Shown here: piece after piece, positions 1 to 64,000 of the stretch
Layout: each line of letters opens with the position of its first letter
Numbering within the stretch: position 1 is the first letter of the stretch
NCBI GenBank assembly: GCA_016699635.1
Contig: CP064983.1
Location: 1,980,048-2,044,047, forward strand
Source of the DNA: Bacteroidota bacterium
Lineage (GTDB): Bacteria; Bacteroidota; Bacteroidia; AKYH767-A; OLB10
Reading direction: 5' to 3'
DNA length: 64,000 nt
The notes under the pieces: model-generated
What the model was told of the DNA's origin: nothing
The model's input: the letters and a program-made list of their open reading frames with translations, nothing else
Databases searched by the model: none
Made by a program: the position numbers and the translations under genes

Positions 1-623
1 CCTAAATATGATGAAGAAGATAACAGTAAATTTTTTCATCGCAGTGGTCGTAACTATAGCATCACTACAGGAAGTAGCTTTGAGTTTAATTCAGACGATG
101 TGCAGTTTACTGTTCAGAAATCGCCATCAGATAAGTTTGAATTGGTCAGAGTGTTTTCTGCAAACGGAACAACAGAGAATCTTGCCGTTGAAAGTGCACG
201 AGGCATCATTTATAACTTCGAACAGAAAGATTCTTTACTCATGTTCAGCAATCATTTTCCATTGCCAAAGGAACCAAGTTTCGTAATCAGCGTGTTGATT
301 TGGTTTTGAAAGTTCCTGTTGGCAGCAGCATTTTTCTGGATGAAAGTATGGAAGAAATTATCAGAGATATTCCAAACGTAACCGACACCTGGCATGGCGA
401 TATGGGCGGACATACCTCGAAGATGACAGAGAATGGTTTGATATGTACTGATTTTGAATTTCAGAAAGGCGACAGCACCGATATTCATAATCCCGAAAAT
501 GTGGACATCAGTATTGATAACAATGGTGTGCGCATCAAGGGTAAGGAGGCAAAGAGTGGTGATAAAGATGTAAATATCAACATCGGAAAAGATGGTGTAC
601 ATATTAAGTCAACCGATAAATAA
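1..623 (+). CDS. C-terminal part of a probable PspC-domain membrane protein (5'-truncated by window edge; frameshift ~267-270)
   Basis: Frame 1 is open from base 1. Restoring one A in ccaaagga gives PKGTKFRNQRVDLVLKVPVGSSIFLDESMEEIIRDIPNV, which resembles the C-terminus of Bacteroidota PspC-domain proteins. Confidence 0.55.
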
Positions 624-724
624 ATTCCTCTACAACGCTGTAACAATTCAGGATAGTATTCGTCCTACACATAAAGGTTAATTCCTTTATCAATCAATAT
701 CAACTAAATTTTAAATCAAATATT

Positions 725-1159
725 ATGAAGCGAATTATGTTATTGGCAGGGCTATGCCTTGCACTCACTGCGACAATGCGCGCACAGGTGGTTCAGAAAA
801 ATGAAATAAGCGATCAGGCACAACAACAGTTGCTGCAACTCAATGATGAAATGGCTACATCATTTCAGCATACAGATTTACTAAAGGTGAGCGAGTTCTT
901 TGATGATGATGCCACCATCTACATGAATGGAAATAAGGTAACCGGCCGAAAGGCACTGTCTGATTTCTGGAATAAAATTACTGCCAGAAAAAAAATGGAA
1001 ATTAATGTTGATGAAATGAATGGTACAGGCAAATTCATTTACGAAACCGGAACGCTTACAATGAATACAGAAAATAATACCGTAACTAAAAACTTTGTAA
1101 TGGTGTGGAAACGTTTGCCCAACTTCGATTATAAAATTGTTGTTGCCGGGTTTAACTAA
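725..1159 (+). CDS. Secreted NTF2/SnoaL-like (DUF4440/YybH-type) protein
   Basis: Signal peptide (…ATMRAQ); FFDDDATI…G…VTGRKAL..FW, IYETG and FVMVWKR motifs. Confidence 0.7.
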   Translation: MKRIMLLAGLCLALTATMRAQVVQKNEISDQAQQQLLQLNDEMATSFQHTDLLKVSEFFDDDATIYMNGNKVTGRKALSDFWNKITARKKMEINVDEMNGTGKFIYETGTLTMNTENNTVTKNFVMVWKRLPNFDYKIVVAGFN

Positions 1160-1200
1160 AAAAATTAGTTTGAGTAACTGATTATTTGTGTTTGTATAAC

Positions 1201-1238
1201 AGAGGTCTGTATTTTATTTGCAGACCTCTTGTTGTTTT
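1201..1238 (+). terminator. Intrinsic terminator
   Basis: AGAGGTCTGT / GCAGACCTCT stem followed by a T-rich tail. Confidence 0.6.
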
Positions 1239-1409
1239 AATCTTAGCTTGGATAATATCAATTCTTGTGATTGTTAAACATTAACTTCATGGATGACGGG
1301 ATTATGAAGTCTGATTATCACAAAAATGAAGATGTGCAAATTTTCATATCAACATCATGTTGGCAATTGAACATTTGACCCATCATTTCAAAACAAAAAA
1401 ATAAATAAA

Positions 1410-1676
1410 ATGAAAAAAGTAATGATTGCCGCAGCTGCCCTTATAATAGGAGGCACTGCCTTTGCCAATGCGCAAACTAATGCAAAACCTGCAGCTACTA
1501 CGACACATCAGGCTGCACCTGCCGCAACACATGAAACAGCGGCACAGAAAAAAGAAGTGAAAGAAGAGAAGATGGAGAAAAAAGAAGCTACACCTGCAAA
1601 GCACGAAACAAAAAAACCTGCTGCGCACAAGAGCCACGCTAAAAAAGTAGAGAAAAAAGAAGAAAGCGCTAAGTAA
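1410..1676 (+). CDS. Small secreted Lys/Ala/Glu/His-rich low-complexity protein
   Basis: Signal peptide ending AFANAQ; highly charged mature part; own terminator. Confidence 0.75.
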   Translation: MKKVMIAAAALIIGGTAFANAQTNAKPAATTTHQAAPAATHETAAQKKEVKEEKMEKKEATPAKHETKKPAAHKSHAKKVEKKEESAK

Positions 1677-1692
1677 ATTGATTTTGAAACGT

Positions 1693-1731
1693 GAGGCTGT
1701 CTCAATTTTTTGAGGCAGCCTCTTTTTTTTT
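1693..1731 (+). terminator. Intrinsic terminator
   Basis: GAGGCTGTCTCAA…TTGAGGCAGCCTC stem followed by a T9 tract. Confidence 0.85.
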
Positions 1732-1744
1732 AATATACACCCCC

Positions 1745-1842
1745 GTACCCGCGAAGCTCCTGCTTCGTGGGATAAATGCATAAAAGCTGTGCTTTGCATT
1801 ACATGGTGTTAAGTACCTAAAAGCTGTGCTTTGCATTACATG
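1745..1842 (+). repeat. REP copy (GTACCCGCGAAGCTCCTGCTTCGTGGG) plus 25-bp direct repeat at RAYT 3' end
   Basis: 1745-1771 is the exact reverse complement of the hairpin in array units 4 and 5. TAAAAGCTGTGCTTTGCATTACATG occurs at 1781-1805 and 1818-1842. Confidence 0.9.
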
Positions 1843-2387
1843 CTCAACACTTTAACGGGGCTGTTCTCATTAGCGCTACTTAACCGCCACAAATGCGGTT
1901 CATCTACAAAACCGGCTTCCACCGGGTTGTTATGTATGTAATTTATTTTTTGATCTATTATCCTGTTGCTATATAATTCAAATGCATGATTGTTATGTTG
2001 CCAAAACTGCCTGTATTGTTTATGGGGTGATATTTTACCATAATATTTAAATTCTTTAATTAGCCACTCACGTCTGCTTTCAAGCATATTTTCTTCTATG
2101 GCATCCATAAGTTTTTTTGACGAAAAGGCTTTCATATCACGTATCAGGTCATTCAATATTCCTTCTTTCCTTTTGGCAATAATGTGAACATGACTTGGCA
2201 TTACACAATAACAATACAGTTGCAAGCCTTTGTCTTGTTGGCAGTAGATTAGACTATTAATTAGTATATCCTGATAAACTCTTCTTGTAAATATATCTAA
2301 CCAGCCCACAGTGGTAAAAGTTACAAAGTATAACCCTCCAGGAAATGTTTTATATGTTTCTGACATTATATATTTATGTTTATACAA
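1836..2387 (-). CDS. REP-associated tyrosine transposase (RAYT, Y1/HUH family)
   Basis: LYFVTFTTVGW N-terminus, HUH motif (MPSHVHII), FWQ…H, YIHNNPVEAG (catalytic Tyr region), WRLSSA; flanked by palindromic repeats. Confidence 0.9.
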   Translation of the reverse strand: MYKHKYIMSETYKTFPGGLYFVTFTTVGWLDIFTRRVYQDILINSLIYCQQDKGLQLYCYCVMPSHVHIIAKRKEGILNDLIRDMKAFSSKKLMDAIEENMLESRREWLIKEFKYYGKISPHKQYRQFWQHNNHAFELYSNRIIDQKINYIHNNPVEAGFVDEPHLWRLSSANENSPVKVLSM

Positions 2388-2595
2388 ATGTTGTAATTTT
2401 ATTTATAATGTTGTTCATTGGTGTTCAAAGCACAGCTTCTATACACAAAGCACGAAGCAGGAGCTTCACGGGTACAGTTCATTGCTGTTCGAAGCACAGC
2501 TTCTAAACACAAAGTACGAAGCAGGGGCTTTGCGGGTACGGTGTTGTTCAATGCTGTCTTGTCCTGAAATAGGTTTACACTAAAAAGTGTAAAAC

Positions 2596-3042
2596 ATGGA
2601 TAAAAAAATCATTCAAAAAGCGGGTAAGTATTTTACCGTAGAAGAAAAACACAAGATCATTCAGGAGTTAATTTCAGCCCAATGCACCAAAGTGGAAATT
2701 TGGGAAAAATACACAGGTGAAGTTGAAGAGCACGGACAGCTTCTTAGATGGATGCGGCAGTTAGGGTATAACACCGGAATTAAAACAAGAAGACCTAACA
2801 TTGTATCAAATTTATATTCGATGGCACAAAAGAGAATTAAGTCTGATAATCCCGATAGCTATCGGGAGGTTAAAGTAGGAGATGAATCTTTTGAAAACCT
2901 GCAATTAAAGAAGCGAATAGCTGAATTAGAAAAGCAATTAAAGGATGCAGAATTAAAAGCAATTGCCTTTTCCACGATGGTAGATATTGCAGAAAAGGAG
3001 TTTAAAATTCCAATCAGAAAAAAGCTCAATACCAAACCATAG
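2596..3042 (+). CDS. IS3 OrfA (HTH + coiled coil)
   Basis: N-terminal HTH-like segment, coiled coil LKKRIAELEKQLKDAELK; A6G motif at 3018-3024 near its end. Confidence 0.85.
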   Translation: MDKKIIQKAGKYFTVEEKHKIIQELISAQCTKVEIWEKYTGEVEEHGQLLRWMRQLGYNTGIKTRRPNIVSNLYSMAQKRIKSDNPDSYREVKVGDESFENLQLKKRIAELEKQLKDAELKAIAFSTMVDIAEKEFKIPIRKKLNTKP

Positions 3043-3047
3043 AAGCA

Positions 3048-3970
3048 ATGAAAAACAACTTTGCACACATAGGATTAGCCAAGTTATGTGGATGGTTTGG
3101 TATCACCAGACAGGCTTATTATCAAAACAACTGGGAAGGAGTTTCAACTACCCTGGAAGAAGATTTGATAATACAAAGGGTAAAGGAAATTCGTAAAAAC
3201 CATCGTAGAATGGGCACACGAAAACTGTATGAAATGCTGCAACCATTTATACTAGAACACCAAATAAAAATAGGTAGAGATGCCTTGTTTAACATGCTTT
3301 CAGCAAATCATTTATTGGTGAGAAAACGAAAGCGGAGAATACAAACAACTAACTCTTTTCACTGGTTGCGGAAGTATCCAAATCTCATTCGTGAGTTTGT
3401 TCCTACAGCACCCAATCAGCTTTGGGTGAGTGATATTACCTATTGGAAGATAAGCACTGGAGAACATCTTTACATCAGTTTTATTACCGATGCTTACTCA
3501 CATAAGATTGTTGGCTATCAGGTAGCCGAAACAATGGAGACTATTGAAAGTATGCAAGCCTTGCAAATGGCTCTTTCTGCTTTGGGGCAAAGAGTCATTT
3601 GAATCTCATCCATCACAGCGACAGAGGCATTCAATATTGCAGCCATGCTTATGTAAAGCTATTGCAGGACTACAATATAAAAATAAGCATGACTGAAAAT
3701 GGCGACCCTTTAGAAAATGCTGTAGCTGAAAGAATAAACGGAATTATTAAAGAAGAGTATTTAGAAACTTATGATGTTGATAACCTCAAAGATGCAAAGG
3801 GTTTACTAAAAGCTGTAGTGGATCTATATAACAACGAAAGACCTCACATGAGCATCAGTAACTTTACACCAAACAGCATTCATCATTCAAAAAGTAAAAT
3901 TAAAACAGAAAGATTATGGAAGAATTATTATCGAAAAATTCCTACTATTGTAAACCCAATTCAGGACTAA
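3048..3970 (+). CDS. IS3 OrfB DDE transposase (rve integrase core; frameshift in G-run ~3583-3588)
   Basis: PNQLWVSDITY, IHHSDRGIQY, NAVAERINGIIKEE, YNNERPH. One extra G joins the two ORFs. Confidence 0.9.
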
Positions 3971-4333
3971 AAATGAACTGTAAACTTATATCAGGATTAA
4001 TTAATCAAACTGTAAACTTTTTTTAGGACGAGTCATGCTGTTCGAAGCACAGCTTCTATACATAAGGCCCACGAAGCAGGGGCTTTGCGGGTACGGTGTT
4101 GTTCATTGCTGTTCGAAGCATAGCTTCTATACATAAGGCCCACGAAGCAGGAGCTTCGCGGGTACGGAGTTCATTGCTGTTCGAAGCACAGCTTCTATAC
4201 ATAAGGCCCACGAAGCAGGAGCTTCGCGGGTACAGCCACTATGCCAAACTTTTCTTTAAAACTTTATATCACACAAAATCAGCCAATTAAAATTTTTGGC
4301 TATAAATTATTGAATGCCGATGAAATAAAAAAG

Positions 4334-4363
4334 TTGCTTAATTAAAATTTCATACTATATTTG
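4334..4363 (+). promoter_or_regulatory. Bacteroidota primary-sigma promoter
   Basis: TTG (4334-4336), 19-nt spacer, TATATTTG (4356-4363) match the -33/-7 consensus. Confidence 0.65.
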
Positions 4364-4430
4364 AAAACGAAAAGAAGTAAGAAGTCTTTTCTTAGAAGTA
4401 AACGCAACAGAATAACCAAAACCGAATTGC

Positions 4431-4826
4431 ATGAACATTCATGCTTCACAAAACACTCCTTATTACAGCCGCAGCCCAAGGGCAATTGGCAGTGTAGCAG
4501 CATATATAAAGTTGTTGCTGAATGTGCCTTTGTTGTTTGCCGTAGTTTTTTTGGTAAGCCGCATGGCTTTTTCTTTTACACAAAACTTCCACAACAAAAA
4601 ACGACCCAACCGCTTTGCCCTTATTAACGAAGTGCAGGCGCGTTTGCAAACAGTATCTTTTATAGAAATGGTGCAGCAGCAAACAAAAGGCAAAAACCTG
4701 CTTGCAACAAAAAGTATTAAAACGCACAGACAGCAAAACACAGCAGTAAAAAAATATTTACTGCAAAGTGCATTTTATAATGGCGGCTATATTGACCCGC
4801 CAAAAATTGAAACGAAATTTTCATAA
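4431..4826 (+). CDS. Possible small membrane protein (or untranslated leader)
   Basis: 131-aa ORF with one hydrophobic stretch between the promoter and the first giant gene; no recognisable family. Confidence 0.3.
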   Translation: MNIHASQNTPYYSRSPRAIGSVAAYIKLLLNVPLLFAVVFLVSRMAFSFTQNFHNKKRPNRFALINEVQARLQTVSFIEMVQQQTKGKNLLATKSIKTHRQQNTAVKKYLLQSAFYNGGYIDPPKIETKFS

Positions 4827-4871
4827 ATTTTTTTAATGTAAATAAAATATTAACCAATTAAATTATAACAG

Positions 4872-7800
4872 ATGATAACTAAAAATCAAACAAAAAAACG
4901 AACGTCTTTAACAAGACTATTTCTTTGTCTGACAGCTTTAATTATGCTGTGGACAACGGGCGCACAGGCGCAAACTACTGTTACCATTGGTAGCGGAACA
5001 GGCACAAGTACTTATTAGTACTTTATTACTTTTATGACTTTAGCTACACGCAACAAATTATTTATGCCTCTGACATTACCTCAGGTGGCTGGGGTGGTGG
5101 ATCTGGATTGATTACCAAAATTCGTTTCAAGCCTAAAAACAATGTTGCAAGCACTGCAAATTGGAAAGACTGGGTGATTTATATGGGTAATACAACTAAA
5201 ACTACCTTTACTTCTACTACTGATTGGATTATGCCTGGAAGCATGACAACGGTTTTCAATGCTTCAATTCCATCAAGTTTAACTGCAAATGTATGGATGG
5301 AACTGACTTTGAGTACTCCTTTTTTATGGGATGGAACAAGTAATTTAGTTGTTGCAGTTGATGAAAATGTTGATGCATATGGTAGCAGTCCTAATTGGGC
5401 AGGTTATGCGCCAGGAGCAAATAGGGGGATTTATTTTTACAGGGATAATGTAGATGTTCTTCCTGCATCACCCCCTGCAGGTACGAGAAATGGAGCAGCA
5501 ACAAATGTTGCACAAATGCAATTAGATATTACTTCTAGCGTACCTTGTGCCGGTACACCTACACCCGGCACAGCAAGTTCCTCTGTTAACCCTGTATGTC
5601 AGAATAATGCAACCAACCTTGTTCTAACTGGTTATTCTTCCGGACTTGGAATCACATACCAATGGCAAACATCAACAACACCGGGTGGCCCTTATACAGA
5701 TATTAGTGGTGCTACTACAACTACTTATTCTTATTCTCCTGCAACTGCAGGAACAGAATATATAGTTTGTAAAGTAACCTGTACTAATAGCAGCATGGAT
5801 GCATTGTCAAATGAAGTAACCTTAGGGGTAAATGCTTCACCAAGTGGCACGGCAACAGGTCCTGCAACGTTAGTTACCTATCAGAACGGTACTTTTTCTG
5901 TTACAGGTTATCCGGTTGGAACAACATTCCAATGGCAATCGTCTACGGCAAGCTGTGCAACAGGTTTTAGTAATATTCCGGCTGCAACTGCAGATAATGT
6001 ATTGCTAAATTCAAGTGCAGGTGGCACATTCTACATCCGTTGTATGCTAACCAATGCAGGATGCAGTGCACCTTCTAATTGTGTTACCCTGGTAGTAACA
6101 GTTGCAGGAAATAATGTATGTTCTGCAAATACTTTAAATGTAGGTGTTAATGGCCCATATACCAATGTGGGTGCCACTGTAGAAACAGGTGAGGTTGCAC
6201 CTCCTGCAGCTGGTTGCAGCGTGCAAAACGGATGGTGTAACTCAACATTGAGTAATACAGTATGGTTTACTTTTACACCACCTGCAAGTGGACAGTACTC
6301 ATTCCGTTTGGATCCATCACGCACGCTTTGGGATACACAGTTTGCTTTGTGGAATGCATCTTCATGCTCGCCATTTGGAGGCTTTACGATGTTTGCAGCT
6401 AATGATGATTCCTTAAATTCACCATTCAATTCATATATAGCACCTGTTTGTTTAAATGCAGGACAGACCTATTACTTTCAGTTTGATGGTTATAGTGGAA
6501 CAAACAACAACTGGGGCATTTTAGTAACACAGGTAAATACAGTTACTGCAGGCATCAGTGGCTCGCAAACAGGCTGCAGCGCTGTTAACTTAACAGCTAC
6601 AGGCGGCAGCACCTATTTGTGGAGTGGTGGTTTAACACCAAATACAGATGCCAACACTTTCACGGCTTCAGGTCCCTATACAGTAACAGTTACTTCAGCT
6701 CAGGGATGTACATCGCAGGCAACTGCTAACGTTGTAATCAACGTTCCTTCAACAGACCCCGGATCAGCCACCAGCAATGCACCGTTTGATAACATTTGTG
6801 CAGGAGGCAATGTAACCTTATCTGTTGGTGGTGGTACATTAGGTACCGGAGCCCAGTGGCAATGGTACAGTGGTTCTTGTGGAGGCACACCTGTAGGTTC
6901 AGGCAGCAGTATAACCGTTTCTCCTTCTGTTACTACAAATTATTTTGTACGTGCAGAGGGTGTTTGTGGCAACACCATGTGTGTCTTTATTACCATTACT
7001 GTTAATACAGGCATACCAGCACAGGCAGTAACAATTCCAATTGTTGGATTACCTGCTTATGCCTGCAATGCTACAGCAGCTACATTAAGTATTCCTGCAG
7101 TTGCCAATGCAACATTCTATACATGGGATGGCCCTACAGGAACAACATTCGATGGTTTTCCATCACCTTATTCTTCTTTAGCACCAACAGTAAATGTTGT
7201 ATTTGGTAATCCAAACGGCTCAGGTTATAGAATAGGCGTACAGGCAGGTAATGCATGTGGAAGTTCAGCGCGTAAGAGTGAGTGGCTGCGTGGTATTGTT
7301 AGCACTCCTGCAGCAGTAAGCGGAGTAACAACAACATGTGCAAGCACTTCAGGAACCTATACAACAGGACCGGTAGATGGAGCAACATCATATCTGTGGA
7401 CTATTACAGGCGATGCCTCAGTAATTGGCACCGGTACCAGTGTTACAGTAAACTTTGGTCCTGCATGGGCTGGTGGTACACTGTGTGTAAGAGCACAAAC
7501 ACCATGCTACACATCACCATCTAAGTGTCTTGTTATTGGAACTTCTGCATCACCATTAAATACCATCAGTGGCCCATTGTCAGCATGTCCAAATGATGTA
7601 TTGACCTTTAGTGTACCTGCATCATCAGGCGCAGCAAGCTATGCATGGACAGTACCTGCAAACTCCAGTATTTCAGGTGGAGCAGGAACAAATTCTATTC
7701 AGGTAACTTTTGCACCGAACTATAACAACTTAGGCAATATTTGTGTGAATGTAACAAGCATTTGCGGTGTTACATCAGCAACCAAGTGCAGAACGGTAGC

Positions 7801-8590
7801 ACCTGGAGTTCCATCAGTACCTGCCAGTATAACAGGAGCAACAAATGGTTTGTGTGGTCAAAGTATCAGCTACAGCACACCATTTAGCCCCGGAACAACT
7901 TATAACTGGACAGCACCCGGAACAATTACCGGAAATGGTAATAATGCAGTAAGCATTGCTTATGGTTCATTCACTACAGGTCAGGTATGCGTAACAGCAA
8001 GCACAGGTTGTGGCACAAGTGCTGCACGTTGTGTAGCTATTAAAGGAGCACCAAACTCACCAATAGCAATTACAACATCACCTGCAAGCTGGTGTGCAAA
8101 CACATCTGGCGTAGAGTTTAATGCCAATGTAAGCAACACAGCCGGTTCTTATACCTTGTCATGGACATATCCATCAATGCCTGTAGCAAATTATGTTTCA
8201 GGAGGTGGAAACACTGGACAGTTAATCCTTGATTGGGGAACAGGAAACGGAAACATTACCGTTACTGCAACTAACAGTTGCGGAGCCGGTTCTAAGGCTT
8301 ATGTAGCTACAATAGGTTGTAGAGAAGGACAATTGGCTACGGCTAATAGTCTGAATGTATATCCAAATCCAACAGCAGGTGTGTTGAATGTAGAATACAC
8401 AGCAGAGAAAGGCACAGCACAAGTAACAGTGCTTGACTTGAGTGGCCGTGTAGTAATGACACAGACACATGCCAATGCAGCAGGACAAAACACATTGCAA
8501 CTTGACCTGAGCAAGGTAGCTAAAGGCGCATACATGCTGAATGTACAAACCAATGGCAGCAACAATCAGGTGAGAGTGGTAGTGGAGTAA
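4872..8590 (+). CDS. T9SS type-A cargo protein, ~1240 aa: adhesin-like N-domain, Ig/PKD-like repeats, CTD (frameshift ~5012-5018)
   Basis: ATG 4872 gives signal peptide …LWTTGAQAQ. One missing base joins it to ORF 5108-8590. C-terminal YPNP…LDLSGR…GAYML…VVVE sorting domain. Confidence 0.85.
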
Positions 8591-8635
8591 AAGTTTAAAG
8601 ATTGACAATTTAAAAAGATTGTCAGAAAATTAAAG

Positions 8636-8667
8636 GGGAGAAGTCGAAAGGCTTCTTCCATTTTTTT
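8636..8667 (+). terminator. Intrinsic terminator (GAAA loop)
   Basis: GGGAGAAGTC-GAAA-GGCTTCTTCC followed by AT7. Confidence 0.75.
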
Positions 8668-8867
8668 ATTTATAAATTACTATAAGAAATTAAAAATCGC
8701 ACTTACCAAAAATTTAATCAATTGATGTTAAAAAGCGTTACATCTTGCTGTTTTTATTAATAAATATTACAGAATTATTAGAAATGTTACGTGCTAATTA
8801 AAACATTGATAATCAATAATAAAGTGATATTTATAATATATAACAGAAGATTTTATTTTAAAAATAA

Positions 8868-8899
8868 TTTGGAATATTAAAAAATGATGAATAATATTG
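8868..8899 (+). promoter_or_regulatory. Candidate primary-sigma promoter for second giant gene
   Basis: TTTG 8868-8871, 20-nt spacer, TAATATTG (one mismatch to TAnnTTTG). Confidence 0.45.
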
Positions 8900-9042
8900 A
8901 AGGCGAAAACCAAACTTATATGCTGTTAAAAAGACGAGTGCTAACTACAATTTGTAATTATTTTTCACAACAACGGCAGAATTAGTTTTTGAAAATCAGA
9001 AAACAAAATCAAAACATAAGTTAAACCAAAAATCAAATTATC

Positions 9043-12000
9043 ATGACAAAAACACAGTACAACAGTAAAGCAAAGTCTGCTTCATTCTGGAGGTGGATTA
9101 TGTGTTTCATGTTCCTGCTTGGAATATGGACTACGGGCGCACAAGCGCAAACAACAGTAGCGGTAGGTCCTACTACTGTATCAGCAAGTAGTTACTTCTA
9201 TGGACCTGTTTATAGGTCATCTGCATCTAGTACATTTCATTATTCAATGTACAGCTATATCTATAGTGCTTCGGAAATAGCGGCAGCAGGTATAGTAAGC
9301 GGAAGTTTTATTAATGACATCCAGTTTAATTTAAATGCAGCAGCTACATTAAGTGGTGCGCATACTGGAAATTTTGAAATCTGGATACAAAACAGCAGTG
9401 CAACAGATCAAACCTCAGGCACTTCTTGGTCCACAATAACAGGTACAGCAACGCAAGTAGTTGCGCAAACCTGGAATAACACAAATCCCGGTTCCGGTGG
9501 TTGGAAAACTTTTACTTTCAATTCACCTTTTGCGTACACAGGTCAATCATTAATTGTTTCTGTACGATGGGTATTAATCCCTTCAGGAGGATCACCTTAT
9601 GCAAGTGGTGCATTTAACTGGCAATATTATACGGGTCCATTAATAACACCTGCAGCAATTGGTGCAGCAAGTGGTTCAGCTCAATCGGGTAGCACTGCTT
9701 TAAGTACAGTATCATATGGTGGAAACAGACGTCCATTGACACAAATGTCTTATACAGCCGGCTCTCCTTGTTCAGGAACCCCAACTCCGGGTAATACAAA
9801 TTCTAATCCTACATCTGCTTGTGTTGGTCAAACAATATCATTATCACTGCAAAATCTAACTATGGGCTCAGGGGTAACTTATGATTGGCAAAACTCACCT
9901 GATGGTGTTACATGGACAAGTACAGGTGGTACATTACCAACTTATTCTACCACACAAGTTGCATCTACCTGGTATCAATGTGTTGTTACTTGTACAAACA
10001 GTGGATTAAGTACAACCTCCACTCCTGTTCAAGTTAGTATGAATCCATTTTATAGTTGCTATTGTGACCCAACTTATTCTTCTGGCACTGGATTTGGAGA
10101 TTATATTTCATTAGTGGCAATTCCAACAAGAACCTTAAATAATCCAACAACAGGAGCACCTTCACCTTACTTTACAGTCTATCCGCAATCAGGAAATACA
10201 ACATGTTCACTTGTAGCTGGTGCAAATTATACAATGAATGTTGCCGGTGGTACTTATTCATCTTGTTATATAAGAGGTTGGATTGATTATAATCAGGATG
10301 GTAATTTTGATGCATCAGAAACTATTGGCGTTTCTGGTAATGTTGGTTCACTAACCACTGGAAGTTTTAATTTTATTGTGCCGGTAACTGCTTTAACCGG
10401 TACTACCAGAATGAGAATACGTTCAAGTGATACTTCACCAGGGCCATCAAGTTCGCAAGTATGTGGAGCAGCCAATAGCACTTATGGTGAAGCAGAAGAT
10501 TATTTAATAACTTTATTAGCAGCAAATGCTTGTACAGGAACACCTGCAGCATCAGCAACTACAGCATCAGTAAGCGGAGTATGTTCAGGTGGTAATGTTG
10601 ATCTTGCAACAAACCCTGTCTATACCGATGGCGGCTTGACATTTGACTGGCAGAGTTCACCTGATGGAATTACTTATTCTTCAACAGGAGTTACAACACA
10701 GACTTACAATGTAACTGGATTTTCTGCAACAACATGGTATCAATGTGTTGTTACTTGTACAAACAGTGGATTAAGTACAACTTCAACTCCGGTACAGGTT
10801 TTATTGAATTCATTCTACAATTGTTATTGTGCATCTATTGCTACATATACAGGCGATGAAGATATATTTAACGTAACATTCGGAACATTAAATAACACTT
10901 CAACATGTTCAAGTACCGGTCCCGGTGTCGGCTCTGTGAACCAGCGTTATGCAAACTATGCCAGTGGCACAGGAGCACCGGCTGCACCTAATGTTATCAA
11001 GGGTTCAACCGTACCTTTCTCTGTTCAGATAGGTACTTGCGGAAGCAACTACAGTAACATGACCAAAATTTACATTGACTGGAATCAAAATGGTTCTTAT
11101 GCCGATGCCGGAGAAGAAGTTTATGTTTCTCCAACATATACAAGTGGTCCACACACAGAAACCGGAAATATTTTAATCCCGATGACTGCTGTTGCCGGAA
11201 CTACAGGAATGCGTGTAATTACAGTTGAAACAACTTCTGCCTCAAGCATTACGCCTTGTGGTTCCTATGGATGGGGCGAAACAGAAGATTATTTGGTTAA
11301 TGTTATTCAACCTGTACCATGTAGCGGGGCACCTGCACCGGGTTTAACTGTTGCAAGTGTAAATCCTGCATGTTTGGTTAATCCTTTAGTTTTAAGTCTG
11401 CAAAATCCAATGACCGATGTAGGATTAACATTTAATTGGTTAACTTCTCCTGATGGTGTTACCTGGTCTTCTACAGGTGTAACAACTTCAACATTGACAG
11501 TTAATCAGTCAGCAGCTACTTATTACATGTGTGTTGTTACATGTACCAATTCAGGGCAATCAGGAAACTCTACTGCATTATTGGTTAACCAAACGGTTTG
11601 TTATTGTGAAACTCCTGTATATAGCTACAATTCAGGCTACAATATGTGTACTTATTATGATTATATTGGAAATGTAACATTTGCAGGTATTAATAACACT
11701 ACTGTCTGCGATAATACGCCTCCATATTATAATTATTATTCATCACAAACAGCAACGGTTAACAGAACAGGAAGTTATCAGGTAACAATTTCTGCAACAG
11801 CCGGTGGCGCATCATTCCAATTGTATAAAGTTTATATTGACTACAATGACAATGGTAGCTTTGATGATGCAGGTGAAATGGTTTACACTTCAGGTTTCAT
11901 CAGTACTGCAACTAACTTTACTCAGGGAAATATTGTTATTCCAATGACTGCTCCATTAGGTACACACCGTATGAGAGTTAGATCAACAAATCCATTAAAT

Positions 12001-15000
12001 ACAAACATTGATGCCAATTCTTGTTCGGATGATGGTTATCTTGGTGAAGTAGAGGATTATAATATTGTAGTTAATCCTGCACCTCCTTGTAGCGGTACAC
12101 CGGCACCGGGTGCTACATTATCTGATAAAGCACTTGTTTGTTCATCTACAACAATTAACCTGAGTTTGCAGAACGCTACTCCGGGTACAGGTGTAACTTA
12201 TCAATGGCAGTCAGCAGTTGATGTTGCATTTACCACTCCGGTAAATTTGGGTACAGCTGCAACACAAACAGCAACACAAACAGCAACAACATATTATCGT
12301 TGTCTTGTAACTTGTAGTGGTAACACCGGAATTTCAACTCCGGTATTAGCAACATCAACAACTGCATGTTACTGCACCAATCCCACAACCGGTAGTGATG
12401 GTTGTGCTCTTGGTTTGTATATCAACAATGTAACTTTTGCAGGTATAAACAATACCAGTGGTTGTTTTAGTGCAGTACCATATACAACACCATTCTATAG
12501 CTTCTTCCCAACCCAGTTGGCAACAGCGCAACAAGGTAATACCTATGCTTTCTCTGCTTCTGCACCAAACAATCCCGGCTCATACTATCAATGGTATGGT
12601 GTTTGGATTGATTATAATGACAACGGAAGTTTTGACGATGCCGGTGAATTGGTGTTGTCAAGTATTGCAGGAGCTTCAACAACCAATAATCAACTTACAG
12701 GAAATATTACCATTCCTTTAACTGCTACAGCTGGTCAACACCTGATGCGTGTTAGAACCGGTAATGTATCAGTTGCAATCAATTCATGTTCTGACAACTC
12801 TGTAAGTGGTGAAGTAGAAGATTATCTGATTGATATTATTGCAGCTCCACAGTGTTCAACGCCTGCACCGGGTAATACAATAGCATCAGCTACTTCTGTA
12901 TGTGCAAATGAGAACTTGGATTTGAGTTTGCAGAATAATAATATCGCATTAGGTTTATCTTATCAATGGCAGGTATCTACAGTTGGTGCCAGCGGACCAT
13001 GGACAAATGTGGGTACAAACGCAAATACCTATACTGCAACACAATCGGTTGCCTCCTGGTATCAGTGTATTGTTAGTTGTTCTTATACAAGTATTTCTAC
13101 TACTTCTACACCTGTTGGTGTAACAATGAATTCTGTTGCCAGTTGTTATTGTGTAGCAGGAGCTTCTATAGATGGTTGTGGAACAGGTAATGAGTATGTG
13201 AGTAATGTAACATTTAACACAATCAATAACACATCAACATGTTCTGGTGTTGCACTGCAGTATCAGGATTTCACAGCAATTTCAACGAATGTTCAGGCTG
13301 GTCAATCTTATACAGCTTCTGTAATGATTACAAACTATTTCTCAAGTGATCAGGCAACAGTTTGGATTGACTTTAATCAGAACGGATCCTTTGCAGATGC
13401 AGGTGAGCAGTTTAATCTTTCAGGCGGTGCATCTGGTGTAGCATTTACAGGAAGTATAACTATTCCCGGAAATGCAGTTACAGGAGTAACAAGAATGAGA
13501 GTTCGCGGAAATTATTCCGGTGCAATGAACCCATGTGGTATTACATCTTATGGTGAAGTAGAAGACTATAGTCTGAATATTACACCACCGGTATGTATTT
13601 TTGCACCAACTTATCCTGCAGATGCAGGAAGTGCATGTCCTGATGCCATTACCAATACAGTTCAGTTAAGCTGGCCATCTTTACCTGCAGCTACAGGTTA
13701 TGACGTGTATTTCGGCACAAACAATCCTCCAACAACAGTTGTATCTCCAAATCAGCCGGGTTTAACTTATGTTGCTAACGTAACTAGTGGAACACAGTAT
13801 TACTGGATGATAGTACCACAAATGCCGGGCGGAGGAACCTCATGTAGCGTATGGTCATTTACAGTATCACCACCACCTATGCCTATAGCAAGTTCAGGAG
13901 GCGATGTGTGTGAGGGCAGTGACATCTTCTTGTCGGCAGACAATGTAGATCCCGGTCAGTTAACGGGCAACACCTATTCATGGACGTATCTCAATAGCTT
14001 TAGCAGCGCCTTACAAAATCCATCTATCAACAGCCCAAGCGCAGCCTATAGTGGCACCTATTCAGTAATAGTAACGAATCAGTATGGCTGTACGGCAAGT
14101 GCAAGCACCAGCCTGAGTGTAAACCCAAATCCAACGATAACAATAGATTCAGTACAGAATGTAAGTTGTTTAGGCGGCAGTGATGGTATTATTTACGTAT
14201 CAGGATCAGGAGGCTTAGCACCCTATAGCTTCACGTCAGATTTTGTGAACTTTAACGCAACAGGAGTGATGAATAATTTGCCTACAGGGTCAAGTATTAT
14301 TTATGCTGCAGATGGCAATGCCTGTCAGGCACAGATAACGGGTAATTTAACAGCGATAAGCACGGCACCACCATCACAATCGGTAGTTGTAACACCAACG
14401 ATTATAGGCATGCCAGCCTATGCCTGTCCGGGTACTACGGCAAACTTAAGCATACCTGCAGTTCCCGGTGCAACGAAGTATATCTGGGATGGCCCATTCG
14501 GTACCTTCTTTAATGGTAATCCGATGAACCAGTCGCCATATACAACAACAACACCAAGTGTGCAGATAACGTTCAGTTCATCAACAACATCGTTTGTAAA
14601 TGTAGGAGTACAGGCAGCCAATGGCTGCGGAGCATCACTGCGTAAGATCCAGAAGGTTAGATATCAGATAAGCACCCCAAAGGAGATTACCGGAGCAACA
14701 ACAATGTGTGCCAGCACTAATGGAACATATACGATAGCCCCTGTAACAGATGCCACAAGTTATCAGTGGATGATAACAGGCAATGCCACAGTAGTGCCCA
14801 GTGGCACCTCAGCAGTAGTGTTCTTTGGCCCAAGCTGGAATGGAGGCACGTTATGCGTAGCAGCCAAGACACCATGCTATACTACAGCGTATAAGTGTAT
14901 AGCCATAAGTAAGTCGGCCTCAGCATTGAATGCTATCACTGGTCCATTGTCATCATGTCCAAACGAGGTACAGACCTTTAATGTACTACCATGTACAGGA

Positions 15001-15955
15001 GCAGCGAGCTACAACTGGACGTTACCGGCAGGAGCTACCGGCAGTTCATCAACAAACAGCATCACAGCCACGTTTGGTCCAACGTTTACAGCAGGTGGCA
15101 ACATCTGTGTAAGTGTTACAAGCATCTGTGGAGTAACCTCAACACCTAAGTGCAGAACGGTAGCTCAAGGCTTGCCATCAGTACCGACAAGCATCAGTGG
15201 CATCACCAATGGATTGTGTAATCAGAGTGTGAACTACACAGTACCATCATCTCCAGGCGTTACGTATAATTGGACAGCACCCGGCACAGTAATAGGTAAT
15301 GGCAACAGTTCCGTAAGTGTTACTTATGGAGCATTAACAACAGGTCAGTTGTGTGTAACAGCGAGCAACAGTTGTGGCACAAGTGCAGCAAGATGTACAC
15401 CACTGAAGGGAAAGCTCAAACTCACCGATTGCATTAACAGCCATACCTGCAAGCTGGTGTGCCAATACACAGGGCATAGAGTTTACAGCAGACTTAGGTA
15501 ACACAACAGGTTCTTATACATTATCATGGGGCTATCCATCGGCACCAACGGCAAGTTATGTAGCAGGTGGAGGAAACTCCAATGCACTAACGTTGGATTG
15601 GGGCACAGGCAATGGCTCGGTAGTAGTAACAGCGACAAACAGTTGCGGAGCAGGCTCCAAAGCTTTTGCAGTGACCATAGGATGTAAAGAAGGTGAGATG
15701 GCAAAAGCCAATCAGTTAAATGTATATCCAAACCCAACAGCAGGCGTGTTGAATGTAGAATACACAGCAGAGAAGGGCACAGCACAGGTAACAGTGCTAG
15801 ACCTTAGCGGCCGTGTAGTAATGACACAGACACATGCCAATGCAGCAGGACAAAACACATTACAACTAGATCTGAGCAAGGTAGCTAAAGGAGCGTACAT
15901 GTTGAATGTACAAACCAATGGCAGCAACAATCAGGTGAGAGTGGTAGTGGAGTGA
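9043..15955 (+). CDS. T9SS type-A cargo protein, ~2300 aa: 5 GEVED domains, FN3-like, SprB-type repeat, PKD-like cassette, CTD (frameshift ~15410-15420)
   Basis: Five GE(A/T/V)EDY motifs; SCLGGSDG…GGLAPY SprB-like repeat. After the shift the frame reads NSPIALTAIPASWCANT…, homologous to gene 4872-8590, through to the CTD. Confidence 0.88.
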
Positions 15956-15976
15956 TTTTTGGTTAAATAAATTGCT

Positions 15977-16010
15977 AAGGGGCAGTGCGAAAGCACTGCC
16001 CCTTATTTTG
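15977..16010 (+). terminator. Intrinsic terminator (GAAA loop)
   Basis: Perfect AAGGGGCAGTGC-GAAA-GCACTGCCCCTT hairpin. Confidence 0.85.
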
Positions 16011-16022
16011 CCTTATACTTTA

Positions 16023-16547
16023 ATGATGAATGATAGAATAAAAATATTAAAGGCAAATTTGAATGATACAACAGCATTATCAGTGATAGCTGCAACTACT
16101 TTTTATGATACTTATGGTGCTTACAATAAGCAGGAAACGATACAACGTTATATAGATAAATGGTTCAGCACTTCGCAAATGTGTAAGGAGTTATCAGATG
16201 ATAGAATAATTTATTATCTTGTTTACGATCAACAACAACTTTCCGGCTATATAAAATTACAATTTGTAAACCCACATCAAAATAGTGATTTAAATGGCGT
16301 GGAGTTGAGCAGACTTTATTTGTTGAAACAATGGCATGGCAGTGGCGTTTCCGAAGTCATGTTGAATCATTGCTATAAGATTGCTGAAGAGTTGAAGCAG
16401 GATGCAATTTGGTTGTCTGTGTGGGAAAAGAATAATAGAGCAATACGTTTTTATGAAAAACATGGATTTGTTAAGAAAGGCAATCTGATATTTAAGATGG
16501 ATGATGAAGACCAAAATGATTTTTTAATGGTAAAACATCTGATTTAA
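16023..16547 (+). CDS. GNAT N-acetyltransferase (PaiA-like)
   Basis: ELSRLYLL..WHGSGV, IWLSVWEKNNRAIRFYEKHGF; start placed after the upstream terminator. Confidence 0.85.
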   Translation: MMNDRIKILKANLNDTTALSVIAATTFYDTYGAYNKQETIQRYIDKWFSTSQMCKELSDDRIIYYLVYDQQQLSGYIKLQFVNPHQNSDLNGVELSRLYLLKQWHGSGVSEVMLNHCYKIAEELKQDAIWLSVWEKNNRAIRFYEKHGFVKKGNLIFKMDDEDQNDFLMVKHLI

Positions 16548-16642
16548 AATGTAATATTCCTTCGTAATAAATAGTTTCTGCGCAAACTGAAGATATATAT
16601 TGTAATTGAATAGGTTTATTGTAAATACATATTATTTGAATT

Positions 16643-16670
16643 AACCGCTTCCTACTGGCAGGAAGCGGTT
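16643..16670 (-). terminator. Terminator hairpin
   Basis: AACCGCTTCCT / AGGAAGCGGTT stem between convergent genes. Confidence 0.7.
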
Positions 16671-16671
16671 T

Positions 16672-17562
16672 TTATATTTCTAATAAAGAGAGAAGAGTTT
16701 CTATTTCATTTGATTTCTCTGTCAGACCCGATTTGTTGAATGAAAAATTTAAATTGTGTAATATTCGTCTGACGATATCTGTATTACTGCAAGGTGTAAT
16801 AAATTTTTTATCAGGCTGAAGTCTTAATTTTTTCAGGTATAGATCAATTTCATTTTTACCGAATACAGAGCCTCTGCTGAACGCATTGATAAAAAACAAA
16901 ATATTTTCTTCCGGAAAAGCATACTCAGCAAATTTATCTTTATTTAATGTTTGATAACACAATACAAAATGCTCCGGTAGGTTTACACCATAAATGGGAA
17001 TGTCAAGATCCTGAGCAACGATAGAATAAATTACGCTCAGTAAAATAGGATTGCCTCTTTTGCTTTCAATAACTGTATTGATAAATGAGTTCTGAGGTGA
17101 GTGAAAATTGGCTGTGTTGCCATTAAAACCAAATTCTACGAATAGAACCTGATTCAGAATTCTGACTTGTTCTAAAGGCGTGTCGTTAGGTTGAAGATCA
17201 TCCCAAACACGTCTTCTTACTTCGCTAAAAAATGCTCTGATGGCGTCCTCGTCTAAGTCGGGATATTGATAACGTGCAACAGTTATTAAACCGGCAAGTA
17301 AGTTTTTTTGGTTATGTTCTTTCCAGTTTTTTAATTCTGATTTTACAGATTCAAACTGAATTTTATGTACAATGTTTTCAATTCGCGATTGTAACAGGGC
17401 ATCAAGTGACTGACTCCATTTTTCTTCTAACAATGGAATAGCAGGTTTGCCTATCTCCAAAAAATGATTCAGAAGCGATTCATAAACCGTTTCATCTTCA
17501 TCGTCAAGAAGACTAATCATGGCATGCAACTCCTGATTGTTTGGTTTTTGATTTTCTGTCAT
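16672..17562 (-). CDS. SirB1/transglutaminase-like domain protein
   Basis: GFNGNTANFHSPQNSFIN.V..KRGNPILLSVIY, GVNLPEHF motifs. Confidence 0.85.
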   Translation of the reverse strand: MTENQKPNNQELHAMISLLDDEDETVYESLLNHFLEIGKPAIPLLEEKWSQSLDALLQSRIENIVHKIQFESVKSELKNWKEHNQKNLLAGLITVARYQYPDLDEDAIRAFFSEVRRRVWDDLQPNDTPLEQVRILNQVLFVEFGFNGNTANFHSPQNSFINTVIESKRGNPILLSVIYSIVAQDLDIPIYGVNLPEHFVLCYQTLNKDKFAEYAFPEENILFFINAFSRGSVFGKNEIDLYLKKLRLQPDKKFITPCSNTDIVRRILHNLNFSFNKSGLTEKSNEIETLLSLLEI

Positions 17563-17683
17563 TAGTGCAAAGTTAAGCCAGAGCGAATACAATATTACAA
17601 CGCAGAAATGAAATGTTTAATATTTTAAGCAACGTTTTTAACATCACATGTTAAACTTTACCTATGCTGATGATACTAAAACC

Positions 17684-17691
17684 TACCTTTG
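17684..17691 (+). promoter_or_regulatory. -7 promoter element TACCTTTG
   Basis: Exact TAnnTTTG 19 nt before ATG 17710. Confidence 0.6.
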
Positions 17692-17709
17692 CGGCAAAAT
17701 AAATTTTCA

Positions 17710-18843
17710 ATGAAAGGTCAGGAGACGTTTTTTATCAGTTGTGCGCCACATGTTGTACCCTGGTTAAAGCAGGAATTGGATGACTTAGGTTACATGCCTT
17801 TTGAGGAAAACTATACAGGGTTATTTATTAAAGCACCCTTTGAAAAGTGTATGGAGCTAAACTTTCAACTCACCACAGCCAGCAGGGTACTTTGGCTAGT
17901 TGATAAATTTACTGCAACAGATCAGAAGCAACTTTATAATAAACTTAGCCGCATCAGATGGTCTGATTATTTTTCAGAAAAAAAGTACATCACCATTACT
18001 TCGCAAACTAATCATCCGTCAATAAACAACAGTATGTTTCTGAATCAGCTTTGTAAAGATGCAGTGGTTGATTTTTTTCAAAGTCATTATAATATACGCC
18101 CCGACTCAGGACCATTACGTAGTGAAGTGGTTATTCATCTGCATTGGCAGGAAAATAAGGCATGGGTATATCTCGACACCTCCGGTGAGCAATTAAATAA
18201 ACATGGTTACCGTCAGAATCCATTTAAAGCACCGGTGCAAGAAAATCTGGCAGCAGCAATTATCAAAGCAACAGCGTGGGATAAAAAATGTACATTTATT
18301 AACCCCATGTGTGGTAGTGGCACCTTTGCAATTGAAGCAGCAATGATGGCCGGAAATAAATTGCCACTATTGTCAAGATCAAATTTTGGATACATGCACT
18401 TATTCGATTTTAATAAGAAAAAATTTGAGTTGCTTCGTAGCGAACTTGCATTGAAAAGTAATTTTGAAAACATGCCTGCAATCATTGCATCGGATAATAA
18501 TGGATATGCAATAAAAGCCACACGCGAAAATGCAGAACGTGCCGGTGTTGATGCTTTTATTGAAATGACTAAATGTGATTTTACAGAAACCTCAATTCCT
18601 GATGGCAACGGTGTAATAGTAATTAATCCGCCTTATGGTGAACGGTTGGGTGAGAATATAGATTTGGAAGCTCTTTATAAATCAATTGGAGATTTTTTCA
18701 AGCAGCAATGTAAAGGAAAGACAGGTTTTATCTTTACGGGCGATCTTAATCTTGCTAAAAAGGTGGGACTGCGAACTTCAGCACGCATTCCATTCTACAA
18801 TGGAACTATTGAGTGCCGCTTGCTGAAATATGATTTGTATTAA
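17710..18843 (+). CDS. THUMP-domain rRNA methyltransferase (RlmL/RlmKL-like)
   Basis: DTSGEQLNKHGYR, APVQENLAAA, NPMCGSGT, NPPYGERL. Confidence 0.88.
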   Translation: MKGQETFFISCAPHVVPWLKQELDDLGYMPFEENYTGLFIKAPFEKCMELNFQLTTASRVLWLVDKFTATDQKQLYNKLSRIRWSDYFSEKKYITITSQTNHPSINNSMFLNQLCKDAVVDFFQSHYNIRPDSGPLRSEVVIHLHWQENKAWVYLDTSGEQLNKHGYRQNPFKAPVQENLAAAIIKATAWDKKCTFINPMCGSGTFAIEAAMMAGNKLPLLSRSNFGYMHLFDFNKKKFELLRSELALKSNFENMPAIIASDNNGYAIKATRENAERAGVDAFIEMTKCDFTETSIPDGNGVIVINPPYGERLGENIDLEALYKSIGDFFKQQCKGKTGFIFTGDLNLAKKVGLRTSARIPFYNGTIECRLLKYDLY

Positions 18844-18845
18844 AA

Positions 18846-19463
18846 TCAAGAGATTGCTCTTATCTTAACTTTATCTTTCAAAAGATAATTTCCGTTTATT
18901 GCTTTTAGAAACTGATCAGAAAAAGTTTTTTTTGCTTTTACTACTAAAGTTAAAGTGTTTGCAGTAGAGGTTTGTGTAAACGTTGCTTTATGTTGTTTTA
19001 CTATTTTCATCACCTCTGCCATTTCTTCAAACGACATTTGAAGTTCGAACTCCTCTTCAATATCTTTTTCAATAATTGTATTTTGTTCTATTGTTGCTTC
19101 TGCAGCACTTCTGTAAGCTTGTATCAAGCCGGGCACACCAAGTAAAGTACCACCAAAATAGCGGACAACAACAATAAGAATATTTGTTAAGTCATTGGAT
19201 TGGATTACTGCATAAATAGGACGACCGGCAGTGTTGGAAGGCTCTCTGTCATCATTCCAGCGAAAAATATTTTTATAAGGTCCTAAACGATAAGCATAAC
19301 AATGATGATTGGCTTTTGGATGTTCTTTTTTTATTTGTTCAAGAACAGACTTACATTCACTTTCCTTTTCAACATAGTAGGCAAAAGCTAGAAACCTGCT
19401 GCCTTTATCTCTGAAAACGCCTTCAGAATAACCAACGATTGTTTTATAGCTCGTTTCAAACAT
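18846..19463 (-). CDS. yigZ: YigZ/IMPACT family protein
   Basis: KGSRF, ANHHCYAYR, DDREPSNTAGRPI, VVRYFGGTLLGVPGLIQAY. Confidence 0.9.
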   Translation of the reverse strand: MFETSYKTIVGYSEGVFRDKGSRFLAFAYYVEKESECKSVLEQIKKEHPKANHHCYAYRLGPYKNIFRWNDDREPSNTAGRPIYAVIQSNDLTNILIVVVRYFGGTLLGVPGLIQAYRSAAEATIEQNTIIEKDIEEEFELQMSFEEMAEVMKIVKQHKATFTQTSTANTLTLVVKAKKTFSDQFLKAINGNYLLKDKVKIRAIS

Positions 19464-20323
19464 TTATTGCGACAATATAATAATTGCTACGACTGCAAGT
19501 GCAACACCAACCCAACTTTGTGTATTTTTCTTTTCTTGAAATAAAATAATTGAAAGTAAAAAGTTTAACAATACAACACCTGAGTTAATTAAAATAAATG
19601 CTTTACCACTGTCCTCATGAAATTCCTGAAGTGCAGCAACCATATAATAAAGAGAAATGAAATTAAAGATACCTAAAATAATTCCTGCTATGATATTTCG
19701 GAAAAGGCTTCCTTCTTTGGGCATATTTTACTGAAGAAAAGAACACAACTGCCAATTATTGCAGCAGAAAAAAATACTAATGTGAAGAAGCCACTACTGC
19801 CTGCATTGTCTGTAAAAACATGTTGTGTGTATTTTATTGAAGAATCAACAAGACCGGCACCTGCAAATACCAATAATGGTAATGTCCATCCGGATTCTGA
19901 TGATTCATTGTTACTGCCTCTTGCTGATAAATATACTGCTGATAGCGCCATTAATAGGCCGATAGTTTTCAGAAAAGAAAAAGTTTCATTGTACAGGAAA
20001 ACAGCCAGCAGTGCAGGTATAACTAAAGACATTTTGCTGGCAATAGTTGTTGAAGCAACACCATTCTTTTGTGAAGATAAAGCAGTAAGGTAAAATACAC
20101 CAATAAACAAACTCCCACTCAGAAGGTAATAGGGGAAATAGCTTGCTGCAAACCCTGAAATTGAACTGTAGGTTTGTTTTGAATATAAGGTATAACAAAT
20201 ACCGGCCGTAAAATAATTAAATGTTAGTCCGTGAATGTTGCTGACTTTAAAACGATCGAATAGTTTAAGTATGACAAAGAGGAGTGAGGCAAACAGTACA
20301 GCCATGAAAACAGTAACTGTCAT
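19464..20323 (-). CDS. EamA/DMT-family transporter (frameshift in A-run ~19725)
   Basis: About 10 hydrophobic segments across the two ORFs; one extra A joins them (FFSKNMPKEG). Confidence 0.8.
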
Positions 20324-21350
20324 ACGTTGTAAAATATTTTTAATGTATCGTCTTCAATGTTTGTGATTTCGGAAGGTGAAATTAAAAATACAGGTGCTTT
20401 TATTCCGCTGATTAATTGTTTAGTTGCAGTAAACACTCTTGCTTCATCCCATAAATTGCTTTGAATAAAGTATTGCAGTGTTTTTGCTCCGCCTTCAATT
20501 ATTACTGATTGGATGTTTTGCTGATATAATACTTTCAGAATTTGAGTTGCTGGATTTTCCTGAAAGTTTATTTTTATATAGTCAATGTTATTCGCTCTGT
20601 TTTCTTTTTCTGATTTATTAAAATTGTCTTTACAGAACCATCGAGCAAGTGATGTGTCGCGGGCACATCTAAGTTTTTATCAATGACAACTCTAATTGGA
20701 GTACTTCCTTTCCAAAGTCTGGGGTTCAATTGTGGGTTGTCTAAGATAGCTGTTTTTGTTCCTACCAATATAGCCTGCTCTTCTGTTCGCCATTTATGAG
20801 ATAATGTTTTGCTATAGGTGTTACTTATAGCGTATTGTTGCTGCGCATTTTCAGGTGCAATAAAGCCATCAGCACTTTCTGCCCATTTTAAAATGACATA
20901 AGGTCTTTGTTTTTCATGAAAAGTAAAAAACCTTCTGTTTAAAAAACGACATGCATCATTGAGCATTGGTGTAGCGACTTCAACATTATTTTGCTGAAGA
21001 TAACTTATGCCTTTGCCATTTACTTTTGCTGTAGTATCGAGGGTGCCAACAACAACTTTCTTAATTCCTTCCTGAACAATACGCTCACAGCAAGGTGACG
21101 TTTTGCCGTAATGCGAACATGGCTCTAATGAAACATAAAGCGTTGAAAGAGGAATAAGGTTTTTATTTTCTACACTGTTTATTGCATTGACTTCTGCATG
21201 TGCTTCTCCTGCGCGATGATGATAACCTTCACCAATAATTTTATTTTCAAAAACAAGAACACTGCCCACCATAGGATTAGGCATAGTTTGTCCTAAGGCC
21301 TTCTTGGCTAGTTCAAGACAACGATTCATTATTGTTTCGTCAAAGGTCAT
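20320..21350 (-). CDS. ribD: Riboflavin biosynthesis deaminase/reductase (frameshift ~20595)
   Basis: PNPMVG, HAEV, LYVSLEPCSHYGKTSPC, LKWAESADG. Shifted frame continues IQSVIIEGGAKTLQYFIQSNLWDEARVF to a TGA overlapping the next ATG. Confidence 0.92.
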
Positions 21351-21406
21351 AACCATTTGTTGCTGCAAAATTAAAATAAATGATGCGTTTATTTAGCTTT
21401 GCAACA

Positions 21407-22243
21407 ATGACAAGAAAGGAAGTTATTAATGTTTTTCAGACAGATGTTGAATTAATCTATGACAAAGGTGAAAGTAGCGCCATTACCAAGTTAGTTATGG
21501 AACATGTTTTCGGCTTAAACTACAAATCAAATACTCATGAAAATGTTAATGTGTCACAGGAAACCTTACTTCGTCAGTACCTGGAGCGTTTACGAAATTA
21601 CGAGCCAGTACAATATATTTTAGGTCAGGCATGGTTCTGTAATCATATCTATAAAGTTAACTCAAGCGTACTTATTCCACGACCGGAAACTGAAGAGTTA
21701 ATTCTGCTTATCAAGCAAAATCTGAAGTCATCACATATTGGGTCAATAATTGAAATAGGTACAGGCTCCGGTTGCATAGCTATTGAGTTGTCATTATTAT
21801 TTGCACAGGCAACAGTCATTGCAACAGATATTTCAGAAAATGCACTTGAAATGGCAAGAAAGAATGCTGAGAGTTTAAGAGCTTCTGTTTCATTCATCAA
21901 CGAATCTCTATTTGTGCCAAGCAGCAAAACGATTCAAACTAAAGTAGATTTAATTGTTTCTAATCCGCCTTACATTACGCAACAAGAAGCTACTCAAATG
22001 CATCCCAATGTATTGCAGTGGGAGCCTCATACAGCTTTATTTGTAAAGGAAAATCCGCTTGAATTTTATATTGCAATAGCATCTCTTGCAACGAATATAT
22101 TAAATGACAAAGGCTATGTTTTTTTAGAGCTTAATCCTGATTATGCATTTCAGGTAGCACAGTGTTTTACAGAGAAAGGGTTTACCCAAGTTGAAATAGT
22201 AAAAGATATTTCAGGTAAGGAACGTTTTTTAAAAGTACAGTGA
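21407..22243 (+). CDS. prmC: Release factor glutamine methyltransferase
   Basis: EPVQYILG, VLIPRPETEEL, EIGTGSGCIA, VSNPPY; TAGCTTTG promoter at 21394-21401. Confidence 0.93.
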   Translation: MTRKEVINVFQTDVELIYDKGESSAITKLVMEHVFGLNYKSNTHENVNVSQETLLRQYLERLRNYEPVQYILGQAWFCNHIYKVNSSVLIPRPETEELILLIKQNLKSSHIGSIIEIGTGSGCIAIELSLLFAQATVIATDISENALEMARKNAESLRASVSFINESLFVPSSKTIQTKVDLIVSNPPYITQQEATQMHPNVLQWEPHTALFVKENPLEFYIAIASLATNILNDKGYVFLELNPDYAFQVAQCFTEKGFTQVEIVKDISGKERFLKVQ

Positions 22244-22260
22244 TTAAGTAAAAAATAAAA

Positions 22261-25098
22261 TCAGACTTCCGCACTGACTTTATTGTGCCATTCCATTTCT
22301 TTTTTCAAAAAAGTTCCTGTAATGCTGTTGGCGTTTTTACTGATTTGTAATGGTGTGCCCTCTGCAACAATATTTCCACCTCTCATTCCTCCTTCAGGAC
22401 CAAGATCAATAATATAATCAGCAGCTTTAATAATATCCATGTTATGTTCAATAACTACAACGGTGTTGCCTTTGTCAACCAATTGCTGTAAAACCAAAAG
22501 TAAAATTCTTACATCTTCAAAATGCAGGCCTGTTGTTGGCTCATCAAGAATATAAAAAGTATTGCCTGTATCTTTTTTTGAAAGTTCCGATGCTAACTTC
22601 ACGCGTTGTGCTTCACCACCTGATAGGGTAGTTGATGATTGCCCTAATGTTATGTAACCTAAACCAACGTCTTGCAACGTTTTAATTTTATGCAAGATAG
22701 CGGGAATGTTGCTGAAAAAATCAACAGCTTCATTGATACTCAGATTCAATACATCGCTGATAGATTTACCACGATAACGAACTTCAAGTATTTCGCGTTT
22801 GTAGCGTTTGCCGTTGCAAGTCTCACAATGTACGTGCACATCAGGCAAAAAGTTCATCTGTATAATTTTCAAGCCAGCACCCAGACAAGTATCACACCGG
22901 CCACCACTAACGTTGAATGAAAAAACTCCCGGGGCATAACCTCTTATTTTTGCTTCGGGCAATTGTGAAAACAAATTTCTTATGTCAGTAAAAACTCCTG
23001 TGTATGTAGCAGGATTACTACGTGGTGTACGGCCAATTGGCGATTGGTCAATCTCAATAACTTTATCAATATGACTCAATCCATTTATTTTTTCATAAGG
23101 CAATGGTTTTTGCGTGCTGTTATAAAAATGTTTGTTCAATGCAGGATAAATAGTTTCATTAACCAAGGTTGACTTGCCGCTTCCTGAAACACCTGTAACG
23201 CAAATTAATGTTCCTAAAGGAAAAAGTGCAGTCACATTTTTTAGATTGTTTCCTTTAGCACCTGCAATGGTTAATTTTTTTCCATTGCCCTTTCTGTTTT
23301 TTGAAGAAGGCATCTTAATGCCACCACTCATATAATTTGCTGTGAGTGATTGCTGATACTTTAGCTCTTCAGGCTTACCTATTGCTACAATGTCACCACC
23401 GTTAATACCTGCACCGGGGCCAAGGTCAACAACATAATCGGCAGCTTCAATAGTTTCTCTGTCATGCTCAACAACGATGACGGTATTGCCGATATCGCGA
23501 AGGTCTTTCAATGCTTTTATCAGTCGTTCATTATCGCGCTGATGCAGTCCTATAGAAGGTTCGTCAAGAATATATAACACACCTACTAATTGCGAACCAA
23601 TTTGTGTAGCTAAACGAATACGCTGCGATTCACCACCGGACAAACTTCTTGTGCTACGGTTTAAGGTAATGTAATCAAGTCCTACATCAAGCAGAAAACC
23701 TAAACGCTTTACAATTTCTTTAAGTACTTCTGTAGCTATGATATTTTGTTTTTCACTCAGTGAAGCAGGTAGCTGTTGAAACCATTGCTGCAACTCACCA
23801 AGGTCCATCAAAGAAAGTTCAGATATATTTTTATTGTTGAGTTTAAATGCAAGTGATTCTTTTTTCAATCTTGTGCCTTCACATTCTGGGCAAATAATAG
23901 TTTGCATAAAATTCAACGCCCACTTTTTGATGGAGTAAGATGCATTTTCTTCCATCTGATTGACGATAAAGTTTACGATACCTTCAAAAGTAATTCCATG
24001 ACTGCTGCCCGGAGTTGCATTGAGTGAAACATCATCTGTGCCGTACAATATTATGTTCAGTGCTTCATGCGGAATATCATGAATTGGTGTGTTCAGGTTG
24101 AAGCCAAACCTTCTGCCAATGTATTCCAACTCACCAAATATCCAGTTGTTTTTATATTCACCTAAAGGCAAAATTCCACCTTTGCGGATTGATTTTTTAT
24201 TGTCGGGAATGATGGAAGCTAAATCTGCTTCTGGTATTGTGCCAAGTCCGTTGCAACGTGGACAGGCACCGTAAGGAGAGTTAAAAGAAAATGTGTTTGG
24301 TGCAGGTTCATCATAAGAGATTCCTGAAGTAGGACACATCAGATTACGACTGAAAAAGCGAACTCTTTTTTGATCATCAGCAATAATCATCAATGTATTC
24401 TTGCCAAAACGCATGGCAGTTTTTACGGTGTCATAAAGTCTTTTTGATGCCGTTTCGTTAATTTCAATTTTGTCCACTACAATTTCAATGTCATGAGTTT
24501 TGTAGCGGTCGGTTTGCATACCTTTTTTTATCTCAGTAATCACACCATCAATTCGCACACGGATAAAACCTGATACTCTTATTTGTTCAAACAGTTCGCG
24601 GTAATGTCCTTTACGTGCTTTGACAACAGGAGCAAGCACAACAATATTTTTCTTGTCAAAATCACGAAGAATTATTTCTACAATCTGATCATCACTCAGT
24701 CTCACCATTTTTTCACCCGTCATGTAGGAGAAAGCTTCACCGGCACGTGCAAAAAGCAAACGCATGAAATCATAAATTTCAGTAACCGTTCCTACTGTTG
24801 AGCGCGGATTCTGATTGGTAGTTTTTTGTTCAATGCTGATAACAGGAGAGAGGCCGTTTATTTTATCTACATCAGGGCGTTCCAGGCTGCCAAGAAATTG
24901 TCTTGCATAGGCACTGAAACTTTCCATATAGCGTCTTTGTCCTTCAGCGTAAATAGTGTCGAATGCCAATGACGACTTACCACTGCCGCTGAGTCCTGTA
25001 AAGACAATCAGTTTTTCGCGCGGTAAAACGAGGTCTATATTTTTGAGATTATGTTCCCTTGCTCCGTAAATTTCAATGCTCTCGTGCTCTGTTTGCAT
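22261..25098 (-). CDS. uvrA: Excinuclease ABC subunit A
   Basis: GAREHNLKNID, two ABC cassettes (GLSGSGKS, GVSGSGKS), LSGGE, Zn-finger CxxC motifs. Confidence 0.98.
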   Translation of the reverse strand: MQTEHESIEIYGAREHNLKNIDLVLPREKLIVFTGLSGSGKSSLAFDTIYAEGQRRYMESFSAYARQFLGSLERPDVDKINGLSPVISIEQKTTNQNPRSTVGTVTEIYDFMRLLFARAGEAFSYMTGEKMVRLSDDQIVEIILRDFDKKNIVVLAPVVKARKGHYRELFEQIRVSGFIRVRIDGVITEIKKGMQTDRYKTHDIEIVVDKIEINETASKRLYDTVKTAMRFGKNTLMIIADDQKRVRFFSRNLMCPTSGISYDEPAPNTFSFNSPYGACPRCNGLGTIPEADLASIIPDNKKSIRKGGILPLGEYKNNWIFGELEYIGRRFGFNLNTPIHDIPHEALNIILYGTDDVSLNATPGSSHGITFEGIVNFIVNQMEENASYSIKKWALNFMQTIICPECEGTRLKKESLAFKLNNKNISELSLMDLGELQQWFQQLPASLSEKQNIIATEVLKEIVKRLGFLLDVGLDYITLNRSTRSLSGGESQRIRLATQIGSQLVGVLYILDEPSIGLHQRDNERLIKALKDLRDIGNTVIVVEHDRETIEAADYVVDLGPGAGINGGDIVAIGKPEELKYQQSLTANYMSGGIKMPSSKNRKGNGKKLTIAGAKGNNLKNVTALFPLGTLICVTGVSGSGKSTLVNETIYPALNKHFYNSTQKPLPYEKINGLSHIDKVIEIDQSPIGRTPRSNPATYTGVFTDIRNLFSQLPEAKIRGYAPGVFSFNVSGGRCDTCLGAGLKIIQMNFLPDVHVHCETCNGKRYKREILEVRYRGKSISDVLNLSINEAVDFFSNIPAILHKIKTLQDVGLGYITLGQSSTTLSGGEAQRVKLASELSKKDTGNTFYILDEPTTGLHFEDVRILLLVLQQLVDKGNTVVVIEHNMDIIKAADYIIDLGPEGGMRGGNIVAEGTPLQISKNANSITGTFLKKEMEWHNKVSAEV

Positions 25099-25223
25099 AT
25101 AGTAATAACCTGCAAAATTAACTTATTGCAGCCTCTTATTTGGATTTGTTAATAAAAATGAAGGCGCTGTTTTTCTTGATGCTAAATCGTCAGCATAAAT
25201 TCATTGTAAGAAAATCTGACAGT

Positions 25224-25742
25224 TTAGAAAAACTTGTTGAGTGATGAACCTTGCTTGAAAAAATAAAATAACAACAACGGCAGTCCGATATTAAGATTTA
25301 TCAGATACAGCAACTCACTGTTATGCGTAAGCTTCCAGAACCTTGCAATATATTGTGTAGGAAACCATTCTTCAACATGAAAAACCGGAACAAAACCTTC
25401 CTGCTGTGTAAAACCAACACGCTCTACATGGCCGGACAAGACAAAGTCGTATGAAAACATGAGTGCACTCTTTGACTTCTTAAAAGGTGAACTTCCTACG
25501 AGAAGAGCAACATCTTTTCGTAATTCGGGATACATTTTTTTTAAGCTATCAGGGATAATTAACTCACCTTTTTTAATGATAATATCGGCACATTCCGGTT
25601 CGCAAAATTGCTGTGTTGCTAAAATAGTATTAGGCTCGCTATCTTGGCGATATGCTTTAGGCTTTTTCAATGGCAGCAACCAATATCCGGTAAATACTAC
25701 CCATATTAAAACCAATAATTTCAAACCCCAAATCCTCATCAC
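25224..25742 (-). CDS. Hypothetical membrane protein
   Basis: 172-aa ORF with N- and C-terminal hydrophobic helices, co-oriented in operon. Confidence 0.6.
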   Translation of the reverse strand: MMRIWGLKLLVLIWVVFTGYWLLPLKKPKAYRQDSEPNTILATQQFCEPECADIIIKKGELIIPDSLKKMYPELRKDVALLVGSSPFKKSKSALMFSYDFVLSGHVERVGFTQQEGFVPVFHVEEWFPTQYIARFWKLTHNSELLYLINLNIGLPLLLFYFFKQGSSLNKFF

Positions 25743-25752
25743 TGCAAAAATA

Positions 25753-27822
25753 CTAAAACTGATACCTTACCTGTAACTTTATTTCACTTCTTTTATTATT
25801 ATTTATTTCATCAAGCCCTGAGCCAAATGTTTTTTGATTGGTGTAAACAGTCTGTGCAAAACGGAACCAAACATCTACACCTTTGGTAACTTTATAGCGA
25901 AGTGTTACATAATACCGAAACCCACGGTTATAGAATGATGGAATAGAATAAGAATAGAGAATGTCGTTTTCAAAAGCATAAATCCTCGAATCGTAGCTGT
26001 CTGTATCAAATAATCCATAGCGCACAGAGCCTGAAATAGGCGAGCTAAGCGGTTTAAATAAAATATCCTGATAAATCATAAATCCTTTTTCATTGGGCTT
26101 TTCTTCATAATTAATTCTGACCCATTCAATACGATTTCTGATAGCAACAGCTTTAGAAATTTTGTAAGTAAGGTTGAAACGATAGTTATCCTGCCTTTTA
26201 AACACAAGATAATCTGCAACTGCTGCTGCACTGCTGTTTTCTTCTTTTTGTGTGCGCCTGTTTCGGAAATAAATTTCAAATTGCCTTGACGGATTCCATG
26301 ACACCTGCCATAAATATTCATAACCTTTAGAAGGTGCATCGGCACCAAAACGGAGCCATGGAAATGTAAAACGATCTAAATACCCATTAAAACCCCAGTA
26401 GCGATTTGGTCTGATTACAATACCTGCATAAGTTCCTTTTTCATTCCTTGTAGTACTTGATTCACCAAATCCGCTTGCATAGAGAAAATTAAAGTCACGA
26501 GGATAGTTTCTGTTCACTACAGAAACACTAACGGTGGTTCCTAAACTGATGATGGCACCATTAACATAAGCAATTGCACCATTATCACTTCTTGAAAATT
26601 CTCCGAAGAAATTGATGTTGCGATACAACCAACTGTAGTCAATGCCCACTTTGGTAAATTGTTTTCCACTGAAGTCAAAACGATTGTAAAGTTGAAACGA
26701 GCGTTGCAAAGGTCTGTCGTAACCTGCATGAACTGCTGTTAATCCTGCTGTGAAATTACGTGTATTGTAACCTGCATTGACACCATACATTTGTTCGCGA
26801 ATGGTATTTTTGTTTTCAAGTTCGCTTTTGGTGCGATGATAGCCTGATTCGATAAACGAAGTAAAAATATCTTGTTGCTCAAGCGTGGTATCTAAAATGC
26901 TATTCAGGTTTGCATCTAATTTTCTGTTACTATAAAAAGCATCGGCATTCCAATTTCGTTTACCAACAGAAACTGCTACACCTCTTTTAAAACTGGATTC
27001 GTTTAGAGAAGTATAAGGCCTAATACCTGTAGAAAATTTACGTACAGCAGCAACATCGGGCGACTTACCGAATGACAAACCTGTACATAATGTTAATCCT
27101 TGCCCATAAAATAAATCATAATCACCAATAACAGCACGTTTTATAATTCCGAAATCACGAATAGCTAAATGTGCAGAGTAATAATCAAAACCATTTCTTT
27201 GTGAGCCTTTAAAAAATTCTTCTCCCTGATCTTTTTCTGCTGTTAAATTAAAACTGAATCTTTGTTTGTAGCGATACTGATATTGTGTATAAAGTTTCCA
27301 TGGGCTGCCGGGATAGGCAGGATGAACTTTGTCTGTTGCTGTGCTGTCGCGAAAGCCTTTTTGTTTTTCGAGATAACGTTGGCCACGAACAATAAGTCTG
27401 CTGTTGCCATCAGTAAATATTTTTTTTAAGGTTGCTTTTATGTCTTCTGTATTTCCAACTGTCACATAAGGTAAAATTTCTTCAATGTCTTCTAACGAAA
27501 GAAAGTCTATTGCCTGAAGTTCGTAAAGCGAAATAAATTTTCCTGAAATTTCACGGTGTTCAATAATAGCATCTGCCTGCACTTCGCTAAACAATCCCGT
27601 CTGCAACAAATCTTCACGTGTAGCTTTATTCAGATTTATTGGGTTGGCAGCTAATTGCTGAAGTTGCTCTGTCAGTTCAGTCAGGTCAGCAGACTCATCT
27701 GCTGTATTGGCAATGTTTTCAACTTTCTCTTCAATCTTACTGTCATCTTGTGGTGGCACCACCTGTGCAAGTGTAATGTTGCAGAATAATACTGAAATAA
27801 AAAACAGTTGAATTGTTTTCAT
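25753..27822 (-). CDS. Helix-hairpin-helix (ComEA-like) domain outer-membrane beta-barrel protein
   Basis: Signal peptide; PINLNKATREDL…II.HRE..G.F.S..EL..I ComEA-like HhH; beta-strand-rich body; C-terminal VRYQF. Confidence 0.75.
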   Translation of the reverse strand: MKTIQLFFISVLFCNITLAQVVPPQDDSKIEEKVENIANTADESADLTELTEQLQQLAANPINLNKATREDLLQTGLFSEVQADAIIEHREISGKFISLYELQAIDFLSLEDIEEILPYVTVGNTEDIKATLKKIFTDGNSRLIVRGQRYLEKQKGFRDSTATDKVHPAYPGSPWKLYTQYQYRYKQRFSFNLTAEKDQGEEFFKGSQRNGFDYYSAHLAIRDFGIIKRAVIGDYDLFYGQGLTLCTGLSFGKSPDVAAVRKFSTGIRPYTSLNESSFKRGVAVSVGKRNWNADAFYSNRKLDANLNSILDTTLEQQDIFTSFIESGYHRTKSELENKNTIREQMYGVNAGYNTRNFTAGLTAVHAGYDRPLQRSFQLYNRFDFSGKQFTKVGIDYSWLYRNINFFGEFSRSDNGAIAYVNGAIISLGTTVSVSVVNRNYPRDFNFLYASGFGESSTTRNEKGTYAGIVIRPNRYWGFNGYLDRFTFPWLRFGADAPSKGYEYLWQVSWNPSRQFEIYFRNRRTQKEENSSAAAVADYLVFKRQDNYRFNLTYKISKAVAIRNRIEWVRINYEEKPNEKGFMIYQDILFKPLSSPISGSVRYGLFDTDSYDSRIYAFENDILYSYSIPSFYNRGFRYYVTLRYKVTKGVDVWFRFAQTVYTNQKTFGSGLDEINNNKRSEIKLQVRYQF

Positions 27823-27824
27823 AA

Positions 27825-28637
27825 TTAAAAAGCATAACGCAAAGCCAACCCCGGACTGTAACCTAAAGGTTCAAAATAACCTGAAGTAAAGTCAGCATAA
27901 AATTGTGAAAATTTTAATCCGAAACCAAATGTAAGCTGAACTGGTTCTGTACTCACGCCACCACGAACATACAATGCCTTAACAGGATGATATTCCAGTG
28001 CAATTTTATAAGTTTCTTTTCTGTCAATTGATTTAAAAATTTCTGCTGCTGCCAGAACTTTTTCGGAAAAGGAATAGCTGATACCTGCCTTGATGATTAC
28101 AGGAATTCGCTCATCATCATAATCGGTAAGTTTTACATGCAGTGGATTAAAAATGTGTACACCTGCTTTTAGTTTGTTAAACTCTGCAAGCACACCACCT
28201 TCAATGGTGAAGGATGATTTGTTTCCATAACCTTCGTCAATGTGCGTGTTAAGATAATCAACCTGAACACCGGCACTGAAAACAGGACTTAGTTTTTTTG
28301 CAAAAGCAAGGCCGATTTTATTCTGATTAAAAAGTTTGTATCCATAACGGTTTACACTCAATGCAAACACACCTTTGTTAGATGCTAGAGGCAAAGCAAA
28401 AGCCGCAGATAATGTGTTGAGTTCTTTCATGCCAAAGCGGTTTTGAATAGCCAAGCCTGCTTCAGGTTTTTCTAACATTGACAGACAAGCCTGATTGTTG
28501 AATGCAGCGAATACATCATTAAAAGTAACAGCAGCATCGCTCATTGCAGAGGCGCGTGCACCTCCTGATGTAAGATAGGTTTGAGCAGATACACTGCTGA
28601 AACAGAAAAGAAGAATGGCCAGTATTGTTGGCTTCAT
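27825..28637 (-). CDS. PorV/PorQ-like outer-membrane barrel protein
   Basis: Signal peptide, GGARASAMSDA…FNNQACL start, amphipathic strands, terminal LRYAF. Confidence 0.55.
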   Translation of the reverse strand: MKPTILAILLFCFSSVSAQTYLTSGGARASAMSDAAVTFNDVFAAFNNQACLSMLEKPEAGLAIQNRFGMKELNTLSAAFALPLASNKGVFALSVNRYGYKLFNQNKIGLAFAKKLSPVFSAGVQVDYLNTHIDEGYGNKSSFTIEGGVLAEFNKLKAGVHIFNPLHVKLTDYDDERIPVIIKAGISYSFSEKVLAAAEIFKSIDRKETYKIALEYHPVKALYVRGGVSTEPVQLTFGFGLKFSQFYADFTSGYFEPLGYSPGLALRYAF

Positions 28638-28868
28638 AAGCATGTTTTGACGAACTCAAACATAGGGCAAATAAAATTATAATGCAACTAAAAATATTTC
28701 AATGAGTAAATTTTTGTCACATTTGACTTTATTACTATTTGTATTAAGTTTATTCAGTTATCGGAAACAGGAAAGGAACCACCTTCATAAGGGAGTATGA
28801 AAAATTTGTTGTAATACATATTGTTTTTGTACATATAATGGTGTAATTTTGAAAATCAGTTATCCTTT

Positions 28869-29678
28869 ATGAAGACTATTACTTATTGTTTTGCCATCAT
28901 TGTTTTTTCCTGTAACATGACATTTGCACAAAATTGTGATTTGTTATGTGATGGTGATTTTGAAAATCCAACTGTTATTTCATCACCACACCTTGTCAAT
29001 TATAAGACAATTGAATGTTGGAAAACTACTGCAAGTGACAGTATCTTGGAGTTTTGGGATCTCGGATTTAATGGTGTGCCTTCATTTTCCGGTAATCAAT
29101 TTTTAGAAATAAATGCAAATGAGGTTGCCAGTATTTATCAGGATGTTTATTTAACAGCAGGAGATGTAATAACATTGCATTTTGCACATCGTGCTCGTGT
29201 CGGCATTGATACACTTGGGGTTTCAGTTTCTTTTCAAAATAATACACCTGTAATTTTAGGATATTATGCAGACGATGATTTAGTATGGGGCTATTATACA
29301 GAACAATATACTGTACCTGCTACAGGACAATATAGAATCAGTTTTATATCAGTCTCTAATTTTTATAATGTACCAACTTTAGGAAATTTTATAGATGCAG
29401 TTGAGGTTTGTTTATCACCTGTTGGATTTGCTGAAGTTAATTTACAAGAAACATTTTTAATTTCTTCCCAAAAGAGCACATTGAAAATAGACTTTACATC
29501 TCAATTAAAAGGAGAAGGCATTTTAACAGTATTTGATTTGCAGGGGAAAGAAGTATTTAGAATTTCAGTAGATAATTCAAGAAAGCAAATTGCCACAGCT
29601 CCATTGAATAGTGGAATTTATACTGTTCAATTGATTCAGGGGAGATCAATAACAGCTAAAAAAGTTTTGATTAATTAA
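28869..29678 (+). CDS. Small T9SS cargo protein with carbohydrate-binding-like jelly-roll domain
   Basis: Signal peptide; DGDFENP…WKT…EFW…GNQFLEIN…IYQD; CTD-like tail (TVFDLQGK…LNSGIYTVQL…KKVLIN); TAATTTTG just upstream. Confidence 0.65.
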   Translation: MKTITYCFAIIVFSCNMTFAQNCDLLCDGDFENPTVISSPHLVNYKTIECWKTTASDSILEFWDLGFNGVPSFSGNQFLEINANEVASIYQDVYLTAGDVITLHFAHRARVGIDTLGVSVSFQNNTPVILGYYADDDLVWGYYTEQYTVPATGQYRISFISVSNFYNVPTLGNFIDAVEVCLSPVGFAEVNLQETFLISSQKSTLKIDFTSQLKGEGILTVFDLQGKEVFRISVDNSRKQIATAPLNSGIYTVQLIQGRSITAKKVLIN

Positions 29679-30405
29679 CGAGGTTTTTCTGCAACTATAA
29701 TTACAGAACCTGCAATTTCTTTAGCAATAGGTATTTTTTCAACTACCTGACCAATACCACTCACCAATGAAATTAAAAATGATGGCACTACAGGATGTAA
29801 AAAATCATAAGGAAAAATATTAATCTGATTAAATCCTTTTTGTTCAAGCAACTTACTAAAGTTCCATCGGTTGATAGCAGTTTCATCCGGTGAATCACCA
29901 AGCCATTTTTTAATGAATGGAATATTTTTCTGAACAAAAATCTGCGGATTAATCATGTTAGGCTCAAGAAACCATACAGTAGCCCGGTTTTAATACTCTT
30001 AAAATTTCATTCAGCGATCGTTCAAATTCTAAGTGATGTAATACTGAACTTCCGAATACTACATCAAATGTATTTGCATCAAATTGTAGTTTCATGGCAT
30101 CTGCCAACACAAACTCTACTGCGGGATATTTCTCTTTTGCAACATTTAGTAATTCAGGTGAAAGGTCAGTTGCAATAATTTTAGCACCTGTACGCTGATA
30201 AAATTTGCCTGAAAAAAGTCCTGTTCCACAACCTATTTCTAATACTGTGCTGCTTTTTATCTGCGAGTGAATATTTGGCTATTAAATCTGCACGTCTGTC
30301 AGCTCTAACCTTTCCCGCAGGACTGTCCCAGTTCCATATTGCTTCTGCACCACCCTCAAGTAGTTTTTTGCCGTGTTCTAATTCGTTTGAAATTCTATCA
30401 CTCAT
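29675..30405 (-). CDS. Class I SAM-dependent methyltransferase (frameshifts ~30250 and ~29975)
   Basis: Joined reading gives VLEIGCGTG, IIATDLS, ADAMKL, FDVVFGSSVLHHL, EPNMINPQI. Confidence 0.8.
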
Positions 30406-32073
30406 CAATATTTTATTTCATATAGGTAAGAAGGCTCACCTAGTTCCAACCTGCTTCACTAATTTTAATTTATCAGGATATTTTTGTCCAACAGGCCCCA
30501 TCATTCTATGCAATGTGTTGATGACATAGCCGTCATTCTTTTTTGGATTTCGCCTTAAACTTGCAATTAACACATGCGTTACTTTATTTTCTTTTAACAA
30601 TGCAAGAACAGAGTCAGGGTCAGTGCTTGGTACTGTATATATCGGATAAAATGATTTGCCTTTGGAATAGATAAATGACATAGGTGCTTTTCGTGAAACA
30701 ACATAAGCAGATTCAGGGAGACTGTCACCGCAATAACGACTTAATTTTAAAAAGTTTGTCCAATCTTCGGTATATCCGTAATAAATATCACCACCCATAT
30801 TCTTTTTTAATATCGGTAAATTGGTTACAGACTTATCAACAGTTTTCATCAGACTACTCATTATTATAATGATACTAACAATAAGAAAAATTGAACTGCG
30901 TAGTGCGGGAGTGTTTTGAAAAGCATAGTATAGTCCATAAAAAATAATCATCAGAATAAATGGCACGTAAACTAAAACCATTCTTGGTTGATCCCATGAG
31001 GTTTGTAAAACAAAGAAGGTCAATCCTGCCATCAACAATACATACAGAAATGTAAATTGCATGATTTTGTTTTTATTCTTGAAAATGAAATACAAACCAA
31101 TGCCAACAAAAACAAATGTAATCAACACTAGACCTGCATTGGTTTTGGTATTGTCCGGTGAAACAAATCCCAAAATCTGATAAAGCCTTTTACCAATATA
31201 AATACTTGTATTAGAAAAAAGTCTGTCAACAAATCCGCCAAAATCATCTACCCCTTTTGATGCATTGTAAGGGTCTTTCTGAATTAAAATCTGATACTGA
31301 TTACTGAATTGATTTTGTGAACCCCAGATAAATGATTTAATAACTTCAAAAATGCCACGCACTACAACAAAAGAACCAAAGGCATAAGCTAATTTTTTAA
31401 AATCGCGATTGAGGACAAAATATAATGCTACTGCAGCAATTGCACCTACAGTTATATTTTTTGTTAGTGACAACAAAGTAAGAATAATTCCAAAAACCAA
31501 ATATTTAGCAATGGGTATGTTATCTTCTTTAGAGGCACTAAGAATAGGCCGTATAACAATAAATAGCAATGCTTGTAAAAAGCAAAAGAAAGCCTCGGAG
31601 TAGGTTTGGCTGGCAAAGTATAAGAAGTAGCTATTAATTCCGGTAAAAATTAAAACTGCAAACAATATAGTGTAAGGTATTAGTTTGCGAAATGCATAAT
31701 ACATTGCAGTTAAATTCAACAAACTAAATAAAATAGAAAGTGATTTGAGAATAGGTAAGTTAATACCCCAAATGCCAACCGGCAAGCTTAAAAAAATCGG
31801 GTAGAGTGGCGCTTTAGTACTGTAATAACTACTAAAATCTTTGGTAAGCTTAAATGCACCTTCAATATAATCAGAGTCGTCATTTCCTTCACTCATCTTT
31901 ATGTCGAAGAGTAAAACTGAAAAAATCAATGATACAAGCAATAATGAAAAAAATATTATAGTTTCATTTTTCTGTAAAAAATTCTCAAGTTTTATTAAAG
32001 TAGTTTCTCTTGATGGTTTATTGACAGTTTTGGTGCTACTTTTTTTAGCAACAACTTCTTTGTTTTTTTTCAT
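30405..32073 (-). CDS. GT-C-fold (ArnT/PMT-like) membrane glycosyltransferase (last codons frameshifted ~30440)
   Basis: NDDSDYI after first TM, TKAPLYPIFL, SEAFF, many TM helices, periplasmic C-domain. Corrected end EPSYLYEIKY-TGA overlaps the next ATG. Confidence 0.65.
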
Positions 32074-32087
32074 TTCAATGAAAGTTA

Positions 32088-32741
32088 TTACACAAACTTC
32101 TTTGCATCAGCAAGAAACTTTTCAAGTCCGATGTCTGTCAATGGATGTTTCAATAAATCGGTAATAGCATTTAATGGGCATGTGGCTACATCAGCGCCTA
32201 ACTTTGCACAGTTGATGATGTGCATGGCATGGCGTATGCTGGCAGCAAGAATCTGTGTCTGAAAACCATAGTTGTCGTAAATCTGACGGATTTCACTAAT
32301 CAGTTGTAAACCATCGGTACTCACATCATCCAAGCGGCCAATAAATGGCGAAACATAGGTGGCACCTGCCTTGGCTGCAAGCAATGCCTGTCCCGCTGAA
32401 AAAACTAAAGTGCAATTGGTCTTTATTCCTTTTGAAGTAAAATAGTGAATGGCTTTTATTCCATCTTTTATCATCGGTACTTTAACAATTATCTGCTCGT
32501 GCAACTTAGCTAATTCTTCGCCTTCGGCAACAATGCCGTCATAGTTGGTGGCAATAACTTCTGCACTGATGTCGCCTTTTACAATATTACAGATGTCAAC
32601 ATAATGTTTCATCACTGCAGCGTTACTTTTTATTCCTTCCTTAGCCATCAGTGATGGGTTGGTTGTTACACCATCAAGTACGCCTAAGTCATTTGCTTCT
32701 TTTATTTGTGCCAGATTGGCTGTGTCTATAAAAAATTTCAT
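32088..32741 (-). CDS. tal: Transaldolase / fructose-6-phosphate aldolase
   Basis: [48 protein letters not shown]. Confidence 0.93.
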
Positions 32742-32765
32742 TTTGTATTTTGTTTGATATAAGTG

Positions 32766-33335
32766 TTACTTATCTATTGCTTTACACAACAGACTAAAAA
32801 TTTCGTCAATACTTCCAATGCCGTTTATGCCGTAATATTTTTTTTGCATACGGTAGTATTCTGCTACAGGTGCAGTCTTATTGTTGTATTCGTTAATTCG
32901 CTTTTTAATTATTTCAGGATTCTGATCATCAGGGCGACCGGAATCTTTGCCACGTAGCAATAGTCGCTTCGATAATTCAGCTTCCGTTACTTCTAATGCA
33001 AGCATCATTTTAATTGAAGTGTTTTTTTGCTTTAATAAATTATCGAGTGCTGCTGCCTGTGCCGTTGTGCGAGGGAAGCCATCAAAAATAAATCCTTTGG
33101 CAGTTGGGTTGGCATCAAGTTTTGATTCTATCATTCCTATAACTACTTCATCGGGAACTAATACACCCTGGTCCATCAGTTTTTTTGCTTCAAGACCCAA
33201 TTTAGTTTGTCCGGCAATTTCGTTTCGCAACAAATCGCCTGTTGATAAATGTATGAGGCCATATTGCTGAATAAGTTTTTCTGACTGTGTTCCTTTGCCT
33301 GCACCCGGAGGACCAAATAATACAATGTTGAGCAT
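32766..33335 (-). CDS. adk: Adenylate kinase (short type)
   Basis: GPPGAGKGTQ, HLSTGDLLR, GFIFDGFPRT, GRPDD. Confidence 0.96.
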   Translation of the reverse strand: MLNIVLFGPPGAGKGTQSEKLIQQYGLIHLSTGDLLRNEIAGQTKLGLEAKKLMDQGVLVPDEVVIGMIESKLDANPTAKGFIFDGFPRTTAQAAALDNLLKQKNTSIKMMLALEVTEAELSKRLLLRGKDSGRPDDQNPEIIKKRINEYNNKTAPVAEYYRMQKKYYGINGIGSIDEIFSLLCKAIDK

Positions 33336-33394
33336 GATAAAAAATAAATTAAAGAGGGTTTGGTGATGAATTTCTCATTTCGTTTTATTCGATA

Positions 33395-33931
33395 TTATGA
33401 TTTTAGAACATAAATATCCTGAAGATTTCGTCCGTAGCCATCATAGTCTAAGCCATAGCCTACAACAAATGCAGGTGGAATTTCAAACCCTGCATAGTCA
33501 ACTGTAACTTTTTTCTTTAATGCCTGTGGTTTAAAAAGTAATGTTGCCAATTTAACCGATGCCGGTTGATGTTTTGCTATTTCCTGCATCAGATATGAAA
33601 CTGTCTCGCCTGTATCAACTATATCTTCAACAATAATAACATGCCTGTTGTTTATATTCCCTGAAAGACCAACTACATTTTTCATCTGCCCGGTAGATTC
33701 TGTGCCGCTATATGATGATACTCTGATAAAAGAAATTTCGCATGGAGTCTCAATGTTACGGAATAGATCGGCCATAAAAAGAAAGGCACCGTTAAGCACA
33801 CCAATAAATACAGGGTTTTTGTCTTTGTATTCAGCATTCAGGTCGCGTGCAATTTCCAGAATTCTGGTTTCGATTTGCTTTCGCGGAATCATGATTGTGA
33901 ATGTTTTATCAAGTATGGTAACTTCGCTCAT
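33395..33931 (-). CDS. hpt: Hypoxanthine phosphoribosyltransferase
   Basis: VLNGAFLFMADL, VIIVEDIVDTGET, FVVGYGLDY. Confidence 0.95.
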   Translation of the reverse strand: MSEVTILDKTFTIMIPRKQIETRILEIARDLNAEYKDKNPVFIGVLNGAFLFMADLFRNIETPCEISFIRVSSYSGTESTGQMKNVVGLSGNINNRHVIIVEDIVDTGETVSYLMQEIAKHQPASVKLATLLFKPQALKKKVTVDYAGFEIPPAFVVGYGLDYDGYGRNLQDIYVLKS

Positions 33932-34057
33932 TGCCACTTTTTTGGGTGCGGCTAAAGTAAAAATAAATTCCCTATTACTGACGGGGTTTCTCTTCTTAGC
34001 TTAATTTGTTTTCATTGCCACAGGTTCTTTATTTTTGTTTAATAAATAGCGTTAATT

Positions 34058-35187
34058 ATGAATGCGTTCAATCCCAATATAGTTATAGGTGTTTTAGGTG
34101 GTGGCCAGCTTGGCAGAATGTTATTGCAAAAAGCGGCAGATTACAATCTTTCTATTCATATACTTGATCCTGATGAGGCTGCACCTTGCCGCTATATGTG
34201 TAAAACATTTGAGCATGGCGATTTTCGCGATTATCAGGCTGTCATGGCCTTTGGTAATGATTGTGATATTATTACCATTGAAATTGAACATGTAAACATA
34301 GAAGCATTATACGAACTGGAAAAGTTGGGAAAAAGGTGTATCCTCAACCACATATTCTTGAAATGGTTCAGGATAAAGGACTTCAGAAAGAATTTTATCA
34401 GAAGAATAATTTACCTACAGCGCCATTTTATTTAGTAGAAAAACCGGAACAGATAAAGCCGGAGTTTCCATTTGTTCAAAAACTGCGCAAAGGTGGTTAT
34501 GATGGTAAAGGTGTTTTGGTTGTTAAAGATGCAGATGGCATGAGTCAGTTGTTTCAGGCACCAAGTGTAATTGAGAATAAAGTAGTTATTGAAGCAGAAA
34601 TTGCTGTAATTACAGCAAGAAATAATTCGGGAGAAATAAAATCATTTCCAGTAGTTGAAATGCAGTTTAATGCAGAAGCCAATTTGGTTGAATTACTTTT
34701 TTCTCCATCAAAAACTTCAGCCGTCATACAACAGAAAGCAGTTTCGATTGCAGAAGATTTAATCAGTAAACTGAACATGGTTGGGCTGCTTGCTGTAGAA
34801 ATGTTTGTTACAAAAGATGGACAAGTGCTGATTAATGAAATTGCACCACGACCACACAATAGCGGACATCATACCATAGAAGCAAATCATACTTCGCAAT
34901 TCGAGCAACATTTAAGAGCAATTCTTAATTTACCACTTGGTAACTCATCAACTATTTTGCCTGCAGCAATGATTAACCTGTTAGGTGATAAAGATTCTAA
35001 TGGTAGGGCGATTTATTCAGGTGTGCAAGATGCATTAAATGCAGGTGATGTGCACATTCATTTATATGGTAAGAAAATCACTAAACCTTATCGTAAAATG
35101 GGACATGTAACTGTAACGGCAGCTACTGTTGACGAGGCAATTTTAAATGCACAAAAAATTCAATCGCAGTTAAAAGTAATCAGTTGA
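34058..35187 (+). CDS. purK: N5-carboxyaminoimidazole ribonucleotide synthase (frameshift in A-run ~34330-34337)
   Basis: GVLGGGQLGRML, ITIEIEHV, GGYDGKG, NEIAPRPHNSGH, RKMGHVT. Confidence 0.93.
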
Positions 35188-35922
35188 AGTAAAGTGTACG
35201 TAAGCCTATGTCCTTGCCGGTTATTTTTTTGTACTCTTTCAATAATTGTTGATGAATGGCAGAGTCTGCCTCTTGCCCTTCTATCAGCAGCATGTCGTTA
35301 CTGAGTTTAATTACAGCAAGATTATTTTTTATGAGGCCATTTTCTTTTAAGGTCGTAAACATATAATCAACAAACTTTTTGTTTGCAGCATTTTCTTTGT
35401 TTATTCCCATTGAGCTTTTTGCCGCCATAGCTTCCGCTACTTCATCCTGATATTTTGACCAGTCGGATTTCTCTACCTCTTTACCATTTAAGACAATTCG
35501 TTCAACATCATCACCGCTAATTGAAATTTTAAATGCACCATTATCATTATTAATATTCACAGTTTGTGTTTCAACAATGTATGCATCATTTGCACTGGCA
35601 GCATGTGTAACTTTGTTATTTAATGGGGCAGGATTGGTGATTTCTGTTTTAACTGAAGGTGTTTCTGTTAAGTTTTCTTCAGTTGCCTGAGGTTGTTGAA
35701 TAGCAGCATCAGGCTGTGTTTCTGTTGCCTGTAATGCAGGTTGAGTTGTTTGCTCTGTATTTTCCTGAGTTGGCTGTGTTTTTTGTTGACCTTGATTCTG
35801 AACTAAAAAATAAATTCCTTTTCAACTTCTTTGTTAAATTGTTCTAAACTTTCATCCAGCGAGACTACAGGATCTGCATTTCTTGCTGCATCAAACAATT
35901 TATTCATCTTATTATTTTCCAT
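35180..35922 (-). CDS. Putative anti-sigma factor / membrane-anchored partner of ECF sigma (frameshift, probable missing segment ~35815-35825)
   Basis: ATG 35922 directly after the ECF gene; Gln/Thr/Pro-rich linker open from ~35820 to the stop at 35180. Confidence 0.5.
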
Positions 35923-35943
35923 GGTGAAAAAAGTAATTTACAA

Positions 35944-36462
35944 TTATACAATTTCTTCTTCTAATATTTTTTTAAGTGACTCGCGTGCCCGGGCAATTCT
36001 GCTTTTCACAGCAGAAAGACTATCTCCCTGAATCTGCTGTATTTCTGCTAACGATAGCCCTGAGATTTCAAACAACACTATGGCTTCTTTCTGTTTTAGC
36101 GGCAATTGATCTAAGGCATTATACAATTCTTTTAACTGAACTTTGCTATCGGCACCGGCATGATCATCACTCACTTGTTCAGCTTGTTCCGGGTCAAAGG
36201 CTGTATAGATTTGCTTTTTTTTATCCTGAAGCTTATAAACCAACCTGCTTGAAACGGTAAACAAATAACTCAATAATGCATCTTTATGGCGAATGGTTTC
36301 AAACTTTTCATAAGCTACCAACATTGTCTCTGCAACAATATCTTTTACATCCTCCCGGTTATAAACCATAGACTGCACAAAGCGAACCAGCTTTTCATGT
36401 AATTGCTGATAGGCATCTGTGAAGGCTTTCTGTTTTCCCGAAATTTTCTCCTGACCGCTCAT
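35944..36462 (-). CDS. ECF RNA polymerase sigma factor
   Basis: DIVAET…AYEK (region 2); LDQLPLKQKEAIVLFEISGLS..EI…VKSRIARAR (region 4). Confidence 0.9.
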   Translation of the reverse strand: MSGQEKISGKQKAFTDAYQQLHEKLVRFVQSMVYNREDVKDIVAETMLVAYEKFETIRHKDALLSYLFTVSSRLVYKLQDKKKQIYTAFDPEQAEQVSDDHAGADSKVQLKELYNALDQLPLKQKEAIVLFEISGLSLAEIQQIQGDSLSAVKSRIARARESLKKILEEEIV

Positions 36463-36571
36463 CCATTTAATGTAATGTAAGTGCGTTTTTTCTTCAAAAA
36501 GTCGCACTCCTGATAAAATAATTTTAATGGTCTAAAAATAAGAATAATTTTACGGCCACAAATTGTGCTGT

Positions 36572-37519
36572 ATGCAGGCTTTATCATCAACAAATTTTAA
36601 ATTTCAAGGACAAACGGCTTTTTATAAGGGTAAGGTCAGAGATGTCTATTCTATTGATAACAAATGGCTTGTGATGGTCGTTACAGACCGTGTTTCGGCA
36701 TTTGATGTGGTTTTGCCAAGGCCAATTCCATATAAAGGAGCAGTTTTAAATCAGATTGCAGCACATTTTATGCAGGCAACTGCCGATTTAGTGCCCAATT
36801 GGATTGTTGATACACCCGATGTTCAGGTGTCTATAGGTATTCCATGTCAGCCTTTAAGAGTAGAAATGGTTATCAGAGGATATCTTTCCGGTCATGCCTG
36901 GCGCGAATACAAACAGGGAAAAAGAATGTTATGTGGCGTTAAATTACCCGATGGTTTGAATGAAAGTGATGCCTTGCCTGAGCCGATAATTACGCCTACT
37001 ACTAAAGCTGCGCATGGTCACGATCAGGATATAAGCAAGGAAGAAATAATTAAACAGGGAATTGTGGATGCTGCAATTTATGAACAGGCAGAATCCTATA
37101 CAAAACAGTTGTTTAGAAGAGGGTCGGAGATGGCTGCACAGCGTGGGTTGATTTTAGTAGATACCAAATATGAGTTTGGTGTTCATCAAGGCAAGGTTTA
37201 TCTTATTGATGAAATTCACACGCCCGATTCGTCACGATATTTTTATGCAGATGGTTATGCAGAAAGGCAAAAAAGAAAGCAACCTCAAAAGCAATTGTCA
37301 AAAGAATTTTTGAGACAATGGCTTATTGAAAATAATTTTCAGGGATTAGCGGGACAAACAGTTCCAGAAATGTCTGATGAAATTGTACAGATGGTATCGG
37401 ATCGATATATTGAATTGTTTGAAAATATTACAGGGAAAACTTTTGTAAAACCGTCAAACGAAAATATAGAACAACGCATTTACGGTAATATAGTAAAATC
37501 ATTAGAGAAACTTACATGA
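36572..37519 (+). CDS. purC: SAICAR synthetase
   Basis: [55 protein letters not shown]. Confidence 0.96.
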
Positions 37520-37665
37520 GGTTTAATTGACTTAATTTGAAAGAGTAAAATAAACTGAGCAATATGAACACAGATGAATGAATAAGAAGACTGATGCTTA
37601 AATTAAGAATATTTAACATTCAAATTTCATCAAGAACGTTTTACCTTTGTTTAAAATAATAAATT

Positions 37666-38262
37666 ATGAAAAAACAAATTGCATCGTTACTTTTTATTGC
37701 AGCCGTTGTAAGTACAGCTTCTGCACAGAAAATTAAAATCCTTGACGGTAGTTTAGCAGGATTAAAAGGAGAAACTAAACTGAATGTTGTCTATGATTAT
37801 AGTAATATGGGCGTAGGCTCTTTTGCAAAGGAAGAAGAGTACGTTGCTAAAAAAACCAGAGAGTATAATGCAAAAGAACCCGGACGTGGAGATAGTTGGG
37901 CAAAAAGCTGGGTGGCAGATCGTAAAAACAGATTTGAACCAAGTTTTGTAGAGCTATTCAATAAAAAATCTCCAATGTTAATAGGTGATTTTCCTGATGC
38001 AAAATATACAATGAAGGTTAGCACAACTTTTACAGAGCCCGGTTTTAATGTTTATGTTACCAGAAAAAATGCATCCATTAATCTTGAAATTACTGTGTAT
38101 GAAACAGCCAATCCTGATAAACCAATTTGTAAAATGCAAGGTTTGAGATTTCCCGGTCGTACTTTCGGTGGCTATGATTATGATACCGGCACACGTATAT
38201 CTGAGTCTTATGCTAAAGCAGGAAAAGATTTAGCTGCATTTATTGGAAAAAATTTGAAGTAG
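37666..38262 (+). CDS. Secreted hypothetical protein
   Basis: Signal peptide (STASAQ); TACCTTTG at 37642-37649; downstream terminator. Confidence 0.8.
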   Translation: MKKQIASLLFIAAVVSTASAQKIKILDGSLAGLKGETKLNVVYDYSNMGVGSFAKEEEYVAKKTREYNAKEPGRGDSWAKSWVADRKNRFEPSFVELFNKKSPMLIGDFPDAKYTMKVSTTFTEPGFNVYVTRKNASINLEITVYETANPDKPICKMQGLRFPGRTFGGYDYDTGTRISESYAKAGKDLAAFIGKNLK

Positions 38263-38280
38263 TAAATTTTTAGACTTTTA

Positions 38281-38320
38281 AAAAAGAGAAGCGGTTCTTT
38301 TAGAACCGCTTCTCTTTTTT
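38281..38320. terminator. Bidirectional intrinsic terminator
   Basis: AAAAAGAGAAGCGGTTCT-TTT-AGAACCGCTTCTCTTTTT perfect stem between convergent genes. Confidence 0.9.
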
Positions 38321-38336
38321 AACATCATTCACTGTT

Positions 38337-39452
38337 TCATTGCAAAAACTTTTTCACTTCCTTTTCAATATAAACTGAAGTACTTGGAAAAGCAAAATCA
38401 CTTTTATTTTCAGCTACTATTTTCATTACCCCAAAATTGACTTCCTGCCTAGTGTTTTCAAAGTCGCTCAACTCTTGTGTTTTCACAAAATAAATGACTT
38501 CAATTTCTAATGCACTTGCCCCAAAGTTGGTAAAGAATACATTTGGATTTTCGTTAACTAAAGGGTGTTCATTGAGCATATTCAATATTTGCTGAATAAT
38601 ATTCTGAATCTGATCAGCTGTTGTAGAATATACCAAGCCTATTACAAAACGATGCCGGTAAAATGTTCTTTCGGTTTGATTTTCTAATTCTGCATCCATC
38701 ATTTTTTTATTCGGAACAATTACTAAAGTTTTTTCAATAGTGCGTACTTTAGTGGAACGGAAACCAACTTCTTCAATATGGCCACGAAGACTGTCAGTCT
38801 TTACCAAATCACCAACCACAAAAGGTTTGTCCATAAAAATCAAAAATGACCCCAATAGGTTTTCTAATGTGTCTTTAGAAGCTAAAGCTATGGCTAATCC
38901 TCCAATTCCTAAACCGGCAATGATGCTGGCAACATTGAGTTTGAAAACTGCACCAAGAATAAAAAATAAACTAATGATTACAGTTATTGCTTTCATTGAT
39001 GATGCAAAAAACGGAACAAATAAATCGTCCATTTTTGATTCGGTTTTGTTGGCACGCTCGCGCATTACCAATCCAATGTAATCTATCACTCTGAGTATTG
39101 TCCAGGTGATAAAAAATACAGTGACAATCTGAAAAATTAATTTTATTGTCATTCTTACACCAAACTCACTTTCTGAAGCTAGTTTCCATTCATCAGGAAA
39201 ATGCACATACCTGCATGCAATGTATATGATGATTAGAAAAAGTGTTGCTGAAAATGGTTTCTGTGTCAGCTCAACAAACTTATTTACACCAATGGTTTTG
39301 AAATATTTTTTCAGAACATTGAAGAGTAAAAAAGTAAGAATTCTTGAAATAAGATTCTTGAAGACAAGTCCTGCCAGAATAAGTCCTGCAAACCATAGGT
39401 AGTCTTCTATGGTGTTTCCTAATATTCTTTGATGCAGAACATCTATAAGCAT
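38337..39452 (-). CDS. MscS-family mechanosensitive channel
   Basis: AGLGIGGLAIALASKDTLENL, DKPFVVGD, G.IEEVGFRSTKVRT, DFAFPS. Confidence 0.92.
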   Translation of the reverse strand: MLIDVLHQRILGNTIEDYLWFAGLILAGLVFKNLISRILTFLLFNVLKKYFKTIGVNKFVELTQKPFSATLFLIIIYIACRYVHFPDEWKLASESEFGVRMTIKLIFQIVTVFFITWTILRVIDYIGLVMRERANKTESKMDDLFVPFFASSMKAITVIISLFFILGAVFKLNVASIIAGLGIGGLAIALASKDTLENLLGSFLIFMDKPFVVGDLVKTDSLRGHIEEVGFRSTKVRTIEKTLVIVPNKKMMDAELENQTERTFYRHRFVIGLVYSTTADQIQNIIQQILNMLNEHPLVNENPNVFFTNFGASALEIEVIYFVKTQELSDFENTRQEVNFGVMKIVAENKSDFAFPSTSVYIEKEVKKFLQ

Positions 39453-40678
39453 TACAACAGTTTTTTAAGAGCTATTTCGAAAGCAGCAGAGGCAATACCT
39501 TTTTTATCTTTATGGGTAGCAATCACTTCCTGCAATGCATTTTTAATGGTGGTGGCTGCATCATCAAAAATCAGTCTGTCATCAATAACGGCATTTGCAT
39601 TATGCAGATAAGCAAACACTCTTGCCATTCCACAGTTAGCAATAAAATCGGGAATTACACTTACATGTTTGTCACAATACAATCCAATGGGGTACGAAGA
39701 AAATCTCTTTATCAGCAAAAGGTACATTGGCACCACAGGAAATTACTTCAAGTTTTTTGTTGATGAGCGATTGCATTTGCTCCTGAGTAACCAATCGAGA
39801 TGCAGCACCCGGAATAAATATTTCTGCATCAAGGTTCCACACTTTTTCTGCCATTTGTTGAGGAGAAAGCATGTTATCTGCCACCAGCTTGTTTCCCTGA
39901 CGGTTGTTGAATAATGTTTTTATTTCTTCAAACGTATAGCCGTTTTCGTTTATCAGTCCGCCATCTCTGTCAATGATTCCTACAATTTTTACGCCCATTT
40001 GTGCAAGATAAAATCCTGCAGCGGCAGCAACATTGCCCCATCCCTGAATGGCAGCTCTTTTCTCAGAAATTTTTCCACCCCATAACTCATAGTAATATTT
40101 TACGGCCGATGCAACACCATAACCGGTAATCATATCGGCAACTCTGTATTTATGGCTCAAATCAGGCGATAGCGAAGCGTCTTTCAATACCAATGAAACG
40201 CCTTGCTGCAAATTGCTGATACGGTTTTTAATATTTGTTTCGCCATCGTTAAAGTGACCAACTGCAGTACCTTCCTGCGGATGAAGTATTCCAAGTTTAT
40301 TACAAATTGGAATAACATCATGTATTTCGTCAACATTCAAATCGCCACCGGTTCCGTAATATGTTTTCAGCAATGGCTTTATACTTTAAACCAACGTTCA
40401 AGAACCTGATTTTTTCTGGGGTCAGCAGGGTCGAAGTTAATACCGGATTTAGCTCCTCCTATTGGTGGACCGGATACAGTAAACTTCACTTCCATTGTTT
40501 TGGCAAGCGATTCAACTTCTCTTTTGTCGCATCCTTTGCGCATTCTTGTTCCGCCACCGGCAGAGCCATTGCGCAAGCTATTTATTACAAGCCACCCTTC
40601 AGCGCCTGTTTCAGCATCACTCCATTCAAATACAATTTCAGGACGCTTCTCTTCAAATTTCTTTAGTAAATACAGCAT
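39452..40678 (-). CDS. Glu/Leu/Phe/Val dehydrogenase (frameshifts ~40380 and ~39690)
   Basis: GGGTRMR, TMEVKF…GGAKSGI, GTGGDL, TGYGV, AIQGWGNV, CGANVPF, VIPDFIANCG across three ORFs. Confidence 0.9.
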
Positions 40679-40811
40679 TATGTTTTAAAAATTTGCACGA
40701 AAATATTAAGATTTTCCGCTTAAAATTCTAATAAAATTCTTCTGTTATTGAAACCTCACCAACACTTTTGAAGTAAAATAGTTTATTATTCTAATTTTTA
40801 TTTTCAATGAC

Positions 40812-40994
40812 ATGAGAAATCAAAGATTTGAACAAAAAAAGTCCATAAAAGACCATTGGGAGACGGACGGCCATCATGCAAAAAAGCAAAAGATGGCTAA
40901 CCATCGTGAAGAAAAAAACTGGAAGAACAAAATCCTCAAAGAAGAGGATGATGATTCTGATGAAGATTTTTTCCGGTATGATGAAGATGAATAG
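40812..40994 (+). CDS. Small hypothetical protein with acidic tail
   Basis: 60-aa ORF, basic N-half and acidic C-half, fills the intergenic gap. Confidence 0.5.
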   Translation: MRNQRFEQKKSIKDHWETDGHHAKKQKMANHREEKNWKNKILKEEDDDSDEDFFRYDEDE

Positions 40995-41030
40995 CCTTAA
41001 GGCATAAGATCCTAAACTAAAGTTTGTGAT

Positions 41031-42104
41031 TTAAGTCATTAGGTAAACGGCACCACCAACAGAATCTTTTTTTGCTCCTGTTACAGAGGCAAGTGTGTTT
41101 TTATTGTTGTTTATTCTCAAATAGCCTAAAAGAGCAAATATCAATGCTTCTTTAAAGTCAATTATTTTAACATCAGGAACAATAATTTTTACAGTTGTTT
41201 TTTCCTGAATTTTTTGAATTAGAAATTTGTTCTTGGCTCCACCGCCTGTGATTAATGCAGTAGTATTTGGGTTATTTCCTGCAAGGGTTAACGCTTGGCT
41301 GATTTGATAGGCAATGTGCTGTGTGATGGTGTGCAGCTTATCATTCAGTGTACCGGTTGAAGAGTTTATTATCGGAAGAAAATATTCATTAAACCACTCA
41401 GCACCTAAAGAACGTGGATAAGGTTTGCGATAAAATTCTAATGCATTAAGTTTATCAAAAAGTGTTGTATTTAATTTCCCTGCAGCAGCAAGTTTTCCTT
41501 CTGCATCATACTTTAGTCCACCGCTATTGGCAAGGTAGTTTAACGCCATATTTACAGGACAAATGTCAAATGCAATCCGGCTGTTTTTCACCTTGCATGA
41601 AATGTTTGCAATACCTCCAAGGTTAAGACAATAATCATACATGCCAAAAAACAATTCATCACCTATAGGTACTAAAGGCGCACCTTGTCCGCCTGATGCA
41701 ACATCTAAACTTCTGAAATCACAAACGGTGGTTATTCCAGCAATTGCAGCAATATCAGCACCGTGACCAATTTGTGTAGTAAAACCATTTGCAGGTTGAT
41801 GAAAAACTGTGTGACCATGTGATGCAATTAAGTCGCAAGAAAGTTGATGTTTTTGTAAAAAATTTAAAGAACTTTCTCCTAAAAAAACACCAAATTTGTG
41901 ATGTAACTCAAAAAGTTTTTCGCCAGAAAGTAAATTAGCATTAGCTAATTCATCTCTTCGTTTTTGGTCATATTCAATAGTCTCTGCAGCAACGATTTCA
42001 TAATGTAAGCCATCATTTGCTTCTGTAATATTGACCAATGCAAGGTCAAGCCCGTCTAACGATGTGCCCGACATCAATCCCAATACTTTCAAGCTTGCAG
42101 CCAT
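41031..42104 (-). CDS. anmK: Anhydro-N-acetylmuramic acid kinase
   Basis: GLMSGTSLDGLD, IASHGHTVFH, DFRSLDVASGGQGAPLVP, NLGGIAN, GGGAKN, KEALIFA. Confidence 0.95.
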   Translation of the reverse strand: MAASLKVLGLMSGTSLDGLDLALVNITEANDGLHYEIVAAETIEYDQKRRDELANANLLSGEKLFELHHKFGVFLGESSLNFLQKHQLSCDLIASHGHTVFHQPANGFTTQIGHGADIAAIAGITTVCDFRSLDVASGGQGAPLVPIGDELFFGMYDYCLNLGGIANISCKVKNSRIAFDICPVNMALNYLANSGGLKYDAEGKLAAAGKLNTTLFDKLNALEFYRKPYPRSLGAEWFNEYFLPIINSSTGTLNDKLHTITQHIAYQISQALTLAGNNPNTTALITGGGAKNKFLIQKIQEKTTVKIIVPDVKIIDFKEALIFALLGYLRINNNKNTLASVTGAKKDSVGGAVYLMT

Positions 42105-42216
42105 GACGGCAAATGTAAGATTATGGCAAAATAATATTAAGTAATTGTAACAATTCAATCAACATTAAAAAAATCAATTTCAAGGTTAACCAAATACCTA
42201 TTTTTGCGTATAAGAA

Positions 42217-45200
42217 ATGATGGCTTCTACCGGAAATAAACAGAATACAGACACCGCTGGCATTGATTCGGAAGTATTGTATAACCGCATACTGTTTGCA
42301 GTTATAGCATTGTGTTATTTGCTGTTCGGTATTTTTTTTAGTGAAAAAGTTATTGATGTGCTGCTACCCCTGACATGGATGGCACTTGTTCCTTTAGCAT
42401 TGCTTGCAGTCAGTTTTTTTCTTCCTGTTGCGAAAAAGTATTCGGGAGAACAACTTTCCGGAATGTTTTTATTACTTACTATTCACCTGATGTTTTTTCT
42501 TTTCAGGAATAAGTTTTCAGGTCATCCTGAATTTTTACTAGTAACTGTCATTTTATTTTCTAACCTGCATATCCGCAACGTCATTTATCTTTTGCTGTAC
42601 AATGTAATTGTGCTTGGTTCATTAGAATATATTCTCATTTCGGGCACTTCAGGAAGTTCTGATCCGGTAAGACTATTTTTTATTATTGTTATTGCAATGG
42701 TGTTGAGTTTTCTTTATCAATGGTTTAGCCTTCGCAGACAGGGAATGAGTAAGGACGGTGAAAAATCCTTAGAAAATAATCTTGAGAAACTTCCTTTTGC
42801 AGCAATGATTTTCGGTAGAGATAATTTGGGATTATTGTATTGCAATCGCGAAGCACAGAATTTACTCGGTATAGATTCACAAGCCGAAATGGATATTCGT
42901 ACTGTTTTTAAATTAGATGACTTTTCTGACACAGAACTTTTTGCAAAGTCAAAAGCAGGAAACTTTAATGGGATAATGGCAGAAACTTTTCAGCAATTGA
43001 AAGTTTTGTTAACCATCAGACAAAATGAAAAGGAAGAGTTGTTGGTATTTGCTGAACGCGAAAAGAAAACAGAAAAAGAATCCATTTCACTTCCCGGACA
43101 ATATTTTGTTACAACAACCGATGGGAAAATTATTGACCTGAGTAAAGAAGCAGAAGATTTTATTACCGTTGACATTGGTGTACTTCAACATTTGTTTCAG
43201 AATTTTATTCTTGAGAATAAGCCGCTACATAATTTTTCGGTGCTGAAAATTAATGAGCAGGATCCTTTTGCATTGCAAATGCAGACAGGAACGTTAGATG
43301 ATATTCCGGTTTATTATTGGACACCAATTAAAAACTTGCAGCCTGTTGAGTCAGTTAGCTCTGAAGTAATATTGCCCGATGACGGATGGAGTCAATTAGT
43401 AATTGATTCAGGAAATGAGTTAATTTCTTTCAGCCCTTCATTTATCAGTACAGTTGGTTATGATGAAATGGAACTTGGGCGTATTCCTGTAGTTCAACTC
43501 ATTCATCCTGCCGATACTTTGCGATGGCAACAACTGATTACAGAATGCCGCAAAAAAGAGAGAGCAAATGCTACTGTTAGATTTATACATAAGGATGGTA
43601 AAGTTCATTTTCTTAAATCTTTCTTCAGTAGTAATGGTAAAGATGAGGTGAGAATTTATGCAGAAGATATTACTGAATCAATCCTGTTGCAACAAGAGTT
43701 AACAAATGCACGTGCCAATGTGAGCGCTGTTATTGAGAATACCAAGGATTTGATTCTTTCAACAGACATGAATCATCTAATCACAGTAATCAATCATTCT
43801 TGTCAGCATTATTTAAATGCTGTAATGGGAAAGATGTTGAATGTTGGCGATGATTTTCGTGCTGCAATGAAAGAGGAAGATCAAATGCAATGGTCGCATC
43901 GTCATAGTGATGTTATGAGGGAAAAAGGGTAACTTACAATGACGAAATTAGCCATAACGGAACTGAGAGTTATTTTGAATTTTCGTTACAACCGGTTGTT
44001 GACGAAAATGGCATTGTTACAGGAGTTTCTTTGTTTGGTCGTGATGTTACACAAAGAGTTCATTTTGAAAATGAATTGGTGAAAGCTAAAGAAACTGCTG
44101 AAACAGCCACTGCTGCCAAATCTCAGTTTCTTGCCACAATGAGTCACGAAATCCGTACACCGCTTAATGGCATCGTTGGAATGCTTGAGTTACTTCGCAT
44201 GACAACACTTAATGACAAACAAAGAGAGTATGTGAGTACATTGCAACTGAGCAGTGAGAATATGCTTAGTATTATCAATGATGTTCTCGATTTTTCTAAG
44301 ATTGAGTCAGATAAGATGGAACTCGAATATGAGCCATTTGAACTGAAGAAAGTTATTGAAGAGACGTTTGATTTACTCTATTATCGCGCACTGGGTAAGA
44401 GACTTGAATTATTCTATAATATTGAAAACACCATACCTGCTTATGTCATGGGTGACAGTATGCGTTTAAAACAAGTGCTGGTTAATTTGGTAGGTAATGC
44501 CATAAAGTTTACAGAGAAAGGACATATTCTCATTACGGCACAACTTATTCCTTCTGTATCAGAAAAACTTAACATCAAGTTTTCTGTAAAAGACACCGGT
44601 GCCGGCATTAGCGAAGAACAAAGACAAAGATTATTTCAGTCATTTCAACAGGCAGATACTTCAACTTACAGAAAGTTTGGTGGTACCGGACTTGGTCTCA
44701 CTATCAGTGCCAAGTTAGTTGCTTTAATGGGCGGCACTATTGAGTTGATGAGTGAACCCGGTGCCGGTTCAGAATTTTATTTTACAGTTATTACGCAGCC
44801 CGCACCAATAGCTGCTGCACGTAATGTCCGTTCTAACCTCAGGATTTTAAGAGGTAAAAAGATTTTGATTTTTTCGACCAACTCCGATTTTGATTTGCAT
44901 CTGAGCGATTTGTTTAATGACTGGCATATATTACATCAGTCTGTTACCCTGCTGGAACAAGCAAAGAAAGAGCTTTCTCCTGATGCAAACTACGATGCCT
45001 TAATTCTTGATGCACAAATGCAGGATTACCTACTTTTTGCAGAAGAATTAAAAGAACAAATACGATCTTCAAACATTCCTGTATTTGCATTCAATGCAAG
45101 ATTTTCAGGAGGTGATATTATTTATGGTAATAAACTTTTTGAAGCTGTACTGCCTTCAGGAGTTGATGCAATAAAAATTTCTTCAGTATTAACAAAGTCG

Positions 45201-46016
45201 TTTATTGACAGTGCAACATCATTTGCCAGGGGTGATGATGCTGTTCCTGTTTTCGATAGTCAGGTGTCATTAAAATATCCGATGCAAATTCTGATAGCAG
45301 AAGATAATCCAATCAATCAAACGCTTGCAGTTACAGTGTTGGAAAAATTGGGTTACAAACCTGATGTTGTAGAGAATGGTAAATTAGTGATTGAAAAAGT
45401 TGCTACCAAGCAATATGATTTAATTTTTATGGATGTGCAGATGCCTGAAATGGATGGTATGGAAGCAACGACAGCATTGCGTAAGTTAAATAACAACAGC
45501 ATTATTATTGCCATGACAGCTTTTGCATTGGAAGATGATAAAAAGCAATGTCTTGATGCAGGCATGAATGATTACACGACTAAGCCAATCAGAATTGAAG
45601 TTGTACAATCATTATTGGAAAAGTGGGGTGACGTGATTTTAAAAAGTAAGGCTGCACGAAATGATGAGCCTTTAATTGACAAACAAACCATTGAAAGACT
45701 TAAGGCAATGGCCGTAGGAGATGATACTTCTTTTGTAAAAAATATATTTGAACTTTTTCTTAAACAGATGGATAACTTACATGCTGATATGAGTAAATTT
45801 TTCAATGAGCATGATGCCGATGGTATGTATAAAGCTTCGCATAAATTAAAAGGAAGCGCTCTCAATATTGGTGCAAAAAGGTTATCTGAAGTTTGCCGAA
45901 TTATTGAAGAAAAAGGAAAACTTGGCGACCTTACCGGAATGAACGAATTGATTCAGCAGTTGGCAGAGGTTATTTCATTAACAAAGAATGAAATCAGGAG
46001 TTTAAGTTTGGCTTGA
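42217..46016 (+). CDS. Membrane hybrid sensor kinase: TM-PAS-HisKA-HATPase-REC-REC-HPt (frameshift ~43920-43930)
   Basis: FLATMSHEIRTPLNG, LVNLVGNAIKFT, DTGAGI, GGTGLGL, ILIAEDN…FMDVQMPEMDG…KP, HKLKGSALNIGA; shifted frame …RVTYNDEI… links the two ORFs. Confidence 0.9.
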
Positions 46017-46103
46017 TTTTTAAACTTTTTGTTGATGTAACCAAGGATACAAAAGCCCTTCTTTCATTTTCGTACCTTTGCACATTATTAAATTAATTAA
46101 GGT

Positions 46104-47738
46104 ATGACAAACGCAGTTTATAATATTCCTCCAGTTATAATGAACCGGTGTTAAATTATGCACCTGGAAGTCCGGAGAAAATGGCATTAAAGGCAGCACT
46201 TGCAGAAGCCCGTTCCAAACAAATGGATATACCCATGTATATTGATGGGCAAGAGGTACGAACAGGAAATACTTCAGCGCTTCGCCCTCCGCACGATCAT
46301 CAACATATTCTGGGCATGTTTCATAAAGGAGAAAAGAAGCATGTGCAGTTAGCGATTGATGCAGCACTTAGGGGCTAAAAAGCAATGGGCAGAAATGCCT
46401 TGGGAACAACGTGCAGCAATTTTTCTAAAAGCAGCTGACTTACTTGCAGGCCCTTATCGCTATAAGATGAATGCTGCTACCATGCTTGGACAATCAAAAA
46501 ATGCTTATCAGGCAGAAATTGATTCAGCATGTGAGATGATTGACTTTTTGCGTTTCAACGTACAATATATGCGTGAAATTTATACACAACAACCACCTGT
46601 AGTAGGTAAGGGTGTATGGAACCGTACTGAACAGCGTCCACTCGAAGGATTTGTTTTTGCTTTAACGCCATTCAATTTCACAGCCATTTCAGGTAATTTG
46701 CCTACAGCACCGGCAATGATGGGTAACACTGTTGTTTGGAAACCTGCCAATACACAAATTTATGCAGCGAATGTGGTAATGCAATTGTTGATTGAAGCCG
46801 GTTTACCTGCAGGAGTAATCAATCTTGTTTATGTTTCAGGCCCCGATGCAGGTGATGTTATTTTTAAACATGCTGATTTTGGTGGAATTCATTTTACAGG
46901 ATCAACAGAAGTTTTTAAGGGAATCTGGAAAACTATCGGAGAAAATATGCCTTTGTACAAGTCATATCCCCGAATTGTTGGCGAAACAGGAGGGAAAGAT
47001 TTTATTATAGCGCACAAGAGTGCAGATATTGATGTATTAGTGACTGCATTGGCACGTGGAGCTTTTGAATATCAAGGTCAGAAATGCAGTGCTGCATCAC
47101 GTTGTTATATTCCGAAGTCAATTTTTGAAGAGGTCAAAAGCAAGCTGGTTAAAGAAGTAAAGTCAATGAAACTTGGACCGGTTGAAGATTTCCGCAACTT
47201 CGTAAATGCCGTTATAGACGAAAAATCATTCGATAAAATTTCTGCTTACATTGAAAATGCAAAGAAGAGTAAGAGTGCAGAGATTATTGCAGGTGGAAAC
47301 TTTGATAAGAGCAAAGGATATTTTATCGAGCCAACCATTATCCTTACATCCGATGCAAAATATACAACCATGTGTGAAGAAATTTTCGGCCCCGTGTTGA
47401 CTATGTATGTTTATGAGGATGATAAGTTTGAAGAGACTTTGCATTTAGTTGACAACACCAGCGAGTATGCTCTAACAGGAGCAATTATTTCTCAAGACCG
47501 ATATGCAGTTGATGTTGCAACACGAGCATTGGTAAATTCTGCAGGTAACTTTTATATTAATGATAAATGTACAGGTGCTGTTGTTGGCCAACAGCCATTT
47601 GGTGGTGCCAGAGGTTCAGGAACTAATGACAAGGCAGGTGCTATGGTAAATTTGTTGCGGTGGGTATCACCACGAACGATAAAAGAAACTTTTGTTCCGG
47701 CAAAAGATTACCGATATCCTTTTATGGAAGCGGAATAA
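46104..47738 (+). CDS. pruA: L-glutamate gamma-semialdehyde (P5C) dehydrogenase (frameshifts ~46135 and ~46372)
   Basis: MTNAVYNIPPV..NEPVLNYAPGS, PFNFTAI, WKP, FTGST, ETGGK, FEYQGQKCSA, EEIFGP; TACCTTTG at 46073-46080. Confidence 0.93.
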
Positions 47739-47742
47739 AAAT

Positions 47743-48283
47743 TTATTTAGACACGGAAGTAGTAGATTCGTCAAGGGAAATTCTTCCTCCTTTTGGCGAA
47801 TCTTTTTTTATAGTCAGGTTCATTAAGGTCACTTACAATAACACCACTTGATGTGCTGGAGTGTACAAATTTGTCCTGACCCAAATACATACCTACATGT
47901 GAAATTCTTCGTCCACGGGTTTTAAAAAATACCAAATCACCCGGAGTTAAATTTTTAAGCGAAACATGTGGCAGATTGTTATACATGTCAACAGAGCTGC
48001 AACCGAATGAACTGCCATAAACAGCTTTGATGATAACGTTAACAAATCCGGAACAGTCAATTCCATTTTCGTTTTTGCCGGCATATTTATATGGAGTATT
48101 CAGCCAAGTGTCTATAAGATCAAAAACCTTTGTGTTAAATACTTCCTTAACCTGATAGCCCAAAATCTGACTGTAGTAATTTCGCAGGTTGTCTTCAACA
48201 ATATTTTCAGATTGCTGCGCTTTGGCACTTTGTCCAAAATACAACAATGTAAAAATCATTAAACCTATTGTGCGAAACTTCAT
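47743..48283 (-). CDS. NlpC/P60 (C40) peptidase (probable +1 error near 3' end)
   Basis: TPYKYAG…GIDCSGF, GDLVFF, HVGMYLG..FVHSS; TATCTTTG promoter at 48288-48295. Confidence 0.9.
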
Positions 48284-48397
48284 TGGGCAAAGATAACATT
48301 TTAATGAACGCATTCTTTTAGCAGGTATTGTCTAAGATGAAAAAGAGCCGTCATCAATCTGATAACGGCTCTTAACACTTATGATAATAAAAACCAA

Positions 48398-51300
48398 TTA
48401 TTCAAGAATAACTTTTTTCATCACAGTTTTTCCATCAAAAACTAATTGAATCATATAAACACCTCTTGCATAATTGCTCACATCAACTTTACCGTTGTTT
48501 AGTCCTTCGTTAAATTGATAGCTTTCTTTATTTAATGTGCGTCCTGACAAATCTAACAGCGTTAATGTTGCTGTGTTCTTTTCAGATGCAGTCACATTAA
48601 ATGTTACAAATGAAGTTGCAGGATTAGGGAAGAAAGTAACGCTTGCATCATCCGATTCAATACGAAGTGGTTGTTCTTCTAACTCTGACGGCATTTGTGT
48701 AGTTAATGGAGTAATATTTAAACCTTCATTACTATTACCTTCGCCCATTCTTGCTGCGGGAGTTGTAAACTGATTGTAAGCACTCCATGAAGAGTATGTG
48801 CTGCCACACAATCCACGTACGGACCAACGATAAGGAGTTGATGGTGATGCTCCAATGGTAATTGAGTTTACACCACTTGATAATGCATTAGAATAATAAA
48901 CATATCCGGTATTCAGATTTTCAACTTTAATGTAATAGTTATTTGCAGAAGTCAGATTCCAGTTTATCTCTGCAGACGTTGGTCTGAGGTTTGTTACATG
49001 TAAATTTCCGGGTGTTGGGCAAGAAGAACCACAATTGTTAACTACAACAGCAGTAGCTGATGATGATTTAGTACAACCATTACTTCCTGTTACGGTAACA
49101 ATATAATTGCCGGCAGTAGATGCAGAAATAGATTGTGATGTAGAGCCATTACTCCAAAGGTAATTAGCACCATTGCTTGAGGTTAACGTAACACTTGATC
49201 CCTGACAGATTGTGGTGCTGCCACTTGCGGTAATAGTTGCTGAAGGTGCAGGCATTACATTGACATTTACAACTGATGATGTTCCTACATAACCTGTTGT
49301 AAATTGTGTTACCGTTACAGCATAACTTCCGGCTGTGGTAACTGTAATTTTACGCGTTGTTGCCCCTGTACTCCATAAATAAGAGGAACCTTTAGTTGCT
49401 GTTAATTTTACGTTACCACCGGAACAAAAGCTCAATGAACCGCTGACAGTTATTGTAGGTTGAAACGATGAATTTACTGTTACAGTCATGGGTGCTGATG
49501 TATTACTACAACCATTGCTGTTTGTTACTTTAACTGTATAATTTCCTGCTGTTGAAACAGTGATTGATTGTGTTGTTGCACCTGTACTCCATAGATAACT
49601 TCCACCACTACCGGCACTTGAGGCGGTAAGTTGAACACTTCCACCTTGCTGTAAGTTTGTTGAACCATTTGCTGTAATTGTTGCAGTTGGCAAGGCATAA
49701 ACAGTTACTACTTTATTTGTTGTTGACTGACAACCATTGTTTGTAATCGTTACTGTATATGTACCCGGAGATGACGTAGTAATTGCATTAGAAGTTGCAC
49801 CTGTACTCCACATATATGAAGTTCCTGTGCTTGCTGTTAACGTTACACTACCTCCACTACAGAACGAAGTACTTCCTGATGCTGTAATAGTTGCCTGAGT
49901 AGGTGTTGTTACTATTACATTAACTGCTGCTGCTGTTGCGGAACCTCCTGCTGTTGTTGCTGTACATGTATAACTTCCTGCTGTGGTAACAGTAATAGAT
50001 TGTGTTGTTGCACCATTACTCCACAGATATGAATTTGCTGCACTGCAAGTTAATACTACGCTTCCACCCTGACAGAAAGTTGTTGGTCCGTTAGCTGTAA
50101 TTTTTGGTGTTGGTGCTGTAGAAGTTACAGTAACTGATAATGGTGATGATGTTGCAGAACAACCACTGTTGTTAGTAACAGTTACAACATAGTTTCCGGT
50201 TGTGCTAACTGTAACTGCTTGTGTTGTCATACCACCCGGTGACCATTTGTAACTTCCACCGGTACCTGCTGAAGAAGAAGTTAATGTAACACTTCCACCG
50301 GCAGCAAAAGTAGTTGGACCACTTGGTGAAATTGTGGCAGTAGGAACTGGCTTAACTGTTACTGCTGTTGATGCAGACATTGCAGAACAACCATTAGAGT
50401 TTGTTACTATAACATTGTAGTTTCCGCCTCCAATAGCTGTAATTGACTGTGTAGTTGCACCACTGCTCCACAAATATGTTGAGCCGCTGCTTGCAGTGAG
50501 AGTAACACTTCCGCCAACACAAAAAGAAGTTGAGCCATTTGCAGTGATTGTTGCATTTGGTTGTGCATAAACTGTCACTGTAACAGGTGCTGATGTTGCT
50601 GTTCCTGCAGCAGTTGTAACAGTAACAACATACGAACCTGCACTGGTTACATTAATATATGGATCTGTTGAACCATTGCTCCATAGATAAGAGAGACCAT
50701 TACTGGCAATAAGATTTACATTTCCTCCTGCACAGAACGCAACAGGTCCGCTTGCACTGATTGTTGGCACTGCAACACCTGAACAGGGTGCAGGGCTTGT
50801 ATAAATAGCATTGCTGCTGGTTGACAAATGAATCTGGTCAATCTCAAGATTAGTATTGGTTGGTGTAATTTTTAAAATGTGATCTGCTAATGATGTTACA
50901 GAGGTGAATGAAATTACTGCGCCTGAGTCTACATCATATTTATACCATTGCCAATTAGCATCTGTAATACAACCAATTTGTTTGCTGTTGCTACCATCTA
51001 AGGAAATTGTCATTCCTGTAGTTTGTGAGTTTTTAGAACGTGCTCTAACCCAAACATAATACGTATAGTCTGTTGTAGATCTTGGCTGGAAGTTGTAAGT
51101 TAAATCACTTACAGAATTAAAACCTACAGCAGTGGTGAAATCTGTAAAGTCGCCTGCTGCTGCTCCTGCAGGACGGGTTGTTTTCAGATATACATTACTG
51201 TTGCTGTTGTCATTTAACTCTGCTTCAAATTTAAAATCTTTTGACCAATAATATGGATAAGTATTTTCATGCCATCCATCTAACTGATAGAATATTGGTG

Positions 51301-53626
51301 CAGAAGTGTTGGTGTTATCATAAATATATGTACTACCTTGTCTTCTGATTTTAAATTTAATTCTACTGCCATCTAAATTAATTTGTGCAACAGCTTCATC
51401 AGGTGCAGCACCTGCCATATTAGACATTGGTTGTGATGAACCTGTGATGGCATATTTATTTTGTGAATTGTGTTTACGTACAACAACTAATTTTCCGGGG
51501 TCGCCAGTGTTGAAAGAGTAAGCCATGTAAGTTGGACTTGTTGTACTGTTAGGCACATCGCCCGACATCAGATATCCGTTTCTGAATAAGTCCTCGTAAC
51601 GGCTTGTGATTGCTTGTGCATAAGGAGGAATAACCAATTGCCAGATATAATTTTTTGGATTCTGATAAGGTTGAGACGTTACGAAATAACCTGTTGTGAA
51701 AAATTCTGCACCTGTCATTGAAACAGCTTTAAGAAAGCCTAACCATTGTGCAGGACGAACGTTTTGTGTTTCGTCATTGTCCCATCCCGGTGAAACAGCA
51801 GGTGAAAAATATTTGTCTCCCGCTAATAATTGCTCTCTTCTTGATTCAACAACCCATTGTCATCCTTTCCATGCACCACTCCAATAGCGCCAGTTAGATG
51901 GCCAACGCATATAAATATCACCGGTTGCATAGTGTGAACCATTCATGGCTGTATTCACTGTGCGTACTTCAGACCATTTCAGATTCCATGTCGGCTGACC
52001 GTCTAACTGATAATAAGCAAATTTTGTATTCGATAAACCGCTTAAGCCCATGAACTGATCGCGATAAGCATTTATTTTTGTTGCTGCTCTGCGACCTTCA
52101 TAAGTGAACCAATCAAGCCCTGATGAATTTTTATCTGAAACAACACTTGGATCAGATTGCATAACGTTGGTGTAATATAAAAAAGGAACGACTTCACCAT
52201 TATCTAATATATAATCTATAGGTCTGCTCAATTTTGCAAGTAATTGTTGCATGTAAAATTTCTGAGTAAGTCCATCTTTTACCAATGAGTCCGGTGCACC
52301 TGCAGGACTCAGATATTTTGTAGAGCCTGTTCCTCCATTAGGATTCAGATATTGTCCGGAACTATTTTTTAAATAATACTTATCGGGTAAACATCCACAA
52401 GTTGCATAAGGACTATTGCTTTTATAACCTGCATCTGTCGGGCGCAATTGTGGCCAATATGATAATGCAGATACTTTATATTGTGGATAGCTGTTTGCTA
52501 GATTAATCCATGCATGTGAAAAAGTAGTTGAGTTTGAGTAATCACTATAGGCACCGGTATTTTCGGCAGCCATAATGGTGTAGTTAAAGTTTTTTGCAAA
52601 ATCTGTCTGCAGTGTAACACTGTTTGCTACAGCTTTTGAATAAACAGTTTCATAAGTCTGATATCCTGAAAGATAATAGTAGCCTACAAACGGATTGTTT
52701 GGAAATAATGTATGTCCTGGCTTATATCTTGGTGTTGGAAAGTTTTTCAATTGCTCAATTGGAGTAAGAGATGGCGATGGATGTCCGGGTGCAAAATCAT
52801 TGATGTTGATTCCTGCAGTTACCGGACTTGGCGAAGGTGCAACAACCGTTGGGTTTGCAAATGAATAGTGTTTGCCCGCCATAAAATTCAAATAGTGAGC
52901 ATAAATAGAATTGCCACCAAGTGAGTTGTGGTAAACTGCAATCTCATCAATTGCACCCTGCAACTTATAGTAATCCGATTGTGAGTTCAACATGTAATCT
53001 CTGTTGCCACTCTGTGAGAAACTACCACCTGCTATGGTTTTTGAAAATCCTGCAGGTAATTGTCCGTCAACCCAAACCTCTTTAATACCGGCTTTAGCAT
53101 TATACTTAAATACAATATGATGCCAGTTGTCATCAACATAATAACTGTATGATGCACGGCCAATGCCGTTAAGATCAATTTCAAAATCATCATAAATTGG
53201 TGAGCCATTAGCAGCTTTTACTTCTGTCATGAAGTTAATTGCCGGATAGGTCATGCGCAATTCAAGTGCGCCATCCATTCTCTTGGCAAATACTGTTGTG
53301 CCAAAGTTCATGCCCGGTTTAAAAATAAACTCAAATGTTATGGCAGAATCAATGGCAAGTACACCACCTCTGATGATGGTACTGCTTGAGTCCAATTTCA
53401 TATACTTGCCAACACCACCTGAAGTATTGGTAAGTATTTGATAACTTGACTGATAATAGTTCGGATCAAGATTAAAATTGCCCATCGAATCTTTCATTGG
53501 CGAGGAGCCTTCGAAAGTATAATACGACTTTGGCTGATAATTTTGAGCAACCAAACAAGTTGGTACTGCTAACAAGAACACTGCAACAATGCTCCTTGTA
53601 ATTGAGATTAAATTTGATTTAATCAT
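48398..53626 (-). CDS. ~1742-aa T9SS cargo: LamG, glycoside-hydrolase-like domain, CBM-like domain, 8 Ig-like repeats, FN3, CTD; interrupted by a single in-frame TGA at 51860-51862
   Basis: ORFs 51860-53626 and 48398-51718 are in the same frame, with 47 open codons between the TGA and the second ATG. LamG (WHHIVFKY…VWVDG…IDEIAVY); repeats TITA.G.T.FC.GGSVTL…YLWS.G; FPNP…LDLSGR…GVYM CTD. Confidence 0.85.
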
Positions 53627-53892
53627 GTGAAATGGTAATTAGAAATTAAACATAATAAGCCCCCTGCGATTAACCGAAGTTTTTTCGCATTAATAAATTT
53701 TGTTGTTAAACGGAATAGAAGAATTGGTTAACGCGTCCAAAAATAAATCGAATTTTCACCCAAAAAAGACCTTTTCGACTTCAGTACGTTAAAATGATGA
53801 TAATCAGCGCATAGTGTTATTAACACCTGTTAATAACTCAACCTTCGCCATCAAAAAATGACTTTCACCCAAAAAAAGCGAACTTTCGCCCA

Positions 53893-54630
53893 TTAAAATT
53901 TGGTAAAAATTCCGGCTGAAAATTGAAAAACATCAACAGGTTGTGAGTAAGCACCGGTTGACCTTTTTTCTCCGTTTTCGGAATAAATTAAATACACATC
54001 ATCGTAGTTAAATTCTGTACGGAAATAGTCGCCAGCAAACATAACTCCAACGTTTTTATGAAAAGAGTATTTTACTTCAAAGCCTAAGTTGAGTGCTATA
54101 TCTATAACAGAAGAAGCATTTTCTGTAACCTGTAATGTTTTTACACCATCAAAAGATTGATATATACGCTTAGAATATTTGCCATTAGCAAAACCAAGCA
54201 TCCCTCTTAATGTGGCATCTGTTTGTTCGTTAAAATTTAATGTCGTGCCAAGTCCTAAAAGCAAACTGTTGACTTTCCATGGATAAGTAGTTGTCTTGTA
54301 TCGTGGTCCCGAAGGGTTTGTTTCAACAAGACTGTTCAGCAATGTTTTTGCATCAGAAGGGTTGTAGAACCACACATAATCGGCAGCAATATATAGTTTG
54401 CTGTTTGGGTGGTAAGAAGTTCGCAGTCGCGAGGTAGCGCCAAGCATGGCATAGCCGGATTTAAAGTTCTCATCTAACTTGTCGGCAAAATCACTCAATG
54501 GAATGTTTATGCCTGCTGTTAGACCTATCTGCCAGCGTGATGTTTCTTCTTCAGTATCCTGTGCCGAGGCTGTTGACGATAAAAGAGGAATAAAAAAAGT
54601 AAGCCATAATAATTTTGCGATATGCTTCAT
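53893..54630 (-). CDS. Outer-membrane beta-barrel (8-stranded-like) protein
   Basis: Signal peptide, GLTAGINIPLSDF, alternating strands, terminal GIFTKF. Confidence 0.75.
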   Translation of the reverse strand: MKHIAKLLWLTFFIPLLSSTASAQDTEEETSRWQIGLTAGINIPLSDFADKLDENFKSGYAMLGATSRLRTSYHPNSKLYIAADYVWFYNPSDAKTLLNSLVETNPSGPRYKTTTYPWKVNSLLLGLGTTLNFNEQTDATLRGMLGFANGKYSKRIYQSFDGVKTLQVTENASSVIDIALNLGFEVKYSFHKNVGVMFAGDYFRTEFNYDDVYLIYSENGEKRSTGAYSQPVDVFQFSAGIFTKF

Positions 54631-54826
54631 GTAGCCCGAAAGTTTGCCCTAAAGTAGCAACTTTACAGGAATCACAAACCAAGCAAGGCAATTTTAGTTT
54701 TCAGCTTATGTATTTGCGAAACTACTATTCCCTTTTTGTCGAAGTGCCTGATGAGATATTTTAGTAGTATGATTGACAATGTTCTTTGTTTTTATAGTGA
54801 AACATTATGATCTGCCTTCTTTGATA

Positions 54827-55273
54827 TTACATAATAAGGTTTACGGTTCCCTTCTTAGTCAATATTCTGCCGTTTATAGCTTTTGCCTGTATTTTATATA
54901 CATAGCTTCCCTGTTGGGCTATCTGGCCTTTATACATACCATCCCAGCGCTTGCTGATGTCATTAGATTCAAAAATCATGGCTCCCCAGCGGTCATAAAC
55001 CTGCATGGTAAAGTCTTTAACACCTTCGCTATAAGCACCAAATGTTTCGTTTATACCATCGCCATTAGGAGTAAAGGAGTTAGGCACATAAATAGCCATA
55101 TTAGGTGTCACCGTAGTTTCGTTAGACATACTGGTGATTTCATTGGCTCCCTGCTTGTAGGCAATGACCCTGTACTTGCGCTCTGCAATGTTGCTTTGTG
55201 CATTTACAAAGGTGGATTTACACACACCCAACACACACATAGACATTAAGGCAATTTCTGCAATTCTTTTCAT
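54827..55273 (-). CDS. Small protein consisting mostly of a T9SS type-B (gliding-motility-associated, CHU_C-like) CTD
   Basis: IYVPNSFTPNGDGINETF…QVYDRWG…WDG…GSYVY…KGTVNL; start MKRIAE. Confidence 0.85.
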   Translation of the reverse strand: MKRIAEIALMSMCVLGVCKSTFVNAQSNIAERKYRVIAYKQGANEITSMSNETTVTPNMAIYVPNSFTPNGDGINETFGAYSEGVKDFTMQVYDRWGAMIFESNDISKRWDGMYKGQIAQQGSYVYKIQAKAINGRILTKKGTVNLIM

Positions 55274-55809
55274 ATTATTTATTATTTGTACAGTGAATTG
55301 CAAATTGCTTTCCCGAATGTGGTTTAATTGTTTGAAAAGCGCAGCTAAATCACATATGTAAGATTTTATCATCCTGAGTTAAAGATTTAAGCACGTTTTT
55401 GTGAATTCTCCTCTGAGAAAAATATATCTGAATCGGAAAGACTTGTGCTTTTTATGTGAAAGAAAAACGATTTCAGCAGCCATTATAAATACAATTAGAC
55501 CATGTATAGCATATTAAAAACAAGTCCTTCCGATATTGAAGATTCTTATTCTGTTGATAAGCCTAAAAAACACATGAATCTGCCAACGTTTTGAGAAGTT
55601 TTTGAACAATATGCTTGTTTAATGATAAAAAGTATTACTTTTAGGAAAAATTTAGTCTGCTTTAGAATGAAAAATTATAGTTACAGTATTTATTTTTCAT
55701 CATTATTCTTTTCAGGCAAGATATTTTTCTTTCTTGTGGCTTCTCATTCCAAAGAAGTGTGTTGTATAGATAAACCGCCATTATATCGTTCACTCTAAAT
55801 CTTAATAAC

Positions 55810-56187
55810 ATGCACACCATTGAACAACTTGAGGAAATGCTTGCCGAACACAAAGAGTGGCAAGGTAAAATTAACTTCTATCGTGCAGAGATAGACAGGA
55901 TGAAAACCGATCTTGCCTCAGCAGTGATGGCCGATAGAAATCAGTACAACATGCCACATGTTGAGCATTACCAGAATCAATTTATTCTGCAGCGCGACAT
56001 ATTAGATATTATGCGTCATGATTTTAAACAGCATGAAAATAAAATTGAAGCACATTCTTCAAATCCGGTGACAAATCTTGCAGCTGCACATCAGAGTGAG
56101 CGCGAAAAGCTTGGTTCTTTCGAAAGATATTTTAAAGAGTTGCGCAACGAGTTTCAAGCTTTTATTCATAAAGAAGCTTTTAGCTGA
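55810..56187 (+). CDS. Hypothetical helical/coiled-coil protein
   Basis: 125-aa ORF, EHKEW…FY..EI, VEHYQNQFILQ. Confidence 0.75.
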   Translation: MHTIEQLEEMLAEHKEWQGKINFYRAEIDRMKTDLASAVMADRNQYNMPHVEHYQNQFILQRDILDIMRHDFKQHENKIEAHSSNPVTNLAAAHQSEREKLGSFERYFKELRNEFQAFIHKEAFS

Positions 56188-56331
56188 GAGGCAACGAAGT
56201 ATAGATTTGTGTAGTCAAGTAATTATTCCTGCTGATTTTGTTTAAAAGAATCAGGAAATAGTGAAAGTGTTATATTTATTGAATGGAGTTGTTCATCAAT
56301 AAAAGCTATGTTACATTTTACTTAGATTAAA

Positions 56332-58143
56332 ATGATAGTCATGAAAAAATCAATTATCTGTTTAGTGTTATTGTTTCATTTAACGGTTTTACTATTTGTA
56401 GCCTGTCGCAAAAATGATTCGGATGATGTTATTCCTAATGTTCAACAAACGTCAGAACAAATTCGCACCACTATTAGTGGATATGTACTAAATGAAATGG
56501 GGCAAGCACTTAGTGGGGTAACTGTTTCTACAAATGGTTATATAGCAACTACAAATGATAAAGGAATTTTTTTACTAAGTAAAGTTATTGTTGACAAAAA
56601 CCGTTGTGTTATTAGTTTTTCTAAATCAGGTTTTACTAAACGAAACTATGTTTTTCGTCCAACAGATTCAAGCGGACAGTACGTTAAATTGATGTTGTTA
56701 AATAACGTGCCTAACAAAACAGTTTCAGGAGTTAATGGAGGAACTGTTTCACTACCTAATGGTGCAACAATAGAATTTCAACCAAATTCTTTTACCACTG
56801 CTAATGGAACTGCTTATACAGGAACAGTTAATATATATCTGAAACATCTTTCACCTGATGATACGGACTTTAGTATGATGATGCCTGGTGGAGATATGCT
56901 TGCAAAAGATACAACTGGTAAGATTGTAAGTTTGTATTCATTTGGTATGATGATGGCAGAACTTACATCAACCAATAATTTGCCTTTACAACTTGCTGCA
57001 GGTAAACCGGCAACAATCTCAATGCCTATTGCTCCTTCACAAATATTAAAGGCCCCTGCTACTATTCCATTATGGTATTTTGATGAAACAACATCCTTGT
57101 GGATTGAAGAAGGAGGTGCAGCAAAGGTAGGGAGTGCCTATACCGGGCAAGTTAAACATTTCAGTTTTTGGAACTGCGATTTTCCAGGTGAAAGAGCTAC
57201 TATTAAAGGAAGGATAATTGATTGTAACGGTAATCCCATGCCAAATGTTGTGGTAACATTAGATAATTGGTTTGATATGTTAACAGATAATAATGGTGTC
57301 TATCAAAGTTGGGTACCTGCAAATATAAGTTACGTGTTGCAAGTTTTATTAAGTCATAACTCAGGAGTCTTTTCAAGTGCACCTGTCAACATCACACCAA
57401 TTGCTCCTGGCCAGACTTATACAGTACCTGATATTTCATTGCCTTGTCCTTCTTCAATTACAGGAACATTGCAGAATTGCGCAGGAGTAAATGTTGCGGG
57501 ATATGTTGCCGTATTAAATTTAAATGCTAATTTATTAAATTTAATTTATACAGGCAGTGGACAATTTTCAATTAATGTGCCATCACAAATACCAATAGTT
57601 ATATATGTCTCTTCACTGAACAACTTTGAACATTACGATACATTAAATGCAATCAGTAATATGGGGACAATAATAAATTTAGGTTCAATTCAACTTTGTA
57701 CTTATGCTAATGACACTACAAATTTAATTACAATAAATGGTGCAGGATTTAATAATCAGACTTTTATTTTTACTAATGCTTTATTTATGACTTCTGATTT
57801 ACCTTCAGATACCTCAATATATTCTCATGAACTTGAGTTGGGGGGAATTCTCCAACCTTATGGCAGTTGTTATTATTATGGTATCAGTTTAAAAGACACT
57901 CTTGCAGGTACACAACCTATAATCAATTCAACTCAAGTTGATTTTCAATTACAAACTCCTCAAGTTGATTATGCAATAAATTTATTACCTGGCGGAATAA
58001 TAGAATTACATTCGAACGCATTAATTCCAGGTGATTACTTCGAAGGAACCTATTCCGGTCAAGCCGATATAATAAATTTGAATACAGTCACAAGTACACA
58101 GGGAACGGTTATAGGAAAGTTTAGAGTACGAAAACAATTTTGA
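56332..58143 (+). CDS. Lipoprotein with carboxypeptidase-regulatory-like beta-sandwiches and an HFS-motif domain
   Basis: Lipobox LFVA-C; ISGYV.NE.GQALSGVTV; SFGMM.AEL; IPLWYFDE…W.EEG; KHFSFWNCD; noticeably AT-rich. Confidence 0.75.
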   Translation: MIVMKKSIICLVLLFHLTVLLFVACRKNDSDDVIPNVQQTSEQIRTTISGYVLNEMGQALSGVTVSTNGYIATTNDKGIFLLSKVIVDKNRCVISFSKSGFTKRNYVFRPTDSSGQYVKLMLLNNVPNKTVSGVNGGTVSLPNGATIEFQPNSFTTANGTAYTGTVNIYLKHLSPDDTDFSMMMPGGDMLAKDTTGKIVSLYSFGMMMAELTSTNNLPLQLAAGKPATISMPIAPSQILKAPATIPLWYFDETTSLWIEEGGAAKVGSAYTGQVKHFSFWNCDFPGERATIKGRIIDCNGNPMPNVVVTLDNWFDMLTDNNGVYQSWVPANISYVLQVLLSHNSGVFSSAPVNITPIAPGQTYTVPDISLPCPSSITGTLQNCAGVNVAGYVAVLNLNANLLNLIYTGSGQFSINVPSQIPIVIYVSSLNNFEHYDTLNAISNMGTIINLGSIQLCTYANDTTNLITINGAGFNNQTFIFTNALFMTSDLPSDTSIYSHELELGGILQPYGSCYYYGISLKDTLAGTQPIINSTQVDFQLQTPQVDYAINLLPGGIIELHSNALIPGDYFEGTYSGQADIINLNTVTSTQGTVIGKFRVRKQF

Positions 58144-58383
58144 TTCGTATAAGAAATAAAAATTCGAGATAAATTGTTATAATGAAAGAAATAAAACAAT
58201 GTAGCCGTTACACTTTTTTGAGTAACGGCTACTATTTATATATTTATATTCTAAAACTTTTTACTTTTTTTTCTAAAAAGCTTTGCCTGATTCGTTGTTA
58301 TTTTTTATCAGTAAAAACAAATTTACTACATAGCATAACAGATTTTCAATTGTTCCAGAAGTCTTAATTTCCAAAACAAATTT

Positions 58384-58566
58384 TTACACAAACACCAAAT
58401 AGACTAAGTAGGCCATAAAGCCAAGAATCAGCAATTCTTCAGCAAAAAACAGCAGCATTGTATTTTTTCGTCCAAAAAAAGATTTCTTAAAGTAATGCGA
58501 GCGGAATGAGTTTTCTTCCTTGGTGTGATCATAGGTGATAATTGGATCGTTGTTCATCATAGTCAT
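58384..58566 (-). CDS. Small protein with C-terminal TM helix
   Basis: 60-aa ORF ending LLILGFMAYLVYLVFV. Confidence 0.45.
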   Translation of the reverse strand: MTMMNNDPIITYDHTKEENSFRSHYFKKSFFGRKNTMLLFFAEELLILGFMAYLVYLVFV

Positions 58567-58781
58567 AAGAATTTGCAGGCAATTTATATCTGCACTTTGC
58601 CGGAATGGGATAAAAAATGAATTTCTGTTTAAGATGTAAGAAATTCAGAAAAGTAATTGGTTTTTTTGATACCCTTTTTTTGTGACAAACAGATTTTTCA
58701 GAGAGAAAGATTTTTTAAAGAAAAAAAATTCAATCTTTAGAACGCATGAAAGAATAAACGATACAAGCTATGTTTTGCAGT

Positions 58782-59408
58782 TCAGATTTTGAAATCTTCA
58801 ACGGAAAGCCACTTATTGCACAAAAACAATTCGTCATCAATGTGGTTTGAACAGATAAAAATCAATCTGCCATCTGAATGTGTTCTTAAAAATTGCTGAT
58901 ACCATGCAATGTTTTGTTTGTCGAGGTTGGTGCAAGGTTCATCTAAAAGTAAAAGTGGCGTGTCTGATGCAATGGCAAGCAGTAACTTGGTTCGCTGTTT
59001 CATGCCAGAAGAAAATTCACTCAACAATTTATTTCTATGTGCTTCCAGGCCGGATTCAGTAATGATAGAAGAAATATTAAATGCTGGCCGTAGGTTTTTA
59101 AAACGGAAATAATAGCGGATCATTTCCTCTAAAGTAAAATCTTCAATAAGCATTAAGTAGGGTGAGGCTATTGAAAAATAACGATAGACAGAGTCGGCCT
59201 CTATTTTTTTATCATGTTCATGCCACTCAATTTTTCCTTCATTAGGTGATACATAGCCCGAAATAACCTGAAGTAAAGTTGATTTGCCAGAGCCGTTTTT
59301 GCCTGTTATGCCAATAACATCACCAGAAGAAAAAGCAGCAGTACATTTTCTGAAAATCCAGTGTTGTTTGAATTTTTTTCCGGCTTCAGTTAAGTTAACA
59401 GTAAACAC
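58782..59408 (-). CDS. ABC transporter ATP-binding protein (CcmA-like)
   Basis: GKNGSGKST, FSSGMKQR, LLLLDEP. Confidence 0.88.
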   Translation of the reverse strand: MFTVNLTEAGKKFKQHWIFRKCTAAFSSGDVIGITGKNGSGKSTLLQVISGYVSPNEGKIEWHEHDKKIEADSVYRYFSIASPYLMLIEDFTLEEMIRYYFRFKNLRPAFNISSIITESGLEAHRNKLLSEFSSGMKQRTKLLLAIASDTPLLLLDEPCTNLDKQNIAWYQQFLRTHSDGRLIFICSNHIDDELFLCNKWLSVEDFKI

Positions 59409-59430
59409 GATGTGATTTTTTGTTGTTCAA

Positions 59431-60228
59431 TTATTCATCATCGCTGTCTGATGGAGTAAATCCACGCATCAAACCTTTAGGCGAATTATGAATAAATTCA
59501 ACAATCTGGCTTCGCAATGCACTTTCAGGAATTTCTTTTTCAATTTCGGCAAGTGCTTTTTTAACGTTACTGTTCTGAACAAACAATATGCGATAGATAT
59601 CCTGAATGTGATTTACATCTTCATTAGAAAAACCTCTGCGTCTGAGTCCGATATTGTTTATGCCAATATATGAAAGTGGTTCGCGTGCCGCCTTAGTAAA
59701 TGGCGGAACATTTTTCCGCACTAACGATCCTCCTGCAATAAAACTATGTGCACCAATATGTACAAACTGTTGCACTGCAACCAAGCCTTCTAATATTGCC
59801 CAGTCATCAATTAATACATGTCCTGCAAGCGTAACGTTGTTTGCCATGATAATATGATTTCCCAACTGACAATCGTGTGCAATGTGTGCATAAGCCATCA
59901 CTAAGCAGTTACTGCCCAATGTGGTTTTCATTTTGTCTGTTGTTCCTTTATTCATGGTAACAAACTCACGAATGGTAGTGTTGTCACCAATTTCTGCTGT
60001 TGTCTGTTCGCCTTTATATTTTAAATCCTGAGGAATGGCAGAAATTACTGCACCAGGAAAAATGCGACAGTTGCTGCCGATTCTTGCACCATCATAAATC
60101 GTTACGTTTGAAGCTATCCATGTGTTGTCACCGATAACAACATCATCGTAAACCATGGTAAAAGGTTCAATGGTTACATTGTTACCGATTTTTGCTTTAG
60201 GGCTTACTACTGCAAGAGGTGAAATCAT
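59431..60228 (-). CDS. lpxA: UDP-N-acetylglucosamine acyltransferase
   Basis: Hexapeptide repeats, PQDLKY, IREFVT, HIAHDC, LAGHV, GLRRRG; ATG overlaps the lpxC-fabZ stop. Confidence 0.96.
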   Translation of the reverse strand: MISPLAVVSPKAKIGNNVTIEPFTMVYDDVVIGDNTWIASNVTIYDGARIGSNCRIFPGAVISAIPQDLKYKGEQTTAEIGDNTTIREFVTMNKGTTDKMKTTLGSNCLVMAYAHIAHDCQLGNHIIMANNVTLAGHVLIDDWAILEGLVAVQQFVHIGAHSFIAGGSLVRKNVPPFTKAAREPLSYIGINNIGLRRRGFSNEDVNHIQDIYRILFVQNSNVKKALAEIEKEIPESALRSQIVEFIHNSPKGLMRGFTPSDSDDE

Positions 60229-61620
60229 GATTTTTTTACAATTTGAGCCATCATTTCTGCTTCCATAACAACTTTGTCGCCTACAAATGCCTGTCCGCCC
60301 ATGTGGCAAAGGCCACGTCTGATAGGTGAAATTAAATCAAGCTTAAAGACAACAGTATCGCCCGGCTTAACCATATTCTTAAAACGTGCTGATTCTATTT
60401 TTAAAAAGTATGTCCAGTAATTTCCAGGATCAGGAACAGTATTGAGTACAAGAATACCACCTGTTTGTGCCATAGCTTCAATTAGCAACACACCGGGCAT
60501 TACAGGATTACCCGGAAAGTGGCCCTGGAAAAACCATTCGTTGGCAGTTACATTTTTTACACCTACAACACCTGTTTCAGTCAGTTCAGTGATTTTGTCA
60601 ATCATCAAAAACGGAAAACGATGTGGCAGGAAAGATTCAATTCTGCTAATGTCGAATAGTGCAGGTTTATTTGCATCAATGATGGGTGCCTTTAAACGGT
60701 TTTTATCTTTTCTGATAATTTCTTTAAACTGTTTTGCGAAAGCAACGTTGGCAGCATGCCCCGGACGCGCAGCAAGAATATGTCCTTTCAGATGCACACC
60801 AAGTAATGCAAAGTCACCAACAATATCTAACAGTTTATGCCGTGCAGGCTCATTCTGAAAATGCAGTTCAATATTATTTAGAATGCCTTTATGTTTTATC
60901 TCAACTTTTGGTTTCTTGAATAAGGTTGCCAACTCGTCTAACTTATCCTGTTTTATTTCGCGGTCAACAATTACAATTGCATTATTCAGGTCGCCACCTT
61001 TTATTAAATCATGTTTAAGCAGCATTTCAAGTTCATGCAGGAATACAAATGTTCTGCATTTTGGAAATCTCATCTTTAAACTCAGTAATTTTATGCATTT
61101 GTGCATGTTGTGTTCCCAACACAGGTGAGTTGTAGTCAACCATTACCGTAATACGATAGTCGGGGCTTGGCACAGCAAGCATTTCAACATTGCGGGCAGG
61201 CTCTTCATAGGTGAGGTTTTCTGTAATAACAAAATAACTACGTGTTGCTTCTTGCTCACGCAAGCCGGCCTTTTGAATGGCATTTACAAATGGAAACGCA
61301 CTGCCGTCAAGAATAGGTACTTCAGGGCCATCAATTTCAATAAGCACATTATCTACTTCCATGCCTACCAATGCAGCTAAAACATGTTCTGTTGTACTCA
61401 CCTTTACACCGTTTGCACTTAAAGTTGTTCCGCGTGACGTATCCACAACATTGTCCACATCGGCATCAATAATTGGTTGGCCGTTTACATCAGTTCTTTT
61501 AAACTTGTATCCATGATTTTCAGGTGCAGGCTTCAATGTAAGTCTGGCATTTACACCGGTGTGCAACCCCGGACCTTCTACAGTTATTTCTTCTTTTAAA
61601 GTAACTTGTTTTACACTCAT
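60225..61620 (-). CDS. lpxC/fabZ: Bifunctional LpxC/FabZ (frameshift in A-run ~61060)
   Basis: [71 protein letters not shown]. Confidence 0.95.
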
Positions 61621-62594
61621 GATTTATTTTCAGCAGGGTTTAGACTACCTGTCTTTTTTTCTAACTCGTTAATTTTTCTTTCTAATTGTGGTAACTTTTT
61701 AAACACAACGTAGGTGCGTTTGTAGTCGCTTATGTTAAATGCAGGAGAACCTTGAACAATTTCGTTAGGTGTTGTGATGCTGGTTCCGATGCCGGATTGT
61801 GCAGCAATTTTTACGCCATCAGCAATAGATAAGTGTCCTATGATACCTACCTGTCCGCCAATCATACAGTTCTTTCCTATTTTGGTTGAACCTGCCACTC
61901 CTGTTTGTGCAGCAATAACTGTGTTTTCGCCAATTTCTACATTATGTGCAATTTGTATCAGGTTGTCTAACTTAACACCTTTGTGTATGACAGTTGAGCC
62001 TAATGTAGCACGATCAATAGTTGTTCCTGCACCAATTTCTACATGGTCGTGAATAACGACATTACCTATCTGTGGAACTTTTTTATAGTTGTTGTTTTCG
62101 TTAGGAGCAAATCCAAAACCATCTGCACCAATAATTACACCTGCATGGATATTGCAATGCATGCCTATCTGACAAAAAGAATAAACTCTAACACCGGGAA
62201 ATAAAGTTGTGTTGTCACCGATAATTACATGATCACCAATATAGCACGGATAAATTTTTACGTTTTACCAATAACTGCATTCTTGCCAATATATGCATTT
62301 TTTATCGTTAACAATCTGATTGTATATTTCAAGCAGCGAGGCGAAGCTTTTATAGGCATCTTCAACTCTGATGAGTGTTGCACTAATTGCATTTTCAGCC
62401 ACAAAATCTTTATTTACTATGACAACAGATGCCTTGGTGTCGTAAATGTATGGTGTGTATTTTGGGTTTGATAAAAAGGATAAAGTTCCGGGCTTGCCTT
62501 CTTCGATTTTAGACAAAGCATTTACTTCGGCATCGTGATTTCCCTCTACAGTGCCTTTGAGGAGGTCTGCTATTTGTTTGGCGGTAAACTTCAT
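61617..62594 (-). CDS. lpxD: UDP-3-O-acyl-glucosamine N-acyltransferase (frameshifts and apparent deletion at ~62260-62303)
   Basis: [46 protein letters not shown]; TACATTTG promoter at 62633-62640. Confidence 0.93.
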
Positions 62595-62773
62595 TTGTTA
62601 CTCAATAAATTCCGGACTTGGTGCAATGTGTGCAAATGTACAAATGAGACTGTGATATACAAACTCAACCAATAAATACTATTCAACTAAAAAATAATGC
62701 TAAAACAGTGGTTGGCAAGGGTATAACCAAGCCATGGATTTGTTAATGCTGAAAACTGCTATGGACAAATGCC

Positions 62774-63945
62774 TTATTGCCTATTGGCGCTCAGGCTTTG
62801 TAAAACAGCAGTCAGTCCGGCAAACATCCAGGCATTACTCCAACGCATAAAAGATGTCTTTTCTGTATAATTTTTATATTTTCTGAAATAAAAATAACCT
62901 TTTTGATGCTGCATTTTTTCCAGCATGTATTCAGCAACTTTAAATGCAAGGGTCTGTTCGTTAAATCGTGTTAATGTCAGAAGTGATTGTGCTGACGCTG
63001 TACAGTCAACCGGAAAACATTGTTGTTGTAGAATTTCGGGATACGACCTTCAAGAAAAAAGTGGTTGATGTAAAATTTTTTTCCTGCTTTTAGGTTTTCA
63101 TCATAAGTCTTGTCGTCACAGTGTAAAACATATTCATGCAAACAATCTAAAACATAACCGGTGTGATAGTTGTCAATCCATGTTCCTGCATCGCTGGTTG
63201 AGTAAATCCATGCACCATCTGCACGTTGATGTTTCATGACAAAGGCAACAGAATCTGCTGCTGCTTTTTTTAGGGATTCATCTTTTGTTACTGAATAAAC
63301 CTGAGCCAACAAACGAGAGCCTTTCATGCTTGCATTAAAACCTACCTGTTTATCGAATGGTGAATAAGAAAAACAAAAATGACCATTGGCATCGACAGTA
63401 CGATTTAAATCTTTCATCACAAAGTCTGCTGCACTTTTGCAAAGTAGAAATGCTTTTTGATTTCCTGTTTGTTGCCAGGCTATAAAAAGTGCATTGGTAA
63501 TTATTCCGGTCGCAACAACTGTTGGCTGATAGGCAGGTATGTTGGCATAACGTGCTTCCCAGTCAAAATCATATCCCCAACATGCACCATGAAATCCTTT
63601 TGGAATAAGTTTTTCAAGCTCATCAATAAGTTTAGCAATATTTTGGTTGAGTATATTTTTTTCTTGCTGATTAACATTAATCAGTTGTGCGTAAGCCTGA
63701 ATGCAAAGGCCAAGAGTAACAGGATTCAGCCCTTTCGGAACAAAAAGTAGTGGTCGTAAATTGAGTGGCGATCTTTTAACAAGTTGTTGTGCGCCAAAGC
63801 GAATTAACTTATTTTTATTCAGCAAGGGTAATTTAAAAAATGGAGATTTTAATGCATCGTAAGGGTCGTATCCCTTGTAGTGATGTGACTCGATATATTT
63901 TCGTAATCGTGATGTTGCCGCCTCAAGGGTTTTGGATGCATCCAT
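62774..63945 (-). CDS. Six-hairpin (alpha/alpha)6-like protein of polysaccharide loci (frameshift ~63005)
   Basis: GYDPYDAL, NLRPLL, WGYDFDW, FSYSP, WIDNYHTGYVL; shifted frame continues …GYFYFRK…FMRWSNAWMF to TAA at 62774. Confidence 0.6.
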
Positions 63946-63957
63946 TGAATTAAAGAA

Positions 63958-64000
63958 TTATTCTTTCTCCATTGGAGGCAATGCTTTGTAATGCTCGGAA
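63958..64000 (-). CDS. 3' end of an upstream gene (window-truncated)
   Basis: Open frame …SEHYKALPPMEKE-TAA just before the next ATG. Confidence 0.35.
   Translation of the reverse strand, partial: SEHYKALPPMEKE

Follow-up and report, generated by a model that had tools for sequence, protein, structure and literature searches.

What kind of system is formed by a RAYT gene and the hairpin repeats that crowd around it, and how did these repeats come to be multiplied beside the gene? We address this question for a locus in a 64,000-nucleotide (64-kb) stretch of Bacteroidota DNA, which we call the window. Our analysis indicates that the locus is probably a REPtron: an intact, single-locus RAYT (TnpA-REP) of the Bacteroidetes subclass 2.6 type, accompanied by its cognate hairpins, in which hairpin modules have been amplified locally. 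The ground state in related lineages is one inverted module on each side of the gene, with the feet pointing outward. In the window species, the module has been copied head-to-tail beside the gene to a number that varies by strain, and an IS3-family element inserted into the third upstream copy after this module copying. We infer that the RAYT may be the driver of the amplification.

The RAYT gene and its hairpin modules

The RAYT gene occupies positions 1836–2366 on the minus strand and is intact, encoding 176 amino acids from an ATG at 2366 (an alternative upstream TTG start at 2387 gives 183), with the motifs PSHVH (HUH), FWQ and YIHNNP, the last containing the catalytic tyrosine. The protein scores 98.3 bits against the NCBIfam equivalog NF047646, above its cut-off of 80, and 21.9 against Pfam Y1_Tnp, slightly below the gathering cut-off of 23. 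H59, H61 and Y143 are invariant across 25 homologues, and the homologues are named as Bacteroidota or Bacteroidia. The top PDB match of an AlphaFold model (pLDDT 93) is 4ER8, E. coli TnpA-REP bound to a REP (E 1.4e-8), with IS200/IS605 transposases ranking next. A HMMER alignment to 4ER8 places the RAYT's HVH opposite HMH and its NYIHNNPV opposite DYIYINPV; the spacing from HUH to WQ is about 60 residues versus about 35 in 4ER8, with about 23 extra residues. Motifs, family score and structural model support the assignment, already made in an earlier note on this DNA, of the gene as a RAYT, a putative domesticated single-strand-DNA transposase. The 64-kb window contains one RAYT copy, and a second RAYT, 50% identical, is probably present in the same genome.

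Inverted modules of about 65 nt bracket the RAYT, five upstream and one and a half downstream. Each full module consists of a GTA foot and a 10-bp REP stem and, after some 10 nt of spacer, a small hairpin in which the apical AAGC/GCTT of the REP recurs. The 3'-side REP, GTACCCGCGAAGC-TCCT-GCTTCGTGGG, lies on the plus strand at 1745–1771, with its GTA foot at 1745–1747, two 10-bp stem arms and a TCCT loop; it has a G.T wobble as stem pair 4, scores 44.6 bits in a covariance model (E 6e-12) and marks the outer limit of the cassette. Together with a plus-strand mini-hairpin at 1776–1799 (core AAAGC-TGT-GCTTT at 1783–1795, extended by ATGCA/TGCAT), it makes one full module. A 33-nt duplicate of the mini-hairpin segment, at 1810–1842 on the plus strand, starts with GTACC and overlaps the RAYT stop codon, and we count it as a half module because it has no REP stem-loop. 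The 33-nt segments at 1773–1805 and 1810–1842 are 91% identical, at a spacing of 37. Five upstream REP copies lie on the minus strand at 2447–2478, 2511–2542, 4066–4097, 4137–4168 and 4205–4236. The REPs therefore bracket the RAYT in inverted orientation with their feet pointing outward, and all six copies that had been read from the sequence, one 3' of the gene and five 5' of it, are located here.

The hairpins stand out clearly from the surrounding DNA. The REP pattern has nine strand-matches at six sites, versus none in dinucleotide-preserving shuffles, and the six REPs score 15–45 bits in the covariance model, the next best score in the 64 kb being 12.7 bits (E 0.15). Folded as single-stranded DNA, the GTAC-reading strand pairs without a break over 10 bp, the G.T pair included (-16.3 kcal/mol, z = -5.5); in the complementary strand, an A.C mismatch interrupts the interior of the stem (-13.5 kcal/mol). 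This agrees with the strand difference that the earlier note had pointed out. The mini-hairpin that it had claimed for every unit is present as GAAGC-ACA-GCTTC in all five upstream units; two further copies, in the form AAAGC-TGT-GCTTT, lie on the 3' side, which it had not mentioned. We found no Rfam match for the array.

The upstream units, all on the minus strand, run head-to-tail, and the unit at the window locus is not the inverted REP doublet of a REPIN. Modules u1 (2413–2475), closest to the RAYT start, and u2 (2476–2539) each have a REP 3' arm that is 2 nt short in the assembly. Module u3 is severed into a RAYT-proximal 15 nt (2540–2554) and a distal part (4036–4094) with the REP variant CCCGCAAAGC-CCCT. 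These are followed by u4 (4095–4165, 71 nt) and the outermost module, u5 (4166–4233, 68 nt), whose GTAC at 4230–4233 is the other cassette limit. What severs u3 is a 1,481-bp insertion sequence at 2555–4035 on the plus strand (orfA 2596–3042, orfB 3048–3970), which has TG..CA terminal inverted repeats and lies between the two copies of a 3-bp TGC target duplication (2552–2554 and 4036–4038). Taking it out restores a 71-nt unit 3. The five tandem units of 64–71 bp described earlier are thus present, but they are not contiguous, being split two and three around this element. Its orfB has rve and rve_3 domains, with scores of 131 and 101 bits to NF033516 on its two halves, and, bin by bin, reads cover it about 2 to 20 times as deeply as the single-copy flank. 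By its DDE rve domain, TG..CA ends, 3-bp duplication and multiple copies, the insert is an IS3-family element; it is a secondary insertion, outside the RAYT system. The one-unit strain contigs L007 and L008 are the only evidence for IS-free strains. An IS-free five-unit allele, considered from loose ends after 2557, was rejected as a u3–u4 contig partly fitting u2–u3.

The two C's missing from the 3' arm in assembly units 1 and 2 are found in reads: CC follows 2450 in seven sludge DNA or undeclared-type read sets, four of which also have CC after 2514, and a fifth run, X25, puts it after 2515. In addition, four runs covering the IS have an extra G after 3583, mending the frame of orfB. This read support means that the missing CC and G are either assembly differences or peculiar to one strain.

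Variation among strains and related lineages

Module number varies among strains on both sides of the gene. Upstream, L007 and L008 have one module each and L005 at least two, compared with five in the window; downstream, L007 has 1.5, L008 and L005 have 2.5 each, and the window has 1.5. All strain contigs show the window RAYT between the same flanks. Separately, in X25 (a run labelled RT-PCR) a RAYT segment appears inverted between inverted REPs; this inversion is unconfirmed, since it does not recur in eight other runs.

The other RAYT lineages that we examined, at 50–78% identity, place this variation in context. The comparison of orthologue flanks proposed in the earlier note reveals hairpins beside RAYTs in eight other lineages, but with at most one module per side. 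An inverted foot-REP-mini-hairpin module lies on both sides of the RAYT in L031, L011, L014, L015 and L023, and is clear downstream in L009; L016 and L018 have flanking REPs without a clear mini-hairpin, the REP of L018 being upstream only. The suggestion that RAYTs of this kind amplify head-to-tail units rather than inverted doublets therefore holds in part: module number does vary among strains, but head-to-tail copying is seen only at the window locus and in its species, and a 50%-identical relative, L019, has dispersed inverted REP doublets of about 125 nt, which we saw only there.

Both hairpins are conserved as structures. Across 18 REPs from nine RAYT lineages, 95% of cells in the REP helix are paired and five of ten pairs show compensatory changes; for the mini-hairpin, 89% are paired and four of seven pairs are compensatory. 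In neither case was any of 500 shuffles as good. The G.U (G.T) at stem pair 4 is kept in 15 of the 18 REPs, and this conserved asymmetry of G.T on one strand versus A.C on the other would fit strand-specific recognition of single-stranded DNA. The GTAC leader, in contrast, does not define a novelty as had been thought, because the feet of relatives are GTAG or GTAA and the fourth base already belongs to the stem, forming its first pair and covarying with its partner (CG in 10, GC in 4). The cognate REPs of the P0113-type RAYT, for example, read GTAG-GTGCGAGCG.

A covariance-model search with filters off detected no copies of the module away from the gene in the 64-kb window, and four deep sludge metagenomes with the organism at 12–36x show the module in no other context. 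In a JGI scan the species is represented by one contig only, with no copy away from the gene. The behaviour of a dispersed REP is therefore not seen in any of these data. Solitary identical REPs do occur in two other organisms (L013, L004). A contig scan with GTACCCGYRAAGCNNNNGCTTCGT, a pattern that misses relatives whose loops are 3 nt long or whose apical pairs differ, returned four matches that do not include the window's genome: one is a genuine solitary REP in a Bacteroidales MAG, and the other three are chance-like, lying within GC-rich sequence of unrelated phyla.

How the modules may have multiplied

We propose that the HUH/Tyr enzyme would recognise the REP hairpin on one strand alone, the one that reads 5'-GTA and has the G.T pair, the other strand presenting A.C; that the foot would determine the dinucleotide at which the enzyme cuts single-stranded DNA, with formation of a 5'-phosphotyrosine link; and that the enzyme would then rejoin the strands, so that pieces one module long, lying between successive feet, could be gained or lost beside an existing foot. 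This corresponds to the local amplification step that has been proposed for E. coli BIMEs. Points that count against the REPtron explanation are that we know of no biochemistry of any subclass 2.6 enzyme, that the 64 kb, the four metagenomes and the JGI scan show no module copy away from the gene, and that the Pfam Y1_Tnp score is slightly too low for its cut-off.

A competing account, which we regard as a serious possibility that falls somewhat short of an even chance, retains the REPtron but treats the array as a passive minisatellite, in which unequal homologous exchange or replication slippage adds and removes modules and the RAYT takes no part. No RAYT is needed for direct repeats of 64–71 nt to grow and shrink by slippage or by RecA-dependent unequal exchange, and copy-number change by whole units is typical of any VNTR. 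Units u3–u5 are 90–94% identical to one another versus 77–85% to u1–u2, as from recent duplication of one variant; a GGTGTT linker recurs at two junctions, which is what simple duplication would give; and the 37-nt-period duplicate on the 3' side is of the mini-hairpin alone, without a REP. Yet the linkers between units are 1, 6, 6 and 3 nt and so set no single fixed period, and the GTA foot is the exact start of every unit and of both outer cassette limits. Further, both sides of the gene have expanded, in opposite orientation, and in E. coli, TnpA-REP has been found to generate tandem copies by strand transfer in vitro (PMC3333891, PMC8266576). Slippage remains plausible in the face of all these points.

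A more specific and, in our judgement, improbable version of RAYT-driven amplification would make the locus a first-stage REP system, in which a newly acquired RAYT cassette copies its bipartite module only in cis and the GTAC foot itself contains its cleavage dinucleotide, cut between G and T. Changing the foot of a Marinomonas REP from GTAG to GTAC redirected cleavage in vitro to GA and GT sites (PMC8266576), and a GTAC foot could therefore specify a GT site within the foot. If this were true, each module would be both substrate and target, and the foot-bounded head-to-tail arrays, the missing dispersed copies and the second hairpin, as a second binding site, would all be explained.

That the cassette is instead an autonomous, IS-like mobile element newly arrived at this site, with the modules as its ends and the extra copies as by-products of one-ended or abortive transposition, we consider unlikely. 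In a sister taxon (L029, L030; about 87% nucleotide identity in both flanks), the same intergenic site lacks the whole cassette, which was thus gained or lost as a block; the cassette's limits coincide with outward GTA feet, orthologous RAYTs occupy unrelated gene neighbourhoods in different lineages, and the lack of a dispersed REP population in the 64 kb, the four metagenomes and the JGI scan would also suit such an element. The sister-taxon site is not base-precise, however, with about 170 nt of unrelated sequence in the cassette's place, and therefore yields no target sequence. The P0113 and P0055 RAYTs are each one identical protein in one conserved neighbourhood across 23–24 contigs, the window RAYT likewise keeps its flanks among strains, and E. 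coli REPtrons are not transposed as a unit (PMC3333891). Like the locus, elements of the IS200/IS605 family (IS608, ISDra2) combine a Y1 HUH enzyme with subterminal imperfect hairpins, and a 5' tetranucleotide serves as the guide to the cleavage site, but they have their ends on one strand, many identical copies and a Y..Q tyrosine motif. The window locus has inverted ends and the YIHNNP motif of REP type (PMC6006769), and with a single conserved context in relatives it stands apart from that family.

Less likely still is that the array is chiefly an RNA or transcription element, producing structured transcripts or acting as REP-type stabiliser or terminator hairpins that insulate or regulate the RAYT promoter region. 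Array transcripts, which the earlier note had raised, are seen to the extent that two activated-sludge metatranscriptomes (X37, X38) contain exact contigs over units 3–5 (4036–4219) at a depth of 3–10, and X37 has a 99-nt contig continuing beyond the array's left end, on the IS side. Neither has contigs over 4220–4600, and X37, the one metatranscriptome examined there, has none over the RAYT coding region (1696–2493); the adjoining 88-aa gene reaches a depth of 17.9 in X37. REPs in E. coli stabilise upstream mRNA, which also counts for an RNA role. Against it, the contigs are strandless and a poor gauge of expression, transcription running out of the multi-copy IS would be enough to give the array signal without any function, and stable hairpins outlast RNA decay and are therefore over-represented. 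Moreover, Rfam gives no match, relatives conserve single modules rather than arrays, and the G.T/A.C asymmetry on opposite sides of the gene suits recognition of a DNA strand better than it suits one RNA. A CRISPR-like array is excluded by the absence of spacers, and a terminator array is unlikely since no T-run follows the REP stems, though a simple scan flags them.

The locus among known REP systems

The REPtron reading places this locus in a class already known in the phylum: it is a further example that adds detail and opens no new class. The closest group is the subclass 2.6 TnpA-REP REPtrons of Bacteroidetes (Quentin, Siguier, Chandler, Fichant 2018; PMC6006769), equivalent to RAYT Group 5 of Bertels et al. 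2017 (PMC5581495) and marked by a length of about 179 aa, a WQ motif, YIH[QN]NP, an insertion of about 21 aa between helix C and strand 4, and a Bacteroidetes host (PMC6006769). With its 176 aa, FWQ, YIHNNP, extra residues between HUH and WQ, and Bacteroidota homologues, the window protein appears to fit this subclass, the likeness extending over phylum, length, motifs, the extra sequence at helix C/strand 4 and a hairpin-flanked gene. The stem core CGCG..CGTG is common to the window REP and several REPs listed for subclass 2.6; this core and the G.T wobble are shared by the Table S1 entries of Flavobacterium indicum, GCTCC-CCCGCGAA-TCCT-TTCGCGTGG, and Aequorivita, GCTAG-CGCGAGCG-TCC-CGCTCGTG (PMC6006769). 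The survey describes the flanking structures of the subclass as atypical, weak and without GT[AG]G, whereas in the window and the sampled relatives the foot, GTA(C/G/A), is plain to see and the 10-bp stem is strong (-16 kcal/mol). The HUH motif also differs, being SH[VI]H here (SHVH in the window) and NH[LIV]H in subclass 2.6, and neither a conserved second mini-hairpin nor head-to-tail tandem amplification is part of the subclass description (PMC6006769).

In the E. coli REPtron, tnpA-REP is flanked by BIMEs (Ton-Hoang et al. 2012, PMC3333891; Messing et al. 2012, PDB 4ER8; Corneloup et al. 2021, PMC8266576). The E. coli enzyme requires a GTAG foot and a stem mismatch and ignores the complementary iREP (PMC3333891, PMC8266576), and tandem BIME number, both beside and away from tnpA-REP, varies among E. 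coli strains (PMC3333891). The window locus resembles it in strain-variable unit number, in a foot tetranucleotide 5' of an imperfect hairpin, in a stem irregularity that would mark the active strand, and in the structural match to 4ER8. The irregularity, however, is a G.T wobble rather than an A-A/G-C bulge, the unit is a REP plus a truncated REP-like hairpin in one orientation per side rather than a BIME of alternating REP pairs, and the roughly 600 dispersed REPs of E. coli have no counterpart in the 64 kb, the four metagenomes or the JGI scan. Two further systems are informative. In Marinomonas sp. MWYL1, the REPs of REPtrons Ma and Mb are concentrated by their own tnpA-REP, as at the window locus, which has been read as recent arrival followed by nearby multiplication (PMC8266576), but these are proteobacterial systems with group 2 and 3 enzymes, GTAG feet and no bipartite module. 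Head-tail (HT) REP dimers and tandemly reiterated REP clusters (Di Nocera et al. 2013, PMC3733652) share direct head-to-tail REPs and tandem reiteration with pieces of flanking DNA, but belong to GTAG and CGTC families, mainly in Proteobacteria. The novelty claimed for the architecture thus narrows: its kind is published (PMC6006769, PMC3333891, PMC3733652), although PMC3733652 reports no GTAC-footed family and no second hairpin, and the word GTAC is absent from its main text.

For the Bacteroidota subclass 2.6, whose partner structures the survey calls atypical and weak, the window locus and its relatives define the putative substrate cleanly, as a GTA foot followed by a 10-bp stem with G.T at pair 4 and by a second hairpin in which the REP apex recurs. 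Local amplification of E. coli BIMEs is backed so far by in-vitro strand transfer and not by direct demonstration in cells, and the series of strains with one to five modules is natural material in which to measure the role of a RAYT in local amplification.

The RAYT gene and its flanking hairpins

A small expressed gene (1410-1676) and a hypothetical gene (4431-4826) enclose a 2.5-kb block, at whose center is a 176-residue open reading frame on the minus strand (1836-2366). The encoded protein scores 98.3 bits against the NCBIfam equivalog model for REP-associated tyrosine transposases (RAYTs; cut-off 80) and falls slightly under the cut-off of Pfam Y1_Tnp (21.9 versus 23). Its HVH and NYIHNNPV motifs align by HMMER with the HUH motif and the region around the catalytic tyrosine in E. 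coli TnpA-REP (4ER8), and H59, H61, W122 and Y143 are invariant across an alignment of 25 homologues. The AlphaFold model (pLDDT 93) has 4ER8 as its top PDB match, followed by the ISDra2, IS608 and IS200 transposases. The small gene beside the block encodes an 88-residue, Lys/Glu/Ala-rich protein with a signal peptide; its contig in a sludge metatranscriptome (depth 17.9) stops at a 13-bp terminator hairpin (1693-1722), whose stem keeps its position but not its sequence in a sister taxon.

The RAYT gene is flanked by a 27-nt REP, GTACCCGCGAAGC-TCCT-GCTTCGTGGG, present once on the plus strand on its 3' side (1745-1771) and five times on its 5' side, always on the minus strand; shuffled sequence contained no match. 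Each upstream unit (63-71 nt; u1 to u5, u1 being nearest the RAYT start) carries the REP at its head and a 5-bp mini-hairpin, GAAGC-TGT-GCTTC. The 3' side carries the same module in inverted orientation, together with a 33-nt second copy of the mini-hairpin segment; this copy begins GTACC and lacks a REP. Folded as single-stranded DNA, the strand reading 5'-GTAC forms a continuous stem of 10 bp, G.T pair included (-16.3 kcal/mol, z -5.5), whereas in the complement an A.C mismatch interrupts the stem internally (-13.5 kcal/mol). The stem opens with the C of GTAC, in a C-G pair, so only GTA is left as the unpaired foot.

REP counts, strands, shuffles and folding confirm the earlier note's description of inverted REPs with strand-specific pairing and a series of upstream units, and refine it. 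The mini-hairpin is present in every upstream unit, as stated, but those on the 3' side had been overlooked; the proposed GTAC leader does read GTAC here, but its last base belongs to the stem; and the five upstream units, all present, are not contiguous, being split 2+3 by an IS3-family element. Units u3-u5 are 90-94% alike among themselves, versus 77-85% in comparison with u1-u2.

The IS3-family insertion, assembly indels and RNA over the array

The inserted element spans 1,481 bp within u3 (2555-4035), with its ends set where other copies in metagenome contigs stop matching. It encodes orfA and orfB with rve domains, has TG..CA ends, and is bounded by a 3-bp TGC duplication (2552-2554 and 4036-4038); its excision in silico restores a 71-nt unit 3. 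Across sludge metagenomes (runs X8-X12) its depth is, bin by bin, about 2- to 20-fold that of the flanks, marking it as multi-copy. In one X12 contig, the element's right end (4031) and left end (2554) are joined through CACA, a junction that resembles an IS3-type circle or tandem junction and would suggest an active element.

The reads also differ from the assembly. Seven read sets of DNA or undeclared type insert CC after 2450, four of them also after 2514, and all four runs covering the insertion add a G after 3583. Lacking these bases, the window assembly shortens the REP 3' arms of u1 and u2 and breaks the orfB frame; because the read sets restore them, the defective stems and the frameshift are not features of the population. 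These small indels, of a kind typical for long-read assemblies, are differences of the assembly or of this one strain. Separately, a 1,518-nt contig from a library labelled metatranscriptomic RT-PCR (X25) joins the reverse complement of 2469-2560 to 1752-2448, which amounts to the RAYT segment inverted between inverted REPs (1752 / 2469). It was seen in none of eight other runs; a reverse-transcriptase template switch, misassembly or an inversion of low frequency could account for it.

Two activated-sludge metatranscriptomes (X37 and X38) contain exact contigs over u3-u5 (4036-4219), and a 99-nt contig in X37 extends beyond the array on its left, presumably entering the insertion. Neither has a contig over 4220-4600, and X37, the one compared there, has none over the RAYT coding region; the 88-residue neighbor gene is covered in X37 at a depth of 17.9. 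This patchy coverage argues for RNA over contaminating DNA, and read-through from the insertion is a sufficient explanation for the array signal.

Conservation of the module and its local amplification

Homologues of the RAYT number more than 900; most carry the label Bacteroidota or Bacteroidia, and several are annotated RayT. We read the flanks in eight further lineages (50-78% identity at the protein level), and the comparison of orthologue flanks proposed in the earlier note bore out its expectation: hairpins flank related RAYTs, with the full module on both sides in five of the eight (L031, L011, L014, L015 and L023, one module per side). The shared order is foot, REP, a spacer of about 10 nt, a small AAGC-N3-4-GCTT hairpin and the gene; beyond the gene the series repeats in mirror image, and the feet point outward. 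One lineage (L009) shows this architecture clearly only downstream, and two (L016 and L018) have REPs with no clear second hairpin. The foot reads GTAC in five lineages, including that of the window, and GTAG or GTAA in three; the GTAC lineages do not form one clade in the protein tree.

In an alignment of 18 distinct REPs, 95% of cells pair and compensatory changes occur at five of ten pairs, a level of covariation that no shuffle reached. Ten of the REPs have C-G at pair 1, the 'fourth foot base', and four have G-C; at pair 4, 15 of the 18 have G.U, indicating that the wobble is a conserved trait rather than decay. The mini-hairpin is 89% paired, with compensatory changes at four of seven pairs and none of 500 shuffles as good. 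Together, covariation in both hairpins identifies the module as a conserved, structured, bipartite element. Upstream of the REP in L015 (6735-6800), two 34-nt direct repeats each begin with a half-REP, GTAGCCGCTAAGG, that lacks the 3' arm; they are a further form of local partial amplification at a foot.

Four Logan contigs from other samples carry a RAYT at least 99% identical with the same flanks. L007 has one module upstream and 1.5 downstream, L008 one and 2.5, both without the insertion; L005 has at least two and 2.5, and the window five and 1.5, with the insertion, an arrangement shared by a JGI contig (L012). Module number therefore varies within the species by whole units on both sides. 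In a sister taxon (L029, GCA_002352025.1, and the Logan contig L030), about 87% identical in nucleotide sequence on both flanks, everything from about 1690 to 4332, the entire RAYT cassette, is missing; its place (9041-9308 and 1971-2239, respectively) is taken by about 270 nt with poor similarity to it, and the empty site is not base-precise. Judged from these alignments, the cassette was gained or lost as one block, with limits that coincide with the outward feet.

Dispersal in the family and relation to published systems

With filters off, a covariance model of the 18 REPs found no REP in the 64-kb window beyond the six locus copies (next match 12.7 bits, E 0.15). Contigs from four sludge metagenomes (organism at 12-36x; 12 contigs per run) aligned to a two-unit stretch revealed no other REP context, with loose ends only at the locus flanks, the 3'-side flank and the insertion end. 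Among 241 million JGI records, the exact REP occurs for this species in one contig only, the locus itself. The same scan recovered a lone identical REP from another organism (L013), and a scan of genome contigs a lone REP from a Bacteroidales MAG (L004). In L013, the GTAC REP lies in an intergenic region (2987-3580), with no RAYT within 3 kb, and is followed by several unrelated palindromes, such as cgtcattgcgagg..cgacg and ccgccagctggcgg; the region is a hot spot of small hairpin repeats.

For a 50% identical relative (P0113; contigs L018 and L019), whose REP is GTAG-GTGCGAGCG, the covariance model finds copies 5.5-7 kb from the gene. In L019 these include two REPIN-like inverted doublets of about 125 nt (2735-2860 and 3412-3536), whose spacer holds another two small hairpins. 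The doublets lie on either side of a hicAB pair that is absent from L018 (REP sites 4480-4510 and 9919-9949). Dispersal thus occurs in the family, while for the window's REP none was detected in the searches made. The P0113 system and that of the window's RAYT (P0132) are probably in the same genome, a 3,254,474-base contig being listed as the longest for both.

Quentin et al. 2018 (PMC6006769) describe TnpA-REP subclass 2.6 (Bertels group 5) as Bacteroidetes proteins of about 179 residues with WQ and YIH[QN]NP motifs and additional sequence separating helix C from strand 4, their genes having 'atypical secondary structures' at the flanks and copies elsewhere in the genome. The window's RAYT fits these traits, except that its HUH motif is SHVH, and its REP has the CGCG..CGTG wobble core in common with REPs in their Table S1. 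For E. coli REPtrons, Ton-Hoang et al. 2012 (PMC3333891) describe tandem BIMEs whose number beside tnpA-REP varies from strain to strain, and strand transfer in vitro that generates tandem copies. Corneloup et al. 2021 (PMC8266576) found the complementary REP strand inactive and a GTAG to GTAC change to shift cleavage to GA or GT, and read Marinomonas REPs clustered beside their own genes as a recent arrival followed by local multiplication. Head-tail REP dimers and tandemly reiterated clusters were described by Di Nocera et al. 2013 (PMC3733652). The earlier note's observation of a RAYT with cognate inverted hairpins is thus upheld and its interpretation partly supported; the class was already published. 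On sequence evidence, the locus is a REPtron, a RAYT gene with its own flanking hairpins, of the published Bacteroidetes subclass, and is an unusually clean example: its two-hairpin module is conserved and its local amplification varies between strains.

Follow-up and report, generated by a model that had tools for sequence, protein, structure and literature searches.

Two giant genes lying in tandem, W1 and W2, end in type-A T9SS secretion tags (CTDs) that are identical in protein and differ in their DNA only at silent sites. Judged from the sequences, this pattern is probably the joint product of gene conversion among paralogues and strong purifying selection, and would call for no special sorting route. 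The two genes lie in the window analyzed here, a 64,000-nt stretch of a 3.25-Mb sludge Bacteroidota MAG (G000) that represents a wastewater bacterium. They belong to a family of giant, adhesin-like surface proteins predicted to be secreted by the T9SS. The family comprises three old lineages (alpha, beta, and gamma) and has at least five intact members in the genome (features in Table 1).

Table 1. Features of W1 and W2, in positions of the window
Feature	Position	Strand	Size	Composition and evidence
Gene W1, alpha lineage	4872..8590	+	~1239 aa	Start ATG 4872; Sec signal peptide (MITKNQTKKRTSLTRLFLCLTALIMLWTTGAQAQ), W2-like N-terminal domain, Ig_7, five PKD_6 repeats, type-A CTD (Pfam/NCBIfam)
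W1 type-A CTD	8351..8590	+	79 codons + TAA	PF18962 E=3e-15, 56.6 bits (cut-off 27); TIGR04183 48.8 bits (cut-off 23)
Gene W2, beta lineage	9043..15955	+	~2303 aa	Signal peptide, five GEVED, Ig_7-like domains, five PKD_6 repeats, type-A CTD
W2 type-A CTD	15716..15955	+	79 codons + TGA (TAG in Illumina runs)	PF18962 59.5 bits (cut-off 27); TIGR04183 54.0 bits (cut-off 23)
C-terminal cassette of W2	13557..15955	+		Ig_7/PKD_6 stalk + CTD (blastn, MAFFT identity profile)
CTD codons 32-48	8444..8494 (W2 equivalent 15809-15859)	+		Strand 4, hairpin, start of strand 5
CTD codons 64-79	8540..8587 (W2 equivalent 15905-15952)	+		End of strand 6, loop, last strand

As assembled, neither gene is a single ORF. 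The W1 signal peptide, read by eye, is out of frame with the gene body, with the shift at 5017-5019 (TAGTA in the assembly, TGGCCA in Illumina contigs), and comes into frame after Illumina-based correction. W2 begins with the signal peptide MTKTQYNSKAKSASFWRWIMCFMFLLGIWTTGAQAQ, also read by eye, and its CTD is out of frame with a 2152-aa ORF, so that four of its PKD_6 repeats fall in that ORF and one in the CTD-bearing frame. The W2 shift lies at 15412-15416, where the assembly has GGGAAAGCTCAAAC and all four Illumina runs, a metatranscriptome among them, have GGGAGCACCAAAC, which gives an in-frame LKGAPNSP. Both sites are in frame in the three Illumina DNA runs, and the W2 site is in frame in the metatranscriptome; the frameshifts are therefore assembly errors, and independent data show W1 and W2 to be intact and transcribed. 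We rejected a reading of W1 and W2, and of the fragmented paralogues C, D, F, and H, as pseudogenes, decaying genes, or silent cassettes, since the fragmentation is assembly error: Illumina contigs place both window sites and one site in C in frame. The PorU and SprA genes carry in-frame TAG codons in the assembly. In-frame TAG codons and frameshifts in T9SS genes of this MAG are consensus errors and do not reflect pseudogenization.

Both 240-nt CTD stretches translate to LNVYPNPTAGVLNVEYTAEKGTAQVTVLDLSGRVVMTQTHANAAGQNTLQLDLSKVAKGAYMLNVQTNGSNNQVRVVVE*. As the earlier note had counted, 14 sense codons differ between them, all synonymously (16 nt differences, the stop apart), and the stop is TAA in one and TGA in the other; the probability that all would be silent under neutrality is <1e-8. 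That note had spoken of two copies. The identity stands, and the number is corrected to four, as the same protein sequence also ends the dispersed paralogues C (from genome position 1447980, minus strand) and D (up to genome position 2604710). Pairs among the four differ by 4 to 14 silent codons and no replacement, DNA identity is 93-98%, and 20/20 variable nucleotide sites are silent. The probability of this outcome is 4e-13 under neutrality and 6e-4 at an omega of 0.14, for a sample of 79 codons in four copies at a locus selected for its extreme appearance. A fifth CTD copy in the genome carries five replacements. Most other type-A CTDs of the genome are only 20-45% identical to that of W1 and W2, which bears out the view that type-A CTDs diverge between cargos. 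A wider population survey, which added little power, turned up no further variants of the four-copy cluster, and all replacements belonged to paralogue E or to a truncated CTD remnant. We set aside two minus-strand ORFs antisense to the CTDs (8222-8608 and 15483-15785): they do not agree between copies, and it is the sense frame that is constrained.

Repeated CTDs in a long-read MAG might be chimeric or miscalled during assembly or polishing, and small systematic errors are indeed present in this assembly. As an account of the CTD copies, however, such an artefact is extremely unlikely and essentially refuted. Short Illumina unitigs from independent sludge metagenomes reproduce the W1 and W2 CTDs with no mismatches (for W2, over 15703-15838 and 15809-15953), and the variant combinations of W1, W2, and C are matched exactly. 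The CTD has several distinct 5' and 3' flanks in the Illumina data, and errors would not be synonymous only.

One sign of exchange is an abrupt change in divergence where the CTD begins. Homology between W1 and W2 extends ~1.3 kb upstream of the CTD at ~73% DNA identity with many replacements. DNA identity rises from ~70% to 93% at CTD codon 1, and W1-W2 silent divergence falls from >1 to ~0.3, the step lying exactly at the CTD boundary. Between W1 and W2 or D, dS is 1.6-2.0 and dN 0.63-0.65 upstream, against 0.22-0.33 and ~0 within the CTD (Fisher P from 2e-8 to 1e-12). CTD silent divergence between orthologues is itself lowish (0.26-0.37, versus a flanking-gene baseline of 0.40-0.65 from three well-aligned genes), so constraint on silent sites, rather than conversion, could explain part of the drop.

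Within the CTD, the copies form a mosaic. All 20 silent sites fall in codons 1-31 and 49-63, with none in codons 32-48 or 64-79 (P=3e-5 by share of synonymous sites; permutation P=0.004). These two variant-free segments are nucleotide-identical in 4/4 copies, yet they have the highest amino-acid variability across the genus, codons 32-48 being the most variable CTD segment of all. Between genomes, their pN/pS is 0.15-0.45, versus 0.02-0.12 in the segments with silent differences, where replacements are rare in every genome. Silent variants also show a recombination signature: codons 21 and 26 group W1 with W2 and C with D, and codons 59 and 63 group W1 with D and W2 with C, failing the four-gamete test.

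Comparison with the sister genomes G003 and G001 points the same way. Upstream sequence defines orthologous lineages (W1 with G003_983k; W2, C, and D with G003 991k, 999k, and 1736k; E with G003_C6), and the G003 983k gene, the W1 orthologue, shares 82% identity with W1 over residues 426-1463. The CTD loop, unlike the upstream lineages, is genome-specific: paralogue E has the G000 type at codons 40-47 with one silent difference, and the loop of G003_C6 is nucleotide-identical to that of G003_983k. At CTD position 43, all five G000 copies have A, all five G003 copies have V, and G001 has S. We used G003 here in place of L001 (UBA6661), which was rejected as a source of the W1 orthologue because its gene proved orthologous to paralogue E and is misassembled in the CTD region.

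Exchange probably extends into the stalk. By blastn, C and D share the W2 cassette at 90-93% DNA identity, and in a MAFFT identity profile blocks of 100% identity alternate with diverged ones. Stalk omega among W2, C, and D is ~0.03-0.1 in NG86 windows, and one 80-codon stalk window likewise has 14 silent differences and no replacement.

A CTD that simply evolves very slowly, so that the four copies have kept the ancestral protein since the lineages split with no conversion at all, would be in keeping with core CTD segments that are almost invariant over four genomes of the genus, and with silent sites that toggle at the same positions in different genomes. We consider this quite unlikely. Protein constraint does not slow silent change, and yet alpha-versus-beta silent divergence is 5-10x lower in the CTD than immediately upstream. 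The four-gamete incompatibility, the clustering of silent differences around two variant-free blocks, and loops that are nucleotide-identical between non-orthologous copies of one genome all weigh against it as well.

It is very unlikely that the silent divergence was itself selected, as a means of reducing homologous recombination, and hence deletions, between CTD repeats while the protein is kept. The tandem W1/W2 pair is indeed the most silently diverged (16 nt), and identical stretches reach no more than ~50 nt. But W1 and W2 also belong to different lineages (alpha versus beta), which confounds this distance, and many of the silent variants are common to other genomes and are therefore old rather than newly selected. 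The idea is contradicted by the tandem genes beta1 and beta2 of G003, which are 99-100% identical over 1.2 kb and 97% identical in the CTD, so tandem identity is tolerated.

In the explanation we favor, conversion and purifying selection together, the C-terminal stalk and type-A CTD of the family would evolve in concert, with short-tract gene conversion repeatedly transferring pieces of the CTD from gene to gene. Conversion would have given the whole CTD a younger ancestry (silent distance ~0.2-0.3) than the rest of the genes (>1), and its latest round may have left the fast-evolving codons 32-48 and 64-79 nucleotide-identical in the four genes. The older differences that remain would sit in the beta-sandwich core, where nearly any replacement is probably selected against, so only silent changes would survive there. 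The core is presumably constrained because a single PorV/SprA/PorU machinery must recognize, shuttle, and cleave the tag, which would make this a matter of generic T9SS recognition and not of a special partner. This is an ordinary mechanism, nicely displayed, and opens no new one.

The strong purifying selection proposed in the earlier note is real and unusually strong, although its "zero replacements" are partly produced by gene conversion. Maximum-likelihood omega, with recombination ignored, is 0.001 for the four G000 copies and 0.041 when E is included; for the same CTD family it is 0.140 in G003 (five copies) and 0.182 in G001 (four copies), where paralogous copies differ by 2-12 replacements. 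Another CTD family in the G000 genome has 5.5-14.5 replacements at a dS of 0.14-0.33, and the truncated CTD remnant is relaxed, with dN 0.13-0.14 at dS 0.28-0.38. Equally invariant CTD pairs, which would have undercut the claim of selection, were looked for and not found, as the sister genomes, the other family, and the remnant are all looser. With the mosaic allowed for, the core segments have no replacements where ~4 are expected from the genus-level omega (P ~0.01), which leaves room for some extra constraint on the core in G000.

The structure of the CTD and the secretion genes suggest a standard T9SS cargo. The profile match lies at the extreme C terminus (residues 1084-1159 of 1160 aa), and an NCBIfam scan of both proteins gave only TIGR04183 in the tail, with no match to the type-B profile TIGR04131 or another non-A signal. 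AlphaFold (AF2) models the W1 CTD as a beta-sandwich of 7 strands, with pLDDT 85-91 across this domain, which Foldseek matched to the mirolase CTD (8qb1, TMt 0.73) and to the SprA-bound NucA CTD (8glk_D, TMt 0.79). The genome encodes one SprA (2501 bits), one PorV (511 bits), and one PorU (970+314 bits), with no extra paralogue of these above cut-off and one further, weak PorV/PorQ-like match (55 bits). Neither W1 nor W2 adjoins a PorP/SprF-like gene or other candidate partner; their neighbors are IS3/IS200-like elements and SnoaL-like, GNAT, transglutaminase-like, and RlmL-like rRNA methyltransferase genes. Type-A CTDs are all reported to use PorV, and type-B CTDs are the only ones for which dedicated shuttles are documented (PMC12618676). 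The dedicated shuttle, anchor, or co-assembly partner that the earlier note had envisaged thus finds no support in the single PorV, PorU, and SprA, the unrelated flanking genes, and the type-A class of the CTD.

It would follow from such a specialized sorting or anchoring signal that conversion is a mere means to uniformity. Several observations suit that idea: a four-copy omega below that of the sister genomes and of other CTD families; derived amino-acid states common to all paralogues of a genome at position 43 and loop residues 38-48, and likewise in the last PKD_6 domain (TATNSCGAG versus xASNxCGTG); and the retention of 53/54 CTD-adjacent residues between the E and beta copies despite dS>2. 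Such genome-wide sharing of derived states is what coevolution with a species-specific partner would give. We nevertheless regard the idea as improbable, given the assignment to type A by HMM and fold, the single-copy machinery, the replacements tolerated among paralogous copies in sister genomes, and the fact that the genome-specific states come with shared tracts of 15-50 nt, for which conversion suffices as an explanation.

In an unlikely variant, the uniformity itself would be selected: all giant adhesin-like cargos of a cell would have to carry one exact tag, in which the beta4-beta5 loop, like the CTD-proximal half of the last PKD_6 domain, is species-specific. This would reflect coevolution with a saturable, species-specific step, be it recognition by PorV, PorU, or the attachment complex or homotypic packing of stalks on the surface. 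Were it true, tracts that homogenize amino-acid-variable segments would be fixed preferentially, and the CTDs would form a functional subclass within type A.

Among the closest known systems are the type-A CTDs of P. gingivalis RgpB, T. forsythia mirolase, and F. johnsoniae NucA, which, like those of W1 and W2, belong to TIGR04183/PF18962 (Por_Secre_tail). They share the C-terminal position, the length of ~79 aa, the 7-strand beta-sandwich, and the PNP and KGxY motifs; a Sec signal peptide on the cargo and SprA, PorV, and PorU in the genome are common to the systems as well. Nothing structural differs, and what is peculiar is the evolution, in that four cargos carry the same CTD in protein and differ in it only silently. 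Bacterial multigene families such as duplicated tuf genes and surface-protein families evolve in concert through gene conversion under purifying selection. As in the G000 CTDs, they have derived states shared within one genome, tract-wise mosaicism, and low omega; unlike in those families, conversion in G000 is bounded by one domain, the secretion tag, and the remaining sequence of the lineages is saturated at silent sites.

The rgpA, kgp, and hagA genes of P. gingivalis likewise encode T9SS cargos that are paralogues of one another and have adhesin modules at the C terminus and a conserved CTD in common, and their combinatorial modularity has been attributed to recombination or gene conversion (PMC5266723). 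Their repeats are DNA-identical, reflecting recent exchange, whereas the G000 copies are 93-98% identical, differ only silently, and combine older with younger tracts as a mosaic. The two sets of cargos are also built from different domain families (PKD_6/GEVED in the G000 cargos, cleaved-adhesin/DUF2436 in P. gingivalis). The type-B CTDs of Flavobacterium johnsoniae, with their cognate PorP/SprF shuttles, are the sole documented CTD subfamilies with a dedicated shuttle (PMC12618676; PMC9143113). That system was the model behind the earlier shuttle proposal, and W1 and W2 differ from it in their type-A CTD, the lack of an adjacent PorP/SprF-like gene, and the single PorV.

This family illustrates cleanly, in a natural setting, how a T9SS secretion tag can behave as an exchangeable module, copied among highly diverged cargo genes and then fixed in protein. 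Strands 1-3 and 5-6 of the CTD are essentially immutable, and the beta4-beta5 hairpin and beta6-beta7 loop are free to vary, a map useful for the design of CTD reporters and for CTD-based prediction of cargos. CTD similarity between cargos can stem from conversion rather than from common routing.

The C-terminal sorting domains (CTDs) of the tandem giant T9SS cargo genes W1 and W2 each consist of 79 codons and a stop, and their protein sequences are identical. We confirmed that 14 sense codons (16 nucleotides) differ between them, all 14 synonymously. W1-W2 DNA identity rises from about 70% to 93% in a sharp step at CTD codon 1, and the similarity is gone past the stop. Both CTDs belong to the type-A class of T9SS sorting signals, matching PF18962 (E = 3e-15 and 4e-16) and TIGR04183 (48.8 and 54 bits; cut-off, 23). 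The AlphaFold model of the CTD shows the expected seven-strand sandwich (pLDDT 85-91 over the CTD) and matches the CTDs of mirolase (8qb1) and translocon-bound NucA (8glk_D).

The genome is a single 3.25-Mb contig (36.5% GC) whose relatives are uncultured Bacteroidota MAGs and whose sequence is found again in many activated-sludge metagenomes. In this assembly W1 and W2 are each split, neither being one open reading frame (ORF). The W1 ORF lacks a signal-peptide start, the signal peptide (ATG 4872) lying in a different frame; the 2152-aa frame of W2 stops at 15501, and its CTD lies in another frame opening at 15407. Pseudogenisation was considered and ruled out. At the W1 error site, Illumina reads have TGGCCA versus TAGTA in the assembly and are in frame in all three DNA runs covering the site; at the W2 site they have GGGAGCACCAAAC versus GGGAAAGCTCAAAC and are in frame in four of four independent sludge data sets, metatranscriptome included. 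One of the assembly indels of paralogue C is absent from Illumina contigs, and in-frame TAG codons also occur within PorU and SprA. Thus, the disruptions are consensus errors of a long-read MAG, and its seeming pseudogenes are not to be trusted. Several errors fall at GGCC or GCACC motifs (TGGCCA to TAGTA; GAGCACC to GAAAGCTC), and GGCC is underrepresented in the assembly (O/E 0.46), which looks like methylation-related long-read miscalling. The corrected proteins are about 1239 (W1) and 2303 aa (W2), and metatranscriptome contigs cover both genes. The assembled stop codons are TAA (W1) and TGA (W2). At 15954-15955, three independent Illumina runs (X2, X4, and X5) instead read TAG, either strain variation or a further consensus error. 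A contig from metagenome run X16 follows W1 to 4972 and continues into another N-terminal domain (VSYSNNFNAN..., resembling that of the alpha orthologue in G003), without the W2-like N-domain seen in the assembly; the N-terminal cassette of W1 is replaced here at strain level.

Features of the W1/W2 locus and related loci
Feature	Coordinates	Strand	Remarks
IS200-like and IS3-family transposase remnants	window 1836-3970		just 5' of W1; rve split over 3048-3602 and 3599-3970
W1	window 4872-8590	+	Ig_7, five PKD_6 repeats, CTD
W1 CTD	window 8351-8590	+	protein-identical copy
W2	window 9043-15955	+	five GEVED, Ig_7-like, five PKD_6 (four in 2152-aa ORF, one in CTD-bearing frame), CTD
W2 CTD	window 15716-15955	+	protein-identical copy
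GNAT gene	window 15972-16547
C CTD	genome 1448216-1447980	-	protein-identical copy
D CTD	genome 2604474-2604710		protein-identical copy
Paralogue E	genome 989702-996994
5'-truncated CTD remnant	genome 1455953-1456087	-	upstream of C; no ORF running into it
PorU	genome 275928-279270		consensus error
SprA	genome 717190-724290		consensus error
W1 error site	window 5016-5020		consensus error
W2 error site	window 15409-15422		consensus error
L077	491-492, 955-956, 1013		consensus errors

A tblastn search of the genome with the CTD located four copies 100% identical in protein: W1, W2, and the dispersed paralogues C and D. Paralogue E has 5 replacements and F is 58% identical; the other type-A CTDs, about 60, are mostly 20 to 45% identical to the query. 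The four copies differ pairwise by 4 to 14 silent and no replacement codons (17 to 22 and 5 against E), and all 20 variable nucleotide sites are silent. Illumina unitigs match the variant combinations of W1, W2, and C exactly, and a looser survey of four further metagenomes found no replacements beyond those of E and the truncated remnant.

If the CTD evolved neutrally, the probability of finding all 20 sites silent would be 4e-13; with an omega of 0.14 it would be 6e-4, and with an omega of 0.05 it would be 0.05. Maximum likelihood (GY94) estimates omega at 0.001 among the four copies and 0.041 with E added, 0.140 in sister genome G003 (five copies), 0.182 in sister genome G001 (four copies), and 0.133 overall. 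At comparable silent distance, CTD pairs carry 2 to 12 replacements in the sister genomes and 5.5 to 14.5 in an unrelated CTD family of this genome. The truncated remnant, a useful relaxed control, has a dS of 0.28 to 0.38 and a dN of 0.13 to 0.14 against intact copies. Other pairs are thus less invariant, and the purifying selection proposed in the earlier note stands.

The W1/W2 locus is syntenic with G003, which lacks the IS at the position corresponding to the 5' side of W1 and has three tandem family genes (alpha, beta1, and beta2), versus two followed by the GNAT gene here. By their upstream sequence the genes fall into three lineages, all of which have G003 orthologues: alpha (W1; 983k), beta (W2, C, and D; 991k, 999k, and 1736k), and gamma (E; C6). 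They diverge by 24 to 43% in DNA, and between-lineage dS is 1.4 to saturated upstream versus 0.2 to 0.6 in the CTD (Fisher P down to 1e-12). Loop codons 40 to 47 follow genome, not lineage: E has the type of its own genome with one silent difference, and G003 C6 is nucleotide-identical to G003 983k. Residue 43 is A in 5/5 copies here, V in 5/5 G003 copies, and S in G001. The beta copies share a 2.1- to 2.5-kb cassette of 90 to 93% identity with interspersed 100% blocks, and stalk omega is also low (0.03 to 0.1; one 80-codon window has 14 silent and no replacement changes). Therefore, the CTD is the extreme of a cassette-wide pattern rather than a unique island.

The CTD differences form a mosaic: the 20 silent sites are confined to codons 1 to 31 and 49 to 63, leaving codons 32 to 48 and 64 to 79 free of any difference (P = 3e-5 by synonymous-site share; P = 0.004 by permutation on the two largest gaps). 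These variant-free segments, which map on the model to strand 4, the beta4-beta5 hairpin, the beta6-beta7 loop, and the last strand, show the most amino acid change between genomes (pN/pS 0.15 to 0.45); pN/pS in the segments with silent differences is 0.02 to 0.12 in all comparisons. Codons 21/26 and 59/63 group the four copies in conflicting ways, and many of the silent variants are also present in CTD copies of other genomes. Across 16 copies from four genomes, silent divergence is about 0.2 to 0.6 in all comparisons, orthologous or paralogous, below upstream sequence (0.56 to 1.4) and slightly below the flanking-gene baseline (0.40 to 0.65). Changes fall repeatedly on one set of silent sites, and many others stay invariant; the low divergence may stem from a common pool of alleles or from some constraint on silent sites.

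We regard selection for uniformity itself as improbable. A small probability is kept for it because the core segments show no replacements where about 4 are still expected (P ~0.01), because 53 of 54 residues just 5' of the linker are kept between E and the beta copies despite a dS above 2, and because genome-specific residues of the last PKD_6 are common to all three lineages. Compared with window 15407-15715, E has 1 replacement and about 30 silent changes in the 54 codons preceding the linker (omega ~0.02), whereas W1 shows 13 differing residues out of 52 there. Conservation of the GCKEGEMA linker and of the CTD-proximal half of the last PKD_6 is extraordinary for two lineages this old. The genome-specific residues occur alongside shared 15- to 30-nucleotide tracts, which micro-conversion can explain.

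The earlier note had also suggested a dedicated shuttle or anchoring partner, or co-assembly. The genome encodes one PorV (511 bits) adjoining the only PorU, one SprA, and one weak PorV/Q-like match, and the neighbors of W1 and W2 are IS elements, a SnoaL-like protein, GNAT, a transglutaminase-like protein, and an RlmL-like methyltransferase. All type-A CTDs are reported to use PorV, with dedicated PorP/SprF shuttles reserved for type-B CTDs (PMC12618676). Special routing is thus unsupported; the CTD observation, extended to four copies, and the selection hold.

Concerted evolution among T9SS cargo paralogues, by gene conversion across the old lineages, combined with purifying selection, would leave silent-only CTD differences, and we consider it the probable explanation of the pattern in this family. 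The closest precedent is the Porphyromonas gingivalis rgpA/kgp/hagA family, in which adhesin modules and the CTD are shared via recombination and the shared DNA is identical (PMC5266723). Unlike in that family, exchange in the W1/W2 family lies further back in time, and selection has since filtered its products.
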